A stretch of 63,172 nucleotides of DNA, the filler included, from Octopus bimaculoides (lineage: Eukaryota): assembly GCF_001194135.2 (NCBI RefSeq). It is 6 parts of 6 records of this genome, joined end to end, with 100 filler letters (N's around TTAATTAATTAA, not from the genome) between each part and the next. Parts side by side here need not be neighbours in the genome. Positions count along the whole stretch, not along the records: positions 24,793 to 30,166 come from NC_069002.1; 5 more parts are not named here. One strand, written 5' to 3'. A program made the translations under genes and the position numbers. Within the stretch, counting starts at the first letter, position 1; each line of letters opens with the position of its first letter. Below, piece after piece: positions 1-63,172 of the stretch. Under the pieces are notes generated by a model that searched no databases, was not told the origin of the DNA, and saw only the letters and a program-made list of their open reading frames with translations.

Positions 1-254
1 ATATATATATATATATATATATATATATACGATAATGGAGAGTCGAGATTTAATAATTATTATTTAAAAAATTGGTAATACATGCATACATACATGCACA
101 TATATATGCGTGTATATATTTATATGTACATATTGGTATGAATGTATGTGCATATGTATGTATCTAATTATAAGTGTATGTATGCATGTGTACTTCTATC
201 ACCCAAAATATCTGTCGCCATCACTCTCACTCTCACTCTCACACCATCTTTGTA

Positions 255-306
<52 letters not shown>

Positions 307-760
307 AACATATATATGCATGCACAAAAATATATATACATATGTATATTCATGTCCTTATCCATCCATCCATAAACACACACACACAAACATACACACA
401 CAATATATCCTAGAAGATGGTATGCCGCAGATTGCATCGATAACCAGCTGGATGAGACTCGTTAGGTTTAAAATTGGTAGTAAAACCGGCTCCTATACGA
501 GAGCCCTATTGATGTGCTGATAAACACTACTTCTCAGTATAGCTACTACTTTCATCTTCTGTAGAAATTTTCTAAGCTACTTTGCTTATAATATATATAT
601 ATATATATACATACATACAACATACATGCATACAACATACATGCACACAACATACATACACTCATGCATACCTGCATAGAGTTCTATATTTAAGAGATGA
701 GGAATTATGTACGTTATTTACATTATTTACGGATATTAGTCCTCATCTTGTCTTTTATTA

Positions 761-805
761 ACACAACATTTCGGCTGACATACACTCCAGCCTTCATCAG
801 GTGTC
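761..805 (-). ncRNA. Minimal (Penelope-type) hammerhead ribozyme motif, slightly decayed
   Basis: Minus strand: gacac CTGATGA a ggctg-gagtgtatgt-cagcc GAAA t GTT gtgt; stems I and II pair. Confidence 0.6.
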
Positions 806-836
806 TTGGAAAAATTTCGAACTTGGGTTCTCATTC

Positions 837-877
837 CTGATGAAAGCTAGAGGTTATATCAACCGAAACGTTGTGTT
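837..877 (+). ncRNA. Minimal hammerhead motif, decayed stem II
   Basis: CTGATGA aagcta-gaggttatat-caacc GAAAC GTT gtgtt; 5' strand of stem I lost at the internal junction. Confidence 0.45.
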
Positions 878-1029
878 AACAAACAAGATGAGGACGAATA
901 TCCGTCAAATGGAAATAACGTAAACAATGTACATAATTCCTCATCTCTTAAATATAGAACTGTACCAGCAATTTTGCCGAACACTCCTCGATTATATCAA
1001 ACCCTGTGCATGAATGGTAAATATTGCAG

Positions 1030-1345
1030 CGATATTGAAGTGATGAAAGATAAAATTGACCTCGGCGAGATATGTACCTAGGAAATAAAAAATGAACTGC
1101 GAGCAATTTATTCTGATACTCTAACGATTTTGCTGTTTGCTCGCACTTATATCATTTAGAATCAGGACAAGCAATTTTTAGGGGAATGGGTTTTGGGATA
1201 CGCTCGATGACAATACTTGATGTGTGCTTTATTCCATCGAGTCCGAACGGCAGGATAGGGTGCGAACGCGGAACACAAAGAGCTGGAAAAATACGGCAAG
1301 ACGTTTATTCATAACCTCTGAGCATTTTGCCAATTCGACATATTT
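1030..1345 (-). mobile_element. Highly diverged SINE family A fragments
   Basis: gatgaaagataaaattgacctcggcg and gcattttgccaattc match the reverse complement of the better copy at 14550-14766. Confidence 0.45.
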
Positions 1346-2394
1346 TTGTTCGAAGGAATTTTGTTCGACGAGGTGAAAGGATGGGAGAAAGAGGTGGAGT
1401 GTAATGGGTAGTTGAGCTGAGGGTAGGAGAGAGAGATAGTGAGTTGGAATACTGAATAGACTATATTTACGTATACGTGTGTGTGTGTGTGTGTGTGGAA
1501 GGAAGATGGAAGTGAAAGGGAAAGGAAGAGATTGAAAATGTGATGAAAAATGAGTGTGTCAAATATGGAAGAAAAGTTGATAGAAAAATGAAAATACGCT
1601 CTGTCGTAGTGGGAGGTAGAATGTTAGGATCTGTGGTCGTAGAAGTAGGAGGAGAAAGAACTATGGAATGGTAGTGAAGAGAATAATTGTGGAGGGGAAA
1701 AATGAGGAGGAGGTGGAACACAGAGGTAGATACAGAGAGGGTGATTGGTCGAAGGAAATGTTATGAGTAATAGGAAGAGAGACTGGAAGTTTCTTAGAAA
1801 GTAAGAGAGAGAGGGGGAGAGAGAGAGAGAGAGGGAGAGAGAGAGAGAGAGAGATGGATTGAGGTGTACAGTATGGGGGTCGAGAATGGGCGGGTATAAG
1901 AGAATTCAAGAGAATTCAAGAAAAATGACTGGAACATGAAATCTGTGATAAAGCTGGAGGTGGTAGGTGGGGAGCATTATATTAGGTGGAGCTAGCGAAC
2001 GTGCAGTATGAATGTACTGGGGTAGAAAACTGTAACAAGGAAGAGGTAAGGAGGTAGATCAATTAAGAGAGGTCAGAAAGTTTATGACAACAGAGGGGTG
2101 GGAGGAAGAGAAATGGGAGAGAAGTGTGGGGGAAAGTAAGAGCTAGTAAAATAATCTTAAAACAATAAGAAACGAGGAAGTAGGAGGAAAGATACTTCAA
2201 GGAAAGGAAAATTAATCATTTACGTTGCAGATGAAAATGAAAGAGAAATATGGAGAATAAAGAATAAGAGAAGAGAAAGCGAAAGAATATTAGGGAGTTG
2301 TAGGAGGAGGGGACCCAGTGGGACATGAATATGGGTGTGAGCGAAAACAAACAAAAAAAACTTGTAATATGATAATATATTGATTTCTTATATA

Positions 2395-2605
2395 AGCACA
2401 AGGGTAGATTTGCTATTAAGGGAATGAGCAACTGTCGATTATATCGATCTCGTTCTTGATTGGTATTGAGTGTTATTGATTTTGAAAAAGATTAAAGGGA
2501 ACATTAACCCCGGACTGATGTGAACTTACTGCGTAAATGAACCGGAAATACACCGCAAGGAAGTTTGTGTCAGATGCTTTAACAACTCTGCCAACACTAC
2601 GTCTT
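2395..2605 (-). mobile_element. Diverged SINE family A
   Basis: gtcgattatatcgatc...gatgctttaacaactctgcc resembles the reverse complement of 14550-14766. Confidence 0.45.
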
Positions 2606-2723
2606 GGGAATATGGTAATTATATTTAAAATATAAAGTGAAAGGAGAAAAATGATTCAAATCAACCAATGACATGGATGTAAATAAACAGAATTATATTT
2701 AATTGATAATAGATGAGTTGTTT

Positions 2724-2935
2724 GAAAGGCGGTGAGTTGGCAGAACCATTATGCACGCACGGCAAAAATGTTTCGCGGTTTTTCGTCTGTATTTACGTTC
2801 TGAGTTCAAAAACTGCCGAAGACCGCTTTGCTTTTCATTCTTTCGAACTCATTAAATTAAGTACCTTGAGTAATGAGCCACCTACCACGAAATGGCTGGT
2901 TTGTGCCAAAATTTGAAACCAATATTGAAACCAAC
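2724..2935 (+). mobile_element. SINE family A (tRNA-like head)
   Basis: aaaggcggtgagttggcagaa...gttctgagttcaaa...ttttcattctttcg; homologous to 14550-14766 and 30628-30840. Confidence 0.8.
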
Positions 2936-4159
2936 GTGCATAGCTGATAAGACTGACGACATATGCGTCCTAAATTAAGTCAATATCTTACTTACCAAAC
3001 TAAACAGCATACGCAAGACGAAACTAAGAAACAATAGATTCTCAGATATGTAATAGTGTTAGCTGAACAGAATCTGGTTCTTGGATGGAATGTAATATAA
3101 AGGACATTTTTTTGTACGGGGAGAGAAGAACAAATATTTGCTAAAGTTAAACTCGCGAAGGGCGGAGAGAGAGAGAGAGAGAGAGAGAGAACAACGAGAA
3201 CAGGAGCAAGAACAAATGAAGAGTAATGCATAATAGAGAATTTGGGGTGGGGTGAGGTGAGAAAAAGATGTGGAGCGTTAAGAAAAGTAGAAACATGGGA
3301 GGGAGAAAAGGAAGAATGAGAGAAAATGGCAAAAGACCAGCGTTTGAAGAATTAAATTGTTTTATGAAAGAGGCAAGTAGTGTCATGATTTTAGCTTTAG
3401 TTCTGCCAAAAAGGCTGGCTGATACGTGAGTGGAAGAATTTATCAAGGCTGTGAAGTGTGATGATAATTACCTGTTTATATCAATAAGAAAAATCAGTTG
3501 CTATAGACACCTATAGAAACTAATTTGCGTACCCTAAATTTCTAAGACTTTTTTTAAATATCAGCAGCCTCTCGCGGGGTATCGCTGTCGACACAATATC
3601 AAGTTATGATATAATGACATGTGTAACTGATGTATAAACGAATATGAGATGTACAATTAATAGAATTTATTCACTCTTATTCAGTAGGCCAACCTCAATG
3701 CAGGAGTCCACTTGACTGCAGTAAGCATTGTCCATTGAACAGAAATATTTCTATGGTGGAAGACGTACGCATATAAAGATCTGTTAGTCATACGTCATTC
3801 CTTAAAGTATATAAAAGAAGATCGGAGCAAAATAACGAAATATCTAATTAGGTCCTGACACTGAAAAGGGGCTGGTATTACATTCTGTGTAAACTGGAAA
3901 GATTTTCCAAAGATGAGTTCCATTCAGGACTAGAAATGAACAAATATCTGTCGATTGTCGTTAGCTGTGAGGTAACTCGTACTTCTGTTCCACAATAAAG
4001 TTTCTACTGTTTAAACACCACTGGAAGAACAGCCAATAAATGCTGACACTTTGTTAAACGTTGGCTTGAAACTTGGGGAAAGTATATCACTAATTCAATA
4101 AATATGTCAATTTATAAGTTATTTACCAAGCGCATTCCTATACACACATTGAATTCTTT

Positions 4160-4660
4160 CTCTCTGTTGTTGTTGTTCTTCTTTTTTCATATCCTTTTCC
4201 ATCTTCCAGTTTCTTCTTCGTCACCACCATCATCACCATCATCACCATCACCATTATTGTCATCAACATCGCCATCATCGTCATCACCATCATCGTCATC
4301 ACCATCATCATTACCATCAACATCATAATCATCATCATAACCATCATCATCATCATCACCATCTTCTTCTTCTTCTTCTTCCCCTTCGTCTTCTTCTTCT
4401 TTTTCTCCTCCTCCTCCTCCTCCTCCTTCTTCCTTTTCTTCTTTTTCTCCTCCTCCTCCTCCTCCTCCTCCTTCTTCTTCTTCTTCTTCTTCTTTTTCTT
4501 CTTCTTCTTCCTCTTCTTCTCCTCCTCCTCCTTCTTCTTCCATCTTCTTCTTCTTTTTCTTCTTCTCCTTCTTTTTCTTCTTCTTCTTCTTCTTCTTCTT
4601 CTTCTTCTTCTTCTTCTTCTTCTTCTTCTTCTTCTTCTTCTTCTTCTTTCTTCTCCGTCC
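4160..4660. repeat. Mosaic trinucleotide microsatellite (CAT/CTT/CCT)
   Basis: Direct inspection; source of the poly-K/R/E/D ORFs. Confidence 0.95.
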
Positions 4661-5543
4661 TTTACTTCTCTCCCCCTTCTCCTGCTTTCCATTCTCATTT
4701 CGTTGGTTTGGCAACGTCTTACTGTTTTCTTCCATTTCTTCTTCACCGTCACCACAAGCAAAATCATCCTTAAACTTTACATTCTACGAATTTCTTTGAT
4801 AAATGTTTATCTCGCTGCAAAACAGCATCAACCATAAATATGATATATAAATATGATATATAAACTCAACTTATATAACGAAGCACCAGAAACGTGAGAG
4901 TAACGCTGCACTCGTGTTTATTTCAGCCCAGATCTTAAAAGGAGTTTGGAAATTATCACAGTTCAGTTCATGGCTGTCTTCCTAGTTCTACTAATATGGT
5001 CATTTAATAAGTAAAATAATTATTGTTTACTAAATTATATCAAATATTCAGCCGATAGTTATTTGTAAAATGACAAGCCACTGGTGATATATTTTGAATT
5101 TGCAGAGGCATAAAAATGAGACGCTGGTTATTCAGACGACGAAATTGTCATCCATTTTTATCACAAAAATTTAGCAATTTAAATAAATGTATTTCTCCAC
5201 TGGAGAAATGGTATTTATATAGATGATGTTCTATTTGTTTAGAATGGAACCAGTATTTGGTATACAGAAGAATTATTATTGATTTCCATGTGGCCGCTGC
5301 AACCTCTGACCAATTGCCAAACATTGTTTATTATGCTGAGAAAATAACTCAGTATGTTTACTTCCTGAATCAGAATTAGTTAAAATTATTTCTCGTTAAA
5401 AACCTGTGACTTTTGCAATGCTTAGCTACGCTGTCCTATTCTTGTGCATCGCTGTGATAGATTACGCTCGGTTGTTTGCTTTAGTTTTTTTCGCCAAAAT
5501 ATCGTATATCAACATTTTCCTTGAGAGAAAGTAAACATGTTCA

Positions 5544-5681
5544 GACGTGGCTGTGTGGTAGGAAGGTTAATTCCCAACCACGTGGCTTCAGGTTCAATTC
5601 CACTACAGTGGCATCTTGGACAGGGGTCTTCTACTGTAGCCTCGGGCCGACCAAACCCTTGTGAGTGGATTTGGTAGACGG
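5544..5681 (+). mobile_element. SINE family B 5' half, followed by (GATA)n
   Basis: gtggctgtgtggta...ggttcaattccact...gtcttctactgtagcctcgggccgacc...gtgagtggatttggtagacgg; shared with 11753, 43315 and 53801. Confidence 0.85.
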
Positions 5682-5735
<54 letters not shown>

Positions 5736-6525
5736 TAGATATATATATTCAAACATGTATACATATAACATCAATGACCGCTACTTCCGAAATGAAAAGT
5801 AAGAAAAATGCCAAAGCGTTCAGTTCTTAATTACCAACAACTATTTCAACTTATTGCTTCTTTTACAACTATTACATTGGCTGTTGTTGTTCATGTTGCT
5901 TCTCTTGTTGCGTTTGTTTATCCTCAGGTCAGATGAGATGAGACTTTCTATCAATGACCGTCTCGTTGCGTGTGTTACGGGGCTCTCTTATGTTCCCATT
6001 AGTATTTCTGTTTCAGTTGTTGCGTTTTGCTTCCATTTTTGTTTTTTTCTATTACTTTCTTTCTGTTCTGATATCTGATATCTCTTTTGTGCTTTTAATA
6101 TGTGATATATCTAAATATATGTTTGCCTTGTTTATACAGATCTCTATCATCTCACCCATGAGATTGTCTGGTTCTCATTGATGTGTTTGCTTATATAAAA
6201 CTTGCGCCTGTAACTGCGTATAATTTCAATCTATTTTTGGTTATATTACTTTAAATCAAACTTATATTGTTTACTGTTCTTTGATCTCTTTCGTTTTCGC
6301 TTGATCGCTATGAATGTCAATATCTGACATATTTGATGGAGTAGACTCATTTTAAAGAACCCAAACACGTTTGTTATTTTTCATGCTCTCTCTGTTATTA
6401 TTGATGTTGTTATCGTTTCGGCTGTTCTTGTTGCCGTTTTATTTAACCCACGCCCAAATCTGATCGGGCAGACCTACTTCAACGTAATCCAGACGTGACG
6501 TTCCTGTCATTTTTTCCACAGAATT

Positions 6526-6555
6526 ACTGAGTTCTCATTTCTAATGTATTTTTCG

Positions 6556-6587
<32 letters not shown>

Positions 6588-6695
6588 ATTGTTATTATTA
6601 TTATTAGTATTATTATTATTCATGTCACTGCCTGGAATCGAACTCGGAATCTTGGTGTTAGTAGCCCGCGCTCTTAACCAGTACGCTATATGACC
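6526..6695 (-). mobile_element. tRNA-headed element (left arm of head-to-head dimer), 3' truncated
   Basis: Minus strand: A-box-like tagcgtactgg, B-box gagttcgattcc, (AAT/AAC)n, then aaaaatacattagaaatgagaac, matching the body at 7070-7095. Confidence 0.75.
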
Positions 6696-6697
6696 GT

Positions 6698-6918
6698 GGT
6701 ATATGGCGTACTGGTTNNNNNNNNNNNNNNNNNNNNNNNNNNNNNNNNNNNNNNNNNNNNNNNNNNNNNNNNNNNNNNNNNNNNNNNNNNNNNNNNNNNN
6801 NNNNNNNNNNNNNNNNNNNNNNNNNNNNNNNNNNNNNNNNNNNNNNNNNNNNNNNNNNNNNNNNNNNNNNNNNNNNNNNNNNNNNNNNNNNNNNNNNNNN
6901 NNNNNNNNNNNNNNNNNN

Positions 6919-6955
<37 letters not shown>

Positions 6956-7025
6956 TTGTCTCTTGAGGTCTCTGGGTGAGACTTGGATCCAACTTGTACA
7001 AATGCAAAACAAAAGTCAAACATAA

Positions 7026-7060
<35 letters not shown>

Positions 7061-7215
7061 CAACAACATCGAAAAATACATTAGGAATTAAAACCCAGGT
7101 TCGAAATTTCTCCCAAGACACCTGATAAAGCCTGGAGGGTATATCAGCCGAAACGTGTCAACACCAAATAAGATGAGGACAAATATCCGTCAAATGGAAA
7201 TAATGTAAATAATGA
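6698..7215 (+). mobile_element. tRNA-headed element with hammerhead-bearing tail (right arm), interrupted by a gap and an R4-like 3' tip
   Basis: Head ggtatatggcgtactggtt mirrors the left arm; tail 7070-7215 matches the arms of 680-961, including gacacCTGATAAagcctg...cagccGAAACGT at 7117-7156. Confidence 0.7.
6950..7030 (+). mobile_element. Probable 3' tip of an R4/Dong-like retrotransposon inside an (AAT)n tract
   Basis: Short unique segment gttgtctcttgaggtctctgggtgagacttgg...caaacataaa flanked on both sides by (AAT)n. Confidence 0.45.
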
Positions 7216-8225
7216 CCAATTTATATTAATAGATAGAGATAATTAAATTTAAAGTGAACAGAGCAAGCAATATGCAAATACGTGAAGAACAAAATAGCTT
7301 CAGAAGAAAATGAAATAAAACCCTTTGCTAGTTTTTTTTCACAATAGATAATTCTTTGATATCAGCCAAATACTAATGCGTTTTGGAATTACCAGATGTT
7401 CTGTCACTATAGAATTAGGTATGATATGAAAGACTGAAAAGAATATTGATATTATGAAAGCAGAAAGAATAAACATTTAATCCAATTTCTTAAAGTAAAG
7501 CAATGTTTTTCAAGAAAATCGCTTGTCTCAGAAACGGATTAGTTGCCTTACATTGTCGTCCGAGACTGCATGTAACTACATTTTCTATAACGAAGTCGAT
7601 ATTTTACCTCGTATACATGTTAGATTTGCAAACGTATTATCACAGAAGTCAATATGGCAGAATATTGATTTCAATATTGATTTCCAACAATCTACATATT
7701 CAGGAAACACATTTCTATCAAAAAGAATTGGAGATATTTTCTAAAGCTAAGGTTGATACAGGAAAACTATACAACAAAGCAATAACAGAGAAGGTAAGAT
7801 TCTATAAATCAAACAGAATAAAGAGAGATACATACGACAGTCTCCATATGTGTTATTTTAACACCGTCACTCAACAACTACACATTCTCTCTGACAGATC
7901 ATCCATCTACAGAAAGGGCCTGCCATTGGATTCCTTTTTATATTACCTGCCTGTATTTGCCGATGGCAGACACCTTGTTTCGCTTACAGGTAATAACATC
8001 AATAACTTCAGGAAGTGAGAGTACAGAAGAAATTGCAGAAGGACGTTGTTCTATAAAGAATAACATTTGAGCTTGTAACTAGCATTTGACATGGAGTGTT
8101 AGGCGCAACAAAGCTTCACAAGAAATGAAGAGATATGTGGATCTCGAATATCTGATTAGATTTGGCAAAAACGAGTCAACTCCAAAGAAGAGAAGCCGCT
8201 ATATCAGTGATAGAAATGAAAGAGG

Positions 8226-8306
<81 letters not shown>

Positions 8307-8689
8307 TGGTCAGCACAAGTGCTAAAAAGGCTGGAGCGTCTCTGTGAGTGATCAATATCCAATATTTCAATCGGATATACTCTCGATATGTTGTTTGTTC
8401 ATCGTGCACGTAGCACCGTACCAGAATACGTTACATTTCGCAACTCAAAGGAAAGCAAGATCGGTAACTCCATTGCTATAATGGATAAGGTAAAGGAAAA
8501 CAACGAGATTTGTTATAGAAGACATTTTAATGGCAAAATATATCAACAACTACACATTCTTTCTGAGAGATCATTCATCTACAGAAAGTTACGCCAACCT
8601 GTTGCTATAATAATGATAGTAGTAGTAGTAGTCTTAATCATAATCGTCTGTATTGAAAGCACAAGGTCTGAATCTTTGTGGAGAGAGAA

Positions 8690-8955
8690 CTAGTCGATGA
8701 CTTGGGCCCCAGCATTAAACTGGTACTTATTTGATCAACATCGAAAAGATGAAAGATAATAATAATGATTATTATTATTTCAATTTTTTTGCACTAGGGT
8801 AGCTTGGGGGATGTGAGGATGAGTTGACCCAAGTGTTCAACTGGTACTTATATTATCAACCCCTAAGGGATGATTGGCAAAGTCGACCGCAGCGGAATTT
8901 GAACTCAGAACGTAGCGACGGGCGAAATACTGCTAACGAGTCTGCAAACTCACCG
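8690..8955 (-). mobile_element. SINE family A, two partial copies
   Basis: aactggtacttat...aaagtcgaccgcagcggaatttgaactcagaacgta matches the reverse complement of family A. Confidence 0.7.
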
Positions 8956-8959
8956 CCAC

Positions 8960-9430
8960 GTGGTACGAGTACAATCCGAAGAGATTGGCAGAGTTGGAGA
9001 CTAGCAACATCCTCTGGGATTTCCCAATCCAAACAGATCAGGTGCTAGAGCATAACAGAGCGGACCTAGTGGTAGAGAACAAGTTTCACAATATATGCCA
9101 TATAGTTTATGTTGCATGCCCCTTTGTCCCACGAATAGACAAGAAAGAAGGTGAAAAGATAAATGGATATACCCCTCTTAAATACGAAATAGCCTGGCTA
9201 TGGAAAATGAAGAAGGTGAAGATAGTACCAATTATTGTTGGGTCGTTGGGAACAGTAGCAGAAGGCATCAAGAGGAATATAAAGGAAATTGGAATAGAGT
9301 GTCCAGTAGGACTGTTACAAAAGATTTGCGGCCTTACGCACTGGGGTTGATGTAATCGTCTTTATCCCCTTGTGGCAAAACTTTGAAACTATTATTATCA
9401 GCTGCACGTGTATCAAATTCAGGGACAGCA
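8960..9430 (+). mobile_element. R4/Dong-type non-LTR retrotransposon 3' fragment (restriction-like endonuclease)
   Basis: LWDFPIQTDQVLEHNRADLVV...ACPF...KEGEKINGYTPLKYEIAWLWKMKKVKIVPIIVGSLG is a degenerate REL motif set (PD..D/E..K), followed by 3' UTR and (GCA)/(GTA)n. Confidence 0.85.
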
Positions 9431-9444
9431 GCAACAGCAAAAAG

Positions 9445-9450
9445 ACTAGA

Positions 9451-9529
<79 letters not shown>

Positions 9530-9670
9530 ATTTATTTTCCAATTGCCTTCTTGCTCATGTCTCGAAGCCAAATGAAAATCTAATTCAATACGAAGAGTTC
9601 GTTCAAAGAAAAAAAGAATGCTGCTGCAACAACCACTACTGCTGCTACTACTATTACTACTACTACTACA

Positions 9671-9727
<57 letters not shown>

Positions 9728-10303
9728 GTACCACCACTCAAAAATGAACAATATACAAAAGTGTGGAGAATTTGAATCTTGTGGGTCTACTAATGCCTTC
9801 TCGTAACCATCACAACCTTCCCCCTCAGCTTCCTCGTCATCCTCATCATCGTCGTCGTCATCATTATCACTATCATCATAATCATCATCACCTTCGAAGT
9901 TGTCGACGTCCTCGACGTCATCGTCACCACCATGACGATGGTGGTGACGATGATCATCATCATCATAGGAACCACGTCGACACCTTCGCTCTCGTCATCG
10001 CCAATCACCACCACCACCACCACCACCACCGCCACCACCGCCAACACAACGATAATTATCTTCATCATCACTATCACCAGCAACAGCGTCACTTTTTTGC
10101 CAACACCACCGCCACCATCACCGACACCAACCTCATCATCATCATCATCATAACATGATCATCATCATCATCATCATCCTCATCATCATAACATGATCAT
10201 TGCAATCAGTGGCACCACCACCACCATCACAATCATCACCACCACCATCATCATCATCATCACCACCATCATCATCTTCATCATCATCATCATCATCATC
10301 ACC

Positions 10304-10365
<62 letters not shown>

Positions 10366-10366
10366 T
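9445..10366. repeat. Mosaic trinucleotide microsatellites (GCA/GTA/CTA/CAT/CAC)
   Basis: Direct inspection. Confidence 0.95.
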
Positions 10367-10844
10367 ATTGTACTGCTGATTTTTTACCCTCCAACGTTAG
10401 CAAATGTCTTCGTTTTTAACACCAGGGGAACTTCCAATGTAACACAGAATAGCAAACATTATGCAGAAGTTATTTTCCGGTTCCTCGAGCAAGTTTCTTC
10501 CACTTAGAGCTGAAATGTTCATTTTTCTTTTTCTTTTTTTTTTCCTTTCTTTTTTTCTTTTTTAACTATTTGAATAATTTTTCCGGCACCTTTTAACTTC
10601 AATCACATCCAACCAGTTTTGACGGCTGATTCAATAAACTATGTAAAAAGGACATATTTAATATTTCCAAACAAACGTTTCATATCAACTCAATCATGCT
10701 ATTTTGTCCGCCATATTTAGACAGACGGTTTTCTTTCGGTTAAACATGACTGATTAAGAAATGTACAACTTTAGAAGCCAGACATTTTTGTTTCGATTTT
10801 TCAATGGCGACTAAACTTTTTAATATATATTTGCAGGTGTATGT

Positions 10845-11045
10845 CCTTTTTCTTCTTCTTCTCCTTCTTCTTCTTCTTCTTCTTCTTCTTCTTTTCTTCT
10901 TCTTCTTCTTCTTCTTCTTCATCTCCGTCTTCTTCTCCTTCTTCTTCTTCTTCTTCTTCTTCTTCTTCTTCTTTTCTTCTTCTTTTTCTTCTTCTTCTTT
11001 ATAGTTTTTCTTCTCCGTCTCCTTCTACTTCTTGCGTCTTTGTTG

Positions 11046-11129
<84 letters not shown>

Positions 11130-11285
11130 TGCTTTTCTATTTCGTTTGTATCTTTCTTCCTCTTCTTCTCCTCCTCCTCGCCTTCCGCATACTCCTTCTC
11201 TTCTTTCTTCACTTCTCCTACTACAGTCCTGTTCTTCTCCTCTCTCTTCTTTTTCCTCCTCCACCTTTCCCTCCTTCCTCTTCTT
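10845..11285. repeat. (CTT)n/(CAT)n microsatellite mosaic
   Basis: Direct inspection. Confidence 0.95.
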
Positions 11286-11439
11286 CAGTTTACTTATTTG
11301 ACAACATAATAATATAATCCACAAGACTAACTGTTATAAGTAAACTTATATAAATAAAAACAAGTATATCAATGTAATATTTCCGAACAATCACCATGGC
11401 AACATTCATTACAGTTACATTAGTTTTAAAACTTCTTCG

Positions 11440-11640
11440 GTGTATTTCGTTCAGTCGTTAGACTGTGGCCATGCTGGGGCACCGCGTTGAGGAATTTTAG
11501 TCGAGGGAATTAACACCAGTGCATATTTTACTTTTAAGCTTGGGATTTCTATACGTCTCTTTTGCCGAACCATTAGCTTACAGGTACGAAAGCACCCCAA
11601 CACCGGTTCTCAAGCGCCTGTGGGGCACAAACGCAGACAC
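11440..11640 (-). mobile_element. SINE family B 3' half
   Basis: gactgtggccatgctggggcaccgc...tctcttttgccgaacc is the reverse complement of the tail at 54050-54200. Confidence 0.75.
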
Positions 11641-11752
11641 AAGGACTCATACATACATATCTATCTAACTATCTATCTATCTGTCATACCCCCTATCTGT
11701 ATAAAATTTGCTCTGTTTATAATTATACCACATGTTACATATTTATTTTATT

Positions 11753-11890
11753 GAGTGGCTGTGTGGTAAGTAGCCTGCTTACCAACCACATGGTCCGGGT
11801 TCAATCCCACTGCGTGGCACCTTGGGTAAAGTGTCTTCTACTGTAGCCTCCGGCCGACCAATGCCTTGTGAGTGGATTTGGTAGACGGAA

Positions 11891-11893
<3 letters not shown>
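11753..11893 (+). mobile_element. SINE family B 5' half
   Basis: gtggctgtgtggtaag...gggttcaatcccactgcgtggcaccttgggtaaagtgtcttctac. Confidence 0.85.
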
Positions 11894-11975
<82 letters not shown>

Positions 11976-12904
11976 ATGTATACAGCGGCGGACTAAACCA
12001 GACAAAATGAATGTTCGGAGACAATGAGACGTTACTATAATGCCGATGATAGGAAATTTACTGTCATCTCAATTATTGACCAGTTCAACTATACTTCTTA
12101 CATACAAACACACAAGTTGCATACATGTATGTGTGCGCCTGTGCTCTCACATAACAGCGAAATGCAGTTCTATCTGGATTAATAACTAAGATTTAATGTT
12201 AACCAATTCCTCTTGGAAATTAATTAAACCACCGATTCTGAATAAAGTATCTTTCTGCATATAAAAAATTAAATAAAATATCTAACAAGATTTTCGCATT
12301 AGTAAAACCGATAAAATTATAGGTTTATAGCTGATAAAATTGCCGTTATTAATGGCCTAAGCGTTAATGTTTGTCACAAAGCCGGGGGGAAATCTTGTAA
12401 TATAAATTGCAGTGCTGTGTACAGGGATGATTGGTTTATGTGAATTTCAGCCGATGAGATATTATCTACGGTTCTCGTCTCTCGCTTGGCACTACTTTCT
12501 GTTATCTATTTCAGTTTTGTCTTCAGATATTAGCTATTTAGCTTGGGGTGGCGGTAGAAATATTTAGTAATACAGTTCGTTAGGAATATCTTCGCAGAAT
12601 TCATTACGTTCTGATTTCACATCCCTCCGAAGTAACCGGTTGCTTTCTGTAGTCCTGTTTTGACGAAAACAAAACACACACACACACACACACACACACT
12701 TACATGCCTAGTCTGATTGATTATACTCTGCACCTCTATTCTTTGTCCAATAACTACTAGGAATCAGTAGACCGAATGGTAGTCTTCAAATGGTGCTTCC
12801 TGGTGAGTTTCAAGGTTCGTTGCAGTATTTTCAAAAACATAACTGAACTGTTGAGAAAATCCATTGAAATGCTTCATCGCCCTGGCCAAACACATCATTC
12901 ATAA

Positions 12905-13125
12905 TGCTGTTATCTATAGAAATAGGTGTTTCTAAGTTTGGTACATGGCCAGGGAATGTTAGCGCGAGTGGGTAGTCGTTCACACCGATGCCACTACTTG
13001 GTTGGTATTTAATTTTATCGACACCGAAAGGATGAAAAGCAAAGATGGCCTCGGTGGTATTTGAGTAAAGAGCCGAAGTAAACGCTACTGAGCATTTTGC
13101 CTGATTCTTTGACGATTCTGCATTT
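12905..13125 (-). mobile_element. Diverged SINE family A
   Basis: ttttatcgacaccgaaaggatgaaaagcaaagatggcctcggtgg...gacgattctgc. Confidence 0.65.
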
Positions 13126-14417
13126 TCGATTAAATGTGCTGTCAGACATTGTCTAGATAAATGACAATGCCCTTACAATTAGCAGGTGCTGAGCGCTTCA
13201 GGTGGATCAATGCATTTAATTCTTCCAACTAGTGACAGTACGAATCTGAATTGCTGAGTCTCTCTGTGGAAAGAACCACGTAAAGGACAAGATCTTCTTC
13301 AAATCTACTTCTATAATATTCGATGCCAAAGGGTAGAAAAAATGAAAACTAGGGATTCTCTAAATTTTAGAAAATATAACCCAATGAAAGGATAATCCTC
13401 AAATTCAGGAATGGCTAAAAATAAGTGCATAAAACAAAATTCTGTACCAGTATGGAACGAAATTTCCTTAATTATTAAAGAACCACAATAGAAACATCAA
13501 AGGACCCAAGAAGAAGCACAATGCCTGCTTAAAACCTAATCAGTAAGTTGTGCACTGAAATCAGCGTAACAAAGCTATTTTTATTGAATGTAGTTATTAA
13601 AATACTGTACAAATATATGATTAAATATACTAATCATGCAAAATTTTAGTGAGGTTCATAACGCCTGCTCAAGTGTTTACCAAACTTGGTGTGCTGACTC
13701 AATGCAATGCAGAAATGGTATATCTGAAATTTCAGCTTTCAAGTTGAAATAATTTCGGAGTTATGGGCTTTTAAATCCATAATAACTTGGCGGCACTAGA
13801 TTCACACTTTAGGATTTCCGCTGCCTAAATCCTTGTAAACGCAAGAGAGATGTGGAATAAAAGTGTATTTAGACATTTTAAAGATTACTGTATTGAAATG
13901 GTTATATGCAAAGGTTCAAAACTAGGCTATTTTAATGAGAGGCCACTACAAGCATTCGATAACATACAAAATTTTAAAAATCACTTATTTATAACTTTAT
14001 AGGTTTAATTCCACTAGGTCACAAATAATAATATTTAAAAATACACGTGTCTGTATGCATTGTTTCTGTATACGAATTTTGATAATACGATTTCTTTGAC
14101 AAATTACCATCGACACAGTTTTATTGAAGTAACATTATTGACAGTAAGCCAATCGTGTATTCTTGTTGATAATTCATTCACAGACATACTTGAGATATTG
14201 GCATCGTATAAGTTAGAAACGTCATTAAATGAAGACAACAATTGGCTTTAGTTCTGAAATAACTACTTCTTAACATACGGTCGGTAATTAGACAGAACTA
14301 GATTAAATAGAATGGATTGATTAACTTGTTCGATTGCCAAACAGAATTAATGCTTCAAGATCAAAATGTTTGTTTTTTCACTGCAGTTTCACTGCAGTGA
14401 TACAATTATTCAAATTC

Positions 14418-14465
14418 GCAATTCAGCTATTCCGCAATTCAGCAATTCCGCAATTCTGCAAATGC
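14418..14465 (+). repeat. 8-bp tandem repeat (gcaattcN) x6
   Basis: gcaattca gctattcc gcaattca gcaattcc gcaattct gcaaatgc. Confidence 0.7.
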
Positions 14466-14549
14466 TACGCAGGATACATGTCAGATATCGTGAAGTAATC
14501 TTCGTTTGATGACATGCTAGGATATTTCTGTTAATATTATTTTAATTAG

Positions 14550-14766
14550 AGCGGCGAGCTGGCAGAAACGTTAGCAGGCCGGGCGAAATGCTTAGCGGTA
14601 TTTCGTCTTCCGTTACGTTCTGAGTTCAAATTACGCCGAGGTCAGCTTTCCCTTTCATCCTTTCGGATGTCGATAAATTAAGTACCAGTTGTGTAACGGG
14701 GTTGATCTAATCGACTGGCCCCGCTCCACAAAATTTTCGAGCCTTGTGCCTAGAGTAGAAAAGAAT
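14550..14766 (+). mobile_element. SINE family A, near full length
   Basis: gcggcgagctggcagaa...gttctgagttcaaattacgccgaggtc...catcctttcgg...gcctagagtagaaaagaat. Confidence 0.9.
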
Positions 14767-14858
14767 ATTATCTTAATTACGCTCAACTATCTACAATCTA
14801 ATAATAAAAGTATTTTCAAAGGAGTACATTATTTGCATATCTGACTATGTGCCGTTAT

Positions 14859-14913
14859 ACTTTTCTATCACGGAACAGTACATTATATCTATCTGTCTAT
14901 CTATCTATCTATG

Positions 14914-14987
<74 letters not shown>

Positions 14988-15322
14988 CGTGTTGTGAGAT
15001 ATCGATAAACGTCGTTAAATTGTGGTTATGCTGTTAATGTTCCTATCCAAGTTAGTTATAACCGTGAGACAAGCTCATATAAACTAAAATACTGTACACA
15101 AAAGCGAGTACACACTCACTCATTCTCCCACAGGCTCATGTGCCGTTATACTTGAGCCTGTGGGAGAATGAGTGAGTGTGTACTCGCTTTTGTGTACAGT
15201 ATTTTAGTTTATATGAGCTTGTCTCACGGTTATAACTAACTTGGATAGGAACATTAACAGCATAACCACAATTTAACGACGTTTATCGATATCTCACAAC
15301 ACGTAATTATATATATATATAT

Positions 15323-15369
<47 letters not shown>

Positions 15370-15424
15370 CATAGATAGATAGATAGACAGATAGATATAA
15401 TGTACTGTTCCGTGATAGAAAAGT
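14859..15424. repeat. Inverted duplication (arms 14859-15138 and 15153-15424, 14-nt loop)
   Basis: Arms identical except microsatellite length; loop tgtgccgttatact duplicates 14848-14861. Confidence 0.95.
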
Positions 15425-16159
15425 CAACAAAAAAAATGTATTTTATCATCCACCTATTTTAAACGGCACAGTACATGCATTTAAGCGCTATTAATAGCTT
15501 CATATGTTGAGAAACGTTCTTCCCGATGGCATGTAAATCACACAGACACATTTGCTAGGCCCAGTTTAGCAGCAGAGATTCTAAGGTATCTAGATACATA
15601 CGGACCATTACAAATAGTAGGTTAACTTTATGATTCGGTTAGAATCGATACACAAATATTGGAACAAGCCCCGTTCCCACTGTGCAGCTGCGTCTTACTG
15701 TTCTCACACATTCCTCTGTTTCATCTCTAATAACTCTGACTAAATCCATATAAAAAGAGCTCTGAGATAACGAGAAAAAAATACTCCTTATGGATTTCTT
15801 TTGTTATGAAACTAATCTTATACATTCGTGTATTTAATTATGGAAAACTTATTATCGGGTTATATACAGGCCTGTGATATATTTAATTTCTAATTCTTAT
15901 CTTACTTATAATATTATTTTATTTAATTATAGTTTACAATATTGTAATGCGGCATAACATTATATGATCTTAAACCACAAACGTATTTATATAATATAAT
16001 CGATTATGCTATTAAGGACGTTTAAGGTTTTACTATAAATTTAATTATTGAATTTAATGGTTTTAAATCGATAGATTAAAGATAACATCTCTAGGCCTGC
16101 ATTGCCATAACGTAAAATGTATTTATAGTAATTCAATATGATAGGTTCCAATCAGGCAA

Positions 16160-16277
16160 CAATAACAGGTTCTTTGTTGCCCTTAGATGTCCGAGTCCGC
16201 ATGTGCACGACACTGGAGGTATCAGTGGGAACGGATCATCAGCCCACATTGATCATGGCTCTGTCCTTTGCCAACAC
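16160..16277 (+). pseudogene. Decayed 18S rRNA fragment with internal deletion
   Basis: caataacaggttctttgttgcccttagatgtccg...acactg and cggatcatcagcccacattgatcatggctctgtcctttgccaacac match conserved 3' 18S segments GCAATAACAGGTCTGTGATGCCCTTAGATGT and GTTGATTACGTCCCTGCCCTTTGTACACAC. Confidence 0.8.
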
Positions 16278-16391
16278 GTGTTTTTCTATATTTTAAAATA
16301 TAATTAAATTCTAACTAATTCTAATATATTTCTGCATTTTCAACTTCATTTATCCTCTTCTTACGATTGTTTCAATTAATAAGAAGTTATA

Positions 16392-16459
<68 letters not shown>

Positions 16460-16979
16460 AGGAACGCTAGAGAGAGAGAGAGAGAGGGAGTGAAACAGAA
16501 GGAGAGAGATATTAGATGCGTAAAATATCTCAGTATATGAATAATTCAATACGAATTACGAGAAGCGAGCAGGTGAAACATTCAGTTGGAGAAAAGAAAA
16601 CTCTTAAGATGTGCAACAGCTAATTGTAAGCTAAACAGAATGAATTATCATTTACAGACTGCTCAACTTTGAACTGGAGGAAAATTACTGGAATCGTCAA
16701 AAGTTGTAAAGCTTGGAACATACTTAAACAGAAGAAGTGCAGAAAAACGCTTATGATAAACAGGAAGAGACAAGGTTAACAGAAATAATTGAAAGAAGTT
16801 AATAGGAAAAATAAAAAAGAAATTTATTGGAAGGCTACACGTGGATGGTTTAAAAGTTTCTGATATGAAAAATACAGGTTAATATGTGTGCATGTATATG
16901 TGTATGTGAGTGAGTGGGTGAGTGAACTAATATGGAATGCTGTGCAAAGGCTCGGGTGTATATTAGACTGAAGCTGAAT

Positions 16980-17420
16980 TTTATATCTATTAATAGAGGC
17001 TATTATATTTCCTAAATCTAGTGTAGTGCAGTAAGACAATTTCACTGACGATTTGTTGAAGATATAGTGATATCTATGATGATGCGGAAAGTTTGATTAC
17101 AAAATTTTAAAAAATAATTTAGGAAAAGATTTAACATGTAGAGAAAAGGGCCGTGCGTACCAAAGGATTCCTCGTTTTCTAGTCTTATAATATTCTGTTA
17201 TATTGGATTGCTCATGAAGAGAACATTAATAATTCCTATAAATTCTGGGTGGCTTATAGTGTGATATTTTGGGTCTTAATATATAGATTGTTGATTCTTT
17301 TTATGACTTTGTTTTATAATCTGTAAGTCGACATACATATGTATTTATTTTTTCACTGTATTTTTAATGTATATATCAGTATATTTATATATTTTATATG
17401 TATATTTTTAATATATTGAT
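16980..17420 (-). mobile_element. Decayed Penelope-like element fragment (RT thumb/linker)
   Basis: Minus-strand IFNKSSVKLSYCTTLDLGNIIASINRYKI resembles the PLE motif IFNRNTVKxSYSCxxNxxxIIxxHN; weaker upstream YVDLQII...IY*DP match. Probably extends further right. Confidence 0.55.
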
Positions 17421-18019
17421 TATTTATATATATCGATTGTTTGATGTATTGAATATACTTTCGGGGAAATTCACGCCTGCTGGGTCAAGGGCTGAAGAAA
17501 TATAGATATGTGATTTGCCTAACTTTGATTCTTCTACATTATTCTAACGCCTAAGGTTTAATATCTTGAGCACTTCAGAGAAGTCTGTAAATCGGAGAAA
17601 ATCTTTGCCCTTATAATCATATATTTATAGCACATATGTAGGTGAATGTTTGTGAGCTGAGTCTGCATGTGTTTAATACTTCAAAAATATCAGCCGTTTA
17701 CTTTATCTTCTCTTCGTGTAATAGCTTCTCTCATCGCTGTAGGTTGTTTGATTTTTAATTGCTGTAGTCTATCTAATGATATTTATTTGCCTGTTCAGAC
17801 GGCTGCAATTTTCATGAGATTTCATAGCAAACTAGACTGATAAAAATTCTTTGTTCTTGTTATTTCAAACGTAATTTATAAATCTATTTCCTTCTTTTCT
17901 TTCTGGTGGAATCAAAAACAAGATCGACATACCAGACAAACTTTTGTGTTTCGAGCTTAGGTTATTGTCTTAGATAGCACTTTCAAATTCATATATATCT
18001 TTTTTCTTTTTTTTGTTTC

Positions 18020-18175
18020 CTTTTATATGTTTCAGTTAATAGATTGCGGCCAAGCTGGTGCATAGGATTGATATATTATTACTGAATTAATCCACTCCAG
18101 TACTGCTGCTTATTCCCGCTATTTTACGTAAACAGATTGGCACCAGTTGTTAAGTAGTGGTGGGGGACAAACTCA
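18020..18175 (-). mobile_element. SINE family B 3' fragment
   Basis: ttcagttaatagattgcggccaagctgg...tggggacaaac. Confidence 0.55.
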
Positions 18176-18426
18176 AAAACACGTAGCTATATATATATAT
18201 ATACACTCCTGTTGCTTATTTTGATTTTATTCACCTTATTTTGAAATTGTACAGATGATACCACACAAATGTTTGATGCCTCAACTCAAGTACCTAATTC
18301 ACCTGAATCTCAATTATTTTGCTATATATAACATACATATATATACATCCATACATATATGTATACATACATACACATACATATATATATGCATATATAC
18401 ATACGTACAGATACGCATATATTTAT

Positions 18427-18496
<70 letters not shown>

Positions 18497-18559
18497 CATT
18501 AATATATAATATATTATACATTAGGATATAGGTTTACGAGGAGGGGGACGAGGTACGTA

Positions 18560-18955
18560 TGCTATCGACTCTGAAAGAATGAAACTCAAAGTCGATCTCG
18601 GCAGAATTTGAACTCAGAACGTAGAGATGAGCAAAATGCCGCTAAGCTTGTCCGGCGTGCTAACGATTCTGCCACTTGGTGTCTTACTGACGGCAACAAC
18701 AAGAAGAATGACAACAACAACAGTGTCCAGGACAATTACAACTGCAACATCAGCAAAACAGCAAGTAAATTTTAAAAATAAACTCTTTCGATTAGAGGCA
18801 CAAAGCGTGAAATTTTAGGGGAGGGTCATAATAAATTACATCGGCACCCAGCATATTACTGGTTTTTATTTTATCTACCCAGAAGCTCTGAAAGGTAAAG
18901 TCGACCTGGACGTAATTTGAATTCAGAACATAAAGATGTGCGAAATCCTGCTAAA
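18560..18955 (-). mobile_element. Two SINE family A copies separated by (ACA)n
   Basis: aaagtcgatctcggcagaatttgaactcagaacgta...ctaacgattctgcc, and aaggtaaagtcgacctggacgtaatttgaattcagaac. Confidence 0.75.
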
Positions 18956-21324
18956 CCAAAACAAACAAAAAAAAAGTAACCGCAAACAATAATAACAAGA
19001 ACAAAAGCAAAAATTACAACGCCGGCGACAATAACAACTGCAACATCAATAAAAGTAATTACAAGTAACAATAACAGAAAAACAAAAGCAATGCTAAGAA
19101 AATCGATAGCGTAGACAACAATGACAACAAAATCGATTTAGGCGCTTCTCTGTGACCGCCATAAAAGCCAGCAAAATATCTATCAGATACGAAACGGCAA
19201 ATTGTTCTACTTAAATGCAAATTTTATCTGAAAGCAGAAGTGCTTTATGCAGAAACTAATATTCTTGAAAGAGTCACCCAGCCTGAAGTACATTCTTGTT
19301 ACACAGTAGGTTACATTAATTGGAGATATATTGTAGCATTTCTTTCTTCCGTTTTGTCTATAGTTCTGTGAAAATTGATACAATTAGATATTCAGTGATG
19401 TAAATGGTAGGAAATTGGTAATGGTTGTTTTTTCTTTCGGCTTCGGTAACAAGCATGGATGTGGCTGCCTTTTGGTATCCTAACGTGGTTGGTTAGAACT
19501 GCAGAAAAGTAAATATTCGTAACGCTGAATACATACTTTTGTTTGGTTTCAAGGCTAACAGGTTGAATAAGGTAGCGAAATTCTCGGCTGAGATTCGAAA
19601 CATACCTATCTAATTTACCCAACAAGCATAGCGAAGCAGTGTTCAAATTTAAGCGAACATTAGGCAAGTTAAAATATGGTTATGACATATTTAAACTGGT
19701 GAAGGAAAATTCACTGCAGTTACCATGGAGATCAAATTCTCTATTATGGTGAAAATGTGTATTAGGACTATATCTCTCCAGTGCTGCCACCTGTCAGATT
19801 ACCAGACATAAACGTTTCTAGCTTCTTAGCCGTTACCAATGGGAAATACCGAAGAGAGACAACTCTGGAGAGACTTAATCAAACCGTGGTTTTAACTATA
19901 CATACACACACACACATATATACACATACATATGAAACTACTAGCTAATATAATTCTGTAAAATGAACAGATTTGCCATGAAAGTATAGTAACTACGCGA
20001 ATAAGAGTTGACCAAACAACGCTTGCTGGTTTATATATGACTGAGGCCTGAAATCTAAGAGGAACTGTGAAAGTTTTTTCAAACAAACAGGCTCTAGAAA
20101 CTTCTGGACAGACAGTTATGTACACGCAGGCCAATTTGACTTAGAGTAAGCTTTTATAAGACTCATATATGAAGGTGGTTTCTCCCTGTATTAGAGTCTC
20201 ACATCTCACTCATCCATTTTATTTGCAGGCTTCAACTTATAATGTCAATCAATGAATGTTCCTTATTACTGTGATCCACTCATTTAAATCTCAGTGAGGA
20301 GGGGAGGGGGGAATAAAATAGGGGTTCAGCTGGCATGAATGACAGTCAGCCGTAGGGTTACAGATCTATAGCTATATAGACTGGAGCAAGTACAAATGAA
20401 GTATGAAAGTTCAATCTGTGACGGAGAAAATATTCAGAAATGGAAATCTCTTCAGTGAGATTTTCCTCTAGATAGATGAGATTCTGTGTTGCTGCCGAGC
20501 ATATTAGTGAAGGCGCCCTCACTCACACATAAGCACACATACATATATACACGTATATGCAAAGATATAGACACACACAACGCACACACACACACAACCA
20601 TATATATATATATANNNNNNNNNNNNNNNNNNNNNNNNNNNNNNNNNNNNNNNNNNNNNNNNNNNNNNNNNNNNNNNNNNNNNNNNNNNNNNNNNNNNNN
20701 NNNNNNNNNNNNNNNNNNNNNNNNNNNNNNNNNNNNNNNNNNNNNNNNNNNNNNNNNNNNNNNNNNNNNNNNNNNNNNNNNNNNNNNNNNNNNNNNNNNN
20801 NNNNNNNNNNNNNNNNNNNNNNNNNNNNNNNNNNNNNNNNNNNNNNNNNNNNNNNNNNNNNNNNNNNNNNNNNNNNNNNNNNNNNNNNNNNNNNNNNNNN
20901 NNNNNNNNNNNNNNNNNNNNNNNNNNNNNNNNNNNNNNNNNNNNNNNNNNNNNNNNNNNNNNNNNNNNNNNNNNNNNNNNNNNNNNNNNNNNNNNNNNNN
21001 NATATATATATATATACACACACACATATCTATATAAACATATATACATACATATATATGTGTGTGTATATATATATAAATATATATATATATAAATATA
21101 TACATACATATATATATATATATACACACACATATATATATACATATATATATATATATACATACATATATACATATACATATATACATACATATATACA
21201 CACACATAGATGTGCGTAGGAGTTTCTGTGTATGTATTTGTATAGGTGTACTTGTATATATACATGTGAATGTGCGTGTTGTGTGTGTGTGTGTGTTTGT
21301 GTGTGTGTGTATGTGTGTGTGTGG

Positions 21325-21418
<94 letters not shown>

Positions 21419-23289
21419 GTATGCTTAATCCCCGAAGATTATATTTCACGCTACCTATTTCCATTTCCAAATCACTCGATATTCCCATAATTCCTTGAGG
21501 CCTTCCCCTTTAATCGTATCGTGTCTCACTTTAAACCCATCAGTTTTCCCTGCGGACTTTCACGAGCGCTTCATCGCTGTATCATTGTCTTTATCTGTTT
21601 ATGTCTGTCCGACCAATTGCATCTGCGTACATGTGTGTTAGTCTATGTATGTGAGTGTTTTGATGTCAGTATGTATGCTTGTGTGTGCGTCATTTTTACA
21701 TTCATTTCTTGATTCAAACCATGGTAAAGAGATGCTTTCTATTTCCGTACGAGTATTTCTATAAACTGTAAAATCTCTCAAGACATACGCATGTTATTTC
21801 ATTGTCTCCCGCTTTCTTTCATTTCCATTATATAAAAAAAAAAGTATTAATTTTTCTACATTTTCAAGAATAGATTTAATTTAGTCTCTCGGATTATTAT
21901 AGCATTTTTAAAAGCATTGCTTGAATTATATTTATTGTCTTCAGAATGATAAAGTGGAGAAATGAATGGCCTGCTGGATAACCGTTTTGCTTCCATACTA
22001 TGAGATATCGTGTTCAATCTTACGCTTTACCCTGTATTACGCGGTCGACAGAATGTTGACGGCTCGTTAATGAGTGACACACAAATGCAGAATACATACA
22101 TACATACATGCAAACACACACATACATACATATATACATACACACACATATATACATATATACATATGCACACACACACAGACATACATACACACACATG
22201 CATACATACACACACACACAGACACACATGCGCAAAAACAAACAAAAGCAAAAACAGAACGCGGCGTAAATAACGGACAGAGTCAAGACTCTTGAAAAGG
22301 TTGCAAGACGCAACGAAAATTTTAGGAAAATAAAAATAGGAAATAAGTGGAAATTTTACCGGTGAGTGTGTTAAATTTTAAGGCACAATAAGAAAATGAC
22401 TCTCCCCAGACACAACAGTATATATATACATACATACATNNNNNNNNNNNNNNNNNNNNNNNNNNNNNNNNNNNNNNNNNNNNNNNNNNNNNNNNNNNNN
22501 NNNNNNNNNNNNNNNNNNNNNNNNNNNNNNNNNNNNNNNNNNNNNNNNNNNNNNNNNNNNNNNNNNNNNNNNNNNNNNNNNNNNNNNNNNNNNNNNNNNN
22601 NNNNNNNNNNNNNNNNNNNNNNNNNNNNNNNNNNNNNNNNNNNNNNNNNNNNNNNNNNNNNNNNNNNNNNNNNNNNNNNNNNNNNNNNNNNNNNNNNNNN
22701 NNNNNNNNNNNNNNNNNNNNNNNNNNNNNNNNNNNNNNNNNNNNNNNNNNNNNNNNNNNNNNNNNNNNNNNNNNNNNNNNNNNNNNNNNNNNNNNNNNNN
22801 NNNNNNNNNNNNNNNNNNNNNNNNNNNNNNNNNTATATATATATATATATATATATGCAAAATATGGGAGTTTAGTTCACAGGTGATCTAAACGATTAGG
22901 TACGCTGGGTACGTGTTGTAACAGACTACTAAGGCTCCAAGGTTATAGCTGAGGCGGTAGTTATGGGATCATTGCATATTTCCGATATAGTAGATATGTA
23001 ATTGTCAAAGGGGACAACAGACGTTAAGGCAAGGCAAACATCTCGAGTCATATACATCGTTATTATTCAAAGTCTTCCAGCTGTTTCTGAGATATCCCAG
23101 AGTATGGGATATTTTGTCATCGGAGACAAATATGGAAAATGAGCAGGGTATAGATTAAGGAAATGACGACACAGGGGACAGGAGTAAAAGAATAAGGAGA
23201 TGAGGAAAGAGAAGAAAAAGAAGCATGAAAGTTCACAGTTCAACTTTCTGATCTTGTAAAAATAAGTCCTTAGGTGAAACCGAAAGAAG

Positions 23290-23480
23290 CCTGTCACCCA
23301 TGTGCATTTGTATATACCTATGTGTATGTCATTGTGTATGTTTGCCACCACCCCCCACCACCACCACCATTATTGTTGGTGTATTGATGTTCACGTAACG
23401 TACTGTTTCTTCAAAAGAGAAGCTAGAATAAGATCTAGGTTTTAAAAAATAATTCGTGGCGTCGATTTGTTCGACTAAAT
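23290..23480 (+). mobile_element. SINE family B middle/3' fragment
   Basis: gaagcctgtc...gttggtgtattgatgttcacgtaacg...gtggcgtcgatttgttcgactaaa. Confidence 0.6.
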
Positions 23481-24650
23481 CCCTACATATATGTCGGAAG
23501 TGTATGTGCGTCTATCTCCCGTACTACCTCTATAACAGATCTATTTCTATTTTCTCTTGTAGCTACTTTCGTTACAGTGGGCCCAGCCCTCATTGCAGAA
23601 GTTGGAATATAAGTTCTCATTAATGTGGACATTATTCTACTTCCTTTATACTGAACATATTTTGTTGAAATCCACTCATTCTAAACATACATACCTACGT
23701 TTCTCATAACGATTTCATTTATTTCAAGCTATATCAGCCCATCTGTTCTTTCTGTTTTTTGCTTGCTTTTTCCTTTTTCTATTCATATACTTCATTAATT
23801 CAATCGTCCATAGAATTGTATATATATGTATATNNNNNNNNNNNNNNNNNNNNNNNNNNNNNNNNNNNNNNNNNNNNNNNNNNNNNNNNNNNNNNNNNNN
23901 NNNNNNNNNNNNNNNNNNNNNNNNNNNNNNNNNNNNNNNNNNNNNNNNNNNNNNNNNNNNNNNNNNNNNNNNNNNNNNNNNNNNNNNNNNNNNNNNNNNN
24001 NNNNNNNNNNNNNNNNNNNNNNNNNNNNNNNNNNNNNNNNNNNNNNNNNNNNNNNNNNNNNNNNNNNNNNNNNNNNNNNNNNNNNNNNNNNNNNNNNNNN
24101 NNGTGATATATGTATATATATCTAAAATTCTCTGCTGATATGAAATAAATTTTAAATATTATCTCCTTATTAACTTGTTTTCTAGAAATTTCAATACGAA
24201 AATCAAAATCCTCTATACACTTAGGATATCGTTAAATTCAGTCCTTCAGGAGATCATATTGAATTTTCATCAAATTTAATTATATTAATATTAAGTTTAT
24301 GAGTTTGAATGAAACCTTATATATTTTATACGACGGCCGCTGTCGTTAAAATCGTATACAATCTACGAATTTTTATGGTTGTTTGTGCCATAAAAACTTG
24401 TTTCAATTCTAATAAATAAAAGAGAATTAATTCTAAAATATTGGAATGTTATTTAAGGAATACCTTATGATGTTGTACACAACATCAGAAAGCTGCTGTA
24501 ATATGTGTGTATGTATGTTTCCGTGAATGCGTGTACGAATATATGTGCATATATATGTAATCTTTGGTATATATACACACACACACATATACTTATATAT
24601 GTTCGAAAATGTCCAATTATGACAACTTACTGATTGTACTATATTATGCT

Positions 24651-24692
<42 letters not shown>

Positions 24693-24792
24693 NNNNNNNN
24701 NNNNNNNNNNNNNNNNNNNNNNNNNNNNNNNNNNNNTTAATTAATTAANNNNNNNNNNNNNNNNNNNNNNNNNNNNNNNNNNNNNNNNNNNN
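24693..24792. other. Artificial 100-nt scaffold spacer (44 N + TTAATTAATTAA + 44 N); also at 30167-30266, 32417-32516, 58173-58272 and 60681-60780
   Basis: Identical layout five times; the palindromic 12-mer has stop codons in all six frames. Confidence 0.95.
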
Positions 24793-24967
24793 GATATCTT
24801 TGTTTAAAATTAATAGAACTCCCTATGTATACCATTTTATGTGAATTATTAATTTTTGTGACTATGCATTTATATACTATATTAAGTCTTTTACAATTGC
24901 CTTGTAAAGGACATATTTTTTAATTTTTACATGAGCAATTATTATTGTTTTTATATTTCTGTTGTGG

Positions 24968-25028
<61 letters not shown>

Positions 25029-25916
25029 TAATAATAATAATAATTATTATTATTATTTGTGATGTATAAGGTATTACTTATTGAATTTGTTGTAGTGTTT
25101 ATTATCTTGGAATTATATGTGTTTGTTGCTTGTGATTTATTGTTTTTATTTTAATATTTTAATATTTTAATTAATATCATCCTATAGCATATTTTATTAT
25201 GTATACCATTCGTTTTCACATATATAATAATAACTTTATACATCTCTGAAGAGCGGAATTACTGCAAATATGCTTGTCTATATTAGATTAGATTATAAAG
25301 GCAATAATATCCGTGAAACGATCGTAAGATGCATTTTAGACTTTCATAATATTTTAATCGAATTATATTTATACTCACTTACGCATACATTTTTATATAC
25401 ATTTATGTACGCATATATTTTTATATACATTTATATTTTTTATATACACTATAATAGACGAAATATTCGGAATTACGATTCTTCTATATAACATATAACA
25501 TTTAATTAACAATATGACTAATTAATCTTTTATATACAAATCGAGAAGAATTCTAGTGGTGTGCTCTGATCTATTTCTCCTGTATTTAATCAGAACGTAA
25601 GCACGAACGAAATTCCTCTAAGTATATTTCATCGAGCTAGCGATTCTTTTCACACACGCCGCCGCCTTTAGAATTCTTCATTATTAAAATAATTACAGAA
25701 TATAATCAGTAAGTGCTATATATAATGTTTCATGTGTTTTTGTTTGTTTTCTTGTCATTCCTTTTTTATTGCTTCATTGTTTTTTGTCTCCTTTATGTAT
25801 TAAAAATATCCATCGCTACAGTGATGAGCCATATCAAGTGTCTCACTGAAGAAATGTGTGTTCCAGTCGTCATGATCCTGTATCTTATTTCAGATGGTGT
25901 TATCATAAATACATTC

Positions 25917-25986
25917 TCCTCCATTTAATACGTTATCCTCCATTTAATACATTATCCTCTATTTGATACATTATCCTCTACTTAAT
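25917..25986 (+). repeat. 19-bp tandem repeat, 3 copies plus a partial fourth
   Basis: Unit tcctccatttaatacatta. Confidence 0.8.
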
Positions 25987-25989
25987 CAA

Positions 25990-26800
25990 GTATCTGTTGA
26001 GTGCTTCATGGGTATTTTGTGTATTTCTACACGAAACATTGGTAAATGGATATCTAATTTTTCCATATATATTTTAATATCTCTTTTAGATGTCGCTCCT
26101 TTACACCAGGAGACAGGTTTGAGTAAAATGACTCTAAGGTAAGAACAACGTATGTACATCTCTTGCAAATGTAATAAAGCTTTGGCGGGAAGTTGGCAGA
26201 ATCGTTCGTACTCTGGATGTAGAAGCTGAAGCGTTGCAGCAGTTGTCCAGTGTTATCGCCCGCCTCTTTGGTTTTCAAAGAGATATTCATGCGAGCAAGA
26301 CCGGAGACCTCTATGACAGTTTATTCATTTTCTTGCTTACCCCAAGTTATGTTGTCCGAGCGGTTATTTTTACATTGACAGATATTCTGATGTTAATATT
26401 CCACCAGTATTCATTGTGTTGATGTCTATGTATGTATTTAACAACAGGGTTTCTTTATATACATTTCAGGACAATCTTACTACCAGAATGGCATTGTATA
26501 TTGTGTTGGCGACAATGTCGTGTCGCATAGGGCGGTAGTACCTTGATATTATTTGGTAGCTGTTAATCCCATGTGTGAGGTCTTCAAAAGTAATAGGATA
26601 TAATGGGGAATAGAATGCCCACAATTAAGCCATATTGTTGCAAGTTTCCAACGGTTTTTCTTTTGTTCACTTCAAACAGTTGAGTTTTGTTTATGAAAAG
26701 CTGTTCCGGCCATCCCCACACTCGCTTCTTTTCACCTTCCTGCTCATCAATCATCATGTCGTTGGACACGAAATGGTAATGGAGGAATTGTTTATGGCAG
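25990..26800 (-). mobile_element. Decayed R4/R2-group (REL) non-LTR retrotransposon 3' region
   Basis: Minus strand with stops and frameshifts: FEDLTHGINSYQIISRYYRPMRHDIVANTIYNAI, EYWWNINI, NRSDNITWGKQE..TVIEVS..MNISLKTKE..LQLLHPEY. Confidence 0.75.
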
Positions 26801-26939
26801 CGTTGAGTTTGTGCATAATGTTTGGGCAAGAAATGAGCCAATAGTTTTCTGTGAACTTTGTGGTTTCATTCGGGGCTTCAGGCTACGTTGTGTGTCAATG
26901 TGACCTTCCATGGAGCTTTTGAATATACTAAAAAGGGCA

Positions 26940-27020
26940 GTCAGATCCCTGCGGGAATCGAAGTGAGGACTTTAAAAGCGTGAACCGAATACCCTACCCA
27001 CTAAACTACGTACCTTCGTC
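26940..27020 (-). mobile_element. tRNA-derived SINE head (family C)
   Basis: Minus strand: gtagtttagtgggtagggtattcggttcacg...ttcgattcccgc. Confidence 0.5.
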
Positions 27021-27525
27021 CATACACACACACACACACACACACACAGACACACACACAGACACGCACACAAACACACACACACACACACACGCACAAA
27101 CACACCAACGCACATATGTATTACATAGAGAGACATGTAGAGAGACATACAATGTGAATTGATATTTTGATATTAAATGAGATTCGTTTATATTCACTTC
27201 TACCATCTTTGTAGTAGCAACGCCAGGAGCAAATTTTTCCCATTTCAAAATGATTATTGCTTTTTATACAAACTTTTACCTCGCCGTCGTTGATGTTCAG
27301 GTTTTACATGGAATTGTAAAAGTATAAAGCATGACTGCGGCTGTAATTTACAAAATATGATTCATGTGATGAATAATGGCACAATCCAGACTGTAGTCTC
27401 TATCCTGACCTCTCTTTTAATATTATACTGACATTCAACTTGTGTCGTGAGTTTGGACGATAGATATCATTCGTCTAATACCTGACAAGCATGAAGAAAA
27501 CTGGCTGGCTCACGATGGTACAGAA

Positions 27526-27582
27526 TCAAATCTATTCAGCTGCATCAAATCTTTTCAGCCGCATCAAATCTTTTCAGCCGCA
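27526..27582 (+). repeat. 19-bp tandem repeat x3
   Basis: tcaaatctattcagctgca tcaaatcttttcagccgca tcaaatcttttcagccgca. Confidence 0.9.
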
Positions 27583-27599
27583 GCGCGCAAGCGTCATCA

Positions 27600-27727
27600 A
27601 TATACGCAAATTCACCTATTGTTTCAACTCTTAAATTTACTTTTACTAATATTGCATCACATACTGATACTAACACAGATTACCAAATACTATAATAATA
27701 AATCTAACAGCATCAATAAACAACAAG
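27600..27727 (+). other. Candidate non-coding 5' exon of the peptide gene (start uncertain)
   Basis: Consensus donor caacaag|gtaagt at 27727/27728, 1.5 kb upstream of the Cys-rich exon, in unique sequence; no ATG in the one long frame open through to the donor. Confidence 0.35.
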
Positions 27728-28016
27728 GTAAGTGATCAAACAACACTTTCAGGCAGGATTTTGCTTTATAATTTCCGGTGGAGCAAAATAATCTTTCAAG
27801 CTGTAAATTATATGAGCGAAAGACTAAAGTTACTTACAATTGTTTTATTCTTTTTTATGAAAGAATGCAAAAATGAAATGAATTCATATTGTTCTCATAA
27901 TGGAATAAATTAAATTCGATTCAAAATAGAATATAATTAAGAGAAACTATATTTTTTAACTATTGTGTTAATGATATTGAGCAGCCTAACTGAGGTGAAA
28001 ACGTATTACAAATCAG

Positions 28017-28350
28017 GGCTACGTAGTATTAACTGCTCATTAGTTTGTGTTACTCGAAGCGCACTTGGGCTATATTTGTGTTAAGGATCTTTCCTTTTGA
28101 TGGGCAACTCGATTAATTAATTTTCATTAACTAAACACTTTGAAACTTCGGACACTGCTAGAATATGTCATATAAAACATCTTTTACTTTTAGCGTTGTT
28201 GAGAAAGTTATTCTATTTTCGAAGTTATTTCGTGTTAAAGTTGTCGTATTTCGGTAATTTCAACCAATCAATGACGTGTATTCAGCTGAATAAAATTACT
28301 GCTGTTGTTTGTCAATAACAACTTCGGTGGTGTATATTTCGTTTGTGTAT
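28017..28350. mobile_element. Probable non-autonomous DNA-transposon-like repeat
   Basis: gaaacttcggacactg...cgaagttatttcgtgttaaagttgtcgtatttcggtaatttc resembles MITE internal sequence; termini not defined. Confidence 0.35.
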
Positions 28351-28593
28351 AGCCAAAAGGATATACACAAATTTTCGATGCTATGCAACTCGCAGATCTT
28401 AAGGATTTACTCATAGACAGACATTAATCTCCATCATTAATAGATGATCTGAAACAACGAGTCAAGAAAATCGTTTTTCTGGTACAAATACAAATAAATT
28501 AAAGTAAATAGAATTGAAAATCATATGAAGGTCAAGATTTCCGTTTTATACATTATTTTCAAGACAGAGAATTGTTTTACGTATCTCATTTAG

Positions 28594-28618
28594 GATGTGC
28601 AGAGAAATAGACAGGACA
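28594..28618 (+). other. Candidate ATG-containing exon start running into an assembly gap
   Basis: Acceptor ttgttttacgtatctcatttag|G ATG TGC AGA GAA ATA GAC AGG ACA, then N gap 28619-28793. Confidence 0.25.
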
Positions 28619-29227
28619 NNNNNNNNNNNNNNNNNNNNNNNNNNNNNNNNNNNNNNNNNNNNNNNNNNNNNNNNNNNNNNNNNNNNNNNNNNNNNNNNNN
28701 NNNNNNNNNNNNNNNNNNNNNNNNNNNNNNNNNNNNNNNNNNNNNNNNNNNNNNNNNNNNNNNNNNNNNNNNNNNNNNNNNNNNNNNNNNNNNGACCGTA
28801 ACAAAAGAATGCAGATTTGATTTCCCGGTTACAAACAAATAATTATTAGTCGAAATGTGCTGAGAATCATGAACCAAATTTGAAATTTATTCCTTTAGGT
28901 CAAAATAGTGGCGATAATTGAAACACAGTCAATCAATAAGTGTGACGTTGAAATTCTGGATATATATATTTATATACCAAGTCTTTAACAAATTCGAGAA
29001 AATACACTGAGTAAAAGTTAAAAGAAAAGAAAAGAAAGAATTGACTTGTGGTACTTGTTTCGGATCTGCATGTTGCGAGTTCAGGTCCCGTCAGATTCTT
29101 TAGTTTTATCGACATCGATAAAATAAATACCATTATCGTTTAATCCCTTTCCCCTATACATCCCTTGCCTTTAATAATGAGAAACCATAATTTAATAATA
29201 TTTTGTATTCTCTACTATATTTTGCAG

Positions 29228-29372
29228 TTACAGTGAAAGGTTTAAGAGAGCTGCTTCATGTTCAAAAGGGAAATGTTGGGGAACTGGACAAAATCGACGA
29301 TGTAAATGCTGCCGCGGTTACGATTGTGCACGTGCACGAAGTTTCTGCTTCTGTTATAATTGGAGGCGGTAA
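29228..29372 (+). CDS. Putative terminal coding exon of a small cysteine-rich propeptide: ...YSERFKR|AASCSKGKCWGTGQNRRCKCCRGYDCARARSFCFCYNWRR*
   Basis: Acceptor ttctctactatattttgcag ends at 29227; phase-2 open frame to TAA at 29370-29372; 8 Cys in the 40 residues after an R-F-K-R site; about 44% GC by hand count versus about 23% in the preceding 60 nt; not microsatellite-derived. Confidence 0.7.
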
Positions 29373-29463
29373 CACCTGGTTCTCGGACTATGATTCATGT
29401 GACTAATAATATTATACTCCAAACTGTAATCGCTTTTCTGTCAGATTAAACCGTGATAAATAC

Positions 29464-29550
29464 TTAGTGCTTTGTTATTTACTGTGCTCTTTGATTTTAA
29501 GTTATACAACGAAACAAATTCTCAGTGCTTCGTTCTTCGCTGTGGTGTTT
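29464..29550 (+). repeat. Two diverged copies of a 53-58-bp unit
   Basis: ttagtgctttgttatttactgtgctcttt... and tcagtgcttcgttcttcgctgtg; homologous to 30070-30166. Confidence 0.65.
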
Positions 29551-29695
29551 GCCTTTAAGTTACGGATATGGGTAGTAAGATTTTACATTGCAGTGTCACA
29601 ATATATATTTGTAAAACAACAATATTGTCCAAGAACATCAACAAAGTACTGCTACTGATGCTGTGTCCTATCCTCCTCATCCTATTACTACTGTA

Positions 29696-29765
<70 letters not shown>

Positions 29766-30069
29766 TTTAAATTTTGAATTCTAATCAATCGTTATATCCG
29801 ATAACAATAGAAAACTATGAATAAATTTCATGAAACTGTGAAATATAAAATATTAACGAACAGATTTTTGATTTTGTAATTTATCCTGGAAAGAAATTCA
29901 CGTTTGTTGCTCCAAGAACGGAAATGGTAAAAGAAGAGACAATCTGTAAACCATAACTTACAACTAACAAACCTAAATTAGTAGGACGATCGTATCTAAT
30001 ATCGACTATATTTATGCTATTAACCCGTCAAATTTTAATGAATTCTAATTAAATAAATTGATTAAAGCA

Positions 30070-30166
30070 TCAGTGCTTCGTTTTTCGCTGTGTTCTTTGT
30101 TTTATTGAACGGTAACAAAATCTCAGTGCTTCGTTCTTCGCTGTGCTCTTTGTTTTATTGAACGGT
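30070..30166 (+). repeat. 53-bp tandem repeat running into a gap
   Basis: Unit tcagtgcttcgttYttcgctgtgYtctttgttttattgaacggtaacaaaatc, period 53. Confidence 0.9.
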
Positions 30167-30266
30167 NNNNNNNNNNNNNNNNNNNNNNNNNNNNNNNNNN
30201 NNNNNNNNNNTTAATTAATTAANNNNNNNNNNNNNNNNNNNNNNNNNNNNNNNNNNNNNNNNNNNN

Positions 30267-30332
<66 letters not shown>

Positions 30333-30496
30333 TCGCGCGTGCAAGGAAGTGACATGGGTAAGTATTGTCAGCTACGGATACCTTATGTCCGATAGCGCAG
30401 CATTTTGCGCAGGCGGTGGAATTTTTTATTAACGAATCTCTTCCCTTTCATCTCTATTTGTCACTCCCTACATACATACATACATACATACATACA

Positions 30497-30532
<36 letters not shown>

Positions 30533-30557
30533 TACACACACACACATAAATATATAT

Positions 30558-30604
<47 letters not shown>

Positions 30605-30627
30605 TTCGATATTATCTGGGTAATAAA

Positions 30628-30840
30628 AGCGGCGACCTTACAAAATCTTTAACACGCCGGGCGAAATGCTTAGCAACATTTCGTCCAACTTTACGTTCTT
30701 AGTTCAAAATCCGCTGAGGTCGACTTTGTCTCTCATCCTTTCGTGGTCGATAAAATAAATACCAGTCGAGCACTGGGGTCAATGTAATCGACTTACCGAA
30801 TCCCCCGAAATTGCTGGCCTTCTGCCAAAATTTGAAACTA
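30628..30840 (+). mobile_element. SINE family A
   Basis: cgccgggcgaaatgcttagc...gttcttagttcaaaatccgctgaggtcgactttg...tttgaaac. Confidence 0.85.
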
Positions 30841-31651
30841 GTGTTATCCGGGTAATAACCTTATAACGTGTATTAAAAAGCTCCTGTATAGTTATCGCCT
30901 ACCGTATGTCACTATACAATAAGGCTTATTCCTTAATCTGGATGTGTATGTGTGGAACACCATAAGAGTGTAGAATATGTATTAAAAAATCGTACCAGAA
31001 GATGGAATAATCGGGTTTTAATTACAGTGGATTCGAAGCAACCTACCTGATGAAGGGCTGGTACACCGCTGCTGCTGCTGGATCATATTTATATACTTAA
31101 TTATTTATAAAATAAGTTATGTAATGGTATGAGATTGAAAACTCAGCAACTAACAACTGTTACCACTGCACAAACACAATTGTCTTTTGTAATTCTCACC
31201 TGTCTATTCTATCATTTTATTGTGTGTTTGTGCGTGAGCTGATGTATGAATGCTTGAATATGTATATGTACGTATACATACATACATACATATATACATA
31301 CATACATACATACATACATACGTCAGGATCTGAAACGTACCCCCGTTAAGCCGGATATCCAACTATTACGAAATCTGAGTAGAGAGTGAGACTTCCATTA
31401 CTACTGAAGGGGAATATATTCCGCATAGACCTTTCCAATCATATCACAGCTCTACCATTCAGCAAAACTAGTGAACTAAAAGCAATCCCTTTTTACCGAT
31501 ATCATATACTTAGCTGATGTGTATTGTTTAAACGCCAAAAGCTACGATCTCTCGTCCAGAAAAAATCCCCTTAAAGACGTATGATGTTGAAAAAAACACA
31601 ATATAATTCAGATTTAGACGAAACAAAATCGCATCAGAAATTGTCACGAGA

Positions 31652-31696
31652 GCGGTAGATGCGTATTTCGCTGTTTTTGCAGTTTATCAATACTGC
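31652..31696 (-). ncRNA. Minimal hammerhead-like motif with U3/A8 core
   Basis: Minus strand: gcagta TTGATAA actg-caaaaa-cagc GAAA tacgcATC taccgc. Confidence 0.45.
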
Positions 31697-32086
31697 ACAC
31701 TCTAGTCACTTCCGAAACAAAATCAAAGTCTCTAGCCCGAAGTACATACAGATAGTGTAAAAATTCAGATTATATAATAGAAGCAGTTTCGTAATATAAA
31801 CATATAAAATACCCAGTACAGTACTGTTTCTACTTCACGGATTTTCACCTATCGTGGCGGAGTTTGGAACGTAACAACCGCGATAGTCGGGGGATTACTG
31901 TATAACAAATTGCGAATAAGACGTATTTAAGATACACAAACATTAATACAGATTTTTTCTAAATCTGAAATTGCTTTTGAAGATATCAGCTTCATGATTC
32001 AATTAGAAAACTGATTAATACTCACTGAACGAATTCCAGAAGTGGAAGAGGTGAATAGTCTTCAAAAGTAATTTTTTTTTATCAAC

Positions 32087-32416
32087 GTTGTTGTTGTTGG
32101 CACTCCGTCGCTTACGACGTTGAGGGTTCCAGTTGATCCGATCAACGGAACAGCCTGCTCGTGAAATTAACGTGCAAGTGGCTGAGCAATCCACAGACAC
32201 GTGTACCCTTAACGCAGTTCTCGGGGATATTCAGCGTGACACAGTGTGACAAGACTGATCCTTTGAATTACAGGTACAACAGAAACAGGAAGTAAGAGTG
32301 AGAGAAAGTTGTGGTGAAAGAGTACAGCAGGGTTCGCCACCATCCCCTGCCGGAGCCTCGTGGAGCTTTAGGTGTTTTCGCTCAATAAACACTCACAACG
32401 CCCGGTCTGGGAATCG
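32087..32416 (-). mobile_element. SINE family D (head lost in gap), (CAA)n tail
   Basis: Minus strand starts cgattcccagaccgggcgttgtgagtg (B-box remnant) and ends cgtaagcgacggagtgccaacaacaac. Confidence 0.7.
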
Positions 32417-32543
32417 NNNNNNNNNNNNNNNNNNNNNNNNNNNNNNNNNNNNNNNNNNNNTTAATTAATTAANNNNNNNNNNNNNNNNNNNNNNNNNNNN
32501 NNNNNNNNNNNNNNNNTATATATATATATATATACACACACAC

Positions 32544-33470
32544 ATGAGGAGAAGTCAAAAGTATCGGCACTTTCACCAACATTTTCTTTAGGTTCGCTAC
32601 TCTGTTTTCAAGCTCGTGGTTACGTAACCGAGGTTTGATCTTCTTCGCTCCAATAAACATGGCCGCTTCTTTGTTATTGTGCACTGAAGAACAGAGCTCA
32701 GTGATCCGATTTCTCTGGTCTGAAAGTGTGTTGGGAGCTGAAAGTTATCGCATGATACGAGCACAGAACTCTGCCGCGTAGAAGTGGGTATGAATGCTAC
32801 GAGAAGTTTTTAAATGGTCAGACAAACATGAAGCACAAAAGAGGGAGAAAGCAGAATGTTCATCAGCCTCCACCATTTCATCGATCGATGAGGTGGCATG
32901 TTTTCTGCAAATTAGTTGTGGTTCTGCAAACGAAATCATCGAAGCGAAGCTTCGTTTCTGGACAGTCTGCGTGAGATGGGTGCCAAGATAAATTCCTGAA
33001 GAGCGCAGGACAATCGTATGGAAATCTGTGAACGCTTATTCAACTGCTACAACGATGAAGGCGAAGATCTTTTGTAGAGAATAGACACAGGAGATGCGAC
33101 CTTGGTCCATTACTTTTAGCCAGAATCCAAAAGGTTGTGTATGGAGGGAAAACGTCCGGAATCGCCAGTGAAAAAGAAATCCAAGTCTCAACCTTCAGTA
33201 GATAACACTATGCTAACTTCATTTAAAAAAAATTTTTTCTGGTTGCAAAAGGACCTATACTGGGAGATTACCTGGAAAAGGGGTCTACAGTCATCCGTGT
33301 AGACTACGGTGGGATGTTGAACAAGAAACTAAAACATAACAATTCACATCAAACGCCGAAGTCTGTTGTCAAACTAAGTCTGTCATCGTTGCATGACATT
33401 GCACGTCCACATACAACCGTCCACGTCGTTCAAGCCATTGAAAAATTGGGTTTCGAGTTTCTGGAACATC
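32544..33470 (+). mobile_element. Mariner transposon relic (5' TIR plus disrupted transposase), truncated by gap
   Basis: TIR-like atgaggagaagtcaaaagt; ATG at 32659 gives MAASLLLCTEEQSSVIRFLWSE; VRWVPR; gagatgcgaccttggtcc (GDETWV-like); HDIARPHT. Confidence 0.9.
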
Positions 33471-33937
33471 NNNNNNNNNNNNNNNNNNNNNNNNNNNNNN
33501 NNNNNNNNNNNNNNNNNNNNNNNNNNNNNNNNNNNNNNNNNNNNNNNNNNNNNNNNNNNNNNNNNNNNNNNNNNNNNNNNNNNNNNNNNNNNNNNNNNNN
33601 NNNNNNNNNNNNNNNNNNNNNNNNNNNNNNNNNNNNNNNNNNNNNNNNNNNNNNNNNNNNNNNNNNNNNNNNNNNNNNNNNNNNNNNNNNNNNNNNNNNN
33701 NNNNNNNNNNNNNNNNNNNNNNNNNNNNNNNNNNNNNNNNNNNNNNNNNNNNNNNNNNNNNNNNNNNNNNNNNNNNNNNNNNNNNNNNNNNNNNNNNNNN
33801 NNNNNNNNNNNNNNNNNNNNNNNNNNNNNNNNNNNNNNNNNNNNNNNNNNNNNNNNNNNNNNNNNNNNNNNNNNNNNNNNNNNNNNNNNNNNNNNNNNNN
33901 NNNNNNNNNNNNNNNNNNNNNNNNNNNNNNNNNNNNN

Positions 33938-33992
<55 letters not shown>

Positions 33993-35425
33993 TTATGTCT
34001 TTCTGTATTACGTAGTGTGCATATATATGCTTATATATATATATACAGCATGCATATATATGCGTGTGTATGTGTGGCATATATATGTATGTATATGTGT
34101 ATATAAGCATATATGTATATGCGTATGTGTATGTACATGTAGACATTCATGGCTTAGCTGTATGTAAATATATAAATACATGTACGTGTATTTTTATACA
34201 TTTGCGAGTGGTTAAAGATTAAAATTAATAAAAGGACTTCATTCCTTGGTTGCTTGGTAATCTTTCAGATCCGGGTAAAGCATACACAAACACACACACA
34301 TACTTGTACATACGTGCACATATACACATGCACACGCGCACACATATACAAATATATACTTATAGACTCCCACATTCACGCGCATACATTCACATCCTCC
34401 GTGTATTTATCTATACCTATGTCACATCGCATCATCCTTCTTCCCCCAAAGCCTTTTCTTTCTCCCTTATCTTTTCCCTTTAACTTCATTTCTTCATCGT
34501 ATGTTTCCTCCCACTTCTCCCCTCCCTTTGTCTTACCCCTCCCCCACCTTCTTCTATTGCCATATATAAGTCAGTCCTCAACAGCCATACCAATGTCGCC
34601 TTCCAATAATGTTGACACGGGACTCAACCGCTCCGACCAAGTTTTACGTATTTCCCGCTAAATGCCATGTTTGCCTGCATCTTACAGTCTATAACAATAT
34701 ACATGCATACATACAGATATACATATATATATATATATATATANNNNNNNNNNNNNNNNNNNNNNNNNNNNNNNNNNNNNNNNNNNNNNNNNNNNNNNNN
34801 NNNNNNNNNNNNNNNNNNNNNNNNNNNNNNNNNNNNNNNNNNNNNNNNNNNNNNNNNNNNNNNNNNNNNNNNNNNNNNNNNNNNNNNNNNNNNNNNNNNN
34901 NNNNNNNNNNNNNNNNNNNNNNNNNNNNNNNNNNNNNNNNNNNNNNNNNNNNNNNNNNNNNNNNNNNNNNNNNNNNNNNNNNNNNNNNNNNNNNNNNNNN
35001 NNNNNNNNNNNNNNNNNNNNNNNNNNNNNNNNNNNNNNNNNNNNNNNNNNNNNNNNNNNNNNNNNNNNNNNNNNNNNNNNNNNNNNNNNNNNNNNNNNNN
35101 NNNNNNNNNNNNNNNNNNNNNNNNNNNNNNNNNNNNNNNNNNNNNNNNNNNNNNNNNNNNNNNNNNNNNNNNNNNNNNNNNNNNNNNNNNNNNNNNNNNN
35201 NNNNNNNNNNNNNNNNNNNNNNNNNNNNNNNNNNNNNNNNNNNNNNNNNNNNNNNNNNNNNNNNNNNNNNNNNNNNNNNNNNNNNNNNNNNNNNNNNNNN
35301 NNNNNNNNNNNNNNNNNNNNNNNNNNNNNNNNNNNNNNNNNNNNNNNNNNNNNNNNNNNNNNNNNNNNNNNNNNNNNNNNNNNNNNNNNNNNNNNNNNNN
35401 NNNNNNNNNNNNNNNNNNNNNNNNN

Positions 35426-36201
35426 TTCAAAGTGGACTAAACCTTTCACATCCCACCAAACAGGTAACAACACCTTACGTGAGTGAAGACCTTTAGCTTG
35501 GAATGCTGGTGTCCCTCCTTGCCCAACCCACTGTCTTCAGCACTTGACATTTTTATAGAGAACCCATTTCTCTTCGTTAGTCACCATTCAGTCCAAAAAT
35601 GGATAATTTGTAAGATATGATAGCAAAGAAGAGCACACATTCACTCTCTGCGCACGATTAGACTCAGAAAGTTTATGAGAAACCCATTGACCCAATTTGC
35701 TGACTTTTCCAATGGCACGCAAGTGCTGATGAATGGTTAAATGACTAAATCCAAGCTTCTCTGCTAGTTGCTCAACAGTTACGATGGGATTTTCTTCCAC
35801 CAGGGTTTGCAGGACGTATTCATTGAGCTCTACAGATCTTCCAGGACGAGGTTCGTCTTCTAGGCTGTAGTTTCTAGTTCGGAATTTCTGGAACCGCCGC
35901 TGATACTGGCTTCTGCTTATTGTCCGATCCCCTTATACTGCATTAATATTCTTCACACTTTCCGTTGTGTTGTTGCCTTTATTGAACTCATAAAGCAAAA
36001 TATGCTGAATATGCTCCTTTGCCACTTTCATTATAACTGTTAAAATCTAACAGCACTCTTCAAAACTTGCACTAAGAATAAGTGCAAGGTAAAATTACTA
36101 CCTACTTTTATAGCAAGTTGATGCAGGTAGTTTATCACGTCCTTGTCTGACTTTTAGTTCATGCAATTGAAAAACCGCATTATTTATGGGATGGCCAAAT
36201 A
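35426..36201 (-). mobile_element. Mariner transposon relic, second lineage
   Basis: ATG at 36031 gives MKVAKEHIQHILLYEFNKG; EENPIVTVEQLAEKLG; GQWVSHKL; MVTNEEKWV; WWDVKG; TIR ccgcattatttatgggatggccaaata at 36175-36201 next to TA. Confidence 0.9.
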
Positions 36202-36429
36202 TATATCATTTAAATTCGTTTATGGTAACGTTAGGGGTATGCAAATAAAGCTTCTATTTCATTGTGCCGGCTGCCATCTAATGATACGGACAATATTGCG
36301 CTCATCCCAAGGATACGGACTCTGAGGTTAATGTCATATAATTTGTGGAAATGCGCGTAGTAATGTACTAAATATTTATAAATTCCATCCTAGAATTATG
36401 ATATATTTATATAAATATATATATATATA

Positions 36430-36496
<67 letters not shown>

Positions 36497-37274
36497 NNNN
36501 NNNNNNNNNNNNNNNNNNNNNNNNNNNNNNNNNNNNNNNNNNNNNNNNNNNNNNNNNNNNNNNNNNNNNNNNNNNNNNNNNNNNNNNNNNNNNNNNNNNN
36601 NNNNNNNNNNNNNNNNNNNNNNNNNNNNNNNNNNNNNNNNNNNNNNNNNNNNNNNNNNNNNNNNNNNNNNNNNNNNNNNNNNNNNNNNNNNNNNNNNNNN
36701 NNNNNNNNNNNNNNNNNNNNNNNNNNNNNNNNNNNNNNNNNNNNNNNNNNNNNNNNNNNNNNNNNNNNNNNNNNNNNNNNNNNNNNNNNNNNNNNNNNNN
36801 NNNNNNNNNNNNNNNNNNNNNNNNNNNNNNNNNNNNNNNNNNNNNNNNNNNNNNNNNNNNNNNNNNNNNNNNNNNNNNNNNNNNNNNNNNNNNNNNNNNN
36901 NNNNNNNNNNNNNNNNNNNNNNNNNNNNNNNNNNNNNNNNNNNNNNNNNNNNNNNNNNNNNNNNNNNNNNNNNNNNNNNNNNNNNNNNNNNNNNNNNNNN
37001 NNNNNNNNNNNNNNNNNNNNNNNNNNNNNNNNNNNNNNNNNNNNNNNNNNNNNNNNNNNNNNNNNNNNNNNNNNNNNNNNNNNNNNNNNNNNNNNNNNNN
37101 NNNNNNNNNNNNNNNNNNNNNNNNNNNNNNNNNNNNNNNNNNNNNNNNNNNNNNNNNNNNNNNNNNNNNNNNNNNNNNNNNNNNNNNNNNNNNNNNNNNN
37201 NNNNNNNNNNNNNNNNNNNNNNNNNNNNNNNNNNNNNNNNNNNNNNNNNNNNNNNNNNNNNNNNNNNNNNNNNN

Positions 37275-37320
<46 letters not shown>

Positions 37321-37800
37321 TAAGCATTTAGTTTGTTCTAGACACACAGTGTTTTCTATTGAATTCTATTCCAGTCTTTTCTGTAATTCAAGAATTGGAG
37401 TTCATTTTATCGAAATACGTAACCTCCTCATAAATATCTGGCTGTCGCTTCTATCATACTATACATTAGTATCAGATGATATTCACACGTAGTCGGCAAT
37501 GAATTATAGTCACACATCTCTCCGTCTAATTCTATAACTATATCGTTGGTGTTGACAGTATTCTGTTTCAAGGCTATGCTGTACGATAGAATATACCTAT
37601 ACACACACTTAGGTGGATATTTTGATTTAATGTTGTTTCAATTGTATACATCAAGTTTATCACAACCTATCAAGCTTTCTGCAATATCAGTGAGTGTATC
37701 AGCCATTGAAAGTAAGAAATTGTTTTCCAATGATGAAACAGGTAACGGTTAGCGTATTCACGTTCAAAGCCGCCAGAACGTCTTAAAAGTGAACACATAC

Positions 37801-37839
<39 letters not shown>

Positions 37840-37934
37840 AGTGTACTCCCACGCATGAAAAAATATATACAATGTATCACACGTTAGGTGTCGAAGTGAA
37901 TCGCAAAGCTACGTGAGATGAAATGTTTTGCTTA

Positions 37935-38015
37935 AGACCGCAACGCACCATCCTGTCTATGAACTGAAACCATGATCTCGCAATCGTGGGCGCAACACCC
38001 TAACCACTAAGCCAA
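37935..38015 (-). mobile_element. tRNA-derived SINE head (family C)
   Basis: Minus strand: ggcttagtggttagggtgttgcgcccacgattgcgagatcatggtttcagttc. Confidence 0.55.
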
Positions 38016-38029
38016 TCTATACGAACAAG

Positions 38030-38222
38030 TTATGGAATTTTGGGAGAACGGAGCAGTCGATTACAGCCACTACAGTAATTGACTGGTACTTAATTTACCG
38101 ATCCTGAAAGGACGAAAGGCAAAGTCACCCTCGGTGACATTTGAACTCAGAACATAAATACAAACGAAGTGCCACTAAGCATTTTGTCTGGCGTACTAAC
38201 GATCCTGCTAGCTCGCCGCCCT
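38030..38222 (-). mobile_element. SINE family A
   Basis: aaggcaaagtcaccctcggtgacatttgaactcagaac...ctagctcgccgcc. Confidence 0.8.
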
Positions 38223-38755
38223 AATGAGTGTATATATGTGTGTGTGTGTGTGTGTGTNNNNNNNNNNNNNNNNNNNNNNNNNNNNNNNNNNNNNNNNNNN
38301 NNNNNNNNNNNNNNNNNNNNNNNNNNNNNNNNNNNNNNNNNNNNNNNNNNNNNNNNNNNNNNNNNNNNNNNNNNNNNNNNNNNNNNNNNNNNNNNNNNNN
38401 NNNNNNNNNNNNNNNNNNNNNNNNNNNNNNNNNNNNNNNNNNNNNNNNNNNNNNNNNNNNNNNNNNNNNNNNNNNNNNNNNNNNNNNNNNNNNNNNNNNN
38501 NNNNNNNNNNNNNNNNNNNNNNNNNNNNNNNNNNNNNNNNNNNNNNNNNNNNNNNNNNNNNNNNNNNNNNNNNNNNNNNNNNNNNNNNNNNNNNNNNNNN
38601 NNNNNNNNNNNNNNNNNNNNNNNNNNNNNNNNNNNNNNNNNNNNNNNNNNNNNNNNNNNNNNNNNNNNNNNNNNNNNNNNNNNNNNNNNNNNNNNNNNNN
38701 NNNNNNNNNNNNNNNNNNNNNNNNNNNNNNNNNNNNNNNNNNNNNNNNNNNNNNN

Positions 38756-63172: not shown

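Follow-up and report, generated by a model that had tools for sequence, protein, structure and literature searches.

Small cysteine-rich secreted peptides make highly useful natural ligands: they are employed to probe ion channels, as leads for drugs and as antimicrobials. Genome annotation systematically misses them. Conotoxins are grouped into superfamilies on their signal sequence; the cysteine order of conotoxin framework XIII is C-C-C-CC-C-C-C. Agatoxin-like neuropeptides have also been recruited into spider venom. In this gene family, known as CCWamide in spiralians and agatoxin-like in arthropods, a phase-2 intron before the peptide exon is a conserved hallmark, and no receptor is known for its members (Thiel et al. 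2021, PMC8557429). We could verify the rule for O. sinensis, whose CCWamide gene (LOC118768477) has exons of 70, 52 and 157 nt, with introns of 34,541 and 2,251 nt in phases 1 and 2.

Here we describe a locus of Octopus bimaculoides that probably contains the 3'-terminal coding exon (29228-29372) of an as yet unannotated gene whose product is a small, lineage-restricted and disulfide-rich secreted peptide. Judged by its predicted layout, the nearest architectural analogue is the CCWamide/agatoxin-like neuropeptide gene family, not a venom peptide.

Reading frame and predicted peptide

The window, i.e. the whole stretch of DNA analysed, is 63,172 nucleotides long. The exon lies within the part at 24,793-30,166, which comes from NC_069002.1 (assembly GCF_001194135.2) and is called the piece in the following. 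The features of the exon and its immediate surroundings are:

29218..29227, + strand: putative splice acceptor tattttgcag with pyrimidine-rich tract, AG at 29226-27 (read directly)
29228..29372, + strand: predicted terminal coding exon, with 1 nt finishing a split codon, 47 codons and TAA (translation, cysteine-richness, GC island)
29228..29233, + strand: candidate alternative in-frame acceptor ttacag, AG at 29232-33 (read directly); its use would omit Tyr-Ser
29238..29249, + strand: R-F-K-R, predicted convertase cleavage site at the end of the pro-region tail YSERFKR (translation; furin/proprotein-convertase consensus)
29250..29369, + strand: predicted mature peptide AASCSKGKCWGTGQNRRCKCCRGYDCARARSFCFCYNWRR, 8 Cys, pI about 9.3-9.6
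29445..29450, + strand: ATTAAA, possible polyadenylation signal 73 nt past the stop (read directly; weak in AT-rich DNA)
29820..29825, + strand: AATAAA, further polyadenylation hexamer (read directly; weak in AT-rich DNA)

The frame opens at 29229 and reads YSERFKR followed by AASCSKGKCWGTGQNRRCKCCRGYDCARARSFCFCYNWRR and a TAA at 29370-72; the whole exon reading is YSERFKRAASCSKGKCWGTGQNRRCKCCRGYDCARARSFCFCYNWRR, and reading from 29228 instead runs into stops. Since the lone base T (29228) precedes the frame and would complete a split codon, the intron before the exon is predicted to be in phase 2. The first-pass annotation had proposed this frame and had stated that it was absent from the ORF track. 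Translation bears out both points: the frame has no ATG, GTG or TTG start and is therefore missed by an ORF lister. The annotation was also right about a second acceptor in frame 6 nt downstream, about the two polyadenylation hexamers 3' of the stop (hexamers that are common in AT-rich DNA) and about a GC-enriched island, the GC content being 47-49% across the exon against 23-38% in its surroundings. Its description of the acceptor as strong holds only in part. The sequence tattttgcag is present, but on a crude generic acceptor matrix its AG ranks in the top 9% among the 220 AGs scored in the piece, which is fair and not exceptional; ttacag scores close to it.

As had been claimed, the cysteines of the predicted mature peptide are spaced C-x4-C-x8-C-x-CC-x4-C-x6-C-x-C, and the 40-mer has ten basic residues (3 K and 7 R) against one acidic residue (D). 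Its first Cys follows RFKR at a distance of 3 residues, the number of Cys is even, and a dibasic RR directly precedes the stop. Removal of this RR by a carboxypeptidase would leave a 38-mer with a calculated monoisotopic mass of 4336.78 Da with four disulfides; the value for the untrimmed 40-mer is 4648.99 Da. The structure prediction suggested by the first-pass annotation could be obtained with AlphaFold2 on the single sequence. The model has four short strands and a moderate mean pLDDT of 69.5, but Foldseek found 0 matches to it in the PDB and thus no structural neighbour.

Leaving aside a (CA)n microsatellite, no stop-free window of 40 codons outside the exon has more than 4 Cys in the piece. 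Dinucleotide shuffling of the piece (300 shuffles) gave at most 7 Cys, a count seen 19 times, and never 8; when frames were simulated with the exon's own composition, 2/60,000 were open with at least 8 Cys. TRF found no tandem repeat and Rfam no family in the exon.

A decayed copy of the exon

We also found a degenerate exon copy upstream, with a conserved stretch of flanking DNA that follows both copies:

27215..27355, + strand: degenerate, paralogous exon copy behind ctttgtag, 2,033 bp upstream of the exon (translation)
27356..27407, + strand: 52-nt conserved 3' flank of the upstream copy (repeat search, self-blastn)
29389..29440, + strand: 52-nt 3' flank of the exon, beginning 17 nt past the stop, 77% identical to 27356-27407 (repeat family D8)

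The upstream copy reads SNARSKFFPFQNDYCFLYKLLPRRR*CSGFTWNCKSIKHDCGCNLQNM..., with a TGA (27291-93) in place of the first Cys of the CC pair. It has lost Cys1 and Cys3 and retains neither an RxKR site nor the stop codon. The remaining Cys codons are collinear with those of the exon: their offsets from the acceptor are 46/79/82/97/118/124 in the exon and 43/76/79/100/121/127 in the copy, so that the only indels are -3 and +6, both in-frame. In-register identity between the two is 40% (p = 0.017) and 55% (p = 0.002), while the identity of the non-Cys codons is down to about random. Within the piece, C-x(4-6)-C-x6-C-x-C is confined to the exon and this copy, and 57 kb of control octopus DNA contain 1 match that is not of low complexity. 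A blastn search of the piece against itself returned the flank match with E = 1.3e-5 at offset 2,033. Initial global and local DNA alignments of the copy were non-significant and tblastn missed it; the collinearity is seen only when the comparison is anchored on the Cys codons and the framework pattern. A value of 72% identity between exon and copy, which came from a gap-permissive segment alignment, was rejected as inflated.

That the exon has a decayed counterpart whose Cys codons line up with its own speaks against an ORF open by chance. The terminal exon has undergone tandem duplication, and the copy 2,033 bp upstream, though disabled, retains the positions of the cysteine scaffold. Accelerated divergence of the coding part relative to the flank is a possibility, although the estimate depends on the alignment. 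Together with the position of RFKR and the dibasic C-terminus, the copy supports the proposal of the first-pass annotation that the frame is the last exon of a secreted, disulfide-rich prepropeptide.

Upstream exons and predicted processing

One candidate for a preceding exon was found between the start of the piece and 29228:

26090..26138, + strand: candidate 49-nt middle exon, acceptor ctcttttag, donor AAG|gtaaga, entering in phase 1 and leaving in phase 2

It reads xVAPLHQETGLSKMTL and can be joined in-frame to 29228 via AG|T, a Ser codon. Its donor, the best one of the piece, falls within the top 0.7% (291 GTs), and it is the only candidate of such quality on the + strand upstream of 29228; the chance of finding such a configuration is estimated at roughly 0.1-0.3. 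The candidate locus would thus be laid out as ?/49/145 nt exons with introns in phases 1 and 2, the second intron being 3,089 nt long. Six-frame fragments of 26150-26965 match no Pfam family. Nothing in the 4.4 kb upstream qualifies as a signal-peptide exon followed by a usable donor; the search yielded only pseudo-hydrophobic ORFs that are rich in T and have poor donors.

Use of the AG at 29226-27 (phase 2) would join the exon to one or more upstream exons encoding a signal peptide and a spacer, and the 49-nt candidate may be among them. The signal-peptide exon probably lies beyond the piece; in octopus CCWamide, intron 1 spans 34.5 kb. The consensus for furin/proprotein convertases is R-x-K/R-R. 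In the secretory pathway, a convertase of this type would cleave after RFKR and a carboxypeptidase would trim the terminal RR. The product released in this way would have 38 residues, four disulfides and a net charge of about +7, and could act extracellularly as the ligand of a receptor or channel.

Database searches

No Pfam family matched the peptide at E values up to 10, and a sequence search of the PDB gave only fibrillin calcium-binding EGF domains (E = 0.05 and 1.5). A word-indexed search of 5.8 billion proteins returned nothing, neither for the peptide nor for the hypothetical concatenation of exons. Scanning 1.84 billion representatives with HMMER yielded one match, P0001 (E = 1e-9), a Dickkopf_N-repeat protein (PF04706) that has C..GKC.GTG.NR.C.C in common with the peptide. 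P0001 was rejected as a homologue, because its score adds up over six near-identical repeats of about 25-30 bits each, and a single repeat match of ~30 bits is expected by chance in such a search space (thousands by calculation).

A metagenome scan for loci related to the exon found none, and none of ten ORFs from the piece was present in an exact look-up in a collection of 15 billion proteins. The peptide does not occur in the O. sinensis RefSeq proteins, the O. bimaculoides UniProt proteins or the Logan-derived ORFs. As a control, the CCWamide precursor was retrieved from both O. sinensis and O. bimaculoides and is present in all three sources. The octopus proteomes are therefore covered, and the exon peptide is unannotated in them. 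The full-text literature search gave no paper with the peptide motifs, and no comparable peptide family appeared in the titles or abstracts of the literature on cephalopod salivary-gland peptides.

Comparison with CCWamide/agatoxin-like genes

The locus parallels CCWamide/agatoxin-like genes in its predicted exon phases, exon sizes and precursor logic. As is predicted here, these genes have a short precursor with an 8-Cys peptide at its extreme C-terminus, encoded by the last exon, and a basic cleavage site ahead of the peptide. They consist of three exons, for the signal peptide, a short middle part and the peptide, separated by introns in phases 1 and 2. Provided that the acceptor is used, the last exon of the locus encodes the predicted mature peptide and follows a phase-2 intron, as in the O. 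sinensis gene. The middle exon has 52 nt in O. sinensis and the candidate 49 nt here, both with phase-1 entry, and the terminal exons have 157 and 145 nt. The exon peptide and the family also have [ST]CSK...KCC...CxC.N..W in common, with basic or Gly residues behind it. In nemerteans and phoronids, CCWamide transcripts combine one common N-terminus with differing mature peptides; we read these isoforms as products of different terminal exons, which would be comparable to the duplication seen here. The CCWamide/agatoxin-like parallel does not feature in the first-pass annotation.

There are also clear differences. The peptide does not have the CCWamide framework C-x6-C-x(6-12)-CC-x(4-6)-C-x-C-x6-C-x-C: C-A-R stands in place of the middle CxC, and there is one additional Cys ahead of the CC pair. 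Peptides of the family end in W/F-Gly-basic, whereas the exon peptide ends in CFCYNW-RR-stop, with the Trp present and the Gly absent; lacking this Gly, it would not be amidated at the C-terminus. The cleavage site is 7 codons into the exon, whereas in the CCWamide family it is split by the intron. A CCWamide/agatoxin-like HMM built from 32 mature peptides scored the intact peptide at -1.4 bits, which was equalled or beaten by 10% of full shuffles and 54% of shuffles with fixed Cys, and pairwise Smith-Waterman comparisons with the family gave p values of 0.1-0.9. Membership in the family is unproven, since the profile scores the intact peptide no higher than shuffles. The upstream copy, with the TGA read as Cys, reached 8.5 bits on the same profile (p = 0.004 against shuffles), which is no more than suggestive. 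The CCWamide locus of O. sinensis, taken together with 10 kb on either side, contains no copy of the exon or the piece. The locus described here may be a very divergent, lineage-restricted offshoot of the CCWamide/agatoxin-like family.

A further group, the nemertean 'CCWamide-Prohormone-3-related' peptides, has FWGTG and CC[PS]GYYC, resembling CWGTG and CCRGYDC of the exon. These peptides are also C-terminal, Cys-rich and located behind an RxRR site, but differ from the exon peptide in having six Cys and a long final loop. With p values of about 0.04-0.05, uncorrected for 11 comparisons, the pairwise scores are only marginal.

Comparison with other cysteine-rich families

The exon peptide has the Cys order of conotoxin framework XIII, with loop lengths that differ from those of known framework XIII peptides. 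Inhibitor-cystine-knot toxins, such as the spider omega-agatoxin/U8-agatoxin type and framework XIII conotoxins, have a CC-x4-C loop with Gly-aromatic, which is CCRGYDC here, a terminal C-x-C, a propeptide with a dibasic end and a cationic chain of ~40 residues, all as in the predicted peptide; they differ from it in loop lengths and show no sequence or model match. Neither a toxin family model nor a solved knottin structure matched (Pfam at E up to 10, PDB, Foldseek). The frameworks of defensins, big defensins, mytilin/myticin, hepcidin and WAP peptides differ in Cys order or spacing, and no Pfam family for any of them matches the peptide. The first-pass annotation had named a knottin toxin or an antimicrobial peptide as candidates and had pointed to the Cys order of framework XIII. 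An assignment to any of these groups is not supported: the peptide is matched by no family model, solved structure or protein among the 1.84 billion representatives.

With C-x4-C-x8-C-x-C-x2-G-Y, the peptide fits the EGF consensus from Cys2 to Cys5, and the AlphaFold2 model has short strands flanking the C2-C3 loop. In contrast to an EGF-like domain, the first Cys is missing, three extra Cys are present and the predicted intron phase is 2 instead of 1. Six Cys in EGF spacing were not found, there was no Pfam EGF match, and the best PDB match had E = 0.05. The Dickkopf_N model PF04706 matches P0001, not the exon peptide.

Alternative explanations

A short frame of only 48 codons might be open by chance in a GC-richer non-coding patch, with nothing encoded. 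TG/CA-rich DNA does yield Cys-rich frames by chance, the acceptor score is unexceptional, the databases searched hold no homologue, and a second frame (67 aa, 29203-29406) is open over the same DNA; the overlapping Val-rich ORF matches no Pfam family. We nevertheless find this scarcely credible in view of the shuffle tests, the absence of repeats from the exon and the improbable coincidence of an even Cys count, RFKR and a dibasic end before the stop. The chief objection is that the Cys framework recurs in register 2 kb upstream beside a conserved flank, with in-frame indels only. The same copy lends some weight to the idea of a dead relic, according to which both copies are remnants of a once functional duplicated exon and the downstream one, although not yet disabled, gives no functional transcript. 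The sister copy has clearly been inactivated (TGA for a Cys; RxKR, two Cys and the stop lost), the peptide is absent from the annotated octopus proteins and transcript-derived ORFs searched, and no signal-peptide exon is nearby. Yet the 47 codons, eight Cys, cleavage site, acceptor and stop are all intact in the exon, which neutral decay over a similar time should have broken too, given that the non-Cys codons of its sister are at approximately random identity. Small peptide genes often escape annotation, and we regard a relic as unlikely.

It would be very improbable that the exon encodes the Cys-rich, EGF-like or Dickkopf-like tail of a larger extracellular multi-domain protein, with RFKR being incidental. 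The weak fibrillin matches and the EGF-like spacing from Cys2 to Cys5 point that way, as does the fact that the lone match among the representatives is a Dickkopf_N-repeat protein. However, Pfam gives neither an EGF nor a Dickkopf match at E up to 10, the peptide lacks the first cysteine of EGF domains, the score of P0001 is a sum over repeats, and the exon is in no annotated octopus protein; moreover, EGF exons are typically phase 1-1, whereas the intron here would be in phase 2. The reading of the first-pass annotation, in which the family has no relation to neuropeptide genes and the product is a salivary-gland venom knottin or a cationic antimicrobial peptide, deserves more attention but is doubtful as well. 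Inhibitor-cystine-knot peptides typically have CC-x4-C and a terminal C-x-C as seen here, the order of the cysteines equals that of framework XIII, the net charge of +7 and the pI of 9.3-9.6 would fit, and tandem duplication with a kept Cys scaffold and saturated loops is the usual pattern of toxin and antimicrobial families. Against it stand the lack of a matching toxin or antimicrobial family model or structure, the absence of the peptide from the full-text literature and of a comparable family from salivary-gland papers by title or abstract, and the parallel in gene layout, which favours the CCWamide/agatoxin-like lineage. Toxin, antimicrobial and neuropeptide roles of the predicted peptide cannot be distinguished.

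Within the preferred reading of a terminal exon for a small secreted peptide, we only tentatively suggest a more specific origin. The exon might be a live member of an undescribed, rapidly evolving and cephalopod-restricted family of cationic four-disulfide peptides, born from a CCWamide/agatoxin-like gene by terminal-exon duplication, with one scaffold Cys moved, amidation lost and the loops diverged to saturation. If the link in layout is true, an ancient neuropeptide gene has given rise to a fast-evolving, re-wired paralogue via duplication of its terminal exon. Such an origin would be a mollusc parallel to the agatoxin-like recruitment into spider venom and would imply a new receptor or channel target or a role in defence; as the family has no known receptor, a divergent paralogue could help to find one. 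If the exon is expressed, it would represent an orphan four-disulfide scaffold for which 1.84 billion protein representatives offer no detectable relative; if it is not, the locus is an ordinary decaying duplicate of limited interest.

A SINE upstream of the exon

One further element lies outside the gene, 80-190 nt upstream of the exon:

29040..29140, + strand: diverged SINE copy ending TCGATAAAATAAATACCAT, with an octopus-type tail (alignment to O. sinensis copies)

A metagenome scan with the SINE tail gave 120 loci, all of them chance matches of only 24-28 nt. The consensus tail of this SINE, TCGATAAAATAAGTACCAG, is present in 5 copies in 57 kb of O. sinensis DNA, compared with 0.02 expected.

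Reading frame and local signals

The piece from NC_069002.1 (24793-30166) is AT-rich and contains microsatellites and a 174-N gap. Within it, we lean towards reading 29228-29372 as a real terminal exon of an unannotated gene for a secreted Cys-rich prepropeptide. The exon is defined by the following features:

29218-27 (+), pyrimidine-rich tract ending in cag (sequence reading)
29228-29372 (+), exon frame of 47 codons after one base (29228), YSERFKRAASCSKGKCWGTGQNRRCKCCRGYDCARARSFCFCYNWRR, then TAA at 29370-72 (translation)

A translation starting at 29228 hits stops, so that an intron before the exon would be of phase 2. As the frame contains no ATG, GTG or TTG start, the ORF listing missed it, an omission already pointed out in the first-pass annotation. 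We could also confirm the Cys spacing described there (C-x4-C-x8-C-x-CC-x4-C-x6-C-x-C), the peptide's 10 basic residues and single acidic one, a further in-frame acceptor lying 6 nt 3' of the first, both hexamers (ATTAAA and AATAAA) and the GC island over the exon (47–49% vs 23–38% in the surroundings). The acceptor, which had been called strong, is present, but when the AGs of the piece are scored with a generic acceptor matrix, this one comes only in the top 9%; judged from its sequence, it appears plausible, not compelling. A Val-rich frame of 67 aa with a TTG start (29203-29406, +) spans the whole exon and had been named as the alternative. It has no Pfam match and is absent from a collection of 15 billion proteins.

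Apart from a (CA)n microsatellite, the exon alone in the piece provides stop-free 40-codon windows with more than 4 Cys. The maximum in 300 dinucleotide-preserving shuffles of the piece was 7 Cys, and at the exon's own composition, only 2 of 60,000 frames combined an open reading with 8 or more Cys. Within the exon, TRF found no tandem repeat and Rfam no RNA family.

Microsatellites of the types (ATA)n/(TAT)n, (CA)n and (ACT)23 lie at 24970-25057, 27021-27122 and 29696-29764. The reverse frames of the (CA)n tract give spurious 12-Cys "peptides"; TG/CA repeats can create Cys-rich frames as an artefact. At 27070-27211 (-), overlapping this tract, Rfam gave a sub-threshold match to SCARNA7 (27.4 bits vs a gathering score of 65) that is almost certainly due to chance. 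Upstream of the exon, TCGATAAAATAAATACCAT forms part of a segment of the piece that can be aligned with O. sinensis SINE copies. The SINE tail TCGATAAAATAAGTACCAG occurs 5 times in 57 kb of O. sinensis (0.02 expected), which makes an octopod-like origin of the piece plausible; no longer match between the piece and this sample locus was found.

A decayed upstream copy of the exon

A 52-nt flank starting 17 nt past the exon stop (29389-29440) is 77% identical to 27356-27407 (E = 1.3e-5 in a blastn of the piece against itself). Directly 5' of the latter lies a second copy:

27215-27355 (+), upstream copy behind ctttgtag, same frame, SNARSKFFPFQNDYCFLYKLLPRRR-stop-CSGFTWNCKSIKHDCGCNLQNM… (translation)

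Initial DNA and tblastn comparisons of the two coding parts were not significant. In the piece, C-x(4-6)-C-x6-C-x-C in a stop-free frame is found in the exon and the upstream copy only, and a 57-kb control locus from O. sinensis, scanned on both strands, gave only one non-low-complexity match to the same framework. Counted from the acceptor, the Cys codons are located at offsets 46, 79, 82, 97, 118 and 124 in the intact exon and at 43, 76, 79, 100, 121 and 127 in the upstream copy (the codon at offset 76 being TGA), so that the copies differ by in-frame indels of -3 and +6 only. Ungapped in-register identity was 40% (p = 0.017) and 55% (p = 0.002), compared with all other offsets in the piece. 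The framework pattern, the Cys offsets and the in-register identity lead us to conclude that a tandem duplication, with the copies 2,033 bp apart, included both the terminal exon and its flank.

This upstream copy has been disabled: a stop stands in for the first of the two paired Cys, Cys1 and Cys3 have been lost along with the RxKR site, and the stop region was removed by a 23-nt deletion. Cys positions that are kept while the other codons show nearly random identity would be the expected trace of a constrained disulfide scaffold.

The 174-N assembly gap (28620-28793) lies between the two copies; an exon or repeat inside it would be invisible. A unit of ~50 nt, TCAGTGCTTCGTTCTTCGCTGTGCTCTTTGTTTTATTGAACGGT…, occurs four times at 29445-29565 and 30070-30166, in two pairs ~600 nt apart (80% identity over 86 nt), the first of which begins just past the conserved 52-nt flank. 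It may be a local repeat or a mobile-element fragment. The GC-richer segment 26150-26965 contains several broken ORFs of 50–85 aa on both strands (e.g. MAHFLPKHYAQTQRCHKQF…). Pfam gave no match for it, and the segment could be a decayed fragment of a gene or mobile element.

Comparison with CCWamide genes

In Thiel et al. 2021 (PMC8557429), spiralian CCWamides and arthropod agatoxin-like peptides are described as one protostome family. Their short precursors start with a signal peptide, followed by a spacer that is not conserved and a basic site. The 8-Cys peptide at the C-terminus ends in an amidated aromatic residue and is encoded by the last of three exons, behind a conserved phase-2 intron. 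We reconstructed the O. sinensis CCWamide gene from CM016860.1 (87.69-87.75 Mb) and set it against the window. It encodes a 92-aa precursor over 37 kb, and its first intron of 34.5 kb indicates how far away the missing first exon of the candidate gene in the window may be expected. AAG/gtaaga at 26139 is the best donor of the whole piece (top 0.7% of GTs) and follows a candidate middle exon:

26090-26138 (+), candidate 49-nt open exon, entry phase 1, exit phase 2 (donor ranking, translation)

It reads xVAPLHQETGLSKMTL and joins in frame to YSERFKR of the terminal exon.

Layout of the O. sinensis CCWamide gene and the window candidate
Gene; exons (nt); intron phases; introns (nt)
O. sinensis CCWamide; 70 / 52 / 157; 1 and 2; 34,541 and 2,251
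Window candidate; ? / 49 / 145; 1 and 2; ? and 3,089

The two layouts are thus parallel, with the middle exon of the window a candidate, and by eye [ST]CSK…KCC…CxC.N..W is common to the window peptide and the family. However, the window peptide has an extra Cys before the CC pair, C-A-R in place of the middle C-x-C and no Gly for amidation, and its basic site lies inside the exon. Pairwise scores against the family were not significant, and the intact peptide reached -1.4 bits on a profile of 32 family peptides, no better than shuffles. On these counts (profile, pairwise scores, Cys spacing, amidation Gly and position of the basic site), CCWamide/agatoxin-like membership was not assigned. The upstream pseudo-exon, with its TGA read as Cys, is the only sequence here that reaches 8.5 bits on the profile (p = 0.004). 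Several nemertean and phoronid CCWamide transcripts have a common N-terminus and differing mature peptides, which we interpret as the use of alternative terminal exons; this would parallel the exon duplication in the window.

In its architecture the locus resembles a CCWamide/agatoxin-like gene, from which it may be descended; going by its peptide sequence, we would not file it as a member. We describe the putative product as a small, secreted and disulfide-rich peptide, encoded by a gene of CCWamide/agatoxin-like layout. It may act as a neuro-endocrine ligand, a venom component or an antimicrobial peptide. The layout favours a neuropeptide-gene origin; toxin and defence families just as typically show such charge, duplication and loop divergence.

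Predicted processing

What the sequence itself shows is a frame with an acceptor-compatible phase, an RFKR and an RR motif, an even number of Cys and the duplicate. Prohormones enter the ER, are cleaved by convertases and are trimmed by carboxypeptidases. By the same route, the precursor would enter the ER via a signal peptide on the missing upstream exon, a furin/PC-type convertase would cleave after R-F-K-R, and a carboxypeptidase would take off the C-terminal RR. Oxidative folding would then yield a 38-residue four-disulfide peptide acting extracellularly (predicted 4336.78 Da with four disulfides, pI 9.3). A signal-peptide exon was not found in the 4.4 kb available upstream, which is unsurprising because of the length of the first intron in the comparator.

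Searches for relatives and alternative readings

The peptide had no match in Pfam (E up to 10) or in a word-indexed search over 5.8 billion proteins, related metagenome loci were not found, and a full-text literature search with its motifs returned no paper. A PDB sequence search gave fibrillin EGF domains only (E = 0.05). The AlphaFold2 model (pLDDT 69.5) contains four short strands and had no Foldseek match in the PDB. HMMER over 1.84 billion representatives retrieved a single protein of 581 aa with Dickkopf_N repeats, which has C..GKC.GTG.NR.C.C in common with the peptide. Its E-value of 1e-9 is a sum over six near-identical repeats; a single repeat scores ~30 bits, a level that, by our calculation, chance would reach thousands of times when the search space is ~1e13 (47-residue query × 2.36e11 library residues). 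We therefore took this match as a motif coincidence and rejected it as a homologue.

As a control, we searched for the canonical CCWamide precursor of Octopus given in the supplement of PMC8557429, and three sources returned it: O. sinensis LOC118768477 (100% identical), a UniProt entry of O. bimaculoides and a Logan-derived ORF. Octopus proteomes and some transcript assemblies are thus covered by the collection. The window peptide is absent from these sets. With moderate weight, this absence argues for a gene that lacks annotation or is weakly expressed, and it does not show that the gene is dead; that the exon is a non-functional relic seems unlikely to us. We consider it improbable that the exon is the tail of a larger Cys-rich protein, and a chance ORF is slightly less probable still, being hard to square with Cys positions that were kept in the upstream copy while other codons drifted.

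The O. bimaculoides CCWamide entry (A0A0L8HXQ3) is named "Agouti domain-containing protein", and its N-terminus, MEIAMFYAFPNSDLISNFGRRPAISGKE…, is unlike the signal peptide in O. sinensis and O. vulgaris. Its first exon is probably mis-predicted, an example of how poor the annotation of such small genes is.
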